From NCBI GenBank assembly GCA_016180965.1, contig JACPAF010000002.1, positions 82,529-146,528 on the forward strand: a DNA stretch of 64,000 nucleotides. The letters are read 5' to 3'. The stretch is from Candidatus Aenigmatarchaeota archaeon (lineage in GTDB: Archaea; Aenigmatarchaeota; Aenigmatarchaeia; JACPZZ01). Below are positions 1 through 64,000 of the stretch, one piece after another (positions within the stretch are counted from its first letter, which is position 1; each line of letters begins with the position of its first letter). The notes beneath the pieces are model-generated. The model saw nothing but the letters and a program-made list of their open reading frames with translations. It was not told the origin of the DNA and did not search any database. A program made the translations under genes and the position numbers.

Positions 1-2
1 AC

Positions 3-548
3 GGAACCAAGGGGATACAATATTTGAACGAGGCGATGGAACTTATCAAAGAGGGTTTCAAAAGCATGATGGACGAAGGGCCTTTGTCGAAAGAGCCGTG
101 CATGTTCTTGAAGGTTGTGATAACCGATGCTACGCTTCACGAAGACGCTGTACACAGGGGGCCGGCCCAGGTTTTGCCTGCGGTGCGATTTGCGATTAAA
201 GAAGGTATTTTGAAAGGCGACCCGTTTTTGCTGGAACCCAAGCAAATTATACGAGTCGATATTCCTAAGGAACAAATGGGCGGCGCGATCCGCGAGGTTC
301 AGAATAGGCGCGGCCAAATATTGGACATGGTCGAAGAGCGCGGCGCTTCGGTTATAACTGCCAAGGTTCCTGTGGCGGAAATGTTCGGTTTTGATTCCGC
401 ATTGAAATCTGCAACGGGCGGCCAGGGTTTCTATTCATTGATTGACGTAATGTTTGAAAGGATGCCAAGAGATTTGCAGGATAAAGCTGTGCTGCAAATA
501 CGCAAGAGAAAGGGAATGGTTGAAGAGATACCAAAACCGGAGAGTTAG
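3..548 (+). CDS. fusA: Elongation factor 2 (aEF-2), C-terminal part; 5' end is outside the window
   Basis: The frame is open from the window edge (GTKGIQYLNEAMELI...). It has the diphthamide-site motif 'HEDAVHRGPAQ' and 'AEMFGFDSALKSATGGQG'. Confidence 0.93.
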   Translation, partial: GTKGIQYLNEAMELIKEGFKSMMDEGPLSKEPCMFLKVVITDATLHEDAVHRGPAQVLPAVRFAIKEGILKGDPFLLEPKQIIRVDIPKEQMGGAIREVQNRRGQILDMVEERGASVITAKVPVAEMFGFDSALKSATGGQGFYSLIDVMFERMPRDLQDKAVLQIRKRKGMVEEIPKPES

Positions 549-580
549 AATCATTTTTTTGATTTTTTAATTGTTGATAA

Positions 581-937
581 TTAATAATTTAATTTCCAGT
601 CGATCATTACTAAACCCGATTTTGTGACTTTTCCGTTTATTTCTGCCGGCATTAAATCCTCTTCCGGCCTGAAAGGTTTATTCCCGTTGTAGAATCTGCG
701 CGCTTCGACTTCAACAGGCGACCCATTCCGATGTACAGGAATTATCAATCTTCTTCCCGGAAATTTTAACATGGGCGCGATGTGATTTTCAGGTCCTCTT
801 TCAGTTTCAAAATAACCTGATCGAAAAGTTTCGTTGAAGTGGCGTGCAAAATAATGCGGATGTTCTGCAAATTTCCCGCCTAGCCAATTATTAACGAATG
901 TAGAAGCCAGATAGACTTGTATTCTAGGATATCTCAT
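581..937 (-). CDS. Hypothetical protein, paralogue of 948..1403
   Basis: 118-aa ORF. It shares 'LKFPGRRLIIPVHRNGS' and a C-terminal 'SGLV..W' motif with its neighbour. No recognised domain. Confidence 0.55.
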   Translation of the reverse strand: MRYPRIQVYLASTFVNNWLGGKFAEHPHYFARHFNETFRSGYFETERGPENHIAPMLKFPGRRLIIPVHRNGSPVEVEARRFYNGNKPFRPEEDLMPAEINGKVTKSGLVMIDWKLNY

Positions 938-947
938 TCAGACCAAC

Positions 948-1403
948 TCAATATAGTGTTTTCCAGAAAACTTCCACGAGACCCGATCCCGTTTTTCCAC
1001 TTTTGATTTGTGCAGGATTTGTTTGCCTGCGACCCAACTGGAAAGGCCTTCTTTCATGATAGAATCCATGCGCTTCCATTGAAGTTTCAGAACCGTTTTG
1101 GTGCAAAGGAATTACGATACTTCTTTCTGGAAATCTCAGCCTGTATCTTCCATCGTTTGATAATTCCATGTAGCCCATCGAAAATCCATGGCCTAAACGA
1201 TCTATTATGGGCTGTGGATTGTGGCGATGAAAATATCTTCCGTGTTCCCATGTTTTTACGAAGCCCGGGGCGATGGAAACTTCGATAGTCAACGGTTCAA
1301 TTTTTCCTTGTCCATAAGTTGTGAAATGTGATTCTTGTCTTTTTTGTCGGTACTCCATAAAACCAGTTCGAAATAACACGGATTTTAAGGATTTATAACG
1401 CAT
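948..1403 (-). CDS. Hypothetical protein, paralogue of 581..937
   Basis: 151-aa ORF with 'LRFPERSIVIPLHQNGS' and 'GSGLVEVFWKTLY', matching its neighbour. His-rich. No recognised domain. Confidence 0.55.
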   Translation of the reverse strand: MRYKSLKSVLFRTGFMEYRQKRQESHFTTYGQGKIEPLTIEVSIAPGFVKTWEHGRYFHRHNPQPIIDRLGHGFSMGYMELSNDGRYRLRFPERSIVIPLHQNGSETSMEAHGFYHERRPFQLGRRQTNPAQIKSGKTGSGLVEVFWKTLY

Positions 1404-1486
1404 TTTACGGGAGAAAGTTTAGTTGAAATCACGTCATTCCAGTAAGCTATTTAAATATAACAGTGCTAAATAAGAGGTGATCAGCA

Positions 1487-2749
1487 ATGGCGAAACCGCA
1501 TATTAACATCATGACATCTGGGCACGTAGACCATGGAAAATCCACTTTGATAGGCCGATTGCTGTTCGATACGGGCGCAATCCGTGAAGACGAGATGCGC
1601 AAGTTGAAAGAAACGGCGACAGAATTAAAAAAAGAAACTTTTGAGTTCGCGTTTGCAATGGATACTTCCAAGGAAGAGCGTGAGCGAGGCGTAACGATAG
1701 ATTTGATGCACAAGCCTTTTGAAACACAGAAGAATTATTTCACGATCATAGATGCACCGGGCCACAGGGACTTTGTAAAGAACATGATTACCGGAGCAAG
1801 CCAAGCTGATGCTGCAATTTTGCTTTGTTCTGCAAAAGAAGGAATTCAGGATCAAACAAGAGAACACGCTTATTTGTTAAAAGTTTTGGGTATAAAGCAG
1901 ATGACTGTCGCAATAAACAAGATGGATGCTGTTGGATACGATGAAGCGAAGTTCAACGCGATAAAATCCGAAGTCACGAAGCTTTTGCAGGGCATTGGTT
2001 ACAAAATTGACGCTGTCCCAATGATTCCGGTTTCCGGTTACATGGGCGATAACGTTGTTAAGAAATCTGATAAGATGCCATGGTACAAAGGGCCGACGTT
2101 ACTTGAATCCTTAGATTCTATCCAGCTTCCTCCTAAACCAATTGACAAGCCGTTGAGATTACCAGTCCAAGATGTTTATGATATCAAGGGTATCGGTATA
2201 GTTCCTGTAGGAAGGATTGAAACAGGTGTAATGAAGCCGGGCGATCAAATCGTTTTCATGCCTTCTGGTACAAAAGCTGAAGTTAAATCGGTTGAAATGC
2301 ACCACAAGCAATTGACGCAAGCGGAACCAGGCGATAACGTCGGTTTCAACGTACGCGGCATATCACGCGACCAAATTAAGCGCGGTGATGTAGTTGGAAG
2401 GCCTGAGAACCCTCCGACTGTTGCAAAGGAATTCACAGCCCAGATAATCATATTGAACCATCCTACTGTCATAACAAAAGGGTACACGCCTGTATTCCAT
2501 TGCCACACAGCACAGATGGCCGGTGAAATATTCGAGATTGTAAAGAAATTGGATCCGAAAACAGGTGCAACGATTGCAGAAAACCCTGATTTGTTAAAGA
2601 CAGGAGATGCTGCGATCGTTAAGATAAGACCTGCGAAACCATTGGTAGTTGAGAAGCAGGCTGATTTCCCGCAATTAGCCAGATTCGCGATCCGCGACAT
2701 GGGCCAGACTGTGGCGGCCGGCGTTGTCATAGACTTGGTCAAGGCTTAA
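1487..2749 (+). CDS. tuf: Elongation factor 1-alpha (aEF-1alpha)
   Basis: GTPase motifs 'GHVDHGKST', 'DAPGH' and 'NKMD' in a full-length 420-aa ORF. 'GAGGTGA' lies 7 nt upstream of the ATG. Confidence 0.97.
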
Positions 2750-2833
2750 TTTTATTTCAAGTTTTTTTGATTAGTTTTTTGGTCGGTTTTTGATGTTTTT
2801 TGGGTATAAATCTTTTTAGGTCATTTTATAAAA

Positions 2834-3172
2834 ATGCCCAAACTAACTACAGAGCAATTAAGAGAACTTTATCCTGTGGCCCAGGTTTACACACCTTTGG
2901 GCGGTTATGATATTCAAAGAACTAGCAGGAGAATAACAGCTTTGGTTGTTGTGGAAGATGAAAGGGGCGGAAGGGATCTCAGGTTTTATAGCTGGCTAAA
3001 AAAAAGAACCGGACAGCAGGATGGGGATGATGAATCGGAAAGCGGAAAAGCCGGTTATCGATGGAAAGTGGATTTGGCGCGAAATTCTGTGGTCCACTGG
3101 AATTTGAGGGAGCTTGCCATACAAGGTAATAGACTTGCCAAAAAATATAATGTAAAAATGGATGATTTTTGA
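2834..3172 (+). CDS. Hypothetical protein (112 aa)
   Basis: Clean ORF in the slot after tuf where rps10 usually sits, but the sequence does not resemble uS10. Confidence 0.45.
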   Translation: MPKLTTEQLRELYPVAQVYTPLGGYDIQRTSRRITALVVVEDERGGRDLRFYSWLKKRTGQQDGDDESESGKAGYRWKVDLARNSVVHWNLRELAIQGNRLAKKYNVKMDDF

Positions 3173-3224
3173 TTTTTTATCGCAGCTTTAAATCTGAACC
3201 AACCGAATTTCTATTTAACATTTG

Positions 3225-3461
3225 CTGAGGTAGCCAAGCTAGGTCCACGGCGCTGGTCTGGAATGTATAGGAACAAGTTGTCCGCGGGAAAGTGGTTTTC
3301 CAAAAGAGAACTATTACAGTTTATCTTCGGATAGATTGTAAACGTATGTTTGCTAGTTTACCGATGTAAACTGCAGCAGTTTTGCCATGCAAAACTTGCT
3401 TTCCTACGGCCAGAGAGCCAGTGTGCGCAAGCACGCGGGGGTTCAAATCCCTCCCTCAGCG
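3225..3461 (+). tRNA. tRNA-Ser (anticodon GGA) with a 151-nt intron at the canonical 37/38 site (about 3265..3415)
   Basis: Acceptor stem GCTGAGG/CCTCAGC. D arm GCC..GGC. Anticodon stem CTGGT/GCCAG with loop CT-GGA-A. Long variable arm GTGC-GCAA-GCAC. T arm GGGGG-TTCAAAT-CCCTC. A central 4-bp helix CTGG/CCAG is flanked by 3-nt bulges AA|T and AG|A. No CCA is encoded. Confidence 0.85.
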
Positions 3462-3556
3462 TTGGAGTAAAACACAAGCGTCCTTACTGCGAAAAGAGAT
3501 GAAAGCGGTGCAAGGAATCGCGCGATTCGATGCACGTATTGTATTAGATGGTAAAA

Positions 3557-4546
3557 TCATCTTACCCATAACCAGGTATTTTTTCCTGTGTCTGCTACAG
3601 AGCAACAGCTGCTATAGACTCCGGAACTGCCTGTACCGCTGCTTATGCCAAACCCTAAAACAGAATCTACTGAGTTGCAATCGTTTTCGTTATTTCCTAG
3701 GTATCCCCATCTCACTTTACGGCTCCCATCGTTGTTGAAGCCTCTTGTGCCACAATTGGATTGGGCTGTTAAACTGAAAACGGCGTCGAATTGGGCTCTT
3801 GTTGGGCCCTCCTGCAAAAACGGACCGCTGAAAAGAGAGAGCGCAGACGTTTTTTGTGCGCCAAATGTGTGAGACAGACAATTCGATGTTGACGTAGTGA
3901 CGCAGCCCCTGATTTCTTGAAATGAAACCGTGTTGAATGATTTGTATTTTGCAGAGTTGGCTGCCAACGTCAAGTCTTCAGGATTTAGTGTGTTGGAGGT
4001 GGTCCAGTAATTGCTTGAATATTTCAGTGTGTTGGACGAGCTCAGGGTTTTCATGATCAATGTCCACCCGCCGTTGGCCATGTCGCAATAAACTTGAAAA
4101 ATGTCGTCCGATGTCGGTGCGATATCGTACAATCCATCCACGGCAGAGCCATCGAGGTTCAAAATGTCTTTGCACGACACACCTATAGGGACTGTTACGG
4201 TCAAAGTCGCGGTGTTGCATATGCTGGATGTGCACAACATTAATTTGTGACTGCCTTTTTCCATAACAGCAATGGGCTTTATCAATGCCGCCTCTCCGGC
4301 TTGTATGCTGCTTGGCATGAGAAGGTTTACGGAGTTCCCGTCCAAAGTCGCTGCAATGCTGGCGACGGCGTTTGTCCCGTCATTCCTTACGATTATCTGG
4401 TTGTTGGCGCTGCCCACAACATTTAACACGTTAGCGGCCTGGCTTGTGAACATCCCGGAAATAAAAACGTAGGTTGTGCCGATTATACCGACCGTGATTA
4501 TCAACAAAAGTGTGATTGCGATAACGGGTGTCACTGCTTTCCTCAT
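3557..4546 (-). CDS. Class-III-signal (archaeal type IV pilin-like) surface protein with an Ig-like domain and a C-terminal fibrinogen-related domain
   Basis: The N-terminus 'MRKAVTPVIAITLLLIITVGIIG' is a prepilin-type signal. 'SCKDIL..DGLYDIAP...FQVYCDMANGGWTLI' matches the fibrinogen C-terminal domain signature. Confidence 0.75.
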   Translation of the reverse strand: MRKAVTPVIAITLLLIITVGIIGTTYVFISGMFTSQAANVLNVVGSANNQIIVRNDGTNAVASIAATLDGNSVNLLMPSSIQAGEAALIKPIAVMEKGSHKLMLCTSSICNTATLTVTVPIGVSCKDILNLDGSAVDGLYDIAPTSDDIFQVYCDMANGGWTLIMKTLSSSNTLKYSSNYWTTSNTLNPEDLTLAANSAKYKSFNTVSFQEIRGCVTTSTSNCLSHTFGAQKTSALSLFSGPFLQEGPTRAQFDAVFSLTAQSNCGTRGFNNDGSRKVRWGYLGNNENDCNSVDSVLGFGISSGTGSSGVYSSCCSVADTGKNTWLWVR

Positions 4547-4686
4547 GAATCAATTTGAATATCGGTGGATAAAAGTTTATGTTCACAATATCCGGAAGCG
4601 TAAAACTCTTGGATGATAATATGATCATGATTCCGGACCGAGGCGAAACTTTAAATAAACTTGTCTACAACTGATCTTTGGTAAAT

Positions 4687-5088
4687 ATGACCATGCCAAA
4701 ATTTAGTGCCAGACTGCCCGATAAAACCGGCGGTTACAAAGTATTGCAAATCTATCAGCGGGGAGAGCCTGTTTTTGTAACTGGCAATTATGATGTTTAT
4801 GCGAGGGACCTGCTTAGAAAATATTATAAAGAGATGGGAATATCACACAAAGAAACGAAGAGCCAATCCGGTCCTATGATGCCAGATATAACTGATACGG
4901 AAGATCAAAGGGTTGCTGGCATGGGGTCTGTTTTTGTGGTACCGAATCTCAAACGGGCCAATTTTGACGGTTTGAGCATTGATTATGATCTGTGGTTGGA
5001 TGAAACCCATTTGAAACAATCAAAAGGATTGTATCCAGGCTGGACTTTCATGCTGCGGGGCAAGAACGGCGTTTATGTTCCGGTCTGA
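4687..5088 (+). CDS. Hypothetical protein (133 aa from the ATG at 4687)
   Basis: The ORF in the track starts at TTG 4678. The ATG at 4687 lies about 30 nt after the TATA-like 'CTTTAAATAAAC' (4647-4658), which suggests a leaderless transcript. Confidence 0.5.
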   Translation: MTMPKFSARLPDKTGGYKVLQIYQRGEPVFVTGNYDVYARDLLRKYYKEMGISHKETKSQSGPMMPDITDTEDQRVAGMGSVFVVPNLKRANFDGLSIDYDLWLDETHLKQSKGLYPGWTFMLRGKNGVYVPV

Positions 5089-5096
5089 TTATGCAA

Positions 5097-5144
5097 CGAA
5101 AACCAAAAGGTTTTCGTGCATAGGAAATTTGATAATTTCCTATG
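5097..5144 (+). repeat. Double-hairpin element, copy 1 (hairpin A CGAAAACC/GGTTTTCG followed by hairpin B CATAGGAAAT/ATTTCCTATG)
   Basis: Two adjacent perfect stems separated by TG. The same architecture recurs at 12603..12645 (minus strand) and 46771..46817. Confidence 0.8.
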
Positions 5145-5180
5145 TTTATTAAAACCACGCGACTAAACTACTGAGTAAAC

Positions 5181-5771
5181 ATGAAAAAAGAAATTGTAAT
5201 CGGCGTTGTTTTATTAACTGCGGTCCTTTTATTTATTGTATCCAAACCCATAATCAATGGACAAAGTGGAAATGATATGAATAAGATTGTTGTGTTAGAG
5301 ACTTCGAAAGGAAATGTAGAGGTACAACTTGATAATGTGAACGCGCCGATCACGACTGCGAATTTTTTGCGTTATGTCAATGAAGGCTTTTACAATGGCA
5401 CCATATTTCATCGTGTGATGCCTGGTTTTATGGCGCAGGGCGGAGGATTTACGCCAAATGGCACGGAAAAACAAACACACGAAGCGATAAAACTTGAATC
5501 AAATAACGGATTGAAAAACAAACGCGGAACGATTGCGATGGCTCGGACTTCGGTTCCGGACAGCGCGACGAGCCAGTTTTTTATCAATGCGGTTGACAAT
5601 TCTTTTTTGGATTACGCGCACGGGAATGACGGTTATGCGGTTTTTGGCAGTGTCACGAAAGGTATGGAGGTCGTCGATTCGATCCTTTCTGTGAAAACGG
5701 GCGATAGAGGATCATTTTCGGATTGGCCTTTGCAGGATATTGTTATAAAAGGCGCTTACGTTAAAAAATAA
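5181..5771 (+). CDS. Peptidyl-prolyl cis-trans isomerase (cyclophilin type) with an N-terminal membrane anchor or signal
   Basis: 'FHRVMPGFMAQGGGF' and 'GTIAMARTSVPDSATSQFFIN' are cyclophilin motifs. The N-terminus is hydrophobic. Confidence 0.92.
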   Translation: MKKEIVIGVVLLTAVLLFIVSKPIINGQSGNDMNKIVVLETSKGNVEVQLDNVNAPITTANFLRYVNEGFYNGTIFHRVMPGFMAQGGGFTPNGTEKQTHEAIKLESNNGLKNKRGTIAMARTSVPDSATSQFFINAVDNSFLDYAHGNDGYAVFGSVTKGMEVVDSILSVKTGDRGSFSDWPLQDIVIKGAYVKK

Positions 5772-5816
5772 GTAAATATTTTTGTTAAATTAACAATCGA
5801 TTGTGGATGATAGTTT

Positions 5817-6620
5817 ATGTGGGGAGACAAATCGGGGGAAACAAAAAAAGAAACTAATTGGCTGGGAGAAACCAAAGAATCCCATTATGACAGCGGCGGT
5901 AGCAAAATAGGAGAGACGAGATTTTCTACTAATTGGCTGGGCGGGTCGAAACAAGAACACTATGATTCGTCTGGAAACAAGGTTGGAGAAACGCGAAAAG
6001 GAACGGATTGGTTGGGCGGGGATAGAGCAGATCATTACGATGCACGAGGCGACAAGATCGGCACGAGCCGGGATGGGGTTGATTTCTTGGGCCAACCCGT
6101 CCAGAGGCATTACGATGTGCAAGGCAGTCAGATTGGATCGACGAGGCGAACTACTGATTTGTTAGGCACATCAAAGAAGGTGCATGAAGGCGATTGGCTT
6201 AAAGCTCCTTTGTCCAATTATCCAGCTGAAAGTACGGGCGGAAGCGGAGGAGATAGACATGATACACCTGCAAGTGCACCGCAATCCAGTTATGGGAACC
6301 AACCCCAACAACGACTGGCGCAAGATGCAGCGAGGGAACGCTTTGGGAAGGAATGGGACAAGAGCTTCGATCGTTCGATGAGGGAAATAGATGAAAAATT
6401 TGCACGAATCCAAGCAGAGTATCGTAAAAGCGAACTGGAACAAAAAAGAAAGCGGGACGAGGAGGATAGGCGCGTTCGAGTGGAATTGGACAAAGCTATT
6501 GAGCGTATTAGGATTGCCAATGTTGAGTATGAACAACAGGAAAGGAGAGAATGGAACGAGGTGTTTGAGCGTTCTCGCAGAGCATCAGAAGAAGTGGAAC
6601 GGGTTTTATCAGGACTATAG
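5817..6620 (+). CDS. Repeat protein: about 4.5 tandem 25-aa 'WLGxxxxHYDxxGxKIGxTR' repeats plus a charged coiled-coil C-terminus
   Basis: 75-nt periodic repeats run from about 5853 to 6200 (TNWLGETKESHYDSGGSKIGETRFS, then TNWLGGSKQEHYDSSGNKVGETRKG, and so on). The C-terminal third is rich in E, R and K. Confidence 0.6.
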   Translation: MWGDKSGETKKETNWLGETKESHYDSGGSKIGETRFSTNWLGGSKQEHYDSSGNKVGETRKGTDWLGGDRADHYDARGDKIGTSRDGVDFLGQPVQRHYDVQGSQIGSTRRTTDLLGTSKKVHEGDWLKAPLSNYPAESTGGSGGDRHDTPASAPQSSYGNQPQQRLAQDAARERFGKEWDKSFDRSMREIDEKFARIQAEYRKSELEQKRKRDEEDRRVRVELDKAIERIRIANVEYEQQERREWNEVFERSRRASEEVERVLSGL

Positions 6621-6695
6621 AAGCGGGAATAGGTTTGTACACCTTATCCCAGCCTTATTAATGATCACGCCCTAATTATTGGGGAAGATGAAGAG

Positions 6696-7892
6696 ATGAA
6701 TTTTGAAGATTTGCACCTAAAACCGGAATTATTGAAGGCTGTCCGTGAATTGGAGTTCACAGAATTAACTGAAATACAGGAGAAAAGCATACCTGAGATA
6801 CAGGCCGGCAAGGATATTGTCGGACAATCAAGCACAGGCTCAGGAAAAACCGCAGCTTTTGGACTGCCTATTTTACAGAAGATTGAGCACGGTAAAGGCA
6901 TTCAAGCGCTAATTTTGACTCCTACCAGAGAGTTGTGTGTTCAGGTCACGGATGCGCTAAGAAGTTTTGCTAAATATACCAATGTCAGCGTAGCCAGCGT
7001 TTTTGGCGGTGTTTCAATCGAACCTCAAGTAAATGCGCTGCGCAATGCGGATGTTATTGTCGGAACTCCGGGCAGGATTTTAGACCACACGGAACGCAGG
7101 ACGATAAATTATCAAAATGTGCGCTTTTTGGTCATAGACGAAGCCGATAAAATGTTTGAAATGGGCTTTATCGAAGACGTCGAAAAGATCATAAGACATA
7201 TTCCGAACCAAAGACAAACCATGTTATTCAGCGCGACCATGCCGTCGGAAGTAAGACACATAGTTGAAAAACATTTAATTTCACCGGTGACTATTAAGGG
7301 AATTGTTTACGTTGACACGAGCTTGCTGCGACAGGTCTATTACGACGTAAAGCCGCATGATAAATTTTCCTTGTTAGTTCACCTGTTAAAACAAAACAAG
7401 GAAGGCATTGCACTGGTTTTCTGCGCAACCCGAAGGGAAGCGGACGCTGTCGCATTCAATTTGAAAGAACAGGGAATAAACGCGATGGCGATACACGGGG
7501 GAATGGAACAGAATAAACGCTTAAAATCGGTTGAGGCTTTGAAAAACGAAACTATCAATGTGCTTGTTGCGACGGACGTTGCAGCGCGCGGTCTCGATAT
7601 CCGCAACGTATCACACGTTTACAATTATGACGTACCAAAAACGTCTTCCGATTACATACATCGCGTTGGGCGCACTGCGAGAGCGGGCGGAGAAGGCGAT
7701 GCTGTTACATTGTTATCCGAACGCGACCATGGAAGTTTCACAATGGTCTTGCGTGACCGCAGTTTGAAGATAACGCGTTCTGAAAAGCCCGGTTTTGAGC
7801 GTGTGCCTTTCAAAAGATCCGAAGGGCGAGAAGGAGGTTTCAGGAAACATAATTTCCGCAGGCCGAGTTTCAATAGAAGGCCGAGATACTAG
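6696..7892 (+). CDS. DEAD-box ATP-dependent RNA helicase
   Basis: Motifs 'GQSSTGSGKT', 'PTRELC', 'VIDEADKM', 'SAT' and 'HRVGRTARAG'. Confidence 0.95.
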   Translation: MNFEDLHLKPELLKAVRELEFTELTEIQEKSIPEIQAGKDIVGQSSTGSGKTAAFGLPILQKIEHGKGIQALILTPTRELCVQVTDALRSFAKYTNVSVASVFGGVSIEPQVNALRNADVIVGTPGRILDHTERRTINYQNVRFLVIDEADKMFEMGFIEDVEKIIRHIPNQRQTMLFSATMPSEVRHIVEKHLISPVTIKGIVYVDTSLLRQVYYDVKPHDKFSLLVHLLKQNKEGIALVFCATRREADAVAFNLKEQGINAMAIHGGMEQNKRLKSVEALKNETINVLVATDVAARGLDIRNVSHVYNYDVPKTSSDYIHRVGRTARAGGEGDAVTLLSERDHGSFTMVLRDRSLKITRSEKPGFERVPFKRSEGREGGFRKHNFRRPSFNRRPRY

Positions 7893-8923
7893 ATAAAAAG
7901 TTGCATTGTAAGATTTACATTGCGTTCTTGTTCTGCTGGGATTATTCCTTCCATAATTTGTACGCTGCCTATTGATACAGCTAAAGGCACTGGATATTCA
8001 GCTTCTCCAAGCATTTGAGCGATAGCGGCGTCATACATGTTTTCAAGTGAATCGCCTTGCAGCCATTCTGTTTTTTCCACGGCAGCGTTGATTGATGCCC
8101 ATTGTTTCACGTAATCGATGTTTACGGTTCCTACATTGCCGCGGAAAGTTGAATGCCTGTAGGTTTCTCGCGCTACGAAAGAATCTCTCATTCTCAGCTT
8201 GAATAAAGCTTTTAGATAAATGTTATTTATTTCAAATTGGAAATCGCCTTCAAACAAATCTTTGCCTGGATTTTGGTTGTTGACTTTGATTTGCTTGGAA
8301 TGTCCGTTGATTGATATTTTGTTGTTTCCGTGTACTGCGTATAACATCAAAAGATTTGCGATGTCATGAACTCCACAATCGAAGCTTACATCTGATAAAT
8401 GGCCGGCTTCCGGCATTCTTCCTTTTTCAATCGGCGGGCGCGAACGCACGATTTCAATTTCATCTATATCTCCAATTTCTTCTTGCACCAGTCGTTGGGC
8501 GTACCTGAACGCAGGGTTGAAATATTCGACAAATGCGGTCATCATTGGTTTTCCGGTGAATTTTTGGGTTTGTCTAACCTCGATAGCCTCTTTAGAGTTA
8601 GCGCTCATTGGTTTTTCGCAAAGTACGCCAGAGACTTTTGGAGAAATTAAAGCTTGCATAGATTGCGGTGCGTGGTATTGTGTGGGCGATGCGATAACGA
8701 CTAAGTGCGGTTTCGGAACGTCTAACCTTAGCAAGTCTTCGAATCTTTCATACTGTTTTACATTAGGCATGCCTGTCCTGTAAGAAGCTTCAGCTAACCT
8801 CGGATCGCATACAGCTACAAGTTCCATTTTGCCAGCATCCTGCAGTTTCAGTATTTTGGCTAAATGGTTGCGACCCATGTATCCGATACCGGCAAGCGAA
8901 ACGTAAACTTTTTGCATAAACAC
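7889..8923 (-). CDS. Gfo/Idh/MocA-family NAD(P)-dependent oxidoreductase
   Basis: N-terminal Rossmann motif 'SLAGIGYMGRNH' and the 'CEKP' motif. 344 aa. Confidence 0.75.
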   Translation of the reverse strand: MFMQKVYVSLAGIGYMGRNHLAKILKLQDAGKMELVAVCDPRLAEASYRTGMPNVKQYERFEDLLRLDVPKPHLVVIASPTQYHAPQSMQALISPKVSGVLCEKPMSANSKEAIEVRQTQKFTGKPMMTAFVEYFNPAFRYAQRLVQEEIGDIDEIEIVRSRPPIEKGRMPEAGHLSDVSFDCGVHDIANLLMLYAVHGNNKISINGHSKQIKVNNQNPGKDLFEGDFQFEINNIYLKALFKLRMRDSFVARETYRHSTFRGNVGTVNIDYVKQWASINAAVEKTEWLQGDSLENMYDAAIAQMLGEAEYPVPLAVSIGSVQIMEGIIPAEQERNVNLTMQLFI

Positions 8924-8973
8924 CGAACGTATGGTATGATATTTAAATTGATAAAAATTGCATTTTATTTGAT

Positions 8974-9192
8974 ATGAGCGGGTTTGAAGGCATTGGCAGT
9001 ATGTTAATAGTCGCGGGCGGATTATTGCTTTTATCGGGTTTAATTTTGGTATTGGGTGAGAAAACGCCGTTGGGCAAATTACCGGGCGATATTTTGATAG
9101 AAAAAGGTAATTTCAAATTTTACGCGCCAATCGCAACTTTTCTGGTAATCAGCTTAATATTAACTATTTTTGTAAACTTTTTTTTAAAATAA
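8974..9192 (+). CDS. Small membrane protein, DUF2905-like
   Basis: 'GKLPGDILIEKGNFKFYAPIATFLVISLILTI' fits the pattern recalled for the DUF2905 family. Two predicted TM segments. Confidence 0.6.
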   Translation: MSGFEGIGSMLIVAGGLLLLSGLILVLGEKTPLGKLPGDILIEKGNFKFYAPIATFLVISLILTIFVNFFLK

Positions 9193-9195
9193 AAA

Positions 9196-9675
9196 TCAGG
9201 CGGTCATGAACTCGGCAAACTGCACGACAGGTGTTTTATCGGGGGTTTCACCTATTTTTACGTATTTCAGATCCCTGCTGATTGATATGGTTGGTGGCAA
9301 CCCATCTTCCATGGTTTCCCTTATCCATTTTATCATATCAGTTGAGTCGGAGTACATACCCATTTCAAACTCACAGACATATAGTCCGTTATCCTGCCGT
9401 TCAATAGCAATAAAACTGCCCATGGAAAATCTTGTTTTTTTATTTTCCCGTGTCGAAATTCCAATAATACGTACCATCCTTTTGTCGCGGGATAAATATG
9501 TTCTGCCACCCACCCGCTGCAATTCTGTTTTTATATGGGATAACCCGACACTCATTTCTTCGAACATGCCATTTGCAGTATTTTCATCCGTGTATACATC
9601 CCGGATAGCTGCCGATGGCGTAAATCTACCTTTGTAAATATGGGCTTCCTTATCTTGCATCATTCCCTTAAACAT
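9196..9675 (-). CDS. Hypothetical protein (159 aa)
   Basis: The ORF has balanced composition. No recognised motif. Confidence 0.45.
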   Translation of the reverse strand: MFKGMMQDKEAHIYKGRFTPSAAIRDVYTDENTANGMFEEMSVGLSHIKTELQRVGGRTYLSRDKRMVRIIGISTRENKKTRFSMGSFIAIERQDNGLYVCEFEMGMYSDSTDMIKWIRETMEDGLPPTISISRDLKYVKIGETPDKTPVVQFAEFMTA

Positions 9676-9692
9676 ACAAAATTATTTAAACG

Positions 9693-10244
9693 TTATAACG
9701 AGGTCACGTTCAATGTGAACGGACCGATTATTCCTGAAGAACGCCCGGCTTCATCGGCTTTTACCCAGTAGTCGAATGAGCCTTTAGTCGTTATCGGCAG
9801 GTCATATGTGCATGAAAATGCCGTTCCGTTGGGTTTTGTGTTGCCTTGTACGCTGCAATAACGGCCAGTACAATTTGCGTTCTTGCAAACGCTTACAGTC
9901 ACGAATTCGCTTTCAGCGTCAGCTACTGCAATGTTGAATGTGGCTGTTTTTCCCACTTTCACAGGGTTTGGTTTCTGGGATGCTGATATTATTTGCGGCG
10001 GCTGGTTGCCTGTGATTGTGGTGGTTGTTGAAGTAGTTGTGGTAGTTGAGATCTCAATTGTTGTAGTTGGTGTTGTGGTGGTTGTCGTAATTGAGGTTGT
10101 AGTAGTTTCCAGAGTCGTTGTGGTTGTTGTGGCTGGGGTTTGTGTGTCACCTGTCAACAAAACGTATGCGATTAAAGCGAGTGCAGCGCCGATCAGGTAA
10201 ATTGGATTGGATTTTTGTTGGTTTTTCCTGTAACTGTATTTCAT
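9693..10244 (-). CDS. Membrane-anchored surface protein with a poly-Thr linker and a Cys-containing Ig-like domain
   Basis: N-terminal TM segment, then a roughly 45-aa Thr-rich tract (TTTTTTLETTTTSITTTTTT...), then a beta-rich C-terminal domain with 4 Cys. Confidence 0.6.
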   Translation of the reverse strand: MKYSYRKNQQKSNPIYLIGAALALIAYVLLTGDTQTPATTTTTTLETTTTSITTTTTTPTTTIEISTTTTTSTTTTITGNQPPQIISASQKPNPVKVGKTATFNIAVADAESEFVTVSVCKNANCTGRYCSVQGNTKPNGTAFSCTYDLPITTKGSFDYWVKADEAGRSSGIIGPFTLNVTSL

Positions 10245-10265
10245 GTTAATATTTTGTTTTTTACC

Positions 10266-11051
10266 TTAATTAAAATAATCGAACTGCCTGTTCTCTCCGA
10301 TTAATGATCTTATTCTGGGGGAATCCGGGAATTCGGCTAACCCGTGCAATGCAACAGCGCCTTTGCAATGGCCGGTCGTGTTTTCGGAGGTTCTTACAAA
10401 CCTGTAAATCGCTAATATTTTGTTTGGTATCGGATTGGTAGTTGTGTATTCCTTGTGGTCCGGCGCCTTTTCCATTCTTCTAGAAAAATCGATGAGCCCC
10501 ATGCGGGTGTTATAGCCATAAGTTATTGCCATTTGGCCGTTGCGTCGTTCGTAGACCATGCCTAAGAATTTGACATCGTCAACGTCCTGACCCGATAAAC
10601 CGGTTTCTTCAGCCAGTTCTTTGTAGAAGGACAATAAAGGAGATTTGACTGTTGGGTTGAAAATTGTGACCGCACCGGCCGGTATGCCTTGGGTCATACC
10701 TGAACTGAATGTTTCGCCCAACTCGCCTACGACTATGCCGTTTTCAGCAATTTTGGGCACACCAATCACACAAAGCGGCGTTATCCCGTCTCCCGGAATG
10801 AATTTTTTAAGCATGGCTAAATTGGTTGCATAATCGATTTCCTCGCATTCTAAAACAAGCCTGTTTCCTTCTTTTCTCATGTTTCGATAGCTGGGCAGCG
10901 GGTCGTTCTTTTTTAATGTTGAGGCTATTTTATCAATTTCGTATTGCCACATTGAGGCAAATTTAATCTTTCCGCCAATGCCCAAAACAACTTCTGTGAC
11001 ATCCGCTCCAGGCAAATACAGGTCTGCTATAGTTTGCGTCATGCGTTCCAT
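10266..11051 (-). CDS. Hypothetical protein with a degenerate Nudix-box-like segment
   Basis: 'KELAEETGL' resembles the REUxEExGU part of the Nudix box, but the upstream Gx5E part is not conserved. Confidence 0.4.
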   Translation of the reverse strand: MERMTQTIADLYLPGADVTEVVLGIGGKIKFASMWQYEIDKIASTLKKNDPLPSYRNMRKEGNRLVLECEEIDYATNLAMLKKFIPGDGITPLCVIGVPKIAENGIVVGELGETFSSGMTQGIPAGAVTIFNPTVKSPLLSFYKELAEETGLSGQDVDDVKFLGMVYERRNGQMAITYGYNTRMGLIDFSRRMEKAPDHKEYTTTNPIPNKILAIYRFVRTSENTTGHCKGAVALHGLAEFPDSPRIRSLIGENRQFDYFN

Positions 11052-11133
11052 TCGGTGCGAACTTATTTAAACTGATTTTTTATCGGAACGGTCTATGAGA
11101 AAGGGTTCTAAACCATGGATGCGAAATAATTGC

Positions 11134-12201
11134 ATGGAACGGATAATCCTACATGTTGATTTGGATGCGTTTTTTGCGGCTTGTGAAGAGCGCGAGGATC
11201 CGAATTTGAAAGGCAAACCGGTGATCATAGGCGCCGACCCGAAAAACGGTTCCGGTCGCGGCGTGGTTAGTACGGCCAATTATGAGGCACGCAAATTTGG
11301 CATAAAGTCTGCGATGCCCATTTCACGCGCATTTAGGCTTTGCCCAGATGGCATTTATCTACGACCTAATTTTTTGATTTATGATAAAGTTTCCGCCAGT
11401 GTTATGAGCATATTGAAGAAAAAAGCGGACAAATTCCAACAAGTTGGTATAGACGAGGCCTTTTTGGACGTGTCTTCGTGCGGAAGCTACGAAAAGGCTG
11501 TTGAAATTGCGAATGAATTGAAATCGGAGATAAAAGAAAAGGAGAAAATTACGGCATCGATAGGCGTTGCGCCGAATAAGATGGTTGCGAAAATCGCGTC
11601 CGACGAGAATAAACCGGACGGAATAACGGTTGTCAAACCGGAAGATGTTAAAAATTTCATTTATCCGAAAAGCGTGCGCAAACTGTGGGGCATAGGACCG
11701 AAAACTGAAATTATTTTGAACGGTATTGGGATAAAAACTATTGAGGATCTTGCAGAGGCGGACCCTAAAAAATTAAAAGATAAACTCGGCAACACGGGGA
11801 ATTATTTCCAATTCCTTGCGCACGGAATCGATGAAAGTCTAGTCGAAGAAGATTACGGGATAAAATCTTTTAACCGTGAACATACATTTGAAGAGGATAC
11901 GAATGACAAAGGCTTGATTTTATCCACAATAAAAATGCTTTCGCACGATTTGTTTGAACAATTGAAATCGGATAAAGCATCGTTCAAAACTGTGACACTG
12001 AAGATACGGTTTTCGAATTTTGAAACTTATACGCGGGCAAAAAGCATTAATTCATTCGCGAACGACGAAAATGAAATAATAACAAACGCTAACAGACTTT
12101 CCGAGGAATTTATAAAAACCGGGCGTAAAATAAGGCTTGTCGGAATACGCGTGTCCAATTTAAAATTTGGCGGTGCGCAAAAGAAATTGTCCAATATTTA
12201 A
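11134..12201 (+). CDS. dinB: Y-family DNA polymerase IV (Dpo4/DinB)
   Basis: 'ILHVDLDAFFAACEEREDPNLKGKPVIIG' and 'SIDEAFLDV'-like 'GIDEAFLDV'. The likely start is 'MERIILHVD' (track ORF starts at 11095). Confidence 0.93.
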   Translation: MERIILHVDLDAFFAACEEREDPNLKGKPVIIGADPKNGSGRGVVSTANYEARKFGIKSAMPISRAFRLCPDGIYLRPNFLIYDKVSASVMSILKKKADKFQQVGIDEAFLDVSSCGSYEKAVEIANELKSEIKEKEKITASIGVAPNKMVAKIASDENKPDGITVVKPEDVKNFIYPKSVRKLWGIGPKTEIILNGIGIKTIEDLAEADPKKLKDKLGNTGNYFQFLAHGIDESLVEEDYGIKSFNREHTFEEDTNDKGLILSTIKMLSHDLFEQLKSDKASFKTVTLKIRFSNFETYTRAKSINSFANDENEIITNANRLSEEFIKTGRKIRLVGIRVSNLKFGGAQKKLSNI

Positions 12202-12238
12202 TCCATTGTTTTATTAATCTTACTGGTGAATTTGAACC

Positions 12239-12538
12239 ATGATAAACGAAGAACAGGTTAAATCAGCATTAAAGAATTGCTACGACCCGGAGATACCCAT
12301 TAATATCGTGGATTTGGGCCTTGTTTATGGGATAAAAATAGACGACGAAAACAAAAAAATAAAAATTATTATGACACTCACATCTCCGGGTTGCCCGATG
12401 TATGTGCAGATTTCGGAAGATGTCAAAAGAAAAGTTGAAGAGAACACAACCTACGAAACGACGGTTGAAATGGTCTGGGAACCGAGATGGACACAGGAAA
12501 TGATGAGCGAAGACGCGAAAGCTATGATAGGGTTGTAA
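12239..12538 (+). CDS. DUF59/MIP18-family Fe-S cluster assembly protein
   Basis: 'DPEIPINIVDLGLVY' and 'TLTSPGCPM' are the family's characteristic motifs. Confidence 0.85.
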   Translation: MINEEQVKSALKNCYDPEIPINIVDLGLVYGIKIDDENKKIKIIMTLTSPGCPMYVQISEDVKRKVEENTTYETTVEMVWEPRWTQEMMSEDAKAMIGL

Positions 12539-12602
12539 AATGGGAAAGCATGGGAGTTTTTTGGCAGAGGAAACGCTTATAAAGGCTACCTTATATTATA
12601 GA

Positions 12603-12645
12603 TAGGAAATCATTGATTTCCTAACACGAAAATGATCACTTTTCG
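12603..12645 (-). repeat. Double-hairpin element, copy 2 (inverted orientation)
   Basis: The minus strand reads CGAAAAgtgatcaTTTTCG-tgt-TAGGAAATcaatgATTTCCTA. It sits immediately downstream of the TATA-like 'CCTTATATTATAG' in the rpl3 upstream region. Confidence 0.75.
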
Positions 12646-12692
12646 TTGATTTGGCAAACAAGGTTACGTTCGACAAAAGGATCGAATTTAAA

Positions 12693-12768
12693 GGGCGATA
12701 AGACCTTGCGGTTTTGGTTTCCGCATGGTTGGAATGCCCTCAAACCAAAAACCACACGCTGACGTGGT
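12693..12768 (+). promoter_or_regulatory. Structured leader candidate upstream of rpl3 (hairpin with possible pseudoknot, plus a second hairpin)
   Basis: An outer GGGC (12693) pairs with GCCC (12736), and an inner GCGG/CCGC stem follows. The loop TTTTGGTTT (12712-12720) is perfectly complementary to AAACCAAAA (12742-12750). A further hairpin is ACCAC..GTGGT. Confidence 0.4.
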
Positions 12769-12830
12769 TCTGGCTTAGGAGTTTGAACACTTCTTAGGTG
12801 CAGTTTTCAAGTAGAATGAGGTAGGTTAAT

Positions 12831-13823
12831 ATGCCAAAAGTGAAATCCCCAAGGAAAGGAAGCTTGGCCTTCAAGCCGAGAAAGAGAGCCAGCCGAATCT
12901 ATCCTGTCATACGATCATGGCCAATTGCCAAGGAAATAAAACCGCTGGGGTTCGCTGGCTACAAGGCCGGTATGACCCATGTAATGGCTATCGATAAACG
13001 TAATAATTCCCCTACGGCCGGACAAACGATACAATTGCCCGTGACCGTGATTGATTGTCCCCCGCTTTTTGTTTTTGGCGTACGCGCTTATTCCCATGAT
13101 TACAACGGATTGAAACCCACGAAAGATCTTTTTTTCAAAACTTTAAACAAAGACCTTTCAAGAAAAATAAAACCCCCAAAAAATTATGACTTTGAAAACA
13201 AACTGAAAGAATTTGAATCATGCAACCCTTCTGATGTAAAATTAATCGTTCATACTTTACCTAACAGATCCGGTCTTGGAAAAAAGAAACCGGAAATATT
13301 TGAAGTCGGAATAGGCGGTTCTGACGTGAAATCTAAGATCGAATACGCAAAACAAATGCTTGGAAAAGAAATTTCCGCGAAGGACATATTCAAAAACGGC
13401 GATTGGGTGGATGCAGTTTCCGTAACTACAGGCAAGGGTTTTGCCGGCACAATCAAAAGGCATGGAGTTAAGATGCTGGATCATAAGGAAGGAAAAAACC
13501 GGAGAGGTATCGGCTCAATGGGACAAAAACGTCCTGGGAAGCTGCGCTGGACGGTTCCGTTGCCCGGCCAGCTTGGTTTCCATTCAAGAACTGAATTGAA
13601 CAAACGCATAATTTTAGTCGGGGACAAAAACACGGCTGTAACGCCCGCAGGCGGTTTTGTCAAATATGGTTTGGTCCCCAACGATTACCTCATCGTGCAG
13701 GGTTCTGTCGCGGGCCCGCGCAAAAGATTAATACGACTGAGATTTTCAGTGAGGCCTCCAGCTCTCAACAGGCCGTTGCCGGAATTAAAATCAATTTCTT
13801 TGGAGAGCAAGCAGGGTGTTTGA
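12831..13823 (+). CDS. rpl3: 50S ribosomal protein uL3
   Basis: 'GFAGYKAGMTHV', 'GKGFAGTIKRHG' and 'GQLGFHSRTE'. Confidence 0.96.
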   Translation: MPKVKSPRKGSLAFKPRKRASRIYPVIRSWPIAKEIKPLGFAGYKAGMTHVMAIDKRNNSPTAGQTIQLPVTVIDCPPLFVFGVRAYSHDYNGLKPTKDLFFKTLNKDLSRKIKPPKNYDFENKLKEFESCNPSDVKLIVHTLPNRSGLGKKKPEIFEVGIGGSDVKSKIEYAKQMLGKEISAKDIFKNGDWVDAVSVTTGKGFAGTIKRHGVKMLDHKEGKNRRGIGSMGQKRPGKLRWTVPLPGQLGFHSRTELNKRIILVGDKNTAVTPAGGFVKYGLVPNDYLIVQGSVAGPRKRLIRLRFSVRPPALNRPLPELKSISLESKQGV

Positions 13824-13824
13824 C

Positions 13825-14619
13825 ATGGCTAAGATTAACGTTTACAGCATGGACGGCAAGGTAAAAAACCAGGTCGAGATGCCAAAAGTTTTTTCGAATG
13901 AGATTCGTAGAGATTTAATACAAAGGGCTTTCCTTTCTGTGATGTCCAATTCAAGGCGCAAGCATTCAAGAGACGTGATGGCAGGCAAGCGCACTTCGGC
14001 ACATTACCACGGACGCAGAAGCGTTTTCCAGTCAATGGCCAACAAGGAAATGGCGCGCGGTCCGAGGATAACAGGGCAGGGTTATTTGAATTTGAGATTA
14101 AGGTTCGCACCTCATGCAGTCAAAGGCAGATTGGCGCATCCGCCAACTGAAAAAAGAATATTTTCCGAAAAAATCAACGACAAGGAAAGGCGCATTGCGA
14201 TACTGTCAGCGATTGCTGCGACTGCCGATAAAAAAACAGTTTCCGAACGCGGCCATGTTGTTCCTGATATTGATTTGCCGATAATTGTAGACGACGTTTT
14301 GCAGAAAACAAGCAAGACTTCCGACATAGAAAAATTCATGTCTTTACTGGGTTTGAAAGAGGAACGCGAAAGAATGGACGGAAAAACCGTGAGAGCAGGC
14401 CGCGGCAAGCTCAGGGGAAGAAAATACAAAAACAAAACCAGCATTTTGATCGTGATTAACAAGGACGAAGGAATTGTAAACGCGGCTCATAACCTTGAAG
14501 GTGTAGATGTCGTGGAATTATCAAACATAAACGCAAAACTATTGGCTCCGGGCGGAAATCCCGGCCGCTTAACGCTGTGGACAGAATCCGCAGCGAAGAA
14601 GTTGTTGGAGTATGAATAA
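13825..14619 (+). CDS. rpl4: 50S ribosomal protein uL4
   Basis: The ATG lies 1 nt after the rpl3 stop. 'RAGRGKLRGRKYK' is a uL4 motif. Confidence 0.93.
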   Translation: MAKINVYSMDGKVKNQVEMPKVFSNEIRRDLIQRAFLSVMSNSRRKHSRDVMAGKRTSAHYHGRRSVFQSMANKEMARGPRITGQGYLNLRLRFAPHAVKGRLAHPPTEKRIFSEKINDKERRIAILSAIAATADKKTVSERGHVVPDIDLPIIVDDVLQKTSKTSDIEKFMSLLGLKEERERMDGKTVRAGRGKLRGRKYKNKTSILIVINKDEGIVNAAHNLEGVDVVELSNINAKLLAPGGNPGRLTLWTESAAKKLLEYE

Positions 14620-14620
14620 C

Positions 14621-15013
14621 ATGGCTGATGAAAATAAATTACCTGTCAAAGAAGAAAAGAAAACCAAAAAAACTGTTAAGAATGTTAAAAAAACCGAGCA
14701 AAAAACTGCAGTTCAGCCGAAGGAAAATAAACCTACGAGACGATTAACAACTAAAAACGAATGGGATGTTTTATCCCATTCGTTAATGACCGAAAAATCA
14801 ATAGGCCTGATTGAAAAGGAAAATAAGCTTGTGTTCATAGTCAATCTCAAGGCGACTAAACCAGAGATAAAAGGCGCTGTGGAAAAAGCTTTTGATGTCA
14901 GCGTTGACAGTGTAACCACGTCGATAACCAGGAAAGGCCAGAAAAAAGCGTTTGTAAAAATATCACAAGGCCATTCCGCGTCGGAAATAGCGACCAGATT
15001 GGGAATGTTGTAG
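14621..15013 (+). CDS. rpl23: 50S ribosomal protein uL23 with a roughly 45-aa Lys-rich N-terminal extension
   Basis: The core 'LMTEKSIGLIEKENKLVFIVNLKATKPEIKGAVEKAFDV' is preceded by the 'KEEKKTKKTVKNVKKTEQK' tract. Confidence 0.9.
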   Translation: MADENKLPVKEEKKTKKTVKNVKKTEQKTAVQPKENKPTRRLTTKNEWDVLSHSLMTEKSIGLIEKENKLVFIVNLKATKPEIKGAVEKAFDVSVDSVTTSITRKGQKKAFVKISQGHSASEIATRLGML

Positions 15014-15022
15014 GTGTTGTAA

Positions 15023-15736
15023 ATGGGAAAGCGGCAAATCGTGAGGGCGAGAGGAAAAGGTTCGATGAGTTACACGGCTCCATCCCACAATTGGGCGGGT
15101 GTGGTTGAATATCCGCAAATTGAAAATTCACAGGATTTGTCGCAAGCTGTCGTCACGGAATTGATACACGATCCCGGACGAAATGCGCCGTTGGCGAAAG
15201 TTAAATTCAATGACGGAGAGGAAATGCTTGTAATTGCGCCGGAAGGCATCCAGGTCGGCAACACAATATCATGTGGAATAACCGCGCCTGTAATCCCGGG
15301 CAACGTTTTAACATTGTCTGAAATACCGGAACGTACGCTGATTTACGGCATAGAATCAAAACCGGGTTCCGGTCCAAAGTTTTGCAGGTCTTCAGGCTCA
15401 TTTGGCATTGTAGCCGTGCATGATGCGGGGAAGGTTTTTGTACAAATGCCATCAGGCGAGATAAAAGAGTTTAAGCCGTTGTGCAGGGCAACAATAGGCG
15501 TGCCGGCAGGCGGCGGACGCAAAGACAAACCGTTTGTAAAAGGCGGTTCGAAACTTTATTTGATGCGCGCACGCGGTAAATTATTCCCGCGCTCGAAAGG
15601 TGTGGTGATGAATGCTACTGACCACCCGTTCGGCGGTAAAACGAGGCCGGGTCATGCAAAAACCATTTCACGCAACGCGCCTCCGGGGCAAAAGATCGGT
15701 TATATAGCTGCTAGAAGAACAGGAAGGAAGAAGTGA
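15023..15736 (+). CDS. rpl2: 50S ribosomal protein uL2
   Basis: 'GVVMNATDHPFGGKTRPG' and 'RARGKGSMSY'. Confidence 0.96.
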   Translation: MGKRQIVRARGKGSMSYTAPSHNWAGVVEYPQIENSQDLSQAVVTELIHDPGRNAPLAKVKFNDGEEMLVIAPEGIQVGNTISCGITAPVIPGNVLTLSEIPERTLIYGIESKPGSGPKFCRSSGSFGIVAVHDAGKVFVQMPSGEIKEFKPLCRATIGVPAGGGRKDKPFVKGGSKLYLMRARGKLFPRSKGVVMNATDHPFGGKTRPGHAKTISRNAPPGQKIGYIAARRTGRKK

Positions 15737-15740
15737 TGAT

Positions 15741-16115
15741 ATGAGATTGTTCCATTTCACATTGGTTTATGCTGACGGTAAAGGAAGAGAAACAAACCGA
15801 TTTGGAGAGCCGTTTACTGTGGATAAAGACGGTTTGAGAAGGTCACAATCACATCCCGTATGCCTGACGCCTTCGCTTGACCATGCTACTACATATGCAA
15901 CTGATAACAAAGGCAGAAATGCAAAAGCAATTGTATACACGGTCGAAAGCGATGATGTCCCAGACATAAGAAGCGGAAATGTTGTCTGGACAGCGGAATA
16001 TGTTCCCAGGGATGCAATAAAGGACATGATACAAGTTAGAGTTACGCGAGAAACGACGCCCAGAGATATCCAATATCATATAGAAAAAAGCGGAAAATTT
16101 AGAGGCTGGATGTAA
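15741..16115 (+). CDS. Hypothetical 124-aa protein embedded between rpl2 and rps19 (ADP-ribosyltransferase/Tpt1-lobe-like pattern, speculative)
   Basis: The ATG is 4 nt after the rpl2 stop. Its TAA overlaps the rps19 ATG (TAATG). Motifs: 'LFHFT', 'GLRRSQSHPVCLTPSLDHA' and 'NVVWTAEYVP'. Confidence 0.65.
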   Translation: MRLFHFTLVYADGKGRETNRFGEPFTVDKDGLRRSQSHPVCLTPSLDHATTYATDNKGRNAKAIVYTVESDDVPDIRSGNVVWTAEYVPRDAIKDMIQVRVTRETTPRDIQYHIEKSGKFRGWM

Positions 16116-16498
16116 TGGCAAAGAAATTTTTATTCCGCGGGAAAACTTTGGAGGAGTTGCAGGGCATGTCACTGGAAAATTTCTCCATTTTACTTAAATC
16201 GCGGGCTAGGCGCGCGTTGAAACGGGGCCTTACAGAACAGGAAAAAATACTGCTTGAAAATGTGCACAGGGAACCGAACAAGTTCCACAAAACACATTGC
16301 AGGGAAATGGTCATATTGCCTGAAATGGTTGGCAAAAAATTCGGCGTCCACAATGGAAAAGAATTTTTCTCAATAATTATAACTGAAGAAATGCTGGGCC
16401 ACAGGCTTGGTGAATTTTCCCACAGCACAAAAGAGGTCAAACATTCCGCTCCTGGAATAGGTGCAACCAAATCCAGCAAGTACATACCTTTGAAGTGA
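16115..16498 (+). CDS. rps19: 30S ribosomal protein uS19
   Basis: 'GVHNGKEF' and 'GHRLGEFSHSTKEVKHSAPG'. Confidence 0.95.
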   Translation: MAKKFLFRGKTLEELQGMSLENFSILLKSRARRALKRGLTEQEKILLENVHREPNKFHKTHCREMVILPEMVGKKFGVHNGKEFFSIIITEEMLGHRLGEFSHSTKEVKHSAPGIGATKSSKYIPLK

Positions 16499-16503
16499 TC
16501 GTT

Positions 16504-16896
16504 ATGGCAGATGCAAAATACTCAATGGAAATGGATCCGAAAAAATCCGCAAGGGCGTATGGAAGAGCTCTGCGAATATCAACAAAACATGCAATGGAGA
16601 TATGCCATGCGATAAGCGGTAAAAATTTACAAAAATCAAAAACAATGTTGCATAATGTTGCTTCGCTCCAGACTTCGTTGAATGGTAAATTTTACATCAA
16701 TGCCACCAATGAAATGATAAGCTTACTGGAAAGCGCAGAAGCAAATGCTAAGGCAAAAGGACTGGATGTAAATAAAATGATCGTGAAGGCAAATGCAACG
16801 AAAGGTTTCGCTTTCACCAGGCCGCGATCCAGAAGGAAATTGGCGGGCCAGACGGGAAGGATGACAAACGTACAGATAATGTTGAGGTTGGCATAA
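16504..16896 (+). CDS. rpl22: 50S ribosomal protein uL22
   Basis: 'ARAYGRALRISTKHAMEICHAISGK' and operon position. Confidence 0.92.
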   Translation: MADAKYSMEMDPKKSARAYGRALRISTKHAMEICHAISGKNLQKSKTMLHNVASLQTSLNGKFYINATNEMISLLESAEANAKAKGLDVNKMIVKANATKGFAFTRPRSRRKLAGQTGRMTNVQIMLRLA

Positions 16897-17526
16897 ATGA
16901 CAAAGGAAATGAAATTCGTCCAGGAAGGTATAAAATCCGTTTTCATAGAGGAATATCTTAAAAGCCAGTTCTTGCGTGCGGACTATTCGCACATTGAAGT
17001 GAGCAAAACCCCGCTGGGAACAAGGATAATAATCTACGCCAATAGGCCCGGCATAGTGATAGGCCGCGGAGGAGAAAAAATAAAAGCAATCACGGAATAC
17101 CTGCGCGACCATTTCAAACTGGACAATCCGCAACTTGACGTAAAAGAAGTCGATAACCCAGACCAAGATGCACAGATCATATCAAGGCAAATTGCATCTT
17201 CATTGGAACGCGGTTTAAATTACAAGAGGGTCGCCAACATGACAATAAAAAGGGTTATGGACTCAGGTGCGGTCGGAATACAAATCCGCGTATCAGGAAA
17301 ACTTGGCGGTGACAAATCAAGGACTGATAAATTCATGCAAGGTTATTTGCAACATTCCGGCGAAACCGCTGACAGGCTGGTTTCAAAAGGGAAAGCGGAG
17401 GCCCTGTTAAAACCCGGAAAGGTCGGTATCCAAGTCAAAATAATGACTATTAACATAGAACAGGAGATGAAGCTTCAAAAGGAGCAGAAAAAAGCCGCTG
17501 AGGAAAATGCGGATAAAAAAGAGTGA
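16897..17526 (+). CDS. rps3: 30S ribosomal protein uS3
   Basis: KH-domain motif 'RPGIVIGRGGEKIK' and 'GAVGIQIRVSGKLGG'. Confidence 0.95.
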   Translation: MTKEMKFVQEGIKSVFIEEYLKSQFLRADYSHIEVSKTPLGTRIIIYANRPGIVIGRGGEKIKAITEYLRDHFKLDNPQLDVKEVDNPDQDAQIISRQIASSLERGLNYKRVANMTIKRVMDSGAVGIQIRVSGKLGGDKSRTDKFMQGYLQHSGETADRLVSKGKAEALLKPGKVGIQVKIMTINIEQEMKLQKEQKKAAEENADKKE

Positions 17527-17531
17527 TCTTG

Positions 17532-17762
17532 ATGGCCGTAATAAAAACCAAAGATGTTCGTGCGATGAAAACTGAAGAACGTTCAAAGAGGCTGGGCGAG
17601 TTCCGTTTAGAACTGGCGAAATTGAGAGGCAGTTCAGCTGTCGGAGCAAGCATAAAACAACCCGGAAAAATGAAAGAACTCCACAAAGCGATTGCACGCA
17701 TACTTACGATAGACAATGAAGAGAAAATGAAGATTAAGAAAAAAGGAGGACAAGAAGCATAG
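17532..17762 (+). CDS. rpl29: 50S ribosomal protein uL29
   Basis: 'RAMKTEERSKRLGEFRLELAKLR' and operon position. Confidence 0.9.
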   Translation: MAVIKTKDVRAMKTEERSKRLGEFRLELAKLRGSSAVGASIKQPGKMKELHKAIARILTIDNEEKMKIKKKGGQEA

Positions 17763-18065
17763 ATGGCAGACACTTGCCCCAACTGCGGGTTGCCGAGAGA
17801 GTTGTGTGTTTGCGTTGCGATGGGTATCAAAGACCAGCAAATACTGGTGTACCTCGACAAAAGAAGCTACGGGAAAAACGTGACGATCATAGAAGGCGTA
17901 GATGAAAAAAACGCCAAGGATCTTACGAAAACCCTGAAATCGAAGCTCGCCTGCGGCGGGACTTACAAGGATGGACGGATAGAATTGCAGGGGGACCATA
18001 AAAACAAAGTTAAGCCCATGCTTGTCAAGTATGGGTTTAAAGAATCACAAATACAGGTGAAGTGA
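17763..18065 (+). CDS. Translation initiation factor aSUI1 (eIF1 homologue)
   Basis: N-terminal 'CPNCGLPRELCVC', then 'VTIIEGVD' and 'LKSKLACGGTYKDGRIELQGDH'. Confidence 0.92.
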   Translation: MADTCPNCGLPRELCVCVAMGIKDQQILVYLDKRSYGKNVTIIEGVDEKNAKDLTKTLKSKLACGGTYKDGRIELQGDHKNKVKPMLVKYGFKESQIQVK

Positions 18066-18334
18066 TGATCGGCCATTCGAATCTCGTACGCCACGAATTA
18101 ATCGGGCTGAAATGCGAGGCATGTTTGAAAAATAACGATATGATAATAACCGGAAAAATAATAGACGAAACAAGGAACACACTGGTGATGGCAACAGAAA
18201 CGGGAAAAAGAACAATGATAAAGGACAAATACAATTTTGTGTTTCAGCTGCCAGGAACCAGAGTAAAAGTGGATGGAACCGTCTTGATAGGCCGGCCAAA
18301 AGAAAGGGTAAAGAAAAAAATAGAAAAATGGTGA
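18065..18334 (+). CDS. rnp1: RNase P protein component 1 (Rpp29/Pop4)
   Basis: 'HELIGLKCEA', 'GKIIDETRNTLVM' and 'VDGTVLIGRPKERVKK'. The ATG overlaps the SUI1 stop. Confidence 0.88.
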   Translation: MIGHSNLVRHELIGLKCEACLKNNDMIITGKIIDETRNTLVMATETGKRTMIKDKYNFVFQLPGTRVKVDGTVLIGRPKERVKKKIEKW

Positions 18335-18338
18335 TGAT

Positions 18339-18677
18339 ATGAAAACTAAGCAAAATATTGGTGTGGACGCGGAACCGCCAGCTAAAACGTGCGATGATGA
18401 AAAATGCTGCTGGCACGGTTCGTTACCTGTACGCGGGCGTGTATTTGAGGGTAAAGTCATCTCTGACCGGGCATCTAAAACTGTCGTAGTTAAATGGGGT
18501 TACAACAAGCTCATAACAAAATACCAGAGATATGAACGAAGGAATACAACCTTGAGGGCGTACAACCCAGAATGCATCGCAGCAAAAACCGGCGATACTG
18601 TGAAAATCGCGGAATGCAGGCCTTTAAGCAAGACAAAGTCTTTCATAGTTGTTGAGAAATTGGAGGGATCAAAATGA
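18339..18677 (+). CDS. rps17: 30S ribosomal protein uS17
   Basis: 'RGRVFEGKVISDRASKTVVV' and 'GDTVKIAECRPLSKTKSF'. Confidence 0.94.
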   Translation: MKTKQNIGVDAEPPAKTCDDEKCCWHGSLPVRGRVFEGKVISDRASKTVVVKWGYNKLITKYQRYERRNTTLRAYNPECIAAKTGDTVKIAECRPLSKTKSFIVVEKLEGSK

Positions 18678-19072
18678 AAGCAATATCTTCATCCGCATCA
18701 CGCGGAATAAACGTGGATTCGGTGATAAACTGCGCAGACAATTCCGGCGGGAAAACACTGAACGTAATTGCTGTAAAAGTTTACAAAAGCACAAAGCGCA
18801 AAAAGCCCGCTGCTGCGATAGGCGACCTGATTGTGTGCTCAGTGGTAAAAGGCGATGTGAAAAAGAGGCATGAAGTGTGTTTGGCAGTCATAATCAGGCA
18901 AAAAAAAGAATACAGGCGTGCCAATGGGATGAGGATAAAATTTGACGATAATGCGGCGGTCCTTGTTAATGACAGAGGCGAACCAGTCGGGACTGAAATA
19001 AAAGGGCCGGTTGCAAAAGAAGCCGTGGAACGTTTTTCCGCGATCGGGAAAATAGCTTCACAAATTGTTTGA
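18674..19072 (+). CDS. rpl14: 50S ribosomal protein uL14
   Basis: 'NCADNSGGKTL' and 'IRFDDNAAVL'-like 'IKFDDNAAVLV'. Confidence 0.95.
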   Translation: MKAISSSASRGINVDSVINCADNSGGKTLNVIAVKVYKSTKRKKPAAAIGDLIVCSVVKGDVKKRHEVCLAVIIRQKKEYRRANGMRIKFDDNAAVLVNDRGEPVGTEIKGPVAKEAVERFSAIGKIASQIV

Positions 19073-19082
19073 GATGATTTGA

Positions 19083-19448
19083 ATGAAAACTAAAAACCGT
19101 AAAATCCAAAGGAAAATGTCACTTAATGCACCAATACACAAAAAGAAAAAATTGGTAAACGTTGCGTTAAGCAAAGATCTGCGTGTCCAGTTAAAGCGAA
19201 GGTCGTTGGGCATACGCAAAGGCGACCAAGTCCAGATAATAAAAGGAAAATTCAAGGGTACGCAGGGCACGGTTACGGACGTGAACCTTAAAAAGATGAA
19301 AATTTACGTTGATAACGCAAACATAAAAAAGAAAAACGGCTCCCAGGCGCAGGTTCCTGTGGCGGTTGCAAAATTGAGAATAATAAAATTAATTACAGCG
19401 GATAAAAGCAGGCAGAAACTCGTGGAAAACGCGGGTAAAAAGGTGTGA
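19083..19448 (+). CDS. rpl24: 50S ribosomal protein uL24
   Basis: KOW motif 'IRKGDQVQIIKGKFKGTQGTV'. Confidence 0.93.
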   Translation: MKTKNRKIQRKMSLNAPIHKKKKLVNVALSKDLRVQLKRRSLGIRKGDQVQIIKGKFKGTQGTVTDVNLKKMKIYVDNANIKKKNGSQAQVPVAVAKLRIIKLITADKSRQKLVENAGKKV

Positions 19449-19450
19449 TT

Positions 19451-20146
19451 ATGAAATTAAAAAGGCAATTGTCCCCGAAATTTTGGAGAATAGAAACTAA
19501 AACGAAAACGTTTACAACTAGCCCTAGCGCCGGCTCGCATCCCGCGTTTTCATCCATTCCGCTGAGAATAGTCATTAGGAACATACTTGGAATCGCTGAG
19601 AACGCATCGGAAACAAGGACCATACTCAATGGCGGGAAAATACAAATAGACGGAGTAATCAGGAAGGATAACGGCTTTCCCGTGGGTTTGATGGACGTGA
19701 TCCATGTGGCAGATGCGGAAAAATATTATCGTGTCATGCCTTCCAACAAAGGCCTTGTAATCAAAGAAATGACAAAAGATTACGACAAGAAAATGCTAAA
19801 AATAAAGAGCAAAAACATCCTGAGGGGCAACAAGATACAATTGGGCTTCCATGACGGCACAAATATCATAACGACCAAATCCGATTACAAACCGAATGAC
19901 GTCGTTGTTGTTAAACTGCCTTCAAAGGAAATAATTTCGCATATCCCGCTTGAGAAGGGCGTCACACTGCTCGTCACAGGCGGTAAAAACATGGGCAAGA
20001 CTGCTAAATTAAAGGAGATAGAAAAGATCAGCGGTTCGCGCGCGGACGAATTGATCATTGAAACCAGCGACGGGGATTATAAGACACAGATTAAATTTGT
20101 TTTCCCGATAGGCAAAGAAAAATCGTCAATAGATTTAGGTGAATAA
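19451..20146 (+). CDS. rps4e: 30S ribosomal protein eS4
   Basis: 'LKRQLSPKFWRI', 'FPVGLMDVI' and a KOW-like 'NDVVVVKLP'. Archaea/eukaryote-specific. Confidence 0.93.
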   Translation: MKLKRQLSPKFWRIETKTKTFTTSPSAGSHPAFSSIPLRIVIRNILGIAENASETRTILNGGKIQIDGVIRKDNGFPVGLMDVIHVADAEKYYRVMPSNKGLVIKEMTKDYDKKMLKIKSKNILRGNKIQLGFHDGTNIITTKSDYKPNDVVVVKLPSKEIISHIPLEKGVTLLVTGGKNMGKTAKLKEIEKISGSRADELIIETSDGDYKTQIKFVFPIGKEKSSIDLGE

Positions 20147-20147
20147 A

Positions 20148-20651
20148 ATGAACCCTATGCTTAACATTTCGATAGACAAAATCACTTTGAATATGGGAGC
20201 CGGCGGGCCGGGCGAAAAACTGGAAAAATCCAAAAAATTGCTGGAAAAGGTTAGCGGCGAAAAAGGCGTCATAACAGCAGCCCGCAAAAGATCCACATTC
20301 GGGGTTGCGAAAGGCAGGCAAATGGGCGTAAAGATAATCATACGCGGTGAAAGAGCTGCGGAACTTTTGAAAAGGGTGCTCGAAGCGTCCGAGAATAAAA
20401 TAAAAGGGTCGCAATTCGACGACCACGGCAATTTTTCTATTGGAGTCCACGAGTACATAGACGTGCCGGGGATGAAGTATGATCCGACAATAGGCATAAT
20501 GGGATTTGATGTCGCAGTTACTTTGAAACGGGCGGGTTACAGAGTTTCAAAAAGAAGGATAAAACCTTCCAAAATTGGAAAAAATCACAGGATCACAAAG
20601 GACCAGGCGATAGCTTGGATAAAAGAATCCATGGGGACTGAAGTAATATGA
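20148..20651 (+). CDS. rpl5: 50S ribosomal protein uL5
   Basis: 'ITLNMGAGG' and '[15 protein letters not shown]'. GGTGA Shine-Dalgarno upstream. Confidence 0.94.
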
Positions 20652-20806
20652 AACCCGGAAAAAGAGAGAAAAAATTCGGCCCCGGTTCGCGCACGTGCAG
20701 ACGATGCGGCAGGTACGGAGCAATAATAAGGAAATACGGGCTCAACTATTGCCGCCAATGTTTCCGCGAAGTGGCGAGAAGCGTCGGATTTAGAAAATAT
20801 AACTAG
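20648..20806 (+). CDS. rps14: 30S ribosomal protein uS14 (zinc-binding short form, 52 aa); too short for the ORF track
   Basis: Manual translation gives [52 protein letters not shown], with CxxC...CxxC. The ATG overlaps the rpl5 stop (ATATGA). Confidence 0.9.
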
Positions 20807-20815
20807 GTGAAAATT

Positions 20816-21202
20816 ATGGGACAAGATTTGCTAAATGAAGCTTTGACCGTTATAAGGAATGCGGAAGCATCCGGAAAAAGTGAATGTGTAGTACCGGCTT
20901 CCAAACTGATCAAAGATGTATTGCTGGTCATGCAAAAAGACGGCTACATAGGCAGTTTTGAATCAATCGAAACCGGTAAATCAGTTAAATTCAAAATTGA
21001 ACTGATAATGAAATTGAACAATTGCGGTGCGATATCGCCAAAGCTTTCGATAGGCGTCAAGGAAATGGAAAAACACGAAATAATCCACCTGCCGGCCAAA
21101 GATTTTGGCATATTGATATTATCTACGAGTAGGGGGATTATGGACCACAAAGAGGCCAAGTCAAAAAATATCGGCGGAAAGCTGATCTCATTTGCGTATT
21201 AG
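20816..21202 (+). CDS. rps8: 30S ribosomal protein uS8
   Basis: 'LNEALTVIRNAEASGK' and 'ILSTSRGIMDHKEAK'. Confidence 0.93.
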   Translation: MGQDLLNEALTVIRNAEASGKSECVVPASKLIKDVLLVMQKDGYIGSFESIETGKSVKFKIELIMKLNNCGAISPKLSIGVKEMEKHEIIHLPAKDFGILILSTSRGIMDHKEAKSKNIGGKLISFAY

Positions 21203-21211
21203 GTGAATAAA

Positions 21212-21730
21212 ATGACAGTATTACAGATCCCAAAGGAAGTAAACATAGACGTTAATGGCAACGAAATAACGGTAAAAGGCAAGCTTGGGACTATAAAAAA
21301 AAGCATTACCATGGAAAGCGTGGAAATAAAGAAAGAAGATTCCAAGATAACGATTATTCCAAAAAATGAAAGGCGCAAGTCCAAAGCGATGGCCGGCACA
21401 GTATCATCGCACATAGACAACATGCTTATCGGAGTCACGAAAGGATGGACTTACGTCCTGAAAATTTTATACCTGCATTTTCCGATGACTGTTAAGACGG
21501 AGAAAAACAAGGTCGTAATAAACAATTTCCTCGGGGAAAGGACGCCGCGCACAGCGAATATTATCGGAGAATCCAAAGTCGAGGTAAAAGGCGACCAGAT
21601 TATTGTTACCGGCGCCAACATCGAAGATGTCAGCCGTACTGCGTCAAACATTGAGCGTGCGACGCGGATAAAATCTTACGACCGGAGGGTATTCCAGGAC
21701 GGAATTTTCATAACTTCGAAGGGCGATTAA
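21212..21730 (+). CDS. rpl6: 50S ribosomal protein uL6
   Basis: 'VNGNEITVKGKLG' and 'HFPMTVKTE'. GGTGA Shine-Dalgarno upstream. Confidence 0.93.
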   Translation: MTVLQIPKEVNIDVNGNEITVKGKLGTIKKSITMESVEIKKEDSKITIIPKNERRKSKAMAGTVSSHIDNMLIGVTKGWTYVLKILYLHFPMTVKTEKNKVVINNFLGERTPRTANIIGESKVEVKGDQIIVTGANIEDVSRTASNIERATRIKSYDRRVFQDGIFITSKGD

Positions 21731-21731
21731 T

Positions 21732-22070
21732 ATGAGCAAGAGATTCAGAAGACAGGAAAAGTACGCGGAGAAGAGGGTAAAGAATAAAACCTGGAGAAAA
21801 CCGCGCGGCATAAATTCAAAGATGAGAATGCGCGAAGGCGGTAAGCCGAACGCTGTCCGCATAGGTTATGGTTCGCCTTCATTGCGAAAAAGTTTCCATC
21901 CTTCCGGGTTTAAAGAGGTCCTAATAAACAATGAGAAGCAGTTGGCGCTCGTAATAAAGTTAAAAGCTGAGAAAACTGCAGTAAGGATCGGAGCGACGGT
22001 AGGCGGCAAGAAACGTGCGGCCATGTTGAAGATGGCTGACGAAGCTAAAATAAAAATATTGAACAGGTGA
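21732..22070 (+). CDS. rpl32e: 50S ribosomal protein eL32
   Basis: 'WRKPRGINSKMR' and 'VRIGYGSP'. Confidence 0.9.
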   Translation: MSKRFRRQEKYAEKRVKNKTWRKPRGINSKMRMREGGKPNAVRIGYGSPSLRKSFHPSGFKEVLINNEKQLALVIKLKAEKTAVRIGATVGGKKRAAMLKMADEAKIKILNR

Positions 22071-22075
22071 AATTC

Positions 22076-22564
22076 ATGAATACCAGCATACAGAGAAGGA
22101 TTGCGTCCAAAATTTTGAAATGCGGAGAAAACAGAATATGGATTGATCCGCAGAAATTGAAGGATGTTGCGGAAGCGATCACGAGAGAAGACGTACGCAG
22201 ATTAATAAAAAGCGGAGCCATGGTGAAATCCGCCGAGGAAGCGCCTTCGCGTGCGGGAATAAGGCTAAGAGCGATTAAAAAAATCAAAGGCAGACGCTCG
22301 GGCCAAGGAAGCCGCAAAGGCACGTTTTCATCGCGTACAGGCAATACGAAGAAATTGAGATGGATACGCACAATACGACCCCAGAGGCAAATGATAAGCG
22401 AATTAAAATCGACCGGGGCTATTGACAATGAAATTTATAAGACTTTGTATAAGCTTTCCAAAGGTGGAGTGTTCCGAAGCCGTAAACACTTGGAACTTTA
22501 CATGAAAGAACACAAGATGCTGGCCGAGAAAGACAAAAAAGAAGAAAAGGGTGTTAAAAAATGA
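22076..22564 (+). CDS. rpl19e: 50S ribosomal protein eL19
   Basis: 'QRRIASKILKCGENRIWIDP'. Confidence 0.92.
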   Translation: MNTSIQRRIASKILKCGENRIWIDPQKLKDVAEAITREDVRRLIKSGAMVKSAEEAPSRAGIRLRAIKKIKGRRSGQGSRKGTFSSRTGNTKKLRWIRTIRPQRQMISELKSTGAIDNEIYKTLYKLSKGGVFRSRKHLELYMKEHKMLAEKDKKEEKGVKK

Positions 22565-23130
22565 TGAGGATGCAATTCCGGCGCAGACGCGAAAAAAGAA
22601 CAGATTACAACAAACGTCTTAACCTTCTACGCTCAGAGAGAACGAGGCTGGTTGTGAGAAAATCTTTAAAGCACTATCTGGTCCAGTTTGTCGATTACAC
22701 ACCAGAAGGCGATAAAGTCATTGTCGCAGCTAACAGCTCGGAATTGAAAAAATTTGGATGGGTCATGTCCACGGGTAATTTACCTGCGGCCTATCTCACG
22801 GGATTATTGTGCGGGCTGAAAGCCAAGGATAAAATAAAAACTGCCATCTTAGACCTTGGTTTGCAAGATTCGACAAAAGGCGGAACTATTTACGCTGTGT
22901 TGAAGGGCGTCGTAGATGCGGGCATTGAGATCCCGCATGACAGCGCGATATTGCCGAGTGCGGACAGGATCAGCGGGAAACATATTGCAAATTACGCTGA
23001 AATGCTGAAAAAAAGCGACCAGGCTGAATTTAAGAAAAGGTTTGGCTCTTATGTCAAGCAAAATGTGAAACTTGAAGAATTTCCAAAGATTTTTGAGGAT
23101 ACCAAAAAGGCCATCCAGGCGAAGTTTTGA
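22561..23130 (+). CDS. rpl18: 50S ribosomal protein uL18
   Basis: 'RRREKRTDYNKRLNLL', 'RLVVRKSLKH' and 'GNLPAAYLTGLL'. Last gene of the operon in this locus. Confidence 0.92.
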   Translation: MMRMQFRRRREKRTDYNKRLNLLRSERTRLVVRKSLKHYLVQFVDYTPEGDKVIVAANSSELKKFGWVMSTGNLPAAYLTGLLCGLKAKDKIKTAILDLGLQDSTKGGTIYAVLKGVVDAGIEIPHDSAILPSADRISGKHIANYAEMLKKSDQAEFKKRFGSYVKQNVKLEEFPKIFEDTKKAIQAKF

Positions 23131-23139
23131 TTCTATTTT

Positions 23140-24015
23140 TTAACCGCTTTTTTCCCTGATATAGACTATGTTCTTGTATTTGTTGAGGTCTAACTGGAAT
23201 TTTTCCGCTGGAATTTTTGGGTTGAAAACCATGTTCTTTAAAGTTGCTGTATATATTGTTTTTATACCTATCGAATTTTCGGAGGCTTCGGACGATTTTT
23301 TGAGTGTCCCCTGATATTTCAATAGTTTGAAATCATTAGTATCCAGCCATAAAATTATTTTCTGGTAAGGTATCTCCCTTTCGCTGATGTAGAATATACC
23401 CCCATCTACACTTTCCACCGAAACTTTTATGACATCCCGATTATTCAATTTTTCTTGACTGATGTTCACATTAAACATGGAAGAATTGTCAATGTTGGAA
23501 GGCACCTTCCATATGCTATCCGTTACCCACTGTGGGCATATATTCGGGTCCGAGGAATCAGCGCTTAAATCCGCACCCCTAGCACGGTCAGGTATCATGT
23601 AAAAAGTATCTTTATTGCATATTTCCTCCGTATCGCCGTAAGAACCTGCTTTTCGATACGAAAAATACCATGTACCGTTGATCAATTGACCGCCATTGAT
23701 ATGGTCGTCATTAGTTCCGGATGTAAAGATGGATTTTTTGTCCGGTTTTTCTATCAGCACTTTGAAGACCCATCTTTCGGAACTGTCGGATAGAATCTTA
23801 GGTTCTGCAATTTTATCGTCTTCCACAATACCGTAAGCTGTATAAGGTTTATCATATTCGTCCGTGCGCACCAAGTCCATGTCGTAGCTAAGAGACTTTA
23901 TGCCGCGATAAGAGTCTGCTATGCGCTTGTTTATGGATTCGGAAGAAACGCAACCACTGACCACAATGACAAAAACAAGAGAGACCAGAATCAACAATTT
24001 CATGTTTGAATACAC
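23140..24015 (-). CDS. Secreted or lipid-anchored hypothetical protein
   Basis: Signal peptide with a lipobox-like 'VVSGC'. The mature part is beta-rich. No recognised catalytic motif. Confidence 0.55.
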   Translation of the reverse strand: MYSNMKLLILVSLVFVIVVSGCVSSESINKRIADSYRGIKSLSYDMDLVRTDEYDKPYTAYGIVEDDKIAEPKILSDSSERWVFKVLIEKPDKKSIFTSGTNDDHINGGQLINGTWYFSYRKAGSYGDTEEICNKDTFYMIPDRARGADLSADSSDPNICPQWVTDSIWKVPSNIDNSSMFNVNISQEKLNNRDVIKVSVESVDGGIFYISEREIPYQKIILWLDTNDFKLLKYQGTLKKSSEASENSIGIKTIYTATLKNMVFNPKIPAEKFQLDLNKYKNIVYIREKSG

Positions 24016-24070
24016 CGAAATATTTTAGTAACTTAATAAATATATTACCCCCGCAGGACAGATTATTATC

Positions 24071-24439
24071 ATGCTTAACATCTATCTCTGGAATTTCCTG
24101 ATATTCTCCGGAGTCGCATTGATGCTTGTTTACATTTTTGCGTCTTATTTTATCCTGAAATTCGTTTACAGCACACACAAAAAACACGAAAGGCCGCTGT
24201 CATGGCTGGGTCTGGTAGCATCGATACTTGTTATTGGGGCAGCCAACCTGACTGAAGGCATATACCATTCGTATAACGCGTTGACTGGCAGTATTTTCGG
24301 GGACAGCTATGTGCTTTTTGACACCGAAGTTTCCAGATCGCTCATTTTCTTTGCACTCTTTTTCAAATACTATGCCGCATTGCTTCTGATTTTGTTCGCA
24401 CTGCTTGTGGCCCGTGAAACCAAAAAAACCTTGAAATGA
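24071..24439 (+). CDS. Hypothetical membrane protein (about 4 TM)
   Basis: Hydrophobic segments run through the 122-aa ORF. Confidence 0.5.
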   Translation: MLNIYLWNFLIFSGVALMLVYIFASYFILKFVYSTHKKHERPLSWLGLVASILVIGAANLTEGIYHSYNALTGSIFGDSYVLFDTEVSRSLIFFALFFKYYAALLLILFALLVARETKKTLK

Positions 24440-24549
24440 TTTTGATAGTGAAATTTAGCCAAAAATACGTTAATTGACGTTAAAAATCGACAAATAACGA
24501 ATAGGTGCTTAAATCAACGACAGTCCAATTAGTTTGTAGGTGAAACGAC

Positions 24550-24855
24550 ATGGCTGTTGGATTGGAACTATTAAGTAGTCCAGTTACAGGTGTGTTCGTT
24601 GTACTCGCATTAGCCGAGTACATCGGTATTCGAAAGATGGCCGAGAAGGCTTTCAATTGGGTTGCCGCGGGCGGAGTATTATTGCTCCTATCCGGCATAA
24701 CAGCTGAAAGCTTGGGATCTGGAACACTGGGTATGGTGGGTCTGGGTTCGCTGTCTTTTGGAAGCCAGCTAGCAGGGCTTTTTAGCGTCCTAGGCGGTAT
24801 ATCCGTCTTGGTCGGATCTTTGCTGGCGGCATTGACATTGCTGCAGGAAGCTTAA
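24550..24855 (+). CDS. Hypothetical Gly/Leu-rich membrane protein
   Basis: 101-aa ORF with three hydrophobic stretches. Confidence 0.45.
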   Translation: MAVGLELLSSPVTGVFVVLALAEYIGIRKMAEKAFNWVAAGGVLLLLSGITAESLGSGTLGMVGLGSLSFGSQLAGLFSVLGGISVLVGSLLAALTLLQEA

Positions 24856-24991
24856 CAGCTTCTCGTATGTCAAAACCACGAACAAAACTGTAAGACTGGT
24901 TTGCTATTTCTTTTATTTTATTTTTTTCTGATTAGCTGTTATTGGGTTTGATTAAGGTGCCTATATTTTTCCGAAAGATCAATATTCAAAG

Positions 24992-25522
24992 ATGTATCGG
25001 AAAATTTTTATTTTGTCGGCTATTATCCTTATTATATTAGGTGCTGTTTTGTCAGAAAAATTCCAACCGCCGCTGGAAGTGCGAACTCTGGTAATACTAT
25101 CGGAAGGCGAAACGCAACCAGGCGGCAATGCGGCGGATTTCATTCTGGAAGAAATAAACGGGACTGATATCAGGTCAGGTAAATTCATAGGCCAGCGAGC
25201 TCTGATAATCCATTTCTGGTCCATCGAGTCTGACAATGAGTTGACGCAGCTCCAGACGTTAAGAAATTTCCACGGCGACGAGATAGAAATCCTGGGCATC
25301 GGCGAAGACTTGAATAAATCATATGCGACGGGTCTGGCAAAACGCCTGGGTATAACTTTTCCCATGTTAATTGACAAGACCGGAGAAGTTAAACAAGCTT
25401 ACAGAGTTTCTCTGTCCCCGACTACATATTTCATCAGCAAAGATGGCCTGATAATTGATAAAAAGGAAGGTTCGATGACGGAACAAGAATTGAATGAAAA
25501 AATGAAGATACTAACCAAATGA
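24992..25522 (+). CDS. Membrane-anchored thioredoxin-fold (TlpA/AhpC-TSA-like) protein lacking the CxxC motif
   Basis: N-terminal TM segment. 'ALIIHFWSIESDNELTQL' sits where TlpA-type proteins have 'FWATWCxPC'. 'PTTYFISKDGLI' is the typical cis-Pro region. Confidence 0.65.
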   Translation: MYRKIFILSAIILIILGAVLSEKFQPPLEVRTLVILSEGETQPGGNAADFILEEINGTDIRSGKFIGQRALIIHFWSIESDNELTQLQTLRNFHGDEIEILGIGEDLNKSYATGLAKRLGITFPMLIDKTGEVKQAYRVSLSPTTYFISKDGLIIDKKEGSMTEQELNEKMKILTK

Positions 25523-25523
25523 A

Positions 25524-26270
25524 TCACCTTCGGTAATTCCATTCTTCGGCCTTGTAACGTTCTTTGGATAATTTTTTAGAAAGTTCCAACTCTTCGCTGG
25601 ACAATGATCCTATCGAGTATTCTTTATCCTTGGTGAATCCTTCTAACATCGCATTGTATACGTCTTGCATTGAAAAATTTCCGAAATTTAAAACCTTAGT
25701 TACACGCTCCTCGACAGATTGTATCATCTTATCCGATATTTTTTCCTTTGGAACCTTTAGAAGCGTGAACATGGTACGTACATCCAAATCGTATAACAAC
25801 GTCCCGTGCTGCAACAAGACTCCATTACGGCGCGTTTGAGCGTTACCAGAGATCTTCTTGCCGTTCGTAATTATATCGTTTATCGGCTTAAACTCGGATT
25901 CGATCCCGATTTTTTTCAACGATTCTATTATCCAGCCACAGATCAACTGGTAGGATTCACGTATGCCTTTGGGCATCATGGACTCGGGCGCGATAACGCT
26001 GTATGTTATTTCACCCTTAGTGTCGTGGTATACTGCTCCGCCTCCGGTACGGCGGCGGACTATATCCACGCCTAACTGCTTAGCCACGTTGACATCAACT
26101 TCATCATTGAGGCTTTGAAAATAACCGATTGAAACTGCAGAAGGTGTCCAAGTGTAAAATCTTATGGTGGGCTGTGATTCACCGGAAGCCACAAATTGGC
26201 ATATTGCCTCGTCCAAAGCCATGTTCATGTACGCATTGTTTGTCTGCAATGGAATAACACGCCATCTCAT
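25524..26270 (-). CDS. lplA: Lipoate-protein ligase A, catalytic domain
   Basis: 'NMALDEA', 'IRFYTWTPSAVSIGYFQ', 'RRRTGGGAVYHD' and 'KISGNAQ'. Confidence 0.92.
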   Translation of the reverse strand: MRWRVIPLQTNNAYMNMALDEAICQFVASGESQPTIRFYTWTPSAVSIGYFQSLNDEVDVNVAKQLGVDIVRRRTGGGAVYHDTKGEITYSVIAPESMMPKGIRESYQLICGWIIESLKKIGIESEFKPINDIITNGKKISGNAQTRRNGVLLQHGTLLYDLDVRTMFTLLKVPKEKISDKMIQSVEERVTKVLNFGNFSMQDVYNAMLEGFTKDKEYSIGSLSSEELELSKKLSKERYKAEEWNYRR

Positions 26271-26557
26271 TGTGAAACACCGACAGCTTTCATTATATTG
26301 CGTGCGATTGAGGCTGCGTCTATGCCAACCACATCAGCGCCAGTTTTTGTTATCACATTCTCTATTTTATGCCGCATCTCCTCTTCGCCCGCATTCACGC
26401 TCAAACCGCTAAGCGAATTTTCTATTTTTTCAATGACATCTTCCGGATGCGCGAAGAAGTCGCCTGTTATCCGGACTTGGTTGATTTTGCTGTCAAAATC
26501 CACTTTAACCCGCAAAAGCTTGCCGCCAACGACTTTTTCCGTGGATACGCCTTGCAT
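26267..26557 (-). CDS. lplB: Lipoate-protein ligase C-terminal accessory domain protein (LplB-like)
   Basis: 'GGKLLRVKVDFDSKINQVRITGDFFAHPED'. It overlaps the lplA start by 4 nt, matching the bipartite archaeal arrangement. Confidence 0.8.
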   Translation of the reverse strand: MQGVSTEKVVGGKLLRVKVDFDSKINQVRITGDFFAHPEDVIEKIENSLSGLSVNAGEEEMRHKIENVITKTGADVVGIDAASIARNIMKAVGVSQ

Positions 26558-26612
26558 ACATCATGATAATTCCGTACAATTAAATAAGCTTCAAAGACAA
26601 TATCATTTGATA

Positions 26613-27155
26613 ATGATGGATGACAAACCGAAAAAATTGATTGAAGCTTCGTTGTTTCTTTCGCAAAACCCTATTTCTGCGAAAAGTTTAGCGCAAATAG
26701 CAGGGGTCAGCGAGAAAGAGATCGAAAAGCTGATAACCGAGTTAAAAACGGAATACGCCGACCGCGGGGTTGAGATAAACCAAACGCCCGCAGGCTGGCA
26801 GATACACGTTAAAACTGAATTGATAAACAAAGTTTCACATCTTTCTCCTTATTCGGACTTGTCGGAAGGCGTTTTGAAAACGTTGGCTCTTGTGGTCTAC
26901 AAACATCCGGCCACACAATCCTACCTCGTGAAAATGCAGGGCAACAAGGTGTACAATTACATAAAAAAATTGGAAATACGCGGCATGATAAAAGCTGTCA
27001 AAAAAGGAAGGACTAAAGAAATTTATGTTACACAGGAGTTTGAAAATTATTTCGGAACAACCTTAGATGACATTAAAAAAAGGGTAGAGCAGCAAATAGC
27101 GGAAATAAAAACTAAACAGGATAAAAAAGCAAAAGCTGATACTAATGCCAAATAA
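26613..27155 (+). CDS. scpB: Segregation and condensation protein B (ScpB)
   Basis: 'LIEASLFLSQNPISAKSLAQI', 'GWQIHVK' and 'LSEGVLKTLALVVYKHPATQ'. The track ORF (26196) extends antisense into lplA/lplB, so the start was set at ATG 26613. Confidence 0.85.
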   Translation: MMDDKPKKLIEASLFLSQNPISAKSLAQIAGVSEKEIEKLITELKTEYADRGVEINQTPAGWQIHVKTELINKVSHLSPYSDLSEGVLKTLALVVYKHPATQSYLVKMQGNKVYNYIKKLEIRGMIKAVKKGRTKEIYVTQEFENYFGTTLDDIKKRVEQQIAEIKTKQDKKAKADTNAK

Positions 27156-27798
27156 AAAACTCCCGAAAAACTGGCACATGAAATTTGGTAATTTTACAAC
27201 CAGCGACGGTTATATTGTTGTAATCGCAGCCAAACCGACGGAAAAAGAAAAATTAATAACAAAATTTTCAGAAGAAAATGACCTGATTATTCGGTCAGAA
27301 GATCCTAATTCACCATTCATTCTGTTAAAAACCAATAACCAATTAAGCGAGACTGCATTGAAAGAGGCTGTTGAGTTTGCTGCAGCGCATTGTGTTCAAT
27401 GGCAGGATAAACTTGAAAATGCAGATGTTTACTGCGTTAAACCCAACCAATTATCGAAAACTATTCCGTCTGGTGAGCTGTTAGCTAAAGGTTATTTCTT
27501 TGTAAACGGTGACAAGAAATTATTCAGCAAAATCGATGTAAAATTATCCATCGGAGTTAAGATGGATGCATCTGGCATTGCATCATTGATCTCAGGCCCT
27601 GTTATGGCTGTACGGAAAAGTTCAGATTACTTTTTAACATTGCTGCCCGGATCAAATCCGAAGGAAACGTTTGCAGAAGAGATTAAAAGACGGTTATTGC
27701 TAAAGGCTATGCCTGAACATAAGATTGGGATAGAAAAGATCGTTCTTCAGGACATAACTTTTCATATGCCTTTGGGGAACGTAAAAGTGGCGGACTAA
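27145..27798 (+). CDS. NFACT-R (DUF814) domain protein, related to the RqcH/Rqc2 C-terminal module
   Basis: 'FTTSDGYIVVIAAKPTEKEKLI', 'DLIIRSEDPNSPFILLK', 'AAAHCVQW' and 'DVYCVKPNQLSKTIPSGELLAKGYFFVNG' follow the DUF814 pattern as recalled. Confidence 0.6.
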   Translation: MPNKKLPKNWHMKFGNFTTSDGYIVVIAAKPTEKEKLITKFSEENDLIIRSEDPNSPFILLKTNNQLSETALKEAVEFAAAHCVQWQDKLENADVYCVKPNQLSKTIPSGELLAKGYFFVNGDKKLFSKIDVKLSIGVKMDASGIASLISGPVMAVRKSSDYFLTLLPGSNPKETFAEEIKRRLLLKAMPEHKIGIEKIVLQDITFHMPLGNVKVAD

Positions 27799-27831
27799 GT
27801 AATCATTTAAGCTTTGTAAAACATCGCAAAT

Positions 27832-28191
27832 ATGACAGGTAGAAAAGAATATGATGCCATATCGGCTGCCTGTGCTGTGTGGCAGGCTTCATGCCCTCAC
27901 GATGATCCAGAGGTATCGGCTATATTCATAACTCACGAAGAAGCTCCTTTCGGACTTAGAACAGCGTTCGACAAAGTGACCGTGGGAAGAAAACGATTCG
28001 AGGTTGTTTATGATGATGACGGATTCCCTATAAAATATAGGCAACATACAAACGGGTCGCATGAGCTTACCACACCTTCCGGGGTACATTACGTTCTTGG
28101 AGCAGGAGAGGATCGAGGGGATTTCGTAGGCTACGAGGAGATTTCTGGATGGTTGGGCAAAAACGACAAAAAAGTAACGGAAACCCGTTGA
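27832..28191 (+). CDS. Hypothetical protein (119 aa)
   Basis: ORF only. No recognised motif. Confidence 0.4.
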   Translation: MTGRKEYDAISAACAVWQASCPHDDPEVSAIFITHEEAPFGLRTAFDKVTVGRKRFEVVYDDDGFPIKYRQHTNGSHELTTPSGVHYVLGAGEDRGDFVGYEEISGWLGKNDKKVTETR

Positions 28192-28229
28192 CTGCCTAGC
28201 TTTTAATTCTCCTATTCGAAATCTTTTTC

Positions 28230-30392
28230 GTGCCCAGCGAAGAAGAGTTTTTAAAGATATCCGGATTGACTTCATTTAACCCTGTCCAGCAGGAAAGCAT
28301 CAAGGCCGGCGTTTTAAACGGCGAAAGCCTTGTCGTGTCTGCGCCCACAGCCTCGGGCAAAACGCTGATAGCGGAGTTAGCCATGCTGCGCTGCGTCCTG
28401 GAAAAAAAGAAAAAGACTGTTTACATAGTACCGTTGCGCGCGCTTGCGTCTGAAAAATACGAGGCATTCAGGGAAAAATACGAAAAAATGGGAATAAAAA
28501 TTGCCATATCCATAGGCGATTACGATTCATCGGATTCCTGGCTGGAAAAATACGATGTCATAATTCTTACATCAGAGAAGTTTGATTCATTGCTGCGCCG
28601 TAATGTGTCGTGGATAGGCTCTGTTGGGCTGGTAATCGCGGACGAAGTCCATATTATCGGCGACCATGGAAGAGGGCCGACAATGGAGATTCTGTTGACA
28701 AAGTTAAAACGATTGACAAAGGCGCAATTCATTGCTTTGTCAGCCACAATCAAGAATGCGCGCGAGATCGCTGACTGGCTGGAAGCCAAAGTTGTAGAAT
28801 CCGACTACAGACCTGTTAAACTTTACGAAGGCGTTTATGCCGAAGGCAAGGTGGGTTTTTTCGGAAAGGAAGGTTTTTCGCTGGATGGTGAAGAGTTGCC
28901 GGAAATAAAGATTGTCCACGATACAACAAAGAAAAACAAGCAGTCGCTGGTTTTCGTCGCGACTCGAAAATCAGCCGAGGTGACTGCTGAACGAATTGCC
29001 GATTACATGAAGGATAAATTGTCCAGACCTGATGTTATTGAATTAAATAAAATATCCGAAGAAATATTACACGCCTTGGAATATCCTACGAGACAATGCG
29101 AACGATTGGCCAAATGCGTGAGAGGCGGAATTGCATTTCACCATGCAGGATTGGTTTCGAAGCAAAGGAAGCTGATAGAAAATGGATTCAAAAACGGTCT
29201 GATAAAAGGAATTGCTGCTACTCCAACCTTAGCTCAAGGCTTAAATTTACCTGCGTATCGCGTTATAATCCGCGACGCGAAAAGGTATTATGCGCTTACA
29301 GGATGGTCTTACATACCCGTGCTAGATTACCAGCAGATGGTCGGACGGGCCGGAAGACCGCAATACGATACTGAAGGTGAATCGATACTGATAGCCAAAA
29401 CCTCGGAGGAGGCCGAAGATCTCGCAGAGCGCTACATAATGGGAGAAACGGAAGAAATATATTCCAAACTCGCTTCGGAACCTGTGTTGCGCGTTCATGT
29501 GTTAGCGCTGATAGCGACGGAGACGTGCAATTCATTGCAAAGCGTCTATGATTTTTTTTCGCGCACTTTTTACGGCTTGCAATACGGGTCTTCATCAGAA
29601 ATGGCGGAAAAAGTGGATTCCATAGTGGATTTTTTGAAAAGGAACGGTTTTGTGGAACAGCACGGAGACAAATTACGACCCACGACGATTGGAAAACGCG
29701 TCTCGGAATTGTACATAGACCCTGACACGGCGGTGAAAATCATCGAAGGGATAAAAAATTCCAAAAATGCAAAAATAGACGGGAGCGCGCTGGTTGAATT
29801 GCTGACAAATTCACTGGAAATGCGCCCTTATCTTAATGTTAAACAAGGCGAATTCAAAGAAATTTATTCCAAGATAAGCGAAGCCCGCCTGTTACATGAA
29901 ATGCCAGACGAATGGGATTACGATTACGAAGAATCTTTGAAGGCTTTCAAAACCGCATTAATGGTTTTGGATTGGGCAAATGAAGCGACGGAAGAACAAA
30001 TATTTGATATTTATGGCTTGAGTCCGGGCGAGTTGCACAACAAAATTTCCATACTTGACTGGCTTTTTTATTCGGCACAGGAAATTGCAATTCTGATGGG
30101 CAACAAGGAAATAATCAAGGATTTGCGCAAGACTCGTGTGCGTGTTGTTTACGGAATTAAAGAAGAGCTATTGCCATTGGTAAAATTACGCGACATCGGC
30201 CGTTCGAGGGCGAGAAAATTGTTCAATGCCGGTTTTACATCCATAGAAAAATTAAGAGAGGCGCCTGAAATTACCATAGCTGCAATAGTAGGTCCGAGTG
30301 TCGCAAAATCCGTTAAAAAACAGCTTTCAGGCAAGGAGGATGAAAAGAATTTTGAGGCGAAGGGTTTGATGGAGTTCGCCAAAGAAGAATAG
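28230..30392 (+). CDS. hel308: Hel308/Ski2-type ATP-dependent DNA helicase
   Basis: 'APTASGKT', 'DEVH', 'SAT' and 'QMVGRAGRPQYD' in a 720-aa protein with a C-terminal HhH-like tail. GTG start. Confidence 0.93.
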   Translation: MPSEEEFLKISGLTSFNPVQQESIKAGVLNGESLVVSAPTASGKTLIAELAMLRCVLEKKKKTVYIVPLRALASEKYEAFREKYEKMGIKIAISIGDYDSSDSWLEKYDVIILTSEKFDSLLRRNVSWIGSVGLVIADEVHIIGDHGRGPTMEILLTKLKRLTKAQFIALSATIKNAREIADWLEAKVVESDYRPVKLYEGVYAEGKVGFFGKEGFSLDGEELPEIKIVHDTTKKNKQSLVFVATRKSAEVTAERIADYMKDKLSRPDVIELNKISEEILHALEYPTRQCERLAKCVRGGIAFHHAGLVSKQRKLIENGFKNGLIKGIAATPTLAQGLNLPAYRVIIRDAKRYYALTGWSYIPVLDYQQMVGRAGRPQYDTEGESILIAKTSEEAEDLAERYIMGETEEIYSKLASEPVLRVHVLALIATETCNSLQSVYDFFSRTFYGLQYGSSSEMAEKVDSIVDFLKRNGFVEQHGDKLRPTTIGKRVSELYIDPDTAVKIIEGIKNSKNAKIDGSALVELLTNSLEMRPYLNVKQGEFKEIYSKISEARLLHEMPDEWDYDYEESLKAFKTALMVLDWANEATEEQIFDIYGLSPGELHNKISILDWLFYSAQEIAILMGNKEIIKDLRKTRVRVVYGIKEELLPLVKLRDIGRSRARKLFNAGFTSIEKLREAPEITIAAIVGPSVAKSVKKQLSGKEDEKNFEAKGLMEFAKEE

Positions 30393-30428
30393 GCTTAAGT
30401 TATTTTATACGATTGTTAAGCGTGCGGA

Positions 30429-31541
30429 TTATTTTGGAAATCTATTTTGGAAATCGTAAAGATGGGCGTTTGTCTGCCATGAAAACCTGCCCATGTAATT
30501 TTCGTCGAAGCTGAACCATTCCATGTCTGCAGATTCAACATTTCTTGTTATTTGGCCCGAAGCCCATGCGACCTGCCTTCCGGTATTGAACATGTTTAGC
30601 CACCCATCTTTCCTTGATCTCACAGCTGTAACCACTTGAAAAGATGACATGGGGTATCTGGACATCAGGCCGTTTAACATATGGGCTCCTTCTTTGTCCT
30701 GCCTATTTTCTATCATAGAGGTTTTATAACCTTTGGACTCAAGATACTCTTCCGTGTCATATATCCATAAAAATTGCCTGGAGGCATCGCCTTCTTCAAG
30801 CCTTATTTCACCCTTAACAGGATGGATTGAAACCGCAACCCTTGCCTTCACATTTTCGAACGGAGCTCTTGTGGACAACAAATAATGATCGGGTTTTGCG
30901 GAACCCGCAAAACCATATAAGGTGCCAAGCAGTTTTCTTGGTATCAAAATATGCTCTTTGCCTGCGTCTGCCAGAATTGCCGGATCTTCAACTGCATCAT
31001 CGACAATGTGGATGTAAGGATTTTTAAGACTCATTTGATGCACGGGTCCTCTTATGTCCTCGTCATAACTGAAAACAAAGCACGTTCTATTATTAGCAGT
31101 TTGCTCCATTGCGTAGGCTAATAACTCCCTGTCTGCCATCTCGATAAAATGGGGCATGCCCTTTCTATCAGTTGTGTGGGCCCTCCTGGAATATGCCAGC
31201 CAAAGTTTTTTAGCGTCGGCTATTCTTTCCTCCAATTGCTCGGGGAACTCGATTTCTTGAAATTGATGCACCATTTCCACAGATGCCTTTGGGATGCCTT
31301 CACTGTCCAAAATGCAGCTGTCATACATATGCGAATATTCATCGGCAGCACCTTTCAGTACAACAAATTCGTATTTCGGGTCTGTATCAGATTCAGCTTC
31401 CAGCCTGTTAATCAATTTTGAAACAGCAGAAAGCGCGCCTATGTCATGCTGGCCGAATTTTACCAATGCGTTTGTATCCACCAGTATCATCGGCGGTTGA
31501 TATTTTCCCAATAAATGCCCAATTCTTACCATACCAATCAC
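30429..31541 (-). CDS. PIN-domain protein fused to a roughly 200-aa C-terminal region of unknown function
   Basis: PIN acidic positions are 'ILVDTNAL', 'ADRELLAYA' and 'SYDEDI'. The C-terminal half has no recognised motif. Start is GTG 31541 or ATG 31532. Confidence 0.6.
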   Translation of the reverse strand: MIGMVRIGHLLGKYQPPMILVDTNALVKFGQHDIGALSAVSKLINRLEAESDTDPKYEFVVLKGAADEYSHMYDSCILDSEGIPKASVEMVHQFQEIEFPEQLEERIADAKKLWLAYSRRAHTTDRKGMPHFIEMADRELLAYAMEQTANNRTCFVFSYDEDIRGPVHQMSLKNPYIHIVDDAVEDPAILADAGKEHILIPRKLLGTLYGFAGSAKPDHYLLSTRAPFENVKARVAVSIHPVKGEIRLEEGDASRQFLWIYDTEEYLESKGYKTSMIENRQDKEGAHMLNGLMSRYPMSSFQVVTAVRSRKDGWLNMFNTGRQVAWASGQITRNVESADMEWFSFDENYMGRFSWQTNAHLYDFQNRFPK

Positions 31542-31562
31542 AAAACTGAGTTAATTCTGTTC

Positions 31563-31660
31563 ATCCTAATTTATTCCATTAGGATTAATTGAACCCTTTA
31601 CCCTTCTGAAATAGCTAGTTTATAAATATGTCACTACTATATGATAGAAATCCTTATATA
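31563..31660. promoter_or_regulatory. Divergent promoter region: inverted repeat ATCCTAAT-N7-ATTAGGAT plus two TATA-like boxes
   Basis: Inverted repeat at 31563-31585. 'TTTATAAATA' at 31619-31628 and 'TTATATA' at 31654-31660. It lies between the minus-strand PIN gene and the plus-strand cassette. Confidence 0.3.
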
Positions 31661-31776
31661 CCACTTCATCATAATATCACTAACTCGTAGTAAACGTGAA
31701 CTGAAGCATACTGGAAACTGACACACACCAAGTGTGCGTCCAGTCGTCCATGCTTCTAGTTTCGGAGGTTGATAAC

Positions 31777-31971
31777 ATGGTTGTAATTAACAAGGAAGAT
31801 GCGGAAGATTTGATCAAAGTGTACAGGGAACAGCTTGTAGATGCCAAAATAAGGCTTAACGCTGCGCGTACGCTCAAGGAAATCAAATTCCTGCAAAGCA
31901 AGATCAATTTCCTGACTTCTCAAATAAGCGAGGTCAAGGATAGTAAAATCACCCGCAAAGGGAAGAGATGA
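31777..31971 (+). CDS. Small coiled-coil protein (64 aa), first gene of the orphan cassette
   Basis: 'GGAGGT' lies 8 nt upstream of the ATG. Heptad-like, Lys/Glu/Leu-rich sequence with a basic tail 'ITRKGKR'. Confidence 0.5.
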   Translation: MVVINKEDAEDLIKVYREQLVDAKIRLNAARTLKEIKFLQSKINFLTSQISEVKDSKITRKGKR

Positions 31972-31981
31972 GGTCATTTTT

Positions 31982-32302
31982 ATGAGGCAAAATTTAGCAG
32001 ACTTGGGACTACCAAACGTTTGGGGCGTGCTGTTCACGCCGGAACTGGATGTGATAGAAGTCTTTCCGAAAAATTTCGATTCCATAGACATCCGCGCACT
32101 CGCGGAGATAAACCAGGTTTTGAAGGAATGGATAACCACGCGCGGTATAAGCGAAATAGTTGATGCCGAAATCAATCTTTACGCGGGTAAAATAGGCGAA
32201 AAAATACTTTACGTTTCCGGCGACCCAAACACAGATTTCACCCATCTTTGGGAAGTTGTTTTAGACGTGAAAAACAGGTACGCCAGCAATACGAAGATTT
32301 AG
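31982..32302 (+). CDS. Hypothetical protein (106 aa), possible Roadblock/LC7-like alpha-beta fold
   Basis: Starts 10 nt after the previous gene. The predicted pattern is beta 'VWGVLF', beta 'VIEVF', a helix, beta 'EINLYAG', beta 'ILYVSGD', then a helix. This is inference only. Confidence 0.45.
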   Translation: MRQNLADLGLPNVWGVLFTPELDVIEVFPKNFDSIDIRALAEINQVLKEWITTRGISEIVDAEINLYAGKIGEKILYVSGDPNTDFTHLWEVVLDVKNRYASNTKI

Positions 32303-32334
32303 GTTGGCGCGCACAAGAATTGAGGGGAATAATT

Positions 32335-33120
32335 ATGGAAACTAAATTAACGGACGAGTACCTTCTCAAATCTTTATTTTACAATGTTTATGACATTGAC
32401 AGCGGAGGCGTTATGGCGCAGACACTGCTTGTGGACACACTTGTTTCGGGCGTTCAGATACCATATGAAACAGGAGAAAACACACTTTCCATAAGATTGT
32501 GCGCAAATAAGGCAAACTTGTACGCCAATCCCATTGTTGCCGGGGCGCTTGATCCAAAATATGCGGAATCCATGTCGTTCATATTCCCTGTCCATTATTT
32601 CGGGGAAGACGAAGAAAGACTGCGACAAATGAAGTCCGATTTGGACAGATTAGCTGTAATGGGCCGGTACGAGGCTTTGCAGGCGATTGTGCATCATAAC
32701 TTTGGATCAGGACCGCTTGACGAATGTGAGATTGAAGAAGTTACAAACGCGCTTAACGCGCTTGGAAGCGCAAGAGGGTTGGAGCCGCTTAAAAAAGATA
32801 ACGTTGAAAGGTTTCTTGGAGATGAATACTTAAAGGAATTCCAGCCAGACGTGCATCAATACTGGAATGGCGGCGGCAGAAAAGAGCGTGTCCAATATCA
32901 TACGTCTAAACTTGAATTAATGAACGCAATAACCGGGGCTGCAATAAAAAAAGCCAAACTTGTTGGAATAGATCCGGACACGTTAGCCAGAAATGACGCG
33001 GAGCACGCATTATATTGGAAACAGGTCTACGATGAAGATGTGCCGTTGCCGGGTGTTCTTTTAGCACGCGCACAGAACGCAGTCGCAGATGCATTTGAAA
33101 AATATCCGAGAGGACGATAA
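32335..33120 (+). CDS. Hypothetical protein (261 aa), paralogue of 33126..34001
   Basis: 'GAGGGG' Shine-Dalgarno upstream. It shares 'ANLYANPIVAGALDP' and 'WNGGGRKERVQYHTSKLELMNAI' with the next gene. Confidence 0.6.
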   Translation: METKLTDEYLLKSLFYNVYDIDSGGVMAQTLLVDTLVSGVQIPYETGENTLSIRLCANKANLYANPIVAGALDPKYAESMSFIFPVHYFGEDEERLRQMKSDLDRLAVMGRYEALQAIVHHNFGSGPLDECEIEEVTNALNALGSARGLEPLKKDNVERFLGDEYLKEFQPDVHQYWNGGGRKERVQYHTSKLELMNAITGAAIKKAKLVGIDPDTLARNDAEHALYWKQVYDEDVPLPGVLLARAQNAVADAFEKYPRGR

Positions 33121-33125
33121 TCTGT

Positions 33126-34001
33126 ATGGTTAATTATAAACCGCTGTTGAGTATCGCAAGAAATTATTTGGACGCGGAAAGTGCCGGTGCACGGCCGCAA
33201 ATAAAACTTTTAGAACATCTGATGGGCGAGGATCCAATTGTATTGGATCCAAAAGCCCCGAATTTTTCGACATCAAGAACCATCGCAGGAGAATCCAGTG
33301 CTAATATCTTAGCTACACCGATAGTTGCAAGAACTTTAGATCCATCTTTGTTTGAAGGTGCAAATGAAAGGTTCAATGCTTCAACACCTCCGGAATTTTT
33401 CGGAAAGTATTGCGACGGATTGAGAAGGCTTAACGATCAACATCAAGATAATATCCGGAGAGGAAGAAGTTACGCTTTACGCAACATAGCCGGAATGCCG
33501 TCGTACTTCGGACAGGATCCAATAAACGATGAAGATGCGGCTAAAATATCCGATGCATTAAATTCCAAAGGTTACAAAGCTGGCGATATGGAATTTACGC
33601 CAAAAATTTTAACTGATTTTGTTAAAGGCTATAATGGTATTATTCCTGGTCTTGAAAATCCCATCTTAGATCATTGGACTGGGAAAGGCAGAAGAGAACG
33701 TGTGAAAACACATGCCGGCAAATTAATATTGATGAACTGCATAATGGCTGCCACTTTGGAAATGGCCAGAGAAGCGGGCGTAGATTTATTCGAAACCCCA
33801 AATGGAAACGGCACACCTTTGTACCAAGACGAATATATTTCAGATTCTTGGAAAAAGGCGGGTGAATACCCGCAATCACCCTCGGCTTTGTTGGAAGAAT
33901 CCAGAAGAACAATTGCAAGAGCTAAAAATTATTTGATGTTCTCCGGTATTGCCACTGCGGCGGAACGAGCAGTTTACAATTTACGAAGGAATGGGAAATA
34001 A
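33126..34001 (+). CDS. Hypothetical protein (291 aa), paralogue of 32335..33120
   Basis: 'ANILATPIVARTLDP' and 'WTGKGRRERVKTHAGKLILMNCI'. Starts 5 nt after the previous gene. Confidence 0.6.
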   Translation: MVNYKPLLSIARNYLDAESAGARPQIKLLEHLMGEDPIVLDPKAPNFSTSRTIAGESSANILATPIVARTLDPSLFEGANERFNASTPPEFFGKYCDGLRRLNDQHQDNIRRGRSYALRNIAGMPSYFGQDPINDEDAAKISDALNSKGYKAGDMEFTPKILTDFVKGYNGIIPGLENPILDHWTGKGRRERVKTHAGKLILMNCIMAATLEMAREAGVDLFETPNGNGTPLYQDEYISDSWKKAGEYPQSPSALLEESRRTIARAKNYLMFSGIATAAERAVYNLRRNGK

Positions 34002-34010
34002 TCTAAACGA

Positions 34011-34760
34011 TTAAAATATCCCAAATTTCTTTTCGACGGGTTCTATTCCGCTGTCTGTTAATAGGAAAGTCACGGACTTGCCTTCAGGCATTGAGCGATG
34101 CTTCACTATTGTAGCACTTCGCACGCTTGTTTCGCCCGTTTTTTCGATAAGAATAATTGATTTGCACCAGTATTTCATCGCGTCGCCGCCGATCACGTCA
34201 AGCAATTCGGAATCATTTTTCTTGTATACGTGCGTTGTAATGATCGCAGGAATTTTAAATTCGCGCGCGATAGCAGACAATATTGACAAATGTATGCCCA
34301 ATTGCTTGTTGGCTTTCATCACGTCATCGGTTTCAGCGTATTCCAAACGGTACAACGCGACGGACGAATCCAAAACGACTAAACCAAATTCATCGTTGGT
34401 TACCAAGGAACGACATTTTTTTATGGTTTCTTCCTGCTCTTTGAACGTTCTTGGTTCGAGAAACATTATCCTATCCAAAATCTTGTCCGTATTCTCGCCG
34501 GCCAGCTGGCTAAAACGTTCGAATGAGAAACCGCCTTCGGTGTCTATGTAAATAACTTTTTTCCCTGAATTCACGGCGTTAATGGCTGCCAGCATACATA
34601 TGTTTGTTTTTCCGCAGCCGGGCGGGCCGCAAAAATTTGTTAACGCACCCGCTTCAATGCCTCCGGATAATAAATTATCCAACGGCTTGGATAAACGCAG
34701 TTTTATGGAAAAACCCTTCTGCACTCCCGCCTCAATTTTTTCGTTTTCCATTGATTTCAC
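34011..34760 (-). CDS. radB: RadB-type RecA-superfamily ATPase
   Basis: Walker A 'GPPGCGKTN', 'IYIDTEGGFSFERF' and Walker B 'LVVLDS'. Confidence 0.85.
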   Translation of the reverse strand: MKSMENEKIEAGVQKGFSIKLRLSKPLDNLLSGGIEAGALTNFCGPPGCGKTNICMLAAINAVNSGKKVIYIDTEGGFSFERFSQLAGENTDKILDRIMFLEPRTFKEQEETIKKCRSLVTNDEFGLVVLDSSVALYRLEYAETDDVMKANKQLGIHLSILSAIAREFKIPAIITTHVYKKNDSELLDVIGGDAMKYWCKSIILIEKTGETSVRSATIVKHRSMPEGKSVTFLLTDSGIEPVEKKFGIF

Positions 34761-35071
34761 AGCTTCATTATTTTGAAAAACACGTTTCTTTTTCCGCAGT
34801 TCGGACAGAAATTTGAATTAAATGGCATGTTATTGGTGCAATTATCGCAATTGCCGGTGCCGCCCATGAACTTTTTCAGGTTGATCAGCAACGACAAACC
34901 GGCAGATGATAAACCGACGAACAGGCCGAATAGGACTGCGATAATTGTTATGGCGAATAAACCAAATATGCCGGGCGAAACAGCCTTCGAGACGTAATAG
35001 ATTAAACCCAGCGAGGACAACAGTCCCGCCACGGCCGCAATGAATATCGTATTCGAAAAAACCTTCGGCAT
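34757..35071 (-). CDS. Membrane protein with a C-terminal zinc ribbon
   Basis: Two or three TM segments followed by 'CDNCTNNMPFNSNFCPNCGKRN'. It overlaps the radB start by 4 nt. Confidence 0.55.
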   Translation of the reverse strand: MPKVFSNTIFIAAVAGLLSSLGLIYYVSKAVSPGIFGLFAITIIAVLFGLFVGLSSAGLSLLINLKKFMGGTGNCDNCTNNMPFNSNFCPNCGKRNVFFKIMKL

Positions 35072-35119
35072 AACATCAAATCGGAAAGGTGATATTTATA
35101 TTAAATTAACAGCGACAAT

Positions 35120-36454
35120 TCATCTCTTAAACACGTGCCATTTGGACTTGCGGAACAGGTGCGAAGCTATTTTTGCCTCAAAACTTTTAGATTTTTTGAA
35201 CAATTGATGAACAATCAATCCCGCCAAGATTACCAATGCTTCTGCAATAAACAATTCCTTTGAAAAATGGGACAGCATAAACATGCTGCTCAAAAGGCCG
35301 AACAGCGCCAAAACTGGAAATTTACCCATGTTGACCGGAGATTTAAACGTGTTTTTTTCGATTGGATTTTTGTAGCGGATAACTATCAGTGACGAATTGA
35401 CAAAAACGTACACTATAAAAATTCCCAAATCTGTGAGAAGCGCGATTGATTTTATGTCTCCCATGAACAATGAGATTAAAACTATTGCCATCACTATTGC
35501 TATGGCCATGTACGGCGTTCTTTTTTTGTCCAGATTACCGATAAATTTTGGCAACGAACCAGAATTGGATAGACCGTAGAGCATTCTTGAAGCGACAAGC
35601 ATTATTATCATAGCAGTGTTGGATGTGGCGAATAGCGCTATCAACGACATGATTAATCCGCCGTTCGGTGTTACCGAAGAAACGACTTCCGTTAACGGCG
35701 CCGATGATTTACCAAGTTTCTCTGAACCTAAAATGCTTATTGCAGATACCGAAACGAGCATATAAAAAAGAGTCGATACGCCTAATGAAATAACGAGCGC
35801 TTTGGGTATTATTTTTCTGGCATTTTTCGTATCTTCGGACATGTTGACTATCTCCTCGAATCCGATGTAAGCGAAAAATATCAGCGACGCTGCGGAAAAT
35901 ATCCCTGCTAAACCGCTTGGCGAACTGAAAAAATCCTGGCTAGGTTTGAATATAAAAAGTAAACCAATCGCAACTATGATCAATAAGCCTAAAATCTCGA
36001 TAAAAGTCGATATTGTGTTATATTTTGTCGAGGCTTTTATTCCGATATAATTAACAGCGGACAAAACTACAACCAAAATTGCAGCAGATATTTTGGCATC
36101 TATTCCGGAGATATAATGCAAATAGCCCCCGAAACCAAGCGCAACCGTAGCGGCGCTAACTACTAGTGTGAACAACATTATCCATTGGACCACGAAAGCC
36201 AACCGATTGTTGTTAAACGCTTTTTTTGTGTAAGTGTATTCTGCTGCGCTTTTTGGGAACCTGCCAGATAATTCTGCGTAACTGAAGCCTGTGAACATGG
36301 CGATAAAGGCTGCGACTACGAACGACAACCACAAAGCGTTTCCGGCTATTGCAGCCCCCTGGCCGATCAGGACATAAATGCCTGCGCCAAGTATGACACC
36401 GATCCCGTAGACGACAACATTAAACAATGTCAACTCTTTTTTTAATTTTTCCAT
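35120..36454 (-). CDS. APC-superfamily amino acid/polyamine permease
   Basis: About 12 TM segments. The N-terminal 'GIGVILGAGIYVLIG' motif is typical of APC transporters. Confidence 0.85.
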   Translation of the reverse strand: MEKLKKELTLFNVVVYGIGVILGAGIYVLIGQGAAIAGNALWLSFVVAAFIAMFTGFSYAELSGRFPKSAAEYTYTKKAFNNNRLAFVVQWIMLFTLVVSAATVALGFGGYLHYISGIDAKISAAILVVVLSAVNYIGIKASTKYNTISTFIEILGLLIIVAIGLLFIFKPSQDFFSSPSGLAGIFSAASLIFFAYIGFEEIVNMSEDTKNARKIIPKALVISLGVSTLFYMLVSVSAISILGSEKLGKSSAPLTEVVSSVTPNGGLIMSLIALFATSNTAMIIMLVASRMLYGLSNSGSLPKFIGNLDKKRTPYMAIAIVMAIVLISLFMGDIKSIALLTDLGIFIVYVFVNSSLIVIRYKNPIEKNTFKSPVNMGKFPVLALFGLLSSMFMLSHFSKELFIAEALVILAGLIVHQLFKKSKSFEAKIASHLFRKSKWHVFKR

Positions 36455-36458
36455 TTTA

Positions 36459-37073
36459 TCACCTTTTGTTTAATTTTTTAATGTGGGGATTCAGGTAATA
36501 AAAAACCGCTGCAATAATACCAACGATTACCAATACGTCCAAAATTGAACTGAACTTGTGTATCTGGTCCCAGCGCTCTCTTAGCTGAATACCGATCCAC
36601 AAAAGGAAGGTGTTCCATGTTGTTGCGCCGATTAAAGTGTACAACGAAAATTTTTTGATGTCCATTTTGGCTAAACCTGCGGGGATTGATATCAAATGGC
36701 GAACCACGGGAATTAAGCGGCTCGCAAAGATCGTTATTGAACCGCGTTTTTTGAACCAAGACTCCGTTTTTTTGAGATGTTCCCTGTCAATAAAAAAGAA
36801 TTTACCGTAATTGTGGATGAGTTTTTTCCCTCCAAAATATGCAATGTAGTAAGACAGCAACGAACCTGTCAATGACGCTAAACTTGTCACAATGACAACA
36901 TACAAAAGGCTCATTTTCCCGTCAGCGACAAGAAAACCCGCAAAAGGCATGACCAATTCACTTGGAACCGGGAATGCCATGCTCTCCATGACCATTAACA
37001 CGAACAGTCCGAAGTAACCGGTTGACGAAATTAGCTGTGTGGTGTGGCTAATTAGAAGATCCGAAATGACCAT
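36459..37073 (-). CDS. DedA/SNARE-associated family membrane protein
   Basis: 'ESMAFPVPSELVMPFAGFL' and 'RLIPVVRHLISIPAGLAKM'. Confidence 0.85.
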   Translation of the reverse strand: MVISDLLISHTTQLISSTGYFGLFVLMVMESMAFPVPSELVMPFAGFLVADGKMSLLYVVIVTSLASLTGSLLSYYIAYFGGKKLIHNYGKFFFIDREHLKKTESWFKKRGSITIFASRLIPVVRHLISIPAGLAKMDIKKFSLYTLIGATTWNTFLLWIGIQLRERWDQIHKFSSILDVLVIVGIIAAVFYYLNPHIKKLNKR

Positions 37074-37139
37074 GCAACAGCATTCGTCTTCTTAACTATT
37101 ATCTGATGTTTAGATCAACTATACCATAAATTTAAATAT

Positions 37140-37331
37140 ATGTTCAACTATATTTTAGATCAAGTAAACACAAAAGGCGGTCATTTGGAAATTTCCCAAT
37201 CCAAGAAACAAATGGTAACGATACAATCGATAGGTGAAACGCCGGTTTTTGCAGTATTCGACTCCAAATCCGAGGCTTTCATGGCTTTGTTTAACCTGAA
37301 TAAAGACAAAATAACCCTCCACGACAATTAG
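37140..37331 (+). CDS. Hypothetical small protein (63 aa)
   Basis: ORF followed by the hairpin AGAAAACC-aat-GGTTTTCT (37330-37348). Confidence 0.35.
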   Translation: MFNYILDQVNTKGGHLEISQSKKQMVTIQSIGETPVFAVFDSKSEAFMALFNLNKDKITLHDN

Positions 37332-37358
37332 AAAACCAATGGTTTTCTCAAACTAGGG

Positions 37359-37736
37359 ATGACTATGAGAATCGAAATAAGAAAAAATGGCGAAAATACG
37401 GGTATACTTATATCGTTCGATATGGATTGTTCCAAATTCGATTCGAACTATGAAAGGAATAAGTTTTTCCGAGGCTTGTACGGTTGGGACCAGGTAATAC
37501 GAAAAAATAACAGCGTTTATCATTATCATCGGGAAGGCGTAATGAACGAGGTCCCGCACATCAAGGTCGACAATTCGGTTTTCATAGTGGCTATGGAAGA
37601 AATGCAACGGATACTGGATTATTTCGGCGAATGGGAAAGTAAGATCCACTGGAAAACTTTCCAAGTGCTCCTGGCTCCGGAAGAGCTGCGTCTACTCGAA
37701 AAGAAGGTCAAAGAGAGCGATTTAAACGAAGAATGA
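37359..37736 (+). CDS. Hypothetical protein (125 aa)
   Basis: ORF only. The alpha/beta pattern could not be assigned to a family. Confidence 0.4.
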   Translation: MTMRIEIRKNGENTGILISFDMDCSKFDSNYERNKFFRGLYGWDQVIRKNNSVYHYHREGVMNEVPHIKVDNSVFIVAMEEMQRILDYFGEWESKIHWKTFQVLLAPEELRLLEKKVKESDLNEE

Positions 37737-37762
37737 AATAATAATTTAAGGAACGTGAAAAG

Positions 37763-40700
37763 ATGAAAGACGAGAAGGTTGAAATCAAGCTCAAGATTGG
37801 CGAATTAACCAACCGCTCGGAAGTGGGACGCGGAATAGTAAGAATGGACATGACCGCGATGAAATCGCTGAACATACGCGAAGGCGACATTGTTGAACTG
37901 GAAGGGCAGAAAAAAACGGCCGCAATCGCTGTACGCGCATACCCGGCCGATGTCGGATTAAATATCATAAGAATGGACGGGCTGCTGCGAATGAATGCGT
38001 CCGTCGGACTCGGTGAAATGGTAAAAATAAGGAAAGCCGAGGCCAAAGAAGCAAAAAAAGTTGTTTTAGCCCCGGCACAGAAAGGTATTTTGCTAACCGT
38101 AAGCCCAAATTTATTGAGGCAAAATTTGATAATGCGCCCGCTTGTAAAAGGCGACATTATATCACCTTCACCGGTTTATAGAAAACGCACGAATACCATG
38201 TTCGATGAGTTTTTCGGCGTCGACGTTGAGAATTTCTTTTTTGGCCTGCCGATAGGGTTTCCGGGAGACATAAAATTAATGGTTGTTAAAACCCAGCCGG
38301 AAGGCATTGTAAAAGTTACAGATATCACGGAAATGGAATTGCTGACCGAAGCTGTTGAGGCTGACGAGAAAAAGATACCTGCTGTAACTTACGAAGATAT
38401 AGGCGGTTTAGGCGATGCTATTCAAAAAATTCGGGAGATGGTAGAACTTCCGCTAAGGCATCCGGAATTGTTCGAGAGATTAGGAATTGAACCGCCGAAA
38501 GGAATTTTATTGTACGGGCCACCCGGGACTGGAAAAACATTATTAGCCCGGGCTGTGGCCAATGAATCCGGCGCAAACTTTTTGACGATAAGCGGTCCTG
38601 AGATAATGAGTAAATGGTACGGCCAGAGTTTGCCATACAATCAGGAAATTGTTATTTTAGAGGATGGTTTAATAAAGAAAAAACCAATAGGCGAAGTGGT
38701 TCAAAGCGGAAATAAAAATATAAAAGTTCTAGCTTTCGATGAAAACGGAAAAACCACATTCTCACAAGTCACTGATCTGATAAAGCATAAAAACAGATCA
38801 AAGATTTTAGAAGTGAAAACACAAAGCGGCAGGAAAATTAAAGTCACGGATTACCATTCGCTTTTCACATTAAAGGGCAATAAGATTGAATCGGTAAAAA
38901 CTTCTGAACTCATACCTGGACAATCTTATGTTGCCGTACCTAAGATGATTCCCGTAGCAGAAAACATTGTAAAAGAAATAAATTTCTTGGAATACCTCAG
39001 AAAAAACGATTTAGGCCTTGTTATCAGAGATGTTAAAAACCAGCTAAGACTGGCGACCGAAAAACTTGGCCACAGGGAAACTGCTAAGATGCTTGGATTC
39101 AAAGAAAAATATCTATATGACGTAATTTCAAAAAATGTCGGAATAAAAGTTTCTAAATTTTTAGAATTGATGGAAAAAGCTGCGATTTCGATAGATCCTG
39201 AACAGATTAATATATCTTCCAAAGGAAAATCCCTGCCCGCTAAAATAAAAATTACGAAAGATTTCTGTGAATTTTTAGGCTTATGGATAGCTGAAGGATC
39301 TTTCAATGGGGACGAAGCTGTTAGGATAAGCATCCACCAAAACGAAGTCAAAAAAGTATTGCCATTGATTGAAAGCTTGTTTGGAAAGGCGACATTATAC
39401 CAAAAGAAAGACGGAAAGGGTGTGGACATATACATAACCCACAAGGTTCTGGTAACCTTCATGAAAAATCTTCTTGGAATGGCGGATGGAGCAAGAAGAA
39501 AGAAAGTGCCTGAAATTATATTTTCTACGGGCAGAGAAAATATAGCTGCATTTTTACGCGGCTACTTTTCTGGTGATGGATCGCTGGCCCAAAATCACCG
39601 CAATGTAATTACGATAGAAGGGTCTACGGAAAGTGAAAAACTGGCAAATGATTTGACATACCTTTTAACTTACTTCGGTATAGTTGCGAAAATCTATCCC
39701 AGAGCAAGAGACGGCCACGAAGCTTATAGAGTTTGTTTTGCTGGCGCGCAGCCAATTGAAAAATTCAAGGAGATAGGATTTTTCGACCATGATAAAATGG
39801 AAAAAATAAACAACTATCTAAACGGTGTAAAATGGGACAGGGACGCCCAGATCCCAATAACATCCTCTATCAAATCTTATTTATCGAATGTCAACGATGC
39901 AAAGCCGTGGACGTCATCTTCAACAATAGGCATAGGCAAGCTTGAACAATTTGCATCGCAGACGGAAGGTTTAGGTCATGAGGATATTTTGAGAATCAAA
40001 AAACTGGTTAACATGGACATATACTGGGACAGGGTTGAAGAAATCAATGAAGTAGAAAATGAAGAATATGTTTATGATATTTCTGTAAACCCGGCACAAA
40101 ACTTTGTCGGTGGATTTGGTGGTATATTTGCACACAACTCCGAAGAAAACTTAAGGAAAATTTTCGAGGATGCTGAAAAGAATGCGCCCAGTATAATTTT
40201 CATAGACGAGGTTGATGCCATTGCTCCGAAGAGGGAAGAAGTCACGGGAGAGGTTGAACGAAGAGTCGTTGCGCAATTGTTATCATTGATGGATGGAATG
40301 AGAAAACGCGGGCGTGTTGTTGTTATCGCTGCGACTAACCGCGAAAATGCAATAGACCCTGCGTTGCGAAGGCCTGGCAGGTTTGACCGCGAAGTCGAAA
40401 TAGGCGTGCCGGACCGCAAAGGGCGCCGTGAGGTTTTGCAAATTCATACGAGGAACATGCCTCTTGATAAAACAGTTAGTATTGACGAGTTGGCCGCGAA
40501 AACGCACGGGTTTGTAGGCGCGGATGTTGAGGCGCTGGCCAAAGAAGCTGCGATTTCCGTTTTGCGGCGCGTGTTACCGGAAATACGATGGAGGGAAGAA
40601 GGCGAAATTCCGAGTGAGATAATGGAAAAATTAATTGTTACTTCGGTCGATTTCGACAATGCTTTAAAAATTGTTGAACCGTCGGCTATGCGCGAGGTTT

Positions 40701-41563
40701 TAGTTGAGATCCCAAATGTAAAGTGGTCGGACATCGGCGGGATGGAAGAATTGAAAGAGCGATTACAAGAAGTTATTGAATGGCCTTTGCAGAATCCGGA
40801 CGCTTTCAAGAAAATGGGAATAAAACCGCCCCGCGGCATACTTTTATACGGGCCTCCGGGCTGCGGAAAGACTATGATCGTGAAGGCTGTGGCGAATGAA
40901 GCGGGATTGAATTTCATATCTATCAAAGGGCCGGAACTGCTTTCAAAATGGGTGGGCGAAAGCGAAAAGGCGGTGCGCGAAATATTTCGCAGGGCAAGGC
41001 AGGTATCGCCGGCTATTGTGTTTTTTGATGAAATAGACGCGCTAGCTCCGAGAAGGGGTTTGGAAATGGGATCGCGCGTTACGGAACAGGTTGTTTCTCA
41101 ATTGTTAACTGAAATGTCAGGTTTAGAAGATTTGCATGATGTAATTGTTATCGCAGCGACGAACAGGCCTGACATTTTGGATCCAGCTTTGTTGAGACCG
41201 GGACGCTTTGACCGTCACATACTCGTGACCGCTCCGGACGCGGACGCAAGGGAAAAGATTTTCAAGGTGCACACCAGCGGGATGCCGTTAAACAAAGACG
41301 TTTCGATAGAAAAAATTGCAAAAGAAACTGAAGGTTATTCCGGTGCGGACATCGAGGCGTTGTGCCGCGAAGCTGCAATCTCGGCTTTGAGGGAAGACAT
41401 TAAGGCCAAAGAGGTTAGATGGAGGCATTTCGAGGCAATGTTGAAAGTTATAAAACCATCGCTGTCGCCGGAATTAATGCGCGCATACCAGGCCGTATTC
41501 GAAATGATGAAAAAGCCCGACAAAAAAGATGAGCTGCAGGAACAACTGAGTTACGTGGGATGA
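37763..41563 (+). CDS. cdc48: CDC48/VCP-type AAA+ ATPase (two AAA domains) interrupted by an intein in D1
   Basis: N-domain, then D1 Walker A 'GPPGTGKT', then the intein, then 'IIFIDEVD', then D2 'GPPGCGKT' and 'IVFFDEID'. The protein is 762 aa without the intein. Confidence 0.95.
38627..40138 (+). mobile_element. Intein (504 aa) with a LAGLIDADG homing-endonuclease domain, inserted in Cdc48 D1
   Basis: The host sequence 'SKWYGQ|SEENLRK' is restored on excision. The intein starts '[14 protein letters not shown]'. Block B is 'VTDYHSLF'. LAGLIDADG motifs are '[11 protein letters not shown]' and '[11 protein letters not shown]'. It ends 'GIFAHN' followed by Ser. Confidence 0.9.
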
Positions 41564-41566
41564 ATA

Positions 41567-42157
41567 ATGGTAGATGTTTACATATTTGGTGAGCGCCACA
41601 ACGATGAAAGGCACTCAAGGCAGCAATCCAAATTCATTCTCAAAAAGAAACCAGACTGGGTTCTAATGGAACATCTTGGAGAACAAGTCAAAGAAGATCC
41701 TAAATTTTTGCAATCAATGCCTCCTGATAGCATTGAAATGCGAAAATTGCGAATGATTGGAAAAGCTGGTGAAACCGTAGGTGCCAAACTTGCTGGCTGT
41801 GATCCGGATATGCCTTACCGATTAGCTGGCAGGCATTCCCGAATAGTGCAATCGGCTGATGATCGCAAAAATCCTCACAAATACATGAGCTATACCCCAA
41901 AACTAGGAGGTAGCCAATACACATCAGAAGCCAAAAGAGAGGAAAGGATGGCAAAAGTGATAACAGCGTACGTAAAAGATCACAATCCCGGCAAGCCAAT
42001 GGTTGCTATCGTAGGCCGTTACCACATCAGGAACGATTCGATACTTTTAAAAACTCTCGAAGACTTTGGTATAAGTTATCAAATAATTGATCAACGAATA
42101 AAAAAACCTTCCGGAAGACCAAATGATGAATACGTCAAAAAGAAACCCTCCTTATGA
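41567..42157 (+). CDS. Hypothetical protein, possibly ChaN/DUF399-like
   Basis: The N-terminal 'VYIFGERHNDERH' resembles the 'GExH' motif of ChaN/Tiki-type proteins. Weak support. Confidence 0.35.
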   Translation: MVDVYIFGERHNDERHSRQQSKFILKKKPDWVLMEHLGEQVKEDPKFLQSMPPDSIEMRKLRMIGKAGETVGAKLAGCDPDMPYRLAGRHSRIVQSADDRKNPHKYMSYTPKLGGSQYTSEAKREERMAKVITAYVKDHNPGKPMVAIVGRYHIRNDSILLKTLEDFGISYQIIDQRIKKPSGRPNDEYVKKKPSL

Positions 42158-42169
42158 ATGATATACCAA

Positions 42170-42856
42170 TCAAATATACAATAAACCCGCAAGCCTGTTA
42201 ATTAAAACATCCGGATTCGCTTTTTCCAACATATCACGTGTGTGATAACTACCACGCCTGCTAATTGCTATTGATGTGGTTTTCGTTGCACGAGCCACTG
42301 ACACGTCCCATGTCTTGTCGCCCGTGTAACAACCTTTCTCCGGCGGCACGCCAAGCGTTTGGAATGCGTATTCAAGCGGCTTGGGCGAGGGTTTCATTTC
42401 ATCCACATCTTCCGCACTCACACTTAAATCCACAATTCTGTCCAATCCATATTCATGCATGTGCATATCCAACCTGCTGCGCGGTATGTTTGAAACTATC
42501 CCAACAACTTTTTTTCGCGCCTTCAATTCCGTTATAGTTGGAACTGCGTCCGGAAAAGCAGAAACCATATGAGCGTACCTGGAATCGAAGAATTGCCTGA
42601 ATAACCTGTCAACATCGGCGCGTTCGCTTTGCTGGAACCCGTGTTTCAGGTAATGGTCCCAATAATGGCTGCCTTCAAAACTTCGATAATCGGCAAGTGT
42701 TGGCGGTTTCCTACCAAAAGATAAAAAAACATCCACTATGGAACGATAAACTGCGGGTAATTCGTCCCGTATCGTCCCGTTCATGTCTATCAGAAAACAA
42801 TCCGCTTCTGCTATGGACTCACGATACGTACTCAGAATACTTTTGTTCTTGGCCAT
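42170..42856 (-). CDS. HAD-superfamily hydrolase (motif I variant D-x-N)
   Basis: Motif I 'LIDMNGT', motif II 'VSN' and a motif IV-like 'GDKTWDV'. Paralogue of 43873..44511. Confidence 0.75.
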   Translation of the reverse strand: MAKNKSILSTYRESIAEADCFLIDMNGTIRDELPAVYRSIVDVFLSFGRKPPTLADYRSFEGSHYWDHYLKHGFQQSERADVDRLFRQFFDSRYAHMVSAFPDAVPTITELKARKKVVGIVSNIPRSRLDMHMHEYGLDRIVDLSVSAEDVDEMKPSPKPLEYAFQTLGVPPEKGCYTGDKTWDVSVARATKTTSIAISRRGSYHTRDMLEKANPDVLINRLAGLLYI

Positions 42857-42941
42857 GGTAGTAATTCAATGCAAACTTATAAAAACGACGATTCATGACC
42901 AGCGAATGTATTCTTATGTTTTTCATTACCAAGTTTTCATA

Positions 42942-43871
42942 ATGAGCTATAAGACTTTGATAGTTACCGACCCCTTCAATGACGTAGACGACATTGTGGC
43001 ACTTTACACGACTCTAAAATCCGGTAAAATCGATGTCAAAGGTGTGGTTACAACTTATGGAGATGCTAGAACAAGGGCAAAAGGCACCAGAAAATTCTTT
43101 GGAATTGCAGGTTTTGAAAGCGTACCGATCCATTACGGCGTAAGCGGCAACGGCAATTTTGACGTGCCGAACCAGATGCCTGAAAGCGGCTATGAATTCC
43201 TTGGAGAGAAAGAGCTTGCATCGAGTGATGATGAATTTGGGATAAAACCCGGCGGAGAAGAATTTATCTCGCGCACAATCAGGGAAAACCCAAAAAATAT
43301 TTCAATAGTTTCAATAGCGCCTATGACCAGCATCGCGAATGCATTTGATATTGCAGATCCCAGCGATGTTAAAAGGATTTACGTAATGGCCGGGCGCGTT
43401 GGCGGTTATGATAACAGACCAGACGCACAGCACCACAACGCAAGAGTTCCATCGTACAACGTCGCATGTGATGTCGAGGCGTCGAGGAAAGTTCTCAATT
43501 CAGGGGCAGAAATTTATGTTGTAGGCAAAAACCTATGGTCTGACGATCTTTTCAAACTCGAAGATTTCGAACAGCTAAAAAACGGGACGGATGCACAAAA
43601 ACAATTGTGGAGAATGATAAAACTCAGGGACGAATTTAATGTAAAAACTCTCAGCCCGTTCGGGATAAAAACGATAACATACATGTTCGATTCGATAACA
43701 ATGGGCGCATTGCTATTTCCCGAGCTTTACGATTTCCAAAAAATAGATTTGCGCACCGATGATTCTGGAATAATGGAAACCAAACCGTCAAGAAGCGGCA
43801 AAGTTTACGGCGCAGTCGATGCTAATTTACCTGAAATAAAAAACAGGCTTATGCAAATTATCCTGGGATGA
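42942..43871 (+). CDS. Inosine/uridine-preferring nucleoside hydrolase family protein
   Basis: The N-terminal 'LIVTDPFNDVDDIVAL' is a DxDxxxDD-type motif. The start was set at 'MSYKTLIV' (track ORF starts at 42783). Confidence 0.75.
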   Translation: MSYKTLIVTDPFNDVDDIVALYTTLKSGKIDVKGVVTTYGDARTRAKGTRKFFGIAGFESVPIHYGVSGNGNFDVPNQMPESGYEFLGEKELASSDDEFGIKPGGEEFISRTIRENPKNISIVSIAPMTSIANAFDIADPSDVKRIYVMAGRVGGYDNRPDAQHHNARVPSYNVACDVEASRKVLNSGAEIYVVGKNLWSDDLFKLEDFEQLKNGTDAQKQLWRMIKLRDEFNVKTLSPFGIKTITYMFDSITMGALLFPELYDFQKIDLRTDDSGIMETKPSRSGKVYGAVDANLPEIKNRLMQIILG

Positions 43872-43872
43872 A

Positions 43873-44511
43873 TTATTCTACCAAAAGTTCTTCAAGATTG
43901 TGGATTAGTTTTTCCGGGTTAGCCGCAAATAAAGCGGATTCTTCGTGCTGGCCCAACTTCCTGCTGATCGCGATCGCTTCTGTTCCGGCTGCATGAGCTG
44001 ACATAATGTCCCAAGTTTTGTCAGCCACGTAACAACCATTCTGGGGGGATATACCCAAACGACGGAACGCCACCAATAAAGGTTTTGCAGAGGGCTTGCG
44101 CTCTTCAACTTCATCGCCTCCCACAACAACGGACACAAATTTTTCCAGGCCATAATCGGCCAATTGGGATTTCACAGCCGCGGCACGGTGATTTGAAACA
44201 ACACCGATCATGGCTCCATTGTTTTTTAAACCGGAGATCGCAGGGTATGCATCGGGAAAAATCTTTACAGCAGCCTCGTAGCGGGAATGGAATATTTCGC
44301 TGAAACGCCTTTCAACCGCCTGTTTTTCGGATTCGTCGAACCCGCGCTTTTTATAAGTATCCCAAAAATCCGGACTAGGATTATTTCTATATTCTCTTAT
44401 GGTTGGCGGATTCCTTCCAAACTCGTGAAAAACCTCAACCATGGATTCATAGACTGCGGAAAAATCGTCCCTGATGGTTCCGTCCATGTCGAACAAGTAA
44501 AGTTTTTTCAT
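43873..44511 (-). CDS. HAD-superfamily hydrolase (phosphatase)
   Basis: Canonical motif I 'LFDMDGT', then 'VSN' and 'ADKTWDI'. Confidence 0.8.
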   Translation of the reverse strand: MKKLYLFDMDGTIRDDFSAVYESMVEVFHEFGRNPPTIREYRNNPSPDFWDTYKKRGFDESEKQAVERRFSEIFHSRYEAAVKIFPDAYPAISGLKNNGAMIGVVSNHRAAAVKSQLADYGLEKFVSVVVGGDEVEERKPSAKPLLVAFRRLGISPQNGCYVADKTWDIMSAHAAGTEAIAISRKLGQHEESALFAANPEKLIHNLEELLVE

Positions 44512-44532
44512 ACCGTAACCCGATAAATGTTT

Positions 44533-45246
44533 TTACGCAGTATTATTCTTTTCATAGTGTTGGCGCGAACCCCTCAAAGCCATTCTGTTCGCCACGACCC
44601 CTATATGGGGTATCAAATAAGTCGGTTGTTTTGCCAACAACCTTTCACGGTTGCTGTAGCTGCCCTCATAAACTATGGCTGCAGTCTCCAGGCCAGCAGC
44701 GTGCCCCGCCACTATGTCCGTGACGCTGTCGCCAACCATAATTCCGCGAACCTCGTGGGCTCTTACTTTTTTCTTTTGTATTCCCAGCTTCTCCATGGCC
44801 ACATACAAAGGTACTGGCGAAGGTTTTTGTTCATCGCAGTCGTCCCTTGTCACAGCTACTCCAATAAAATCGTCAAATCCGAAACGCCTGGAGTATCCTT
44901 CCCAAGATTTTCTCGACATGCTCGTAACTACTCCTATACGCCTTGATCTTAACAACTTCAATGCACTAGTCACTTCCGCCGGTTCTGTTACCATAAATTT
45001 CATTCCGTCGAAATAAGCCCTGTAACGGTTGATGGCCTCGTTAACATCATTTGCCGGTACTCCGAGTGACTCATAGAAACGTTTCAAATTCGGATTCTGC
45101 CTTTCCCTCCACGTGTCTATATCCAGAGGCTTCAAATCAAAACTCTCCAAGACCTGGTTTAACGCGGCCAACGCAGGTTCCGCAGAATTCAACAGAGGCC
45201 CGTCTCCATCAAACAAGTAAACCAGAGGGCGGTTTAACTTAGGCAT
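44533..45246 (-). CDS. HAD-superfamily hydrolase (divergent)
   Basis: Motif I 'LFDGDGP', then 'VTSMSR' and 'GDSVTDI'. Confidence 0.7.
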   Translation of the reverse strand: MPKLNRPLVYLFDGDGPLLNSAEPALAALNQVLESFDLKPLDIDTWRERQNPNLKRFYESLGVPANDVNEAINRYRAYFDGMKFMVTEPAEVTSALKLLRSRRIGVVTSMSRKSWEGYSRRFGFDDFIGVAVTRDDCDEQKPSPVPLYVAMEKLGIQKKKVRAHEVRGIMVGDSVTDIVAGHAAGLETAAIVYEGSYSNRERLLAKQPTYLIPHIGVVANRMALRGSRQHYEKNNTA

Positions 45247-45262
45247 GTTAAATCCTTTTTAA

Positions 45263-45847
45263 TTATTGTTTACCCAATCCGATTTTCCGGGCGATTATCT
45301 GCTTAACCGGTTCATCCGCGATTAAACCCTGATATATTGCAAGGCCCGCGGTGGGTGATGTTTCCAAATCTTTCACACCTGTCATGTCAGAGCCGGACAA
45401 GTCCGTATATCTTAAACTGATTCCTCTCACGTATGCGCTATTAAGTTTGACATTACGCATTACCGCATTGTCCAAGGTCGCGTATGCCATCCTGCTTCTT
45501 GTGTCAGAACCGTTCGGGTTTTTATATGGCCCGAAATCCGAATCGCTGAGAAACCCATAACTGAAATTCACGTTCAATGCACGAACTCCGCGCGCCCTCG
45601 TATGGGGCGCGTATATATGCGGGGCTTGCACGCCGGATATATCCGCGAGATCGAAAATCAAAGGCTCACTTTCCAGATTGGACATAGTGAGATAATCGTT
45701 GATTCTTTGCATGTGTTCCAACACGATGTTTTCGCCTATGATTTTGGTCCTGCTGAAATCGCGCTCGCCGGCGAAAAGTTTCCTCATCCATTCGGATCCT
45801 GTCATTTGGACATGTTTTTGCATAAATTCCACTGCGAATATCATCAA
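45263..45847 (-). CDS. Pentapeptide-repeat-like protein
   Basis: The C-terminal half, 'ATLDNAVMRNVKLNSAYVRGISLRYTDLSGSDMTG', follows the A(D/N)LxX quasi-repeat. Confidence 0.5.
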   Translation of the reverse strand: MMIFAVEFMQKHVQMTGSEWMRKLFAGERDFSRTKIIGENIVLEHMQRINDYLTMSNLESEPLIFDLADISGVQAPHIYAPHTRARGVRALNVNFSYGFLSDSDFGPYKNPNGSDTRSRMAYATLDNAVMRNVKLNSAYVRGISLRYTDLSGSDMTGVKDLETSPTAGLAIYQGLIADEPVKQIIARKIGLGKQ

Positions 45848-45869
45848 AAACTAGACTTATATCCTTTGA

Positions 45870-46745
45870 TTATGCAGTCGTAACAACCGGCTTGTCGCGC
45901 ACTATGACAGTGTGCTCGGCTTGTGCGACTTTTCCGTGTCCGGCTTCGCGTAAAACTGCGTGCGGTTGTATGGCTCCCGCAGCGACCAATTGCTTAACGG
46001 CCAAATCGAATTTTATCGGCGTAATTCCTTTTATCCAGCGCTCACAAAATGGTAACGATAAAAAATCCTTTTTTGCCAAATTTAGAACCTGCCTGCTTTC
46101 AGGCAGTCTTGTGTTGTGATCTTTCAGATAACTAAAAATGTAAACACGTTCGCTGTCTTTTACTGTTCCCGCGCCATCGGTTGCGAAAGGTTCGACAGCG
46201 AAGACGTCATCGACCTTGAATTCGTAATTGATTTTGTTCCGAATGTTCGGTATTGTAACCGGGCCGTGGAATGTGAATTTGTCCAAGCTGTGGCCTGTTA
46301 AATTGTTTACGGCACGGAAACCCTTGGATTCGATTTCGCTCTCAATAACCTCCGAAACGTCGCTAACTTTTTTGCCAGGTTTCATAATTTTCACTGCGGC
46401 GTTAACAGCGTCTGTAACAGCTGTTATCATATCACTTTTTTCCGAGTTGAATGTGACTGCACCGTCGGCTATGTAACCGTCGATATGCGCGCCTAAATCC
46501 ACTTTTACGAAATCTCCATCTTTAACAACCGTTTCGTCATTGGGAATTGGGGTGTAATGCGCGGCTATGTCATTGATGGATATGTTGGCGGGAAATGCGG
46601 GCATCGCGCCTTTCCTGATAATCTCATTTTCCACTGTATCCGCGATGTCTATGATTTTATCCCCGGGCTTTATGCGCAACGCTGCGTAAATGTCTTTCAA
46701 TATTTTTCCGGCTTTCGTATAATTTTCGAAAATTTTCGCGTCCAT
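45870..46745 (-). CDS. map: Methionine aminopeptidase, type 2 (archaeal)
   Basis: 'FPANISINDIAAHYTP', 'VDLGAHIDGYIAD' and 'GHSL' metal-ligand regions. Confidence 0.92.
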   Translation of the reverse strand: MDAKIFENYTKAGKILKDIYAALRIKPGDKIIDIADTVENEIIRKGAMPAFPANISINDIAAHYTPIPNDETVVKDGDFVKVDLGAHIDGYIADGAVTFNSEKSDMITAVTDAVNAAVKIMKPGKKVSDVSEVIESEIESKGFRAVNNLTGHSLDKFTFHGPVTIPNIRNKINYEFKVDDVFAVEPFATDGAGTVKDSERVYIFSYLKDHNTRLPESRQVLNLAKKDFLSLPFCERWIKGITPIKFDLAVKQLVAAGAIQPHAVLREAGHGKVAQAEHTVIVRDKPVVTTA

Positions 46746-46770
46746 ATCAAATTCCTTTTTGGTAAAACAA

Positions 46771-46817
46771 CGAAAATCAACGGATTTTCGTGCACAGGAA
46801 ATCCTTGATTTCCTGTG
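46771..46817 (+). repeat. Double-hairpin element, copy 3
   Basis: CGAAAATC-aacg-GATTTTCG-tg-CACAGGAAAT-ccttg-ATTTCCTGTG. Both stems carry compensatory changes relative to copy 1. Confidence 0.8.
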
Positions 46818-46879
46818 AGGCCTTTGAGAACTCCAAAAACTATTTTGGTCCCAAGACCTGAATACAATATTAACTTATG

Positions 46880-47251
46880 TTACTTCTTAAAACTTAATAC
46901 ATCACCGATTCTTATCCTTTTATTTTTCGCTTCCCCGGCGTTTATCTCAATAACATGCTTGCATTTCACGGGCGGTTTTACAGTTTTCCACGTTGACGGG
47001 TTTAAAGAAAGAGGTTTGGCTGCGTGTTCTATGCAGATTACTTTCATGTTTTTATCAATGAAAACGATGTCTATTGGAAAACGCATCCCGAACATCCAGA
47101 AAGACCATTTGTTTTCGAATGGGAATGAAAAAAGCATTCCGTTGTTTTTTCCGAGCTCGGAACGAAACATCAATCCTACCATCTTTTTTGCTATACTTGA
47201 GGCTTCCTCGGCCAAAAACAGTTTTTTGTGATGTTTGTACACGGTTTTCAT
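46880..47251 (-). CDS. DUF192 family protein
   Basis: 'GLMFRSELGKNNGMLFSF' and 'FWMFGMRFPIDIVFID' are typical of DUF192 (COG1430). Confidence 0.8.
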   Translation of the reverse strand: MKTVYKHHKKLFLAEEASSIAKKMVGLMFRSELGKNNGMLFSFPFENKWSFWMFGMRFPIDIVFIDKNMKVICIEHAAKPLSLNPSTWKTVKPPVKCKHVIEINAGEAKNKRIRIGDVLSFKK

Positions 47252-47286
47252 ATTGTTATTATAAACTATCCCAATTAATACAGTTC

Positions 47287-48054
47287 ATGGACGAAACGCA
47301 CAGTTACGACATAGTGGGAAATATAGCAATAATCGAAGTTCCGGAAGGAGCCGATGAAAAACTCATGGCAAATGAAATAATGAAGAATAAAAACATAATT
47401 ACCGTTGTAAAAAAACTTTCCGCAAGAGAAGGCGTTTTTAGAACCAGGCAACTGGAAGTTGTCGCAGGCAAACAAAACTTGGAAACCATTCATACTGAAC
47501 ACGGAATGAAATACAAGCTCGACGTCGGTAAGGTTTATTTCTCACCGCGCGAGGGCGAGGAGAGGCAAAAAATAGCTGATAAGATACGAAATGATGAAAC
47601 TGTGCTTGTAATGTTCGCAGGCATAGGCGCGTATGCCATAGCGATAACAAAGAAAAAACCGCAGTCAAAAGTTTATGCCGTCGAAATAAACAGCGACGCG
47701 TACGAATACATGCGGACTAACATAAGGTTGAACAGAGTGGACGCGTTAGTTTATCCGTTAAAAGGCGACGTTCGCATTGTGTGCAAAGGCATGGACGGCA
47801 AATTTGACCGCGTTGTGATGCCTTATCCGGCTGGCGCGCATGAATTTTTGGATATTGCGATTGGGTGTTTGAAGAAAAACGGATTTATACACTTTTACAC
47901 AATCAGCAAAGAAGGCGAAGAAGACGCCGGAAAGGAACTTCTTGGGAAGGAAGCAAATAAGCTCGGACGTAAAACGGTTAACGTGGAATCACGCAAAGTT
48001 TTACCGTATGCGCCGAGGATGTGGAAACGCTGCGTAGAGGCTCAGATAGTTTGA
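47287..48054 (+). CDS. trm5: tRNA (guanine37-N1)-methyltransferase Trm5/Taw-like (Met-10+ family)
   Basis: 'YDIVGNIAIIE', 'VYFSPR', 'VLVMFAGIGAYAI', 'VYAVEINSDA' and 'DRVVMPYP'. Start set at 'MDETHSY'. Confidence 0.88.
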   Translation: MDETHSYDIVGNIAIIEVPEGADEKLMANEIMKNKNIITVVKKLSAREGVFRTRQLEVVAGKQNLETIHTEHGMKYKLDVGKVYFSPREGEERQKIADKIRNDETVLVMFAGIGAYAIAITKKKPQSKVYAVEINSDAYEYMRTNIRLNRVDALVYPLKGDVRIVCKGMDGKFDRVVMPYPAGAHEFLDIAIGCLKKNGFIHFYTISKEGEEDAGKELLGKEANKLGRKTVNVESRKVLPYAPRMWKRCVEAQIV

Positions 48055-48081
48055 AATATGCAACAACCGTATTGAGACGTT

Positions 48082-48672
48082 ATGGAACAGACCAAAATAG
48101 ACAAAATAAAAGCCCATTGGTATTCGCATCCGTCATGGAATGCTGAAAGACCATTGTTAAAGGAATTTCTCGCGGAACCTCCACTGATGCTTGCGCGGGC
48201 GGTGTTTGCCATGTCTGGGGACAGGCTTGAACTGCCTTATTGGAGATTCCAAAACGATGCGAAGATGCACGCATTGTATATGGCAGGGCGCGACGTTTAC
48301 GATCCGGCTGATGTAGCGGCTGATTATGCATCTGCGGTTCTGGAAGTTTCAAAGCGGATAATAACCAACGAAGGCCAATTCGACAGGGTGATGCAGATTT
48401 CGGTCGATAAATTACTAAATTCGAACCTGCCAGTGGTTACTGCGGAGGTCCTTGCCAGGAGGTTCGGCCTTGACGGCAAACCGAGGACCTATGCGGAGAC
48501 GGGTGCCGAATTAAATTTCAATGCAGGCGAGATATCGAGATTGGAATCCGACGGTTTAAAATTGTTAAGACATCCTTCACGTTCAGGGGTCATCGGTTCG
48601 TATCTGCAGGAAAGACGCAGGGTGTTCTTAAAATATCTGTATGAATCAGGTATAATGACGGAAGACCTATAG
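48082..48672 (+). CDS. Protein with a bacterial primary-sigma-factor (RpoD) region-4-like C-terminal segment
   Basis: 'TAEVLARRFGLDGKPRTYAETGAELNFNAGEISRLESDGLKLLRHPSRSGVIGSYLQE' parallels E. coli RpoD '...[59 protein letters not shown]'. Confidence 0.7.
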   Translation: MEQTKIDKIKAHWYSHPSWNAERPLLKEFLAEPPLMLARAVFAMSGDRLELPYWRFQNDAKMHALYMAGRDVYDPADVAADYASAVLEVSKRIITNEGQFDRVMQISVDKLLNSNLPVVTAEVLARRFGLDGKPRTYAETGAELNFNAGEISRLESDGLKLLRHPSRSGVIGSYLQERRRVFLKYLYESGIMTEDL

Positions 48673-48689
48673 GACTATTAATAAGAAAC

Positions 48690-48826
48690 GCGGGGGTAGC
48701 CAAGCCCGGTTAAAGGCAAACCGAAACGGATTGATACTAAATACAATCCGTTTCTGTCCACAACAGGCGCAGGCTTCAGGAGCCTGTCTCCTAGCGAGTT
48801 CGCCGGTTCAAATCCGGCCTCCCGCA
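48690..48826 (+). tRNA. tRNA-Leu (anticodon CAG) with a roughly 51-nt non-canonical intron between the D arm and the anticodon stem
   Basis: Acceptor stem GCGGGGG/CTCCCGC. D arm GCC-AAGCCCGGTTAAA-GGC. The insert is about 48718-48768. Anticodon stem CAGGC-TT-CAG-GA-GCCTG. Long variable arm. T arm GCCGG-TTCAAAT-CCGGC. Discriminator A. Confidence 0.85.
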
Positions 48827-48828
48827 TT

Positions 48829-49266
48829 TTCGTTGAAGCTGCTTTTAGGCAAATAAAAGGCGTTAAGTCCACAAGAGTGGGTTATGTTGGCGGCTCGATG
48901 AAAAATCCTAGTTACGAGGATGTTTGCACGGATAAAACCGGACATGCGGAAGCGGTTGAAGTTACCTTTGATCCGAAAAAAATTAATTACGAAAAATTGT
49001 TGCAAGTTTTTTGGGATAACCACAATCCGACTCAATTAAACAGACAAGGACCTGATCTGGGGACGCAATACAGGTCCGTGATTTTTTACCATAACGATAA
49101 GCAGAAAGAAGCTGCGATAAAATCCAAGGAAAAATTACAAAAGTCGGATAAATACAAGGACAGGAAGATTGTTACTGAAGTTGTTCATATTGAGGCGTTC
49201 TACGAAGCTGAAAAATACCACCAACAATATTTGGAGAAGCGCGGGCTTTCCACCTGTCACATCTAA
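48829..49266 (+). pseudogene. msrA: Peptide-methionine (S)-S-oxide reductase MsrA, 5'-truncated; catalytic GCFW(G/C) motif absent
   Basis: Homology ('VEAAFRQIKGVKSTRVGYVGG...GHAEAVEVTFDP...GTQYRSVIFY') starts 3-6 nt after the tRNA-Leu 3' end. The only in-frame start is GTG 48877. Confidence 0.7.
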
Positions 49267-49268
49267 CT

Positions 49269-49300
49269 AGAAACAGGTGCTGCTTTGTATGCACCTGTTT
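49269..49300. terminator. Perfect 11-bp hairpin between the convergent msrA and msrB genes
   Basis: GAAACAGGTGC-tgctttgtat-GCACCTGTTTC. Confidence 0.45.
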
Positions 49301-49315
49301 CAGACAGTTTTAGAA

Positions 49316-49714
49316 TCATTTCTTCCTGAAGTTTAACGCGGCCGAGTTTATGCAATAACGCATTCCTGTAGGCGCAGGCCCGTCTTCAAATACGTGACCT
49401 AGATGGCTGCCGCATTTCTTGCACAACACTTCGACGCGGTTCATGCCAAACGTTTTGTCAGTTTTCTTTTCTATGTTGTCATTATTCATGACGTCATAGA
49501 AACTTGGCCAGCCCGTACCGGAATCAAATTTTGTGCCAGAGGAAAACAATTCCGCACCACAGCCGGCGCAGATGTAAATACCAGTTTCCTTGTTTTTCAA
49601 CAGTTTGCCTGTAAATGCCGGTTCCGTTCCTTTTTTACGAAGTATCGCATACTGTTCGGGTGTCAAGCAAGTCTTCCATTCATTCTCGTTTTTGGGCATT
49701 TTTGACTTTTCCAT
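49316..49714 (-). CDS. msrB: Peptide-methionine (R)-S-oxide reductase MsrB
   Basis: Zinc-site Cys pairs 'CAGCG' and '[12 protein letters not shown]', plus 'GTGWPSF'. Confidence 0.93.
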
Positions 49715-49765
49715 AAGATACTTACGGCTAGGATGTTAAAAAAATTAAAAAAATAGAACATTCTA

Positions 49766-50026
49766 TCAGCACATGTGCCCGTGTAGACCGCAGTTTCTGT
49801 GGGATTCCATGCCTACTATCTTACCAAGCTCTTTGACAACTAAACCTACGAAATACAACGGCAATATGCTCATGTATAACGCCAAGCTGTTCTGGCCTGT
49901 CAAACCAACCGCCAGTTGAGCTCCGATACCCGCTATCAGTACGAATATACCTACAGCGGAGATTGCTTTTGCAACAAGCATTAAGCCTATGTTACAATTG
50001 CAAACTGCTTTTCCTTTTCCAGCCAA
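49766..50026 (-). CDS. Small membrane protein with Cys/His-rich termini
   Basis: Two TM segments. N-terminal 'VCNCN' and C-terminal 'HRNCGLHGHMC', which could be metal-binding. Confidence 0.45.
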   Translation of the reverse strand: MAGKGKAVCNCNIGLMLVAKAISAVGIFVLIAGIGAQLAVGLTGQNSLALYMSILPLYFVGLVVKELGKIVGMESHRNCGLHGHMC

Positions 50027-50073
50027 TCAATGCACCTCCTTTGTCTAAACTGAAGCAGATCGTTATGTAAACT

Positions 50074-50105
50074 GAATCATACCGTATAGTATACAGGTAT
50101 GATTC
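50074..50105. promoter_or_regulatory. Near-perfect palindrome of about 15 bp in a divergent intergenic region
   Basis: GAATCATACCGTATA-g-TATACAGGTATGATTC with a 1-nt bulge. It is preceded by the direct repeat TAAACTGAA x2. Confidence 0.4.
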
Positions 50106-50198
50106 TAGCCCCGATCGATCTGTTTCTAGCTACTTATTAGTAAAACACACGTTAAATAACAAATTGTCGTTTAATAGTATAATATATTAGGTGTTTCC

Positions 50199-50543
50199 AT
50201 GTTCGATTCCAAGTTACCAAGGCACTCCAGAGAGGATAAGGAATTAGACAACGATTATGGCAATCCGATCAGCTATTCAACGGTCCTTGGAGTTCCGATA
50301 CCATATTCCGACTCAAAAGCTATCGCGGGAATGGAAGTTGTTGAAGTCGCCGGCTGCTATATGCCGGAGAACGTTCTTGGAATGACCGATTGCATCAAAA
50401 AAATCTGGATACGTTACGGGTTAGGCTATCTGAAAAAGCATGTTTTGATACACGAAATAGAGCACGTGAAAGATCCGATGGCTAGCGAGTACATTATAAG
50501 ATTGCGGGCTAAACAACGTGAGCCTGTGCATTACGTAATTTAA
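50199..50543 (+). CDS. Small HEXXH-motif protein (putative Zn-metallopeptidase-like)
   Basis: 'HVLIHEIEHVKD' near the C-terminus of a 114-aa ORF. Confidence 0.45.
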   Translation: MFDSKLPRHSREDKELDNDYGNPISYSTVLGVPIPYSDSKAIAGMEVVEVAGCYMPENVLGMTDCIKKIWIRYGLGYLKKHVLIHEIEHVKDPMASEYIIRLRAKQREPVHYVI

Positions 50544-50567
50544 ATACCTAACTTTCTGATCTTGGTC

Positions 50568-51362
50568 ATGATTGTTTACGAAGCGGACATACGCAGAGCT
50601 TATTCGAATGCCTGGAATCGCCTGTCGACTGCTGCGAATATGGGCAAAGCCACTCCGCCTTCTCTGGTGTTGTCAAGAAGCGAAGGGGAAGGCCTGGTAG
50701 TATCAAAGCTGAAAGAACTGTCCAGAAGATATCCCATCACTCTCAACCAAAATACCGAAGGCAGGGAACTTGCTCTCGGTTACGAGGAAAGCGGAATTAC
50801 CTATTGTCAAGTCTTCACGCCCGCCGAAGGGCAAAAATTTCCAGTGCAAATAGTATTAGGACCAGTTTTTCTGGGAAATTTTAAAAATGCAAGATCGATA
50901 AAGCCTTACGTGTACCATGAATTGTCACATATTGTGAGGTATATGACCCAGCCGGAAATTGCAGTTTATTCGGATGCATTTTCTGAAAGAACTAGAGGCA
51001 ATTTAGTCACATTGAGAGACGTTTTTGACTTTTGCGTCGAGGAGAGTGTTGCATGGTCTGCAAGTTTTCTGGAAACGAGGAACATCAAATTTATCGTGCG
51101 CCACCTGCAGCGTTTGAAAAAACAGGGCAACATGACCGTGGAAGATGTGGCAGTTATTGTGGAGCAGATAGATGCGTATGTGCCCACAGTCTCGGAGCTT
51201 CTTACATCGAACGGTTTCATGGAAAGAATAGGACATGCTATGAAAAGCCACAGAAACCCGAAAGTACAGGACATGGGAGATGTTTATCTCGGATATTCAC
51301 AGGATTTAAAGAATACCAGAGCCCGGATGGACAATGCGGGAATGGAACTTTATGTTTTGTGA
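50568..51362 (+). CDS. HEXXH-motif protein (putative Zn-metallopeptidase-like)
   Basis: 'YVYHELSHIVRY'. The track ORF starts at TTG 50562 and the first ATG is at 50568. Confidence 0.5.
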   Translation: MIVYEADIRRAYSNAWNRLSTAANMGKATPPSLVLSRSEGEGLVVSKLKELSRRYPITLNQNTEGRELALGYEESGITYCQVFTPAEGQKFPVQIVLGPVFLGNFKNARSIKPYVYHELSHIVRYMTQPEIAVYSDAFSERTRGNLVTLRDVFDFCVEESVAWSASFLETRNIKFIVRHLQRLKKQGNMTVEDVAVIVEQIDAYVPTVSELLTSNGFMERIGHAMKSHRNPKVQDMGDVYLGYSQDLKNTRARMDNAGMELYVL

Positions 51363-51408
51363 AATTAATTTCATTAATAAGTAAAAACAAAATTATTGAG
51401 GTGTTTGT

Positions 51409-51522
51409 ATGAGCAGGCAGGAATTTTTTGAAAAGGACAGGGGTCACAAAAAAAAATACAACACAGTCTACAAGAAAGGGTTCAAGAGGAAATACCAAAA
51501 ACTCGTTTCTACCGTCAACTGA
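51409..51522 (+). CDS. Small basic protein (37 aa); too short for the ORF track
   Basis: 'GAGGTG' lies 6 nt upstream. MSRQEFFEKDRGHKKKYNTVYKKGFKRKYQKLVSTVN. The stop codon is embedded in the following hairpin. Confidence 0.35.
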   Translation: MSRQEFFEKDRGHKKKYNTVYKKGFKRKYQKLVSTVN

Positions 51523-51551
51523 AACATACGCATACCGAAAGCGTATGTTTC
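51521..51551. terminator. Perfect 11-bp hairpin between convergent genes
   Basis: GAAACATACGC-ataccgaaa-GCGTATGTTTC. Confidence 0.45.
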
Positions 51552-51554
51552 CAG

Positions 51555-51965
51555 CTATTTAACCGGTTTTTTCTGCTGCTCCGGCTGTACGGATTTTTTA
51601 TCTTTACTAAGTGTTAGCAGGAACAATAGAACCGTTATTAATGCCGAACCGGCCACGAACAACAATGACGAACTGCGGAAAAGGGTTACAAGCGATTTAA
51701 CGGAGTCCGGCAGCAAAGATGAATAGGATTCAAGCACATTGAATATCGCGTATTCGCCTACGAGGTATATCACCAACAAGCCTATAGTCACGATCAATGA
51801 ATAAACGAACGCGGACGTGTTCTGTTTTACAGGCTTGGTGTTTTTCAGGCATTCAACGCAAAAAAGGGTTTTGTTGAGGGTGCGCGCGTGCGCATAGCAC
51901 ACTTCTTTCTGGCATGACGAACACAGGTAATTTGATTCGTCGGAACCGCAGATGTGGCATGGCAT
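51555..51965 (-). CDS. Membrane protein with an N-terminal B-box/zinc-ribbon-like Cys cluster
   Basis: 'CHICGSDESNYLCSSCQKEVCYAHARTLNKTLFCVECL' followed by three TM segments. Confidence 0.55.
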   Translation of the reverse strand: MPCHICGSDESNYLCSSCQKEVCYAHARTLNKTLFCVECLKNTKPVKQNTSAFVYSLIVTIGLLVIYLVGEYAIFNVLESYSSLLPDSVKSLVTLFRSSSLLFVAGSALITVLLFLLTLSKDKKSVQPEQQKKPVK

Positions 51966-52022
51966 ACAGATAATTCGGCAAGCGCTCTTAAATTATTCTA
52001 TTTAGACGCCCAATAATGATAT

Positions 52023-53033
52023 ATGAAAGCCGTAACGCCGGTAATCGCTTTAGTTATGCTGATGTTAATCACAGTCGGGATGGTCGGGACAGCATACACA
52101 TTCGTTTCAAGTTCGTTCAACAGCAAAATATCCAACGTCTTTAGCGTGATATATTCTTTACAAAATACTGTGATAATCAGAAATGACGGTACGCAGCCTA
52201 TAACCTCATTTACCGCGACACTGGACGGGAACCAGGAAAATATGGTCATCATGCCCGGCATATCAGGTTTGGTTGCGTATTGGGGCTTCAACGACGGTGC
52301 CGGAACAGTTGCGAAAGACTCGCAAGGCGCTACGAATTTTGAAATAAGGAACCTCGTGACTTGGGTAAGCGGAAAATTCGGCAAGGCCGTTAAAATAGAT
52401 GAAACAGTTGACGCAGGCTGTATCAACCAGGATGCGGGAGTTTTCACCGACAGCATACCAGCGTTGATCCAATCACTGCCGCAAAACTCATTTACACAGT
52501 CGTGGTGGAATTACCTGCCGGTAAACAGCGGATCCACTAGGGTCCATATGGCAAGTGTGGTTGTTCCGGGATGCGGAGTATGCAGCGTATGGAATATGAT
52601 AAACAAAGTGGAGGCGAGAACCGTTTCGGGCGGGGTTTCCGACATGCTGTACACCATGCCGTCGGCAAACGCGTGGCACCACATGGCGTATGTTTTCGAC
52701 AAGCCCAACCTCCGGCATAAGTTTTATATCGACGGCGAACTGGTCGCCGACAATCCGTTAGTTAACGGCGATTACGGCACAGTCCAGTGGCTGGCTGTGG
52801 GTGTGTATAATCCAAACTGCGTGGATGCGATACCGGGGGCCATTTACGACGAATATGGGATATACAACAGGGCTCTAGGCGTTGATGAAATAAAGAAATT
52901 ATACTCTTCAGCGTCCATAGAACCGGGAAAAACTGCGACGTTGAAACCACTTACAACTTTGTCAGCAGGCAAACACACCCTAGTATTGTGCACGGCAAAC
53001 GCGTGCAATACTGTGATTTTAACTGTTACTTAA
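52023..53033 (+). CDS. Class-III-signal (pilin-like) surface protein with a LamG/ConA-like lectin domain nested inside the Ig-like domain
   Basis: 'MKAVTPVIALVMLMLITVGMVG'. The LamG signature is 'LVAYWGFNDGAGTVAKDSQG...WVSGKFGKAVKID'. The flanking halves 'IIRNDGT..TATLDGN..MPG' and 'IEPGKTATLKP..GKHTLVLCT' match the domain that is contiguous in 3557..4546. Confidence 0.75.
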   Translation: MKAVTPVIALVMLMLITVGMVGTAYTFVSSSFNSKISNVFSVIYSLQNTVIIRNDGTQPITSFTATLDGNQENMVIMPGISGLVAYWGFNDGAGTVAKDSQGATNFEIRNLVTWVSGKFGKAVKIDETVDAGCINQDAGVFTDSIPALIQSLPQNSFTQSWWNYLPVNSGSTRVHMASVVVPGCGVCSVWNMINKVEARTVSGGVSDMLYTMPSANAWHHMAYVFDKPNLRHKFYIDGELVADNPLVNGDYGTVQWLAVGVYNPNCVDAIPGAIYDEYGIYNRALGVDEIKKLYSSASIEPGKTATLKPLTTLSAGKHTLVLCTANACNTVILTVT

Positions 53034-53149
53034 CCGGATGCATGCAGACCAGACCAAAATGTTCCTTAACAATATTAATTCTTTATCGCTAAATCCCATT
53101 TCGTAAAGATGTTTTAAGACCGCTGCGCCAATTTAAAACTTAAGATAAA

Positions 53150-53959
53150 TTATCTTTTCTTTGCGAACCTGTAAAGATTGTCATCGTTAATATTTTTTAC
53201 CGCTTTCAAATATTGTGGGTTTCTTTCCAAATCTTTCTGCTTTATCCCAAAGCCCGATTTCATATATTCACCCACGATGCGCCTGAGAGCCCAACCGGGC
53301 AGGTCCACGCTTTGGTAAGGCATGAAACCCAGCCTCGTCGCGTGCGCATGCCCGCCTTTCCTCACAGGAGGTATTTCAAATTCAACGTCTTTCACGAAGT
53401 ATCCCGTCCTTTCCACTATGTCACCCATACTCTTCTTCGAAACTTCAACATCGTTGAAAAATCCGATCGGTTTTTCACCGTGTTTGGCTGCGTATTGCTG
53501 CAATTGCGGCATGAAATTATCCACGCCTTCGACTATCCTCAGCAAGGATCCTCGGCTGCGCGGATCTACGGAAGTGTACCACCTTACTCCGAAACGATCT
53601 CCGGGAAAATAACTCATTTGACTGGCAGCTACAATTTGATCGGTTTTATTCCCCGCAATTGTCGTATCCCTGACAACGAGAACATGAAACTCGCTGTTGC
53701 TGCCCGGATGGGCTTTCCCGGTTTTTTGAGTGCTCTTGAGGTAGTTAGCGATTTTGTAAACCTCTTCCCTCTCGTCCTTAGGAAAAGTTTTTACGTATAT
53801 TTGCATCGCTTTTTTAAATTCCTGCGAATCCGGATCCGTGACTTCTTCAACCACAAGAGTGGACGAAGGCAAAGCCAACAAAGCTTTTTTGTGCAGCGAC
53901 GGCCCTGTTGTTTCCAATTGTCTTCTTACGTCTTTGATTTTTTCTGCAATAACCATCAA
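53150..53959 (-). CDS. Hypothetical protein (269 aa), possibly GNAT-like
   Basis: Balanced composition. The 'VDPRSRGSLLRIV' region is only weakly reminiscent of the acetyl-CoA-binding motif. Confidence 0.4.
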   Translation of the reverse strand: MMVIAEKIKDVRRQLETTGPSLHKKALLALPSSTLVVEEVTDPDSQEFKKAMQIYVKTFPKDEREEVYKIANYLKSTQKTGKAHPGSNSEFHVLVVRDTTIAGNKTDQIVAASQMSYFPGDRFGVRWYTSVDPRSRGSLLRIVEGVDNFMPQLQQYAAKHGEKPIGFFNDVEVSKKSMGDIVERTGYFVKDVEFEIPPVRKGGHAHATRLGFMPYQSVDLPGWALRRIVGEYMKSGFGIKQKDLERNPQYLKAVKNINDDNLYRFAKKR

Positions 53960-53965
53960 ATCACA

Positions 53966-54949
53966 TCAAAACTTCATAACTTCTTCCGCTGCCTTCCTTA
54001 CACGATCTACGTTGGGCAAATATAAATTTTCATGTTTTGCGAGAGGCATCGGTATATCAAAGCCGGTAACGCGTTTAACTGGCGCTTTTAGTGAAAGTAT
54101 ATCAGCTTCACTTATCGTTGCAGCTATTTCTGCGCCCAACCCCAAGGTGTGCGGTGCTTCATGCACGATGACAGCACGGCCCGTCTTATTTACAGACTTC
54201 AAAATAGTTTCCGTGTCCATCGGCGACAGGGAACGCAAATCAATTATTTCAGCGTCTATGTTTTTATTTTTCAACATTTCCGCCGTTTCCTCGCATACGC
54301 GAACCATTGTACCCCACGAAATTATTGTAAGGTCCGAGCCTTCTTTAACTATATTCGCTTTTCCTATCGGAATTTCATAATCCTTTTCCGGCACTTCCAT
54401 TTTCGGCGCGCGGTAAAGTTTTTTCGGTTCAAAAAATATTATCGGATCCTTTTCGCGCATTGCCGATGTTAACAAACCTTTCGCGTCATAAGGCGTAGAA
54501 GGCATCACGGCTTTCAAGCCGGGCGTGTGGACTATATAAGTTTCGGGAGATTCGGAGTGATGCTCGGGCGCATGAATACCGCCGGAACATGGGACACGAA
54601 CGACTATAGGGCATGCGAAACGCCCGCGTGAACGGTTCCTTAATTTTGCAGCGTGCGAAATTAATTGGTCCAATGCAGGATAGATAAAACCGTCGAATTG
54701 TATTTCCGCGATCGGTTTTAAACCGCGTATAGACATTCCTATTGACACGCCTACTATTGCCGACTCTGCTAACGGAGAATCTATTACGCGTTCAGAACCG
54801 AATTTTTCCATCAAACCTTCCGTAACGCGGAACACGCCTCCGTCTTTGCCTATGTCTTCGCCCAACAAAACTATTTTTTCATTTTTTTCCATTTCCTGAC
54901 GCAAGGCCATGTTGATAGACTGCGACATATTCAACAATGGCATAATCAT
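53966..54949 (-). CDS. 2-oxoacid (pyruvate/branched-chain) dehydrogenase E1 component, beta subunit
   Basis: 'LLGEDIGKDGGVFRVTEGL', 'RVIDSPLAESAIVG' and 'AEIQFDGFIYPALDQ'. Confidence 0.93.
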   Translation of the reverse strand: MIMPLLNMSQSINMALRQEMEKNEKIVLLGEDIGKDGGVFRVTEGLMEKFGSERVIDSPLAESAIVGVSIGMSIRGLKPIAEIQFDGFIYPALDQLISHAAKLRNRSRGRFACPIVVRVPCSGGIHAPEHHSESPETYIVHTPGLKAVMPSTPYDAKGLLTSAMREKDPIIFFEPKKLYRAPKMEVPEKDYEIPIGKANIVKEGSDLTIISWGTMVRVCEETAEMLKNKNIDAEIIDLRSLSPMDTETILKSVNKTGRAVIVHEAPHTLGLGAEIAATISEADILSLKAPVKRVTGFDIPMPLAKHENLYLPNVDRVRKAAEEVMKF

Positions 54950-55416
54950 TTCTCCAAAACAATGGCGCGCTGTTCTTTCGGGAATTTTTTTTGGTCCTGC
55001 ATAACCAGCAAACGAGGCGTTATTTTATACATCCTGATTTCTCCAGATCCCAAAACGCTGGCTGATTTTATTATTTTTTCCGCTGCAGGATAACGTTTAA
55101 CGAAAATTTTATACGCAGCTTCCAGCTCTTTTCCCATTAACATTTTGGCTGCGCCTTCAAACTGCATACCTGTATTAGGCGCGCTGAATATTTTTTGCGG
55201 TTTTACTATCGTGCCTGCGACATTTGGATTTTTTCGTATTTCAAAACTGTGGCGGCGGTGATAGCGGGAAAGGAAATATAAATTGAATTTTTTATCGTAT
55301 GCATAAAACACCGTGGAAGCCCACGGTTTTTTATTCGAACAGGTTGCCAATGCCATTATCCTGACGTTTTCCATGTAATTGAGGGCCAATTTTTTAAGAT
55401 TTGTTTTCATCTTCAA
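54946..55416 (-). CDS. Pyridoxamine 5'-phosphate oxidase-like FMN-binding protein
   Basis: 'IMALATCSNKKPWASTVFYAYD' and 'LYFLSRYHRRHSFEIRKNPNVAG' follow the PNPOx-like split-barrel pattern. Confidence 0.7.
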   Translation of the reverse strand: MKMKTNLKKLALNYMENVRIMALATCSNKKPWASTVFYAYDKKFNLYFLSRYHRRHSFEIRKNPNVAGTIVKPQKIFSAPNTGMQFEGAAKMLMGKELEAAYKIFVKRYPAAEKIIKSASVLGSGEIRMYKITPRLLVMQDQKKFPKEQRAIVLEK

Positions 55417-56461
55417 CCTCCTTTTGCTGCGCTTCCAGGTTAGTTGTCATTTTCGAGTACACATACTCAAATATTTTTCCTTTGTCTTCTGCTGTTACGG
55501 ACAAATATTTTTCCGCAGCTTCATCTACTTTCTTTTTCATTTTTTCATTTACTTTATCATCATACGCTTTCGTCCAGATTGTTTTTGATTCCATATATTT
55601 TCGCAATCTCTCTATAGGGTCTTTTTTTATTCACTCTTCGACTTCAGTTTTTTCGCGGTATTTTCCGGCGTCGTCGGCGGTCGTGTGGTCGCCAATCCTG
55701 TACGTAAATAATTCTATCAACGTAGGTCCGCCGCCGGAACGGGCTTTTTCAAGCGCATCTTTCACTGCTTTGTAAACCGCGAAAACGTCGTTGCCGTCTA
55801 CCTGTATACCGTTGAAGCCGAAAGCTATGGCCTTTTGCGCTATTGTTTGTGCGGCCGTCTGTTTTTTTCGCGGAACAGAAATTGCCCACTGGTTGTTCAC
55901 GCAAACTAAAACCAATGGAAGTTTAAAAACACCTGCAAAATTCATGGCTTCATTGACATCGCCTTCCGATGTGGCGCCGTCGCCGAAATAAACGAGTGAA
56001 ACGATTCCATCATTCATTATTTTGGAAGCCATTGCTATGCCTGCGGCATGCAACGGCTGCGTCCCTACGGGTATGGCGAACGGCAAATCATTCTGTTCAA
56101 CTGGTATTTTCTGGCCGCGTTCGTCTCCGCCCCAATATTGTAAAATCATTTCCATCGGCAATCCGCGCACTATCATGGATGCGTTTTCGCGGAACGCGGG
56201 TATCATCCAATCGGATTTGCCCAAGGCGTACGCACTTGCAACTTGCGCGGCTTCCAGACCGCGTATTGACGGGTATGTTCCCAATAAACCTTCACGCTGC
56301 AGGCTAATCGCTTTCACGTCAAAAATTCTTGAGAGAACCATAAATTCATAGATTTCTTTTATCTGGTCTTTTGTCAAATCGGAAAAAGATTCGCCACAAT
56401 GGCCGTTCTCGTCTAGAATCTGCAAATAATTGACAGAAAACTTGGCTATTTCCTTTTCCAT
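55394..56461 (-). pseudogene. 2-oxoacid dehydrogenase E1 component, alpha subunit, interrupted by one in-frame TGA (55631-55633)
   Basis: TPP motif 'YFGDGATSEGDVNEAMNFA'. The reading frame continues as '...YREKTEVEE*IKKDPIERLRKYMESK...', with the stop at a position that is normally Trp. Confidence 0.8.
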
Positions 56462-56499
56462 GCTGGCACGCTGGAATAAATTGTATTTACTGCCAGATA

Positions 56500-57393
56500 T
56501 TAATTGCTGCCTTGACCGCCGTTAATGACCGATTTTATAAAGAGTTCGCCGGCACGGTACGACGAACGGATGAAAGGTCCGGATGCTACATAAAGGAAGC
56601 CTCGTCGCTCGCCTTCCGACTTTAGTTTTTCAAATACATCCGGATGGACATAATTTTCGACTGCCATCTGCCTTTTACTGGGACGCAAATACTGGCCTAT
56701 CGTGAAAAAATCGACTCCTATGCTGCGCAAATCGTCCATGGCTTCGCAGACTTCCTGTTCGGTTTCGCCTAAACCAAGCATTATCGAGGATTTTGTGCGT
56801 ATATTTGGGTTCAATCTTTTCACAGTTTTCAATACGCTTAACGACTGATCGTAGTTAGCACGCATGTCGCGGATAAATCTTTGAAGGCGGCGAACGGTTT
56901 CAATATTATGCGCGATCACGTCCGGATTTGCGTCAACTATGTTTTTAATAAGATCTTCACGCCCGCGGAAATCCGGTATTAAAACTTCAATCAGAATGCC
57001 GGGATTCATTTTCTTGACAGCTTTGATGCATGCTGCGAAATGCAGCGAACCCTGGTCTGGCAAATCGTCGCGATCTACGGATGTTATAACAACGTAATCC
57101 AGGTTAAATTCTTTCACGGCCTTGGCTAGTTTAACTGGCTCGAATATGTCCAATTCCTGCGGTTTTCCGTGCGAAACCTCGCAAAAACGGCAGCCTCTTG
57201 TGCACACGCTACCCATAACCATGAACGTCGCTGTCCCGCCGGACCAGCATTCGGATATGTTCGGACAATGCGCTGACTCACAAACAGTGTTTAAACCGAG
57301 GGCTTTGACTGTTTCACGCACTTTAGCGAAAGAACCCATGGTCTGCAATTTTGTTTTCAGCCATTCCGGTTTGTTGCTTGAAACTAACGACAT
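56500..57393 (-). CDS. lipA: Lipoyl synthase
   Basis: 'CESAHCPNISEC' and the radical-SAM motif 'CTRGCRFC'. Start set at 'MSLVSSNKPEW'. Confidence 0.93.
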   Translation of the reverse strand: MSLVSSNKPEWLKTKLQTMGSFAKVRETVKALGLNTVCESAHCPNISECWSGGTATFMVMGSVCTRGCRFCEVSHGKPQELDIFEPVKLAKAVKEFNLDYVVITSVDRDDLPDQGSLHFAACIKAVKKMNPGILIEVLIPDFRGREDLIKNIVDANPDVIAHNIETVRRLQRFIRDMRANYDQSLSVLKTVKRLNPNIRTKSSIMLGLGETEQEVCEAMDDLRSIGVDFFTIGQYLRPSKRQMAVENYVHPDVFEKLKSEGERRGFLYVASGPFIRSSYRAGELFIKSVINGGQGSN

Positions 57394-57395
57394 AC

Positions 57396-57662
57396 TTATC
57401 CGCCTAAAGCCCATTTTTTCAGGTTTTCGTAACCGGTCGATCCGCAAATCCATTTTCCCGTTTTTTTGTTAAAAAAGAATGGAACGCCTCCGCAGTAACC
57501 TTTGTCGCACTTACTCATAACCTCGGCATTTTCCCGGCTGTGCCAGACTTCCATACGGGTTATCTTGATTTTTTCCTCCTTTTCCAGACGCTCTATCAGC
57601 GGCTTCATCTCTATACAAGGAGCGCATTCAGCACCGTAGAATTCCAAAAGTTCTTCGGACAC
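57396..57662 (-). CDS. Glutaredoxin/thioredoxin-like small protein
   Basis: 'FYGAECAPCIEMKP' (CxxC) and 'GVPFFFN'. Confidence 0.75.
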   Translation of the reverse strand: MSEELLEFYGAECAPCIEMKPLIERLEKEEKIKITRMEVWHSRENAEVMSKCDKGYCGGVPFFFNKKTGKWICGSTGYENLKKWALGG

Positions 57663-57734
57663 AATAGATAATTTCGCACTATGGTATTAAAGTCTGATAT
57701 CATCTTAAAATCGACATTAATCGAATATTCATGT

Positions 57735-58581
57735 ATGAAAGGCGTCACACCTGTCATAGCTTTGGTCATGCTGATGTTAATCACAGTGGGCATCGTTGGC
57801 GCGTCCGCGACATGGTTTTCGGGCACGTTTACATCACAGACGAAAAAATTCGTGTTTCTTCGGCGATATGAAAAATTATATGGCCGGTTATTGGAAATTT
57901 GATGAAGGGTCTGGTACAACAGCGTCGGATAATTCCGGCACAGCACCGCCGAATACAGGAACATTGACGAACATGGATACCGCGACTGTTTGGGTCGCAG
58001 GGAAATCAGGACGCGCATTGAAATTCGACGGGGTCAACGATTATGTAAATGTGCCTGACAGTGCGAGTCTTACTATTTCAGGCCCAATTACTGTATCAGC
58101 CTGGGTCAATTTCAAGTCATTCACAAACATAATTGAGGCGATCGCCAGCAAAAATGCTGTCAGCAATGGATGGACTTTGGAAAAAGAAGCCGCTTCAAAT
58201 GCGCTGTCATTCTGGATAAATAGTGCAAACAGGGCAACAACGGACGTTTTATCATTAAACACGTGGTACCACATCACGGGCACGTTTGACGGTTCGAATA
58301 TCAAAATATACAGAGATGGCGTGCGCAAAGCCACAACAGCGCAAGGCAGTTCCACAGCTTCTGCCGGCAGCCTGAGAATAGGCGTGGCTGCTTTGGACGC
58401 CAACCGCTTTTTCGACGGGGTAATAGATGAAGTGAAAATCTACAACAAAGCTATCGGCGATGTCAACATACAGCCTGGAAGTTCCGGTCTTGTTATCAAT
58501 TATCCTGGCCTGGAAGGCAAACACGCAATTAAAATCGGAACGTCTTCAAACGTTGCAGAAGCAGGCGTAACTTGCGTGTAA
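57735..58581 (+). pseudogene. Class-III-signal (pilin-like) LamG-domain protein, frameshifted; a +1 shift is needed between 57796 and 57902
   Basis: The signal 'MKGVTPVIALVMLMLITVGIVG' is in frame 0. The LamG part 'MAGYWKFDEGSGTTASDNSG...WVAGKSGRALKFDG' is in frame +1. An A6 run (57843-57848) lies in the overlap. Confidence 0.7.
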
Positions 58582-58586
58582 CGTTT

Positions 58587-59546
58587 TTAATTTCTCTTGA
58601 CCCGTTTAAAACCGGAAATTTCCACGATTTTCAACTTAAATTTCTTTTCCATCTTATCCAGAACCAGGTTCATGCCCAAAGAATCGGAAGACATGTGGCC
58701 TGCAGCAACGACGTTGATGTTATGCGACTTCGCTTCTTCGTACTGGTCTTTTGACATGTGCATCGCCACTATGGTGTTTATTCCGGATTCGGCCATGATT
58801 TTCATGCGTGATTTGTCAAGCTCTGTTCCGCCGGTCATATCAAATGTTATTTTGCCGCATTCGTTATCCGAGTTACCAACGAAAATGGTCGGACCCATTC
58901 CGTGAGATGCGGCCCACTGGTATTCGGGAATTTTATAAAGAATATCCAACAGGTTTTTTATCGTTCTTGGTTTTTCCTTATCCAAAAGTTTTTGTAAAAA
59001 CGTGTGTACGTGATTGTCTGCTATGGTGTGCATGGACATGAACGGGATATTCAACAGACGTGCCGAGTCTATAGTGCGTGTGTGATTAAACGGATGCAAG
59101 CCTCGGCGGACTTCATCAACGCGCGGTCGGACGATTGCTTCGGCCTGTGAAATTGGCACGCCGCTCTGATGCAATATGCGGATTTGCATGTCCATTACCT
59201 GGTGTAGCGCAGCCAACGCACGGCCTTCCGGGTGGTGGGTTATAACCGCGTCTATTTTCGTCCCCTTTTGCTTTAATCGATCAATTAAAAGCATTTCAGG
59301 AGTTTCTATATCTATTCCGATTGCGACCGATTCTATGTTTTTTGCGTTTTCGTCGTTCAAAAGCAAGCTATCAGCAAACGGATTCTCCGTGCGTCCTTTG
59401 TCGAAATATTCCTTATTGTAACCTTTCAGGTCGTTGTATTTTTCCTTTGTCTCATCAAGAATACGTTTTATTTCCTGCTCTCCCCGCGGATCCTCCTTAA
59501 TACCTTCCTTGACCGCGAATTCGTGCAATTCCTTCAAAGAAGCCAT
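58587..59546 (-). CDS. NIF3-family (GTP cyclohydrolase 1 type 2-like) dinuclear-metal protein
   Basis: 'DAVITHHPEG', 'MHTIADNH' and 'VVAAGHMSSDSLG'. Confidence 0.8.
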   Translation of the reverse strand: MASLKELHEFAVKEGIKEDPRGEQEIKRILDETKEKYNDLKGYNKEYFDKGRTENPFADSLLLNDENAKNIESVAIGIDIETPEMLLIDRLKQKGTKIDAVITHHPEGRALAALHQVMDMQIRILHQSGVPISQAEAIVRPRVDEVRRGLHPFNHTRTIDSARLLNIPFMSMHTIADNHVHTFLQKLLDKEKPRTIKNLLDILYKIPEYQWAASHGMGPTIFVGNSDNECGKITFDMTGGTELDKSRMKIMAESGINTIVAMHMSKDQYEEAKSHNINVVAAGHMSSDSLGMNLVLDKMEKKFKLKIVEISGFKRVKRN

Positions 59547-59629
59547 TCAAACCAGATAATATTATGTAAATTCGGGTTTAAATTACCAAATCAACTATTG
59601 TAAGCGTGGCTGGTCAACTTTATTTACCC

Positions 59630-61054
59630 ATGCACAAATGCGGCATAGGGGCGGCTGTAAACACAGAAACGCCTTTTCAGGATATGTTTCAGCAAGCTGT
59701 GAGCATACAAAACAGGGGTTACGACGGCTGCGGATTCTCGCTCCACGATTTGGATAGCGGAATAATAAAAACTTACAGGGGCCCGGGCAGGGTGGTGAAT
59801 GTTTTTTTAGAAAGCCTGGACGCATCGGAAATAAATTCCGACAGGGGAATTTTTAACAACAGATACAGGACAACAGGAGACACAAACCCGCAAAATTTGC
59901 AGCCTATTGCTGCCGGAGGTTATGTTGTCTCGCACAACGGCAATGTTTTCAATTCCAGGCGCCTCGCAGAAGAACACGGGATAAAACTGGAAGATTCTGA
60001 TTCTGATACACACGTGATTGCCCAAATAATCAGGCAGGCGGGAAGTATCAAAGCTGGCATGAAATTGTTGGCAGAGGAGGCGCTCGGCGCGTTTAACCTT
60101 GCTGTCATGGATATCAACGGAGTCGTTGGCGTGTACAGGGACCCGTGGGGTTATCACCCGTTATTCGCGGGAAGGCGCGGAAAATCAACATATTTCGCAT
60201 CCGAGGAACCCGGGATACATGCGCTCGGAATTTATGATGCTGAAGAACTAAAACCCGGAGACTTGTGGTTAACGGACGGGGTTTACACTGATAAAATTTC
60301 GATAAGGCCTTCGCGCACCAAATCCGGTTTTCCGATAAGAACAAGCATATGCTCGGTGGAAATTCCATACTTCATGAATCCGGGGGGCAGTTTCGGAGGA
60401 ACTCTCAGTTCACAGTTCAGGGAAAACGCCGGCGCAAGACTGGCTGATCTGGACGAATTCCCGAATGACGGCGATACAATTGTAGTGCCGATAATGAATT
60501 CCGGGGAACATTATGCAATAGGCTATAGCGAGAGGAGCGGAATACCAATGAAAAAAGGTTTCCAGGTTAATACAGCAATGAACAGGCTCTACATGGAGGA
60601 AGACAAATTAAGCGTGTTGGGCGTGACCCCGCAAAAGATGGCCAGGCTAAAAAATATGGTAGTACCGGAAATAGTCAGGGGCAAAAGAGTCATAGTCACT
60701 GACGATACGATAGTGAGGGCAGGAACTGTTCCAGAATTAATAAAAGACCTTTTTGATGCCGGCGCCGAAGAAGTTCATTTAAGAATCGGGACGTCTCCGA
60801 TAATATCCTCCTGCCACATGGGGCTGAATCATTCGGACACAACTAAATTACGCGCTGCCACAGCGGTTGAAAATCCCCGAACCGCACCTCTTAGAGAAAT
60901 GGAGGAGAGCGTCCGAATAGGCATTGACGGCAGAATAAAATCGCTGCGTTATTTGCCCATGGAAGATTTCAAAACCCTCCTAGGCGACAAAAATGACCAT
61001 TGCTTCGGATGTTTTACCGGAGTTTACCCGGTTCCCATACTGCAAGCCCATTAA
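59630..61054 (+). CDS. purF: Amidophosphoribosyltransferase-like protein (class-II glutamine amidotransferase plus PRTase domain)
   Basis: 'MHK-CGIGA' supplies the N-terminal nucleophile Cys. 'QNRGYDGCGFS', and the PRPP loop 'VIVTDDTIVRAGT'. Confidence 0.8.
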   Translation: MHKCGIGAAVNTETPFQDMFQQAVSIQNRGYDGCGFSLHDLDSGIIKTYRGPGRVVNVFLESLDASEINSDRGIFNNRYRTTGDTNPQNLQPIAAGGYVVSHNGNVFNSRRLAEEHGIKLEDSDSDTHVIAQIIRQAGSIKAGMKLLAEEALGAFNLAVMDINGVVGVYRDPWGYHPLFAGRRGKSTYFASEEPGIHALGIYDAEELKPGDLWLTDGVYTDKISIRPSRTKSGFPIRTSICSVEIPYFMNPGGSFGGTLSSQFRENAGARLADLDEFPNDGDTIVVPIMNSGEHYAIGYSERSGIPMKKGFQVNTAMNRLYMEEDKLSVLGVTPQKMARLKNMVVPEIVRGKRVIVTDDTIVRAGTVPELIKDLFDAGAEEVHLRIGTSPIISSCHMGLNHSDTTKLRAATAVENPRTAPLREMEESVRIGIDGRIKSLRYLPMEDFKTLLGDKNDHCFGCFTGVYPVPILQAH

Positions 61055-61086
61055 CCTTTATTACCGCGCATCAACAACTGTTTTTG

Positions 61087-61533
61087 ATGAAAAATCTGAA
61101 TTACAAAATATGCGAAATCATTGACAGGAAACCGTTTCGTGTATTTGCCGTATTGCTGCTTATTTTGAACTTATCCGGGCTTGGAGACGCCAATTATTTA
61201 ACATTACTCGCAATCTCTGGTTCTTTGCTTTCAATTTTCACCAGCCTGGCGCTTAAAATGATTTTCAAAACAAGACGGCCTGAGCATAACAAATACAGGA
61301 TAATAAAATACGGGTTTCCGTCCGGACATGCCCATGTAATCTTTACGATAGCTACGATATACTCATACTATTTGCCTTATCTGACAATGCCGTTTTTCAT
61401 ATTAGCCAGCTTTGTGTCTGCAAGCCGGATAAAAATAAAGGCGCACGGGCACGTGGACTTATTGGGCGGGATTTTTTTGGGAATCTTCACAGGCCTTATT
61501 GTCGCGGTTTTAGCGCCCAGATTAATGGGTTAA
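61087..61533 (+). CDS. PAP2-family phosphatase (membrane)
   Basis: 'KMIFKTRRP', 'PSGH' and 'SRIKIKAHGHVD' are the three PAP2 motifs. Confidence 0.88.
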   Translation: MKNLNYKICEIIDRKPFRVFAVLLLILNLSGLGDANYLTLLAISGSLLSIFTSLALKMIFKTRRPEHNKYRIIKYGFPSGHAHVIFTIATIYSYYLPYLTMPFFILASFVSASRIKIKAHGHVDLLGGIFLGIFTGLIVAVLAPRLMG

Positions 61534-62627
61534 CGGGATTTCTTGTTGTATATTTCCCATTTCACGTCCTTGCCCGATGCCATTTTGAAAACGGTTTCCA
61601 TTATTGAAATACCGAAAACCAAAACCATCGGTATGATCAATGGGGAATAGAAAACAAATTTTATTTTTTTCCCTTTTACCGAACAGATCAAGGAAAATAA
61701 TGACGCTGAAATAACCAGAATGGCGAGCATTGAAACTGCGAAAGCTTCCATTGACAAAAAATAATACAAGTAAAACGGCATCGAAATTGCTATTAACGAA
61801 GAAATAACAAGTATAGCAACTGAAAGGTAATCTTTGCCTGTCGACAAAATAAACCCTTTCATGCGCGCGCCCACCCCTTTACGGTAATCGCGCAGCGAAC
61901 TTGGGATGTGCTGGTAAGTTTCAGCATCGGCATGCTCTACTGTGAAACTGTTTCTTCTCGCATCATTGACGAAGTCCCAATCTTCATTGAAACTGTTCTT
62001 GAATCTGATTTTCTTGAAAACGCCCGTTTTAACCATTGACCCGATCCCCATGTATTCCCCGGATTTCAACAAAGACCCCAAACCTTCGGATATCCTGGAA
62101 GTGAAATACAACCCGTAACCGTAGATCTTACCGTATAATGATTTTTCCGATATGGAACAAAATTCGGATATTATTATATCCGCATCCCTGGCAAGCATTT
62201 TTTTAATCCAATTGCTTTCCAAGACACAATCTGCGTCAACGAAAGCTGTATAATCGCCTTTAACTTTTCCGATGGCCGTATTCAGGGCGAACCATTTTCC
62301 GCGCCTGGCTTTTTCGTGTATAAAATTAACGCGCTTGCCGCGGGCCAAGTTATTGCATATCTTCAAAGTGTTTTCATCCCCTCCGCCGATTAAAATTACA
62401 TTAAACTTTCCTTCCGGATAATTTTGCGCTAAGATTGAATTAACACATTTAGCTACTCGATTACCTTCGTTCCATACTGCGACTACAAAAGAAATTCCAG
62501 GCTCTTTTTTGATTTTCATTGACGGCCTGGTGAAAATTATCCCGAATGCGGCAATTATTTGTATCAGGATTATGGGAACAACCCATATCACGGAAAACAA
62601 CTGAATTTCGGATACCAATTTAACCAC
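61530..62627 (-). CDS. Membrane glycosyltransferase family 2, paralogue A
   Basis: 'SFVVAVWNEGNRVAKCVNSILAQNYP' and 'FVDADCVL', with N- and C-terminal TM segments. Confidence 0.85.
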   Translation of the reverse strand: MVKLVSEIQLFSVIWVVPIILIQIIAAFGIIFTRPSMKIKKEPGISFVVAVWNEGNRVAKCVNSILAQNYPEGKFNVILIGGGDENTLKICNNLARGKRVNFIHEKARRGKWFALNTAIGKVKGDYTAFVDADCVLESNWIKKMLARDADIIISEFCSISEKSLYGKIYGYGLYFTSRISEGLGSLLKSGEYMGIGSMVKTGVFKKIRFKNSFNEDWDFVNDARRNSFTVEHADAETYQHIPSSLRDYRKGVGARMKGFILSTGKDYLSVAILVISSLIAISMPFYLYYFLSMEAFAVSMLAILVISASLFSLICSVKGKKIKFVFYSPLIIPMVLVFGISIMETVFKMASGKDVKWEIYNKKSR

Positions 62628-62639
62628 ACATTTTAAACA

Positions 62640-63734
62640 TTATTTCCCTGTTTTATTGTAGATCTCCCATTTTATTTCCCTTCCAAACAGCATTTTAACA
62701 ACGGCTTCGAGGGAAAATAACCCGGTGAACGCCATCAAAGGGATCATCATAGGCGAATAAAAAATAAACCTGTAGTTTTTGTATTTAATTGAGCATACAA
62801 GCGAGAATACCGCCAAAGAAAATATCGTGAGCAAAATGGAATTTATTGCAAACTGGCTGCCGGAGATTATCTGATATATATTGAACGGTATGGACAAAGC
62901 TGCAATTATATAAAAAGCGGACATGAATATTGACGACGCATTTCCCATAGACATCGCCTCAAGTACGAATCCTTTGCTTAACCTCAACAGACCTTTGCGA
63001 AGGCCGTTTAAAGTTTCGGGCGCATGCTCGTATGTTTTCGCAGTTGAATGTTCAACCGAAAAGTTGCGTTTCTTTGCGTCTTCAACAAACCACCAGTCCT
63101 CTATGAAGCTGTTGCGGAATTTTATTTTCTCAAAGACTTTGGATTTTACCAAGGAACCGATGCCTATGAACTCCCCATTTCGTAAAAATTTATTGAGCCC
63201 TTCGGACAAGCGCGGGCCGATATATAATACATAAGCATAAAACTTGCCTTTCAGGGTTTTTTCGGATATCGAAAGATAATCCGCAACTACTATGTCTGCA
63301 TCGTGAGTTAACATCTTTTTTAGCCAATCCTTTTCCAGCACACAGTCTGCATCGGTAAACGCGACATAGTCCGTTTTAACCTTTTTCAAAGCCGTGTTCA
63401 AAGCGAACCATTTTCCGCGCCTCTCCTTTTCCATCATGTATTCGATCTTGTGTTCTCCGGCTAATTTTTTGCATTCTTCGACTGTTTCTTGATTACCGCC
63501 GCCGACTACAATAATACGGATATTTTCAACCGGGTAATTTTGGGTTAAAATTGAGTTAACGCACTTGGCGACACGCCTACCTTCGTTCCATACTGCCACG
63601 ATAAAAGTTAATTTTGGCTGTTTTGTTACCAAGCTCGGTTTTTTTGACAGCTGTATCAGCATTCCCAAACTGCACAAAAAAACCAGAGGGATAAGAATAA
63701 ACATCCACAAGTAGGACAAAAATGCCAACGACAT
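62640..63734 (-). CDS. Membrane glycosyltransferase family 2, paralogue B
   Basis: 'TFIVAVWNEGRRVAKCVNSILTQNYP' and 'FTDADCVL'. Collinear with 61530..62627. Confidence 0.85.
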   Translation of the reverse strand: MSLAFLSYLWMFILIPLVFLCSLGMLIQLSKKPSLVTKQPKLTFIVAVWNEGRRVAKCVNSILTQNYPVENIRIIVVGGGNQETVEECKKLAGEHKIEYMMEKERRGKWFALNTALKKVKTDYVAFTDADCVLEKDWLKKMLTHDADIVVADYLSISEKTLKGKFYAYVLYIGPRLSEGLNKFLRNGEFIGIGSLVKSKVFEKIKFRNSFIEDWWFVEDAKKRNFSVEHSTAKTYEHAPETLNGLRKGLLRLSKGFVLEAMSMGNASSIFMSAFYIIAALSIPFNIYQIISGSQFAINSILLTIFSLAVFSLVCSIKYKNYRFIFYSPMMIPLMAFTGLFSLEAVVKMLFGREIKWEIYNKTGK

Positions 63735-63850
63735 CGTACTATTCCTCTCTCAAGTTGTTAATTCTTTGCTATTAATAAGTTGTGAAATCCATTAAAAATT
63801 TTAACGTTCGAATTTCCCAATAAAAACCATGAGCAAGAAAATTCATTATT

Positions 63851-64000
63851 TTATATAGGCTTGGTAAAGCCCCATTTGCCGAGTGCTGCATGCAATTCCA
63901 CGTGGGTTTTAGCGTAATCTGAAAGGGGTATTCCGAGGTGATAGCTTTCTATAGCTTGCATGACCGCTCTTGCTCCGGCTTCAGCTCCCGCCGGGTGGCC
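63851..64000 (-). CDS. rbcL: RuBisCO large subunit (form III-like), C-terminal 49 aa; the rest is outside the window
   Basis: Manual translation gives 'GHPAGAEAGARAVMQAIESYHLGIPLSDYAKTHVELHAALGKWGFTKPI*', which matches the conserved RbcL C-terminus (GHPxGxxAGAxAxRQA...EL..AL..WG). Confidence 0.75.
   Translation of the reverse strand, partial: GHPAGAEAGARAVMQAIESYHLGIPLSDYAKTHVELHAALGKWGFTKPI

Follow-up and report, generated by a model that had tools for sequence, protein, structure and literature searches.

A lineage-restricted gene cassette of Aenigmarchaeota combining two small proteins with an unclassified all-helical protein family

The window analyzed here is a stretch of 64,000 nucleotides from a Candidatus Aenigmatarchaeota archaeon (contig JACPAF010000002.1). 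Four genes on the same strand span positions 31777-34001 of the window, with gaps of 10, 32, and 5 nt between them according to ORF analysis. They encode two small proteins, cc64 and p106, and two larger proteins, referred to as paralogues A and B. A non-coding block and a divergently oriented gene, p370, are located upstream. The features of the locus are as follows:

30429-31541, minus strand: p370, divergent, 370 aa, with a tentatively PIN/NYN-like N-terminal domain and a C-terminal domain lacking an assignment
31629-31693, plus strand: putative promoter/operator block, about 65 nt, non-coding, nearly invariant, upstream of cc64
31764-31769: Shine-Dalgarno-like site GGAGGT before cc64
31777-31971, plus strand: cc64, 64 aa
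31970-31974: Shine-Dalgarno-like site GAGGT before p106, overlapping the cc64 stop codon
31982-32302, plus strand: p106, 106 aa
32322-32327: Shine-Dalgarno-like site GAGGGG before paralogue A
32335-33120, plus strand: paralogue A, 261 aa
33108-33114: Shine-Dalgarno-like site GAGAGGA before paralogue B
33126-34001, plus strand: paralogue B, 291 aa

The frame of cc64 is open from a GTG at 31732 and that of paralogue A from a TTG at 32248; both starts were placed at ATG, since most cc64 orthologues begin with MVVINK and the closest orthologue of A (in L001) begins with METKLTDE. The gene order, the spacers, and the GGAGGT and GAGGGG sites agree with the first-pass annotation of this DNA. Translational coupling is suggested by the Shine-Dalgarno-like sites that overlap or closely trail the preceding stop codon, and the four genes are predicted to be co-transcribed, given their spacing and the single conserved promoter. 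All four are real genes under purifying selection. In the comparison of the window with L001, the dN/dS values are 0.05 for p106, 0.17 for A, 0.16 for B, and 0.06 for the nearby Hel308 gene, while cc64 has accumulated zero non-synonymous changes (dN = 0) vs. a pS of 0.31. The small proteins cc64 and p106 evolve at or below the rate of the housekeeping gene Hel308, whereas the paralogues (dN/dS ~0.17) evolve 3-10 times faster. The proposed check for GC deviation gave 0.41-0.45 for the cassette, the same as for the rest of the window. Consistent with the earlier description, the cassette proteins contain no Walker A motif (P-loop), no TM segment (the highest 19-residue Kyte-Doolittle mean is ≤1.2), and no signal peptide or membrane anchor.

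The block upstream of cc64 contains a BRE/TATA-like sequence, AGAAATCC-TTATATAC, with the TATA element at 31654-31661. An imperfect direct repeat flanks the TATA element, with one copy at 31629-31638 (TGTCACTACT) and the other at 31675-31684 (TATCACTAAC). The repeat motif occurs twice in the window vs. 0.5 expected, a count that alone is not significant. Among seven genomes saturated at synonymous sites, the block retains approximately 90% identity, and its core pattern is found exactly once per cassette-bearing locus and never in viral contigs or in the loci of the solo relatives of the paralogues described below. Near-invariance of this kind implies control by a sequence-specific factor. No other element of the locus is as conserved as cc64 and the block, and the variation of both tracks species distance, not paralogue type. 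Two other identities of the block were considered and rejected: a structured RNA or C/D-box sRNA (best Rfam E = 2.7, no significant match; folding z about 0 on both strands; no covariation) and a 20-codon micro-ORF (a stop at codon 2 in L014; third-codon positions mostly invariant). The block, which is the most conserved element of the locus, had been missed in the earlier sequence-only reading.

Cassettes are found at one locus, after Hel308, in eight Aenigmarchaeota assemblies (the window, L001, L002, L004, L012, L014, L020, and L022), with spacers of 0-32 nt. The conserved core consists of three genes, namely cc64, p106, and at least one paralogue, with the number of paralogue copies varying between 1 and 3. 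Thus, the four-gene unit proposed in the first-pass annotation is reduced to a core of three. Only a B-type copy is present in L004, only an A-type copy in each of L012 and L020, and one A-type copy followed by the contig end in L014. Further downstream genes of similar length, encoding 306/307 aa in L001 and L002, 267 aa in L012, and 289 aa in L020, are unrelated to the paralogues; those of L001 and L002 encode metallophosphoesterases. The cassette is located in a variable island between conserved genes, and in L004 this island contains an IS transposase; the chromosomal position of the cassette is fixed, being the same in the eight genomes. The cassette is therefore a real gene module restricted to a small DPANN clade. 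Since sensitive searches place the paralogues in no characterized family and the gene neighborhood is syntenic in other genomes, the earlier proposal of an orphan cassette stands on both points on which it was open to refutation.

The cassette had also been described as bracketed by a PIN-fusion gene and radB. The latter assignment is firm (TIGR02237 equivalog, E = 7e-66), whereas the PIN-like call is weak: an NYN match was obtained for only one of five p370 orthologues (E = 0.0064), and the window p370 itself has none. Residues D22, D137, D160, and D162 of p370 are invariant, its identity to the orthologues is 34-39%, and it has no PADLOC or PHROGs match. The gene is present in the window, L001, L002, L004, L020, and L022 and is missing from L012 and L014; p370 is thus an accessory neighbor outside the conserved core.

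The most conserved protein of the cassette, cc64, is 76-100% identical between genomes, with residues 16-50 being nearly invariant. It is basic (pI 9.9, net charge +5.5) and helical, and probably folds as an antiparallel hairpin of helices that ends in a basic C-terminal tail. Its family matches are weak (HR1 and DksA coiled coils, as well as a borderline match to phrog_17983, E = 6e-4), and a profile search of PDB returned no match.

The second small protein, p106, is an acidic alpha/beta protein (pI 4.6, charge -6.4), and its fold is tentatively Roadblock/LC7/longin-like, as judged from a low-confidence AlphaFold2 model (pLDDT 51, pTM 0.36) with a b-b-a-b-b-b-a order of elements, to be compared with the (a)-b-b-a-b-b-b order of Roadblock/LC7. 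Among the best 50 Foldseek matches of this model, almost all are Roadblock, LAMTOR, MglB, or longin proteins, although none is individually significant (best E = 0.016, TM ~0.3). The Pfam family Robl_LC7 (PF03259) is matched neither by p106 at E ≤ 1 nor by eight orthologues at E ≤ 5, and a p106 profile search against PDB sequences gave 0 matches. Within four genes of p106 there is no MglA-type small GTPase or histidine kinase; the neighborhood comprises Hel308, p370, cc64, A, B, radB, a zinc-ribbon membrane protein, and a permease. The earlier label of a Roadblock-like protein is thus retained tentatively at the level of the fold, but p106 is not assignable to the Roadblock/MglB family, given the lack of both a Robl_LC7 match and an adjacent GTPase. 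The divergence of p106 tracks species distance poorly (r = 0.25 vs. Hel308 in seven genomes): p106 proteins are 80-95% identical among B-carrying genomes and 55-70% identical to those of A-only genomes at a similar Hel308 distance. This split by paralogue repertoire suggests co-evolution, although the co-variation in these seven genomes could have arisen by exchange of whole cassettes between lineages.

The relationship of A and B claimed in the first-pass annotation is confirmed by BLASTP (29% identity over 216 aa, E = 2e-20) and by a profile-profile comparison of A-type and B-type copies (E = 2e-43), and the shared motifs quoted there fall in invariant alignment columns. Orthologues of A, an acidic all-alpha protein, are 35-72% identical; B-type copies form a tight clade (66-72% identity) and carry a conserved C-terminal extension of approximately 25 aa, YLMFSGIATAAERAVYNLRRNGK. 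The family is extremely rare: a search of 5.8 billion sequences with B yielded only 4 relatives, and 1.84 billion cluster representatives contained 14 true ones. Searches of Pfam, NCBIfam, PHROGs, PADLOC, and PDB sequences gave no match for the family. The AlphaFold2 model of B, of moderate confidence (pLDDT 70, pTM 0.73) and with residues 36-86 unmodeled, is all helical, and the suggested Foldseek search with this model found no structural neighbor, i.e., nothing with E below 0.4 in PDB and BFVD.

A set of polar residues (S19, G21, Q25, N60, R100, R189-x6-H196, and K199) is kept in every cassette copy, so that none of the copies is a degenerate subunit. The same positions are kept in distant solo members of the family, with R189-x6-H196 found in six of the seven scorable aligned distant members and H196 being invariant. 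Arg, Lys, His, Asn, and Gln make up much of the set, which lacks any invariant acidic residue; N60 falls in the unmodeled segment. The solo relatives are full-length homologues (hhalign E = 4e-29) encoded in other archaea in unrelated housekeeping contexts, without cc64 or p106. Given the loci with A only or B only, the copy number of 1-3, and these solo relatives, the hetero-oligomeric complex of duplicated subunits that had been proposed is not required as an obligatory A + B assembly. One bacterial member of the family is encoded two genes downstream of an RHS toxin.

Several candidate relationships of the paralogues were rejected. The match of A to MCR_beta (the C-terminal domain of methyl-coenzyme M reductase beta; E = 0.042) fails the curated cut-off and is noise, since just one of the 16 family members gives it and no Pfam family recurs among them. 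No internal duplication was detected in the fold (hhalign E = 0.11), and hhalign showed no kinship of the paralogues with the ~198-aa helical island proteins, p370, p106, or cc64. P0016 (1751 aa), obtained in an exhaustive search, is a false positive due to an Ig-like repeat with WNGGGRK. An analogy with gas-vesicle GvpF/L and GvpG/K, likewise a pair of paralogues accompanied by small proteins, was dropped (no Pfam match; the paralogues are all-alpha).

The cassette carries no viral, plasmid, or defense signature, and mobile-element and secretion signatures were likewise not found. PADLOC-DB 2.0 gave 0 matches for the four cassette proteins and p370 and 0 for ten variable island genes. Confirmed relatives of the paralogues, p106, or cc64 were not found in IMG/VR, and tblastn with B found no match in GenBank phage/virus records (INPHARED) or PLSDB plasmids; the only PHROGs match is the borderline one of cc64 to a family with no assigned function. 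No integrase, flanking tRNA, or other RNA gene accompanies the cassette. A HEPN domain was found neither among the Pfam matches of the 16 paralogue family members at E ≤ 1 nor among the Foldseek PDB matches of the B model.

Our preferred reading, which we hold tentatively and at somewhat below even probability, is a lineage-restricted, tightly regulated operon combining a constant small-protein adaptor with a variable helical payload for an anionic ligand. Its product would be a cytoplasmic protein module with a constant and a variable part. In the constant part, the basic helical hairpin cc64 would pair with the acidic Roadblock/longin-like p106, whose dimer would bind helices, as is usual for Roadblock/longin domains, and the pair would serve as an adaptor or regulatory platform. 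The two proteins are oppositely charged (+5.5 and -6.4), which was counted in favor of this pairing; by analogy with Roadblock/longin platform complexes, both the cc64-p106 pairing and a contact between p106 and the paralogues are proposed. The variable part would comprise 1-3 copies of the fast-evolving all-alpha protein. We take this protein to be the functional payload, given that members of its family work on their own, as single genes, in other archaea. The polar residues of the protein would bind, or process in a metal-independent manner, a phosphate-bearing anionic ligand such as a nucleotide or RNA; the residue types fit such a ligand. The operon would be driven from the promoter/operator block by a sequence-specific factor. 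A bolder version, which we regard as improbable, is a GTPase-independent Roadblock-based module, in which the cc64-p106 platform controls a metal-independent enzyme of new fold (e.g., an RNase or nucleotide-processing enzyme with an R-x6-H/K site) that diversifies in copy number and sequence between close relatives, the whole being a DPANN-specific stress-response or conflict system switched at the operator.

Roadblock dimers act as regulatory platforms, and coupling of MglB-type Roadblock proteins to an MglA-type GTPase within four genes, observed in 421 of 749 cases, is typical but not universal (PMC4316618). Like the cassette with its tentatively Roadblock-like p106, the MglA/MglB system and the Streptomyces conservon (CvnA-D) combine a small Roadblock/LC7-type protein with partners, some of them uncharacterized, in a compact operon, and the p106 fold matches include MglB and a Streptomyces Roadblock/LC7 domain. 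Unlike these systems, the cassette has no small GTPase or histidine kinase within four genes, and p106 is accompanied by a helical protein of 64 aa and by members of an unclassified all-alpha family; p106 itself differs from their Roadblock/LC7 proteins in lacking both a Robl_LC7 match and the N-terminal helix. In eukaryotes, a small alpha/beta platform binds helical partners in Ragulator (LAMTOR2/3 with helical p18), dynein (LC7 with the intermediate chain), and AP complexes (sigma in alpha-solenoid adaptins). Such eukaryotic and Asgard platform complexes provide the best fold matches of p106, which are non-significant, come from a low-confidence model, and show no sequence homology, and the paralogue family has no detectable counterpart in them.

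The conservation of the block also suits another, fairly unlikely explanation, namely an autoregulated operon without a stable four-part complex, in which cc64 would be a small DNA-binding repressor or activator acting at the T(G/A)TCACTA(C/A) repeats flanking the TATA box, and the paralogues would work on their own as enzymes or binding proteins. Sites upstream of the TATA box are the usual places for archaeal activators, and sites over the start for repressors; the repeats occupy both, one lying upstream of the TATA box and the other over the predicted start site. Furthermore, cc64 is basic and first in the operon, it shares with the DNA block both the highest conservation and the dependence on species distance, and the paralogue family works solo elsewhere. 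Nonetheless, cc64 matches no DNA-binding family (RHH, HTH, or other), the repeat count in the window is not significant alone, and no role is provided for p106, whose co-variation with the paralogue set is left unexplained. This explanation partly overlaps the adaptor-and-payload reading. The fast evolution of the paralogues and p370, the variable paralogue copy number, the setting in a variable island with an IS transposase in L004, and the bacterial relative near an RHS toxin would instead suit a conflict or defense module, which appears improbable to us. In such a module, the paralogues would be HEPN-like metal-independent RNases acting as homo- or heterodimers, the small proteins would restrain them, and p370 would be a second nuclease. 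Similar to HEPN RNases, which are often dimeric and often fast-evolving, the paralogues are all-alpha and have a long helix that opens with a near-invariant R-x6-H; R189-x6-H196, retained by nearly all members, fits the Rx4-6H pattern, a short motif of low specificity. However, the paralogues are much larger than the HEPN core, the residue after their Arg is not the usual conserved polar one, 0 of 16 members match Pfam HEPN even at E = 1, and no HEPN structure is among the Foldseek matches. PADLOC is empty for the cassette and island genes, dN/dS values of ~0.17 reveal no gene-wide positive selection, the locus has a fixed chromosomal position and normal GC, the solo relatives reside among housekeeping genes, and p370 is dispensable.

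DPANN archaea depend on host contact, and the paralogues could be building blocks of a structural, cytoskeletal, or host-contact assembly of an episymbiont, with the small proteins as assembly factors. In line with this explanation, the paralogues are all helical and contain long helices, their copy number varies, and they evolve fast; Roadblock/longin domains, moreover, are used in trafficking and motor complexes. We nevertheless consider it quite unlikely, given that a signal peptide, TM segment, membrane anchor, internal repeat, and likeness to known filament-forming folds are all absent and that the invariant residues are polar or charged, as in a functional site, rather than suited to repetitive packing. 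A remnant of an integrated virus or other mobile element would account for a variable region in which all genes are ORFans and for the borderline match of cc64 to phrog_17983. This origin has very little probability in view of the lack of relatives in IMG/VR, the lack of B relatives in phage/virus records or PLSDB, the absence of the promoter block from viral contigs and of an integrase, tRNA, or other RNA gene alongside, the normal GC content, the single chromosomal position in eight genomes, and strong purifying selection.

Narrowly distributed, poorly characterized, and partly fast-evolving gene clusters of archaea have been described as dark matter islands (Makarova et al., 2014, PMC4158269). 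The cassette resembles them in its location in a variable region between conserved genes and differs from them in a core that is stable in position and content, with two proteins and the promoter being among the most conserved sequences of the region. Its newness consists in the lack of a match to anything known and is not a demonstrated new mechanism. The impact is limited by the narrow distribution, i.e., one clade of uncultured groundwater Aenigmarchaeota and about a dozen solo relatives. A large share of DPANN genes is uncharacterized, and the preferred adaptor-and-payload reading, if true, would bring to light a protein family whose all-alpha fold is possibly new and a second prokaryotic use of Roadblock-like platforms, here without the usual small GTPase partner. 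It would also provide a compact target for DPANN biochemistry, comprising three or four small soluble proteins and a 65-bp operator.

The cassette consists of four co-oriented genes, located where the first-pass annotation had placed them:

31777-31971, + strand: cc64, a basic, helical protein of 64 aa, ATG start
31982-32302, + strand: p106, an acidic protein of 106 aa
32335-33120, + strand: paralogue A, 261 aa, ATG start
33126-34001, + strand: paralogue B, 291 aa

The intergenic gaps are 10, 32 and 5 nt long, and every start is preceded, 5-11 nt upstream, by a Shine-Dalgarno-like purine run; the gaps are as originally described. Mechanical ORF openings lie further upstream for cc64 (GTG, 31732) and A (TTG, 32248); the ATG starts were adopted because the N-termini of orthologues agree with them (MVVINK in most cases for cc64; METKLTDE for A, in its nearest orthologue). 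All four ORFs are real genes under purifying selection. Against the nearest genome, the cc64 protein is unchanged with 31% of its synonymous sites different, and dN/dS equals 0.05 (p106), 0.17 (A), and 0.16 (B), the comparison genes Hel308 and RadB having 0.06 and 0.02, respectively. The values for A and B give no sign of gene-wide positive selection. By their sequences, the two large proteins are true paralogues, as had been proposed (29% identity over 216 aa, BLASTP E = 2e-20; profile-profile comparison of all A-type with all B-type copies, E = 2e-43). The reported lack of a P-loop and a TM segment was borne out, as Walker A motifs are lacking from all four proteins, and so are hydrophobic stretches sufficient for a membrane helix. 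The GC content of the cassette matches that of the rest of the window, and thus no GC deviation, suggested as a mark of horizontal acquisition, was observed.

Searches of Pfam, NCBIfam, PHROGs, and PADLOC gave no significant match for any of the four proteins, and the PDB sequences yielded no match for the A and B sequences or for the cc64, p106, and paralogue-family profiles, so that the paralogues retain their claimed orphan status. In the Pfam check, 16 members of the paralogue family were scanned singly; the weak match of A to MCR_beta (E = 0.042) was rejected as noise, no Pfam family being matched by more than one member. The borderline match of cc64 to phrog_17983, a phage family of unknown function (E = 6e-4), and its weak matches to two antiparallel coiled-coil families (HR1 and the DksA coiled coil) are probably compositional. 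No description of the cassette or its main protein family was found in curated libraries, solved structures, or the searched literature. The cassette is unclassified by its distance from known systems. Its significance is tempered by its very narrow distribution in uncultured organisms and by how common conserved hypothetical operons are among DPANN archaea.

Only four relatives of B were found in a database of 5.8 billion sequences, all in Aenigmarchaeota MAGs. When 1.84 billion cluster representatives were searched exhaustively with an HMM, 15 proteins were returned, one of which (P0016) is a false positive matched through an Ig-like repeat, and a one-genome-per-species scan (185,579 species) recovered just two species. 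The cassette is present in the window and at loci L001, L002, L004, L012/L013, L014/L015, L020, and L022 of related Aenigmarchaeota assemblies (Hel308 72-88%, RadB 84-95% identity). It always follows Hel308 and precedes radB wherever the contig extends that far, so that the synteny check places it at one locus in eight assemblies. These flanks are ordinary; the downstream bracketing gene is indeed radB (TIGR02237, E = 7e-66). An extra p106 copy was found on the short metagenome contig L021.

The conserved unit comprises a cc protein of 62-68 aa, a p106 protein of 105-112 aa, and between one and three paralogues. Both A and B occur in the window and L001, three copies in L002, a single B-type copy in L004, and single A-type copies in L012 and L020; one A-type copy is visible in L014, where the contig ends just after it. 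The proposed four-gene unit is thus reduced to a core of three genes (cc64, p106, and at least one paralogue), and the suggested A+B hetero-oligomer is not required, given the loci with B-type or A-type alone. Further large genes downstream of the paralogues were rejected as extra copies, since they encode unrelated proteins. Those of L001 (8959-9882) and L002 (9815-10735) are calcineurin-like metallophosphoesterases (~306 aa) between the last paralogue and radB, missing from the window. One genome alone has an additional gene, for a predicted membrane protein of 91 aa, between p106 and its only paralogue (L012 7721-7996, L013 2993-3268).

Approximately ten more divergent members of the paralogue family are full-length homologues (hhalign E = 4e-29) encoded by single genes amid unrelated archaeal housekeeping genes. 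Such solo members adjoin SRP54 (L007), GrpE and DnaK (L008), ribosomal protein L44e and GINS (L016), or RNase P p30 and ribosomal protein S6e (L018). Neither the small proteins nor the promoter block described below was found near any of them; therefore the helical protein can work alone, and cc64 and p106 are a lineage-specific addition to it. One family member, P0022 (L011, 10001-10603, cut by the contig end), comes from a contig that bears the label "bacterium", and its gene is the second one downstream of a gene for an RHS-repeat toxin of 1390 aa. P0022 has exactly the same N-terminal motif, IRSAYDLSSCGIGVQ, as the solo member P0015 of L007, which could reflect inter-domain transfer or a binning error.

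The cassette proteins evolve at different rates. Among the proteins of the locus, conservation is highest in cc64 (76-100% identity), whose divergence tracks species distance (r = 0.78 with Hel308), whereas that of p106 does not (r = 0.25). The p106 proteins are 80-95% identical among the four genomes with a B-type paralogue and 55-70% identical to or among A-only genomes, even at Hel308 identities of 84-87%. In this small sample the pattern suggests that p106 may co-evolve with the paralogue set, although whole-cassette exchange between lineages would look alike. The paralogues change 3-10 times faster than the housekeeping neighbours.

Upstream of cc64, a non-coding block of ~65 nt (31629-31693) is near-invariant throughout the genomes that carry the cassette, even though saturation has been reached at synonymous sites between them. 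It contains a good archaeal BRE/TATA (AGAAATCC-TTATATAC, TATA at 31654-31661) flanked by an imperfect direct repeat (TGTCACTACT at 31629 and TATCACTAAC at 31675; consensus T(G/A)TCACTA(C/A)). The core pattern occurs exactly once per cassette-bearing locus and is absent from solo loci and viral contigs. An RNA element was rejected (no significant Rfam match, no covariation, folding energy not better than for shuffled sequences on both strands), as was a 20-codon reading frame, which is broken in L014. We infer a promoter with putative operator sites for a sequence-specific regulator, the basic cc64 being a candidate for that role. Between the block and the start of cc64 lies a leader of ~90 nt (31680-31780) that can fold into a long hairpin (-28 kcal/mol, z = -1.6); the hairpin is not conserved, as only L001 has this leader in common with the window and the other genomes have a much shorter one.

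The AlphaFold2 model of B, built from six sequences, is all helical (mean pLDDT 70, pTM 0.73; residues 36-86 unmodelled). A Foldseek search with this model gave no structural neighbour in the PDB or a viral structure set (no match with E < 0.4 or TM > 0.25). Polar residues S19, G21, Q25, N60, R189, H196, and K199 are retained across the family copies, solo ones included, H196 being invariant and R100 near-invariant; no degenerate copy is apparent, each keeping the polar set. For p106, the model from eight orthologues is poor (pLDDT 51, pTM 0.36; secondary structure b-b-a-b-b-b-a), and none of its Foldseek matches is significant (best E 0.016, TM ~0.3). Roadblock/LC7/longin-superfamily domains nonetheless make up almost the whole of the top 50, among them Asgard Roadblock, LAMTOR2/3, Rag/Gtr C-terminal domains, MglB, km23, AP sigma subunits, and the SRX domain. 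The Pfam Robl_LC7 model matched none of the eight orthologues, and the cassette lacks an MglA-type small GTPase, which Roadblock proteins usually have as a partner within a distance of four genes (PMC4316618). The fold matches are taken to lend tentative support to the Roadblock-like guess made earlier, but not to make p106 a member of the family.

We tentatively favour a module with a constant and a variable part. The constant part would be a platform of the basic cc64 and the acidic, Roadblock-like p106; the variable part would be a payload of one or more fast-evolving helical proteins, whose conserved site would suit an anionic ligand. An autoregulated operon, with cc64 simply a repressor and no stable complex, is a less probable account. 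Somewhat less probable again is a conflict module that would act through a HEPN-like RNase: H196 follows R189 after six residues in the paralogues, a spacing compatible with the HEPN RNase motif, but neither the Pfam scan of the 16 members nor the Foldseek matches add support. We regard a structural or host-contact assembly as improbable, and a mobile-element remnant as highly improbable, since the cassette keeps a fixed place in the chromosome, is normal in composition, and has no relatives in viral and plasmid collections.

The favoured platform-and-payload module does not include the gene on the Hel308 side, which the first-pass annotation had called a PIN fusion:

30429-31541, - strand: p370, a divergent 370-aa gene with an N-terminal PIN/NYN-like pattern and a C-terminal domain of unknown kind

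The gene is there, and invariant acidic residues in a PIN/NYN-like pattern, with a weak NYN match in one orthologue (E = 0.006), hint at a PIN-like nature. Found in six genomes, it is accessory rather than core, since it is absent from two cassette-bearing ones (L012 and L014), and it evolves very fast (34-39% identity where Hel308 has 82-88%). Closely related genomes differ in what lies between Hel308 and the cassette (L001 3798-5346, L002 2483-5329, L004 390-5717, L020 3583-5146). This stretch encodes a lipoprotein that has a TAT signal and an HExxH motif (~309 aa; divided between two ORFs in L004), along with one or two ~198-aa helical proteins, other ORFans, and, in L004, an IS-type transposase. 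These genes have no PADLOC or PHROGs match and no defence or viral signature. Inteins (Intein_splicing + LAGLIDADG) were observed in Hel308 of L004 and L014 and in Cdc48 of L004 (L004 1-367 and 13176-16879, L014 2994-6686). The 1266-aa ORF of the window (37763-41563, + strand) probably contains an intein too, as its length equals that of the intein-containing Cdc48 of L004.

Follow-up and report, generated by a model that had tools for sequence, protein, structure and literature searches.

Introduction

In bacterial RNA polymerase, sigma region 4 naturally docks on the flap-tip helix of the beta subunit. Within RpoB, the contact with sigma4 is made by flap-tip residues L901, I905 and F906 (PMC10216364). 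Sigma4-linker-beta-flap-tip-helix chimeras (7KUF, 8CWT, 3T72, 6IDO) were engineered for crystallography to imitate this contact within one polypeptide (PMC10245118). Sigma-70-like genes have also been described in DPANN archaea as fam00359, mainly in Woesearchaeota; mis-binning was excluded and the role is unclear, and DPANN archaea do possess TBP, TFB and TFE (Castelle et al. 2021, PMC8204110). A further described group consists of small phage proteins with Sigma70_r4 only (BFVD A0A6J5S254; PHROG 351).

The gene described here lies in a 64,000-nt stretch of DNA (the window) from a Candidatus Aenigmatarchaeota archaeon, and its product resembles each of these systems in part. With region 4 of RpoD/SigA (T. 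maritima 1TTY, M. tuberculosis SigA) it shares the fold and a homology of about 75 aa that includes RFG(L/I)D, the helix-turn-helix, LE, LRHPSRS and (Y/F)L, and the hydrophobic groove residues are retained. In contrast to RpoD/SigA, the window protein is without regions 1-3, its -35-reading residues are replaced, its C-terminal helix runs about 20 aa past the sigma end, it has a family-specific N-terminal domain of about 100 aa, and it sits in an archaeon, presumably without bacterial RNA polymerase. Like the engineered chimeras, it combines region 4 and a flap-tip-type helix in one polypeptide. The archaeal helix, however, is N-terminal to region 4, with about 55 residues of extra helices between the two and no short artificial linker; the motif is diverged (PPLMLARAVFA), and docking in the archaeal protein is putative. 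Fam00359 is likewise a bacterial-origin sigma-family sequence in DPANN genomes. Compared by description, it comprises proteins classed as sigma-70 factors, whereas the window family has region 4 only plus the flap-tip-like motif and is restricted to Aenigmarchaeota. In the phage proteins region 4 is also the sole recognisable domain, but only this part superposes (TM-score 0.3 relative to the query) and no sign of the N-terminal domain was seen. Sigma-70-like genes in DPANN are already known (PMC8204110), and the new point is the flap-tip-like N-terminal motif.

Sigma region 4 domain

The open reading frame was described by an earlier first-pass annotation, made from the sequence, as a 196-aa product with a C-terminus like that of group-1 sigma factors. 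The reading frame was recovered as described, and the following features were assigned.

48082..48672, + strand: coding sequence of the sigma-region-4 protein (ATG start, 196 aa)
48379..48609, + strand: sigma-70 region 4 (region 4.1, helix-turn-helix 4.2 and C-terminal helix), aa 100-176
48565..48585, + strand: LRHPSRS, aa 162-168
48601..48669, + strand: C-terminal helix YLQERRRVFLKYLYESGIMTEDL, aa 174-196, past the end of bacterial sigma factors

The product is identical to HYT71_02660, annotated as a hypothetical protein on a 280,827-bp contig of a Candidatus Aenigmarchaeota archaeon MAG. A significant Sigma70_r4 profile match, on which the earlier claim depended, was found at aa 121-164 (Pfam PF04545, 29.7 bits against a gathering cut-off of 24.1, E=4.7e-7), and 11 of 15 aligned relatives also match this profile. 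The top NCBIfam matches are all RpoD/SigA C-termini and cover aa ~100-176; they are C-terminal local matches of 24-29 bits, which do not reach the RpoD/SigA/MzaA equivalog cut-offs (354-800 bits). The best phmmer match in the PDB is region 4 of T. maritima sigma-A (1tty, E=9e-8, aa 103-175), in which RRFGLDGKPRT, LE and LRHPSRS..SYL are paired residue by residue as proposed. Foldseek against the PDB returned sigma region 4 chains over ~75-96 aligned columns, with an rmsd of 2-3 Å for the best, and the top ranks are sigmaA4-beta-tip chimeras. Across the 15 aligned proteins R163, P165, R167 and S168 never vary, and H164 and S166 are conserved in at least 90%. At the protein level the whole family keeps the C-terminal helix (YLExRRWEF..YL). 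These comparisons support a real group-1-type Sigma70_r4 domain in an archaeal genome.

Region 4 is the sole Pfam match of the protein. No Pfam or NCBIfam match, including to region 2 (PF04542), was obtained outside aa ~91-177, and Foldseek aligns the region 4 part alone. The upstream half was thus rightly described as having no recognisable region 2 or 3, but it is not featureless, as it contains a conserved flap-tip-like motif. Flap-tip helices belong to the beta subunit of the bacterial enzyme; the RNA polymerase of archaea works with TBP and TFB. Together with the absence of regions 2 and 3 and the loss of the -35 residues, this makes it very improbable that the protein is a genuine sigma-like initiation factor acting with the archaeal RNA polymerase; what speaks for such a role is the presence of region 4 only and the report of sigma-70-like genes in DPANN (PMC8204110). 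The label 'sigma factor' is unsuitable for the gene at 48082-48672.

Genomic context and distribution

The gene is flanked by three genes on the same strand.

47290..48054, + strand: trm5 (TRM5/TYW2 methyltransferase), 27 nt upstream of the gene
48690..48826, + strand: tRNA-Leu(CAG) with an insertion of ~49 nt, a non-canonical intron, at roughly 48718-48766
48832..49266, + strand: msrA, 5'-truncated, without the first 19 codons present in the related locus L001

The stop codon ends at 48672 and leaves the previously noted 17 nt before the tRNA. The truncation of the adjacent msrA was also seen, as it begins at residue 20 of the 163-aa L001 orthologue. The insertion in tRNA-Leu(CAG) was placed between the D-arm and the anticodon stem; the tRNA at 48690-48826 was undetected by ARAGORN and is absent from the whole-window Rfam list at gathering thresholds. 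The conserved neighbour trm5 may be co-transcribed with the sigma-r4 gene. A second ORF containing region 4 was not found elsewhere within the 64-kb window. The G+C content of the gene is unremarkable and there is no compositional break.

Profile searches give a family of about 11 members, and every named one belongs to Aenigmarchaeota. In an exhaustive comparison with 1.84 billion representative proteins, HMMER assigned to the family no sequence beyond the query cluster, P0004 and the fragment P0006. The remaining matches in this search are through region 4 alone and are mostly sigma C-termini; a few of them, such as P0012 and P0035, are bacterial proteins that combine a flap-tip helix with region 4. 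The GTDB genome scan found three species, two of them named Aenigmatarchaeota MAGs and one labelled 'uncultured archaeon'.

The locus map-DUF192-trm5-[guaA]-gene-tRNA-Leu is conserved in five other independent assemblies (L001, L002, L004, L011 and L012). The gene order in L001 is the same as in the window, with identities of 88% for Trm5, 92% for MAP and 90% for MsrA, and L004 and L011 have the order map-DUF192-trm5-guaA-gene in common. The same intron-bearing tRNA-Leu lies 3' of the gene at all six loci. The concern that the segment is an assembly chimera or a bacterial contaminant of the MAG draws on the bacterial affinity of the domain and on nothing else. Its probability is negligible, since the same locus occurs on six independently assembled contigs (NCBI MAGs, Logan and JGI assemblies) with orthologous archaeal genes on both sides, tRNAs with archaeal-type introns and ordinary G+C. 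The gene is lineage-specific, vertically inherited and probably bacterial in origin, and is not a sigma factor.

Flap-tip-like motif and predicted fold

Two conserved motifs were found in the N-terminal half.

48178..48216, + strand: motif resembling the beta flap-tip helix, PPLMLARAVFAMS, aa 33-45
48232..48276, + strand: most conserved family-specific motif, LPYWRFQNDAKMHAL (LPYW.F..DA[KR]RHA), aa 51-65

The first motif has the archaeal consensus PPxRLxxAIFG, with F42 present in every one of the 15 aligned proteins. The window copy (PPLMLARAVFA) keeps L36, V41 and F42, and the motif G is changed to A. The alignment of 15 sequences places the archaeal consensus in register with TPELRLRSAIFGER of the bacterial relatives, and the window copy is also in register with the bacterial TPELRLRSAIFGE and with the archaeal consensus. 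The family holds L, I/V and the invariant F at the positions of RpoB L901, I905 and F906.

The sole match site of the motif HMMs in E. coli RpoB (1342 aa) is 896-908; the HMM built from 11 archaeal sequences scores -1.5 bits on RpoB, though at the correct site. Among the bacterial relatives, the Thermus beta flap is the top PDB match of the P0160 motif, and 21 of 21 PDB matches of the P0175 N-terminus are beta flap-tip helices or sigma4-beta-tip chimeras. Aligning the archaeal and bacterial N-terminal regions with hhalign gave P=9.3e-5 over 48 columns, at a probability of only 59%. When the 31-column profile of the N-terminal motif was searched against the whole PDB, RpoB was not retrieved and the two matches were due to chance; the motif is too short for database-wide significance. 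As judged by the motif P..x[RK]L..[AS][IV]FG, the window protein appears to carry a flap-tip-like helix in the same chain as region 4, and the signal is weak for the archaeal sequences alone.

The family-specific motif at aa 51-65 is predicted to form a short beta-hairpin and the start of a helix. AlphaFold with an alignment of 36 sequences predicts a single compact fold (pLDDT 95.3, pTM 0.88) with a helix at aa 33-41. With an alignment of only three sequences the model was unusable (pLDDT 50).

Bacterial relatives and proposed origin

The bacterial proteins with a flap tip plus region 4 are P0175, P0165, P0159, P0168, P0183, P0160/P0166/P0171, P0012 and P0035. Like the archaeal family, they have an N-terminal L..[AS][IV]FG located 72-125 aa upstream of RHPSRS, and the best BLASTP alignment of P0160 to the window protein covers 73% of the latter. 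They differ in that their recognition helix is canonical (TRERIRQIE) and their flap-tip sequence nearly so. Some of them add an alpha-CTD-like domain (P0160/P0166 carry an alpha-CTD) or other C-terminal extensions, while the archaeal LPYW/DAKRHA motif and YLExRRWEF tail are missing. P0035 is a complete ORF of 95 aa with the order r4-linker-helix, and it matches the engineered chimera 7kuf_B end to end (E=1.6e-5).

P0183 adjoins cysS and dnaX. This position, together with the alpha-CTD in P0160/P0166, points to a bacterial origin of the relatives. Pfam scans of the genes beside P0171, P0160 and P0159 were mostly empty, and scanning the IMG/VR viral contigs with the bacterial N-terminal alignment gave no relatives. 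A metagenome scan returned only two loci, one of which was already known. The archaeal region 4 domains score 0-10 bits higher on the HMM of the bacterial flap-tip-plus-r4 proteins, with a biased comparison set, and their best pairwise matches are ordinary sigma C-termini. The donors were probably bacterial relatives sharing this architecture rather than rpoD itself, although the region 4 scoring does not single them out.

The explanation towards which we lean is that a bacterial 'self-clamped' region 4 module was transferred into this clade and has been kept as an RNAP-independent helix-turn-helix protein. The protein would be a single-chain module of a group-1-type region 4 (aa ~100-176) and a flap-tip-like N-terminal helix (aa 33-41), with additional helices on either side rounding off one compact globule. 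The internal helix may occupy the hydrophobic groove of region 4. Filling of the groove would keep region 4 folded and stable without bacterial RNA polymerase, as in the sigma4-beta-tip chimeras. The gene probably entered the ancestor of a narrow Aenigmarchaeota clade in one single transfer from bacteria and would since have stayed between trm5/guaA and tRNA-Leu. Horizontal acquisition followed by domestication, one of the possibilities raised by the first-pass annotation, is supported. The protein has no region 2 or 3, and its recognition helix is diverged.

If the architecture is confirmed, the protein is a natural counterpart of the fusion of flap-tip helix and sigma region 4 made by structural biologists. 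It would also mean that part of the machinery for bacterial transcription initiation can turn autonomous and survive beside a wholly different transcription system. Small (~95-200 aa) and probably very stable, such proteins may serve as a region 4 scaffold for studying how -35 recognition and the activator surface evolve off RNA polymerase, and the family offers a concrete case for the role of horizontally acquired bacterial regulators in DPANN symbionts. A bolder possibility, which we regard as unlikely, is that the sigma4/flap-tip interface has been caught repeatedly as one polypeptide, in both orders, as an RNAP-free '-35 reader'. One such protein would then have crossed into a DPANN archaeon and diversified rapidly there as a regulator or conflict protein, its possible targets being bacterial-type promoters or the sigma-binding factors of partners or mobile elements.

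Recognition helix and possible function

The helix that reads the -35 element in sigma factors is degenerate in the window protein.

48517..48567, + strand: degenerate recognition helix FNAGEISRLESDGLKLL, aa 146-162

In place of sigma-70 residues R584, E585, R586, R588 and K593 the helix has A, G, E, S and D, in agreement with the alteration reported earlier, and the net charge of the helix-turn-helix is -2. Loss of the -35-reading residues is confined to the window's subclade; R586 and R588 are retained in basal family members. The basic 593-603 surface is partly kept in the window protein (K160, R163, R167). The window subclade may therefore have either a changed specificity or a mode of action through protein contacts, using the invariant RHPSRS surface and the C-terminal helix. 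The most likely role in the clade would be that of an RNAP-independent helix-turn-helix protein, either a DNA-binding regulator or a protein adaptor.

The first-pass annotation had also suggested a decoy that interferes with bacterial transcription. Such an inter-domain effector could titrate activators or anti-sigma factors or occupy -35 elements, and the group-1 RHPSRS, the remaining part of the basic surface, the sigma-like R586 and R588 of basal members and the symbiotic lifestyle of DPANN archaea are all in keeping with it. Known DPANN hosts are, to our knowledge, archaea, and nothing ties the MAG to a bacterial partner. Neither a signal peptide nor a secretion context was seen, the -35 contacts are lost in the window protein, and the internal flap-tip-like helix would block binding of the bacterial beta flap. 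A decoy function is for these reasons quite improbable.

Evolutionary rate and nucleotide conservation

The sigma-r4 gene is by far the fastest-evolving gene in its conserved neighbourhood, at 5-10 times the rate of its neighbours. The protein is 49% identical to that of L001, against 88-92% for the neighbours, and dN is 0.43-0.52 against 0.05-0.15. Positions 48133-48600 have no blastn-detectable similarity to L001 and are ~50% identical in a forced alignment, whereas the neighbours are at 74-84%. Because dS is saturated (NG86 fails), the comparison does not distinguish positive selection from relaxed constraint or replacement of alleles.

Phage and regulatory proteins classically target the surface of region 4. 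The fast evolution could reflect a conflict with viruses, mobile elements or the host, in which the r4/flap-tip scaffold bears an arms-race surface and, for example, neutralises a factor of an invader or partner. The gene is confined to a narrow clade of DPANN symbionts, and its PDB (Foldseek) matches include complexes with G1 ORF67, Wbl proteins and lambda cI. Against this, PHROGs and PADLOC give only generic region 4 matches (phrog_351, MzaA) with no link to a defence system or phage, the neighbours are housekeeping genes and form no defence island, and the saturated dS does not allow positive selection to be demonstrated. A conflict protein is a minor possibility.

The 3' end of the gene behaves differently from the gene body.

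48601..48679, no strand assigned: conserved DNA stretch of 79 nt, 95% identical to L001

The contrast between this identity and the diverged gene body indicates a constraint at the nucleotide level. The stretch may hold the tRNA-Leu promoter, with candidate elements TTAAAATAT at 48627-48635 and GTATAATG at 48649-48656. A purely protein-level signal for the invariance of the C-terminal tail in the window subclade was considered and rejected, as the invariance coincides with this DNA-level conservation.

A last explanation is that the gene is a decaying or nearly neutral leftover of the transfer, which persists through the close kinship of the genomes and through the overlap of its 3' end with the promoter or leader of the essential tRNA-Leu. 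The elevated dN and low identity, the loss of the -35-reading residues and the conservation of the last 79 nt as DNA all fit this explanation. In L004 the codon of the invariant Trp19 is replaced by an in-frame TGA, and this stop and the high dN are compatible with weak constraint. Nevertheless, ~10 genomes have an intact ORF of 185-199 aa even though identity among the members has fallen to ~30%, the fold predicted by AlphaFold is compact and of high confidence, and about 35 positions spread over the whole length are invariant (including F42, LPYW, DA.RHA, DY, RFG, LE, RHPSRS, YL and RR.F). A leftover is thus unlikely, and so is the earlier suggestion of a remnant of foreign DNA, given the intact ORF and these invariant positions across ~11 genomes. 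Distant members also keep the C-terminal tail as protein although their DNA differs.

Region 4 without the rest of a sigma factor

The r4 gene and three other genes of the window lie as follows.

37763-41563, CDC48/AAA+ ATPase gene, 1266 aa, intein-interrupted
48082-48672 (+), r4 gene, ATG start, 196 aa
48690-48826, tRNA-Leu(CAG), 17 nt past the r4 gene stop codon, 43.8 bits
48832-49266, msrA, 5'-truncated

The sole Pfam domain of the window protein is Sigma70_r4 (PF04545; aa 121-164, E=4.7e-7). The HMMER check proposed in the first-pass annotation is significant, with 29.7 bits against a curated cut-off of 24.1 bits. In NCBIfam, aa ~100-176 match locally the extreme C-termini of RpoD/SigA-type models only, with scores far under the family cut-offs. 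All 56 phmmer matches among PDB sequences are sigma factors. Region 4 of Thermotoga maritima sigma-A ranks first (1tty, E=9e-8), with RRFG-LDGKPRT, LE, LRHPSRS and SYL all in register, which bears out the likeness to group-1 sigma C-termini first noticed in the sequence. Foldseek with the final AlphaFold model also returns the region-4 fold (best matches ~75-96 aligned columns, rmsd 2-3 A).

Neither Pfam nor NCBIfam detects region 2 or region 3 in the window protein, as the first reading had it. The protein belongs to the Sigma70_r4 domain family and, when tested, does not belong to the functional sigma factors. It cannot be a sigma factor: regions 2 and 3 are missing, and archaea start transcription with TBP, TFB and TFE. 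Despite its region 4, a true initiation factor is thus extremely unlikely.

The altered recognition helix noticed earlier is real: A, G, E, S and D replace R584, E585, R586, R588 and K593, the -35-contacting residues of E. coli sigma-70. The net charge of the helix-turn-helix is -2 vs +3 in sigma-70. Basal members of the r4 family retain R586, R588 and mostly R584 and E585, so their helix-turn-helix has probably kept its DNA binding. In the window subclade (P0001-P0003) R584/E585/R586/R588 are replaced by variable residues (AGEISRLE, LVEISTLE, AKQANTLE), and RHPSRS, the flap-tip-like motif, LPYW/DAKxHA and the C-terminal helix are unchanged. This pattern would favour altered DNA specificity or a protein-binding role for the window protein. 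A decoy against bacterial transcription is very unlikely for a protein with its -35 contacts replaced.

A flap-tip-like motif in the same chain

All r4 family members have PPxRLxxA(I/V)FG ~125 residues upstream of RHPSRS (PPLMLARAVFA at aa 33-43 of the window protein). The profile search also yields non-archaeal proteins in which a like motif is followed by a canonical region 4.

Table. Flap-tip-like motifs of non-archaeal proteins
P0160, P0166, P0171: TPELRLRSAIFGER
P0175: PPEERLLSAIFGER
P0165: IKLLSAIFGT
P0159: VKLMSAIFGT
P0168: EELLLAAIFGR
P0183: EVLLLSVIFGR
P0012: KLFMAVFGSE

The reference for the motif was E. coli RpoB residues 895-915, translated from NC_000913. Motif-column HMMs match RpoB (1342 aa) at 896-908 only, scoring 4.7 bits when built from 15 sequences and 9.9 bits (E=3e-5) from four non-archaeal ones. 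An HMM from 11 archaeal motifs scores -1.5 bits, landing on RAIFGE at 903-908, and the short motif profile searched PDB-wide does not retrieve RpoB. Out of 177,635 PDB sequences, the P0160 motif segment best matches a Thermus beta-flap fragment, 3woe (PTPEERLLRSIFGEK). All 21 PDB matches of the first 40 residues of P0175 are beta subunit flap tips or engineered sigma4-beta-tip chimeras. With hhalign, 48 columns of the archaeal N-terminal region align with that of the P0160 type (P=9.3e-5, probability 59%), and the best BLASTP alignment of P0160 covers 73% of the window protein. The motif appears to be the flap-tip helix of the beta subunit in bacterial RNA polymerase, an assignment that the archaeal sequences by themselves support only moderately.

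The flap-tip helix meets sigma region 4 in the holoenzyme, at an interface that includes L901, I905 and F906 (PMC10216364). The r4 family has L, I/V and an invariant F at these positions. Both interface partners occur together in single chains, in either order and across several unrelated architectures, which is strong evidence for a predicted role of the motif in binding region 4.

The non-archaeal relatives, each of which has region 4 and a near-canonical beta flap-tip-helix sequence in a single chain, comprise P0035, P0175, P0165, P0159, P0168, P0183, P0012/P0186 and P0160/P0166/P0171 (loci L005-L008, L013, L015-L018). P0035 is a complete 95-aa ORF in the reverse order, with region 4, an eight-residue linker and the flap-tip helix; over its last 35 residues it matches the engineered chimera 7kuf_B end to end (E=1.6e-5). 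The engineered sigma4-beta-tip chimeras have the same region 4-linker-helix order; these crystallographers' fusions mimic the holoenzyme contact (PMC10245118). Minimal versions have 95-129 aa, P0012 is a tandem-repeat version of 400 aa, and P0160 and P0166 are fused to an alpha-CTD-like domain. P0183 adjoins cysS and dnaX in three contigs, and the genes for at least some of the set lie on bacterial chromosomes. A literature search found no published report of natural single-chain flap-tip-helix-plus-region-4 proteins, and the bacterial set is apparently undescribed so far.

AlphaFold gave a pLDDT of 50 with a 3-sequence input. From an alignment of 36 sequences it predicts a single compact, all-helical fold (pLDDT 95.3, pTM 0.88) with helices at 2-11, 17-30, 33-41, 56-69, 75-95, 99-113, 119-127, 137-144, 148-162 and 165-189 and a short hairpin at aa 50-55. 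Structural neighbours in PDB and BFVD cover the region-4 part of the model only, and the top PDB matches are sigmaA4-beta-tip chimeras. Helix 33-41 putatively docks into the region-4 groove.

Locus and origin

A contig of 280,827 bp encodes the identical protein, recorded as 'MAG: hypothetical protein HYT71_02660 [Candidatus Aenigmarchaeota archaeon]'. The r4 gene lies among archaeal housekeeping genes, including type-2 methionine aminopeptidase (map), DUF192, Trm5, MsrA/MsrB, HAD hydrolases, transketolase-like subunits and the CDC48 ATPase, and the tRNA next to it has an intron of archaeal type. The G+C of the r4 gene is 0.47-0.48, in a local range of 0.38-0.51. Other contigs have these gene orders.

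L001 (GCA_964476825.1): map-DUF192-trm5-gene-tRNA-Leu-msrA-msrB
L004, L011: map-(HD)-DUF192-trm5-guaA-gene-tRNA-Leu
L002, L012: gene-tRNA-Leu

The homologues occupy one locus in independently assembled contigs; therefore, the chimeric contig or bacterial contaminant allowed for in the first-pass annotation is ruled out, and an artefact is next to impossible. Its idea of a horizontally acquired, kept helix-turn-helix protein is favoured by a region 4 of bacterial type at a conserved archaeal locus. The most likely reading, held with moderate confidence, is a 'self-clamped' region 4. The internal flap-tip-like helix would fill the hydrophobic groove that otherwise needs the bacterial beta subunit, and the extra helices would round off a stable globule. 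Such genes occur in bacteria, and one would have been transferred once into the ancestor of the Aenigmarchaeota clade and inherited vertically at a single locus. Earlier work described sigma-70-like genes from DPANN genomes, ruled out mis-binning and left their function open (PMC8204110), so finding part of a bacterial sigma factor in a DPANN archaeon is not new in itself. The region-4-only, Aenigmarchaeota-restricted, fast-evolving r4 family is annotated solely as hypothetical. With its predicted docking, it may offer a neat, testable case of a holoenzyme interface moved across domains as an autonomous module.

At the syntenic loci (window 47290-48672) the r4 gene is always immediately 5' of tRNA-Leu(CAG), with trm5 (27-nt gap) or guaA (10 nt in L011) directly before it in the same orientation. 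This tRNA type normally has m1G37, a Trm5-made modification. The linkage may be functional or reflect mere close kinship of the genomes. The CDC48 intein has a LAGLIDADG homing-endonuclease domain (Intein_splicing at aa 297-792).

The adjacent msrA is truncated, as first described: it lacks the first 19 codons, and its alignment with the L001 orthologue (163 aa, 90% identity) begins at residue 20 of the latter. The lost N-terminus presumably held the catalytic GCFWG region. The truncation point abuts the tRNA-Leu 3' end, which suggests a ~110-nt deletion in the window lineage.

Family size and rate of change

Searched exhaustively with a HMMER profile, 1.84 billion representative proteins gave 4,543 matches. 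The r4 family members among them are limited to the query cluster, the full-length P0004 (133 bits) and a fragment, P0006. The rest match through region 4 only and are mostly bacterial sigma C-termini, with a few flap-tip-plus-region-4 proteins (P0012, P0035). In a 5.8-billion-sequence set, 11 members of 185-199 aa were found, and all named ones are Candidatus Aenigmarchaeota. A GTDB scan (one genome per species) gave 3 loci, two in Aenigmatarchaeota groundwater MAGs and one labelled 'uncultured archaeon'.

Although the genomes involved are closely related, the r4 protein is 49% identical between the window and L001, vs 88% for Trm5, 92% for MAP, 90% for MsrA, 91% for MsrB and 74% for DUF192. 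The dN is 0.43-0.52 for the r4 gene and 0.05-0.15 for its neighbours, and blastn finds no similarity to L001 over 48133-48600 against a surrounding background of 74-84% identity. Against L004/L011, Trm5 is 76-79% identical and the r4 protein 31-35%. Since dS is saturated, diversifying selection, relaxed constraint and exchange of old alleles all fit this divergence. The five most divergent archaeal members share ~35 invariant positions, including F42, LP.W, DA..HA, DY, RFG, LE, RHPSRS, YL and RR..F. As readings of the gene, a conflict or arms-race protein is unlikely and a nearly neutral leftover slightly more so.

In L004 (5791-6393) the gene caller's version has 137 aa, and the frame extends upstream to an ATG at 5791. 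It holds one in-frame TGA (5851-5853), aligned with the invariant Trp19, and the gene ends in TGA as its own stop codon. A nonsense mutation, an error in sequencing or decoding of TGA as Trp could each account for the in-frame TGA.

The gene 3' end and tRNA-Leu

The tRNA-Leu placed 17 nt downstream in the first-pass annotation is tRNA-Leu(CAG). Its score came from searching that region alone; ARAGORN found no tRNA in the whole 64-kb window, and the whole-window Rfam run at gathering thresholds missed this one. A ~49-nt insertion with an 11-bp hairpin lies between D-arm and anticodon stem, a non-canonical intron position. Window and L001 have the same tRNA sequence throughout, insertion included (100% identity), and the hairpin has compensatory changes in L002, L011 and L012. 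In L011 the T-arm apparently holds a second insertion. Copies elsewhere start or lie at the following positions.

L001: 6080-6216
L002: 1164-
L004: 6529-
L011: 6651-
L012: 2288-

The 79 nt at 48601-48679 (r4 gene 3' end through ~8 nt past the stop) share 95% identity with L001. At third codon positions the identity is 87% in this stretch, ~60% in neighbouring genes and ~31% in the gene body. That the tail is invariant in the subclade is therefore partly due to a DNA constraint, which suggests a tRNA-Leu promoter or leader inside the r4 coding sequence. In it, TTAAAATAT at 48627-48635 may resemble a TATA box; a second candidate element is GTATAATG at 48649-48656. The tail is also conserved as protein in distant members despite different DNA (YLEQRRWEFLRYL, YLEARRWEFMAHL).

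A short palindromic repeat with the core GAAGCATATCGATACAGTATACGATATGCTTC recurs in Aenigmarchaeota contigs.

L001: 5963-6079
L011: 3051-3124, 6563-6596
L012: 19-55
L004: 6571-6602
Window: 50067-50084

The repeat looks like a small, MITE-like mobile element. In L001 it forms a ~110-nt insertion that separates the r4 gene from tRNA-Leu, and a related sequence occupies the intron position within the L004 tRNA-Leu.
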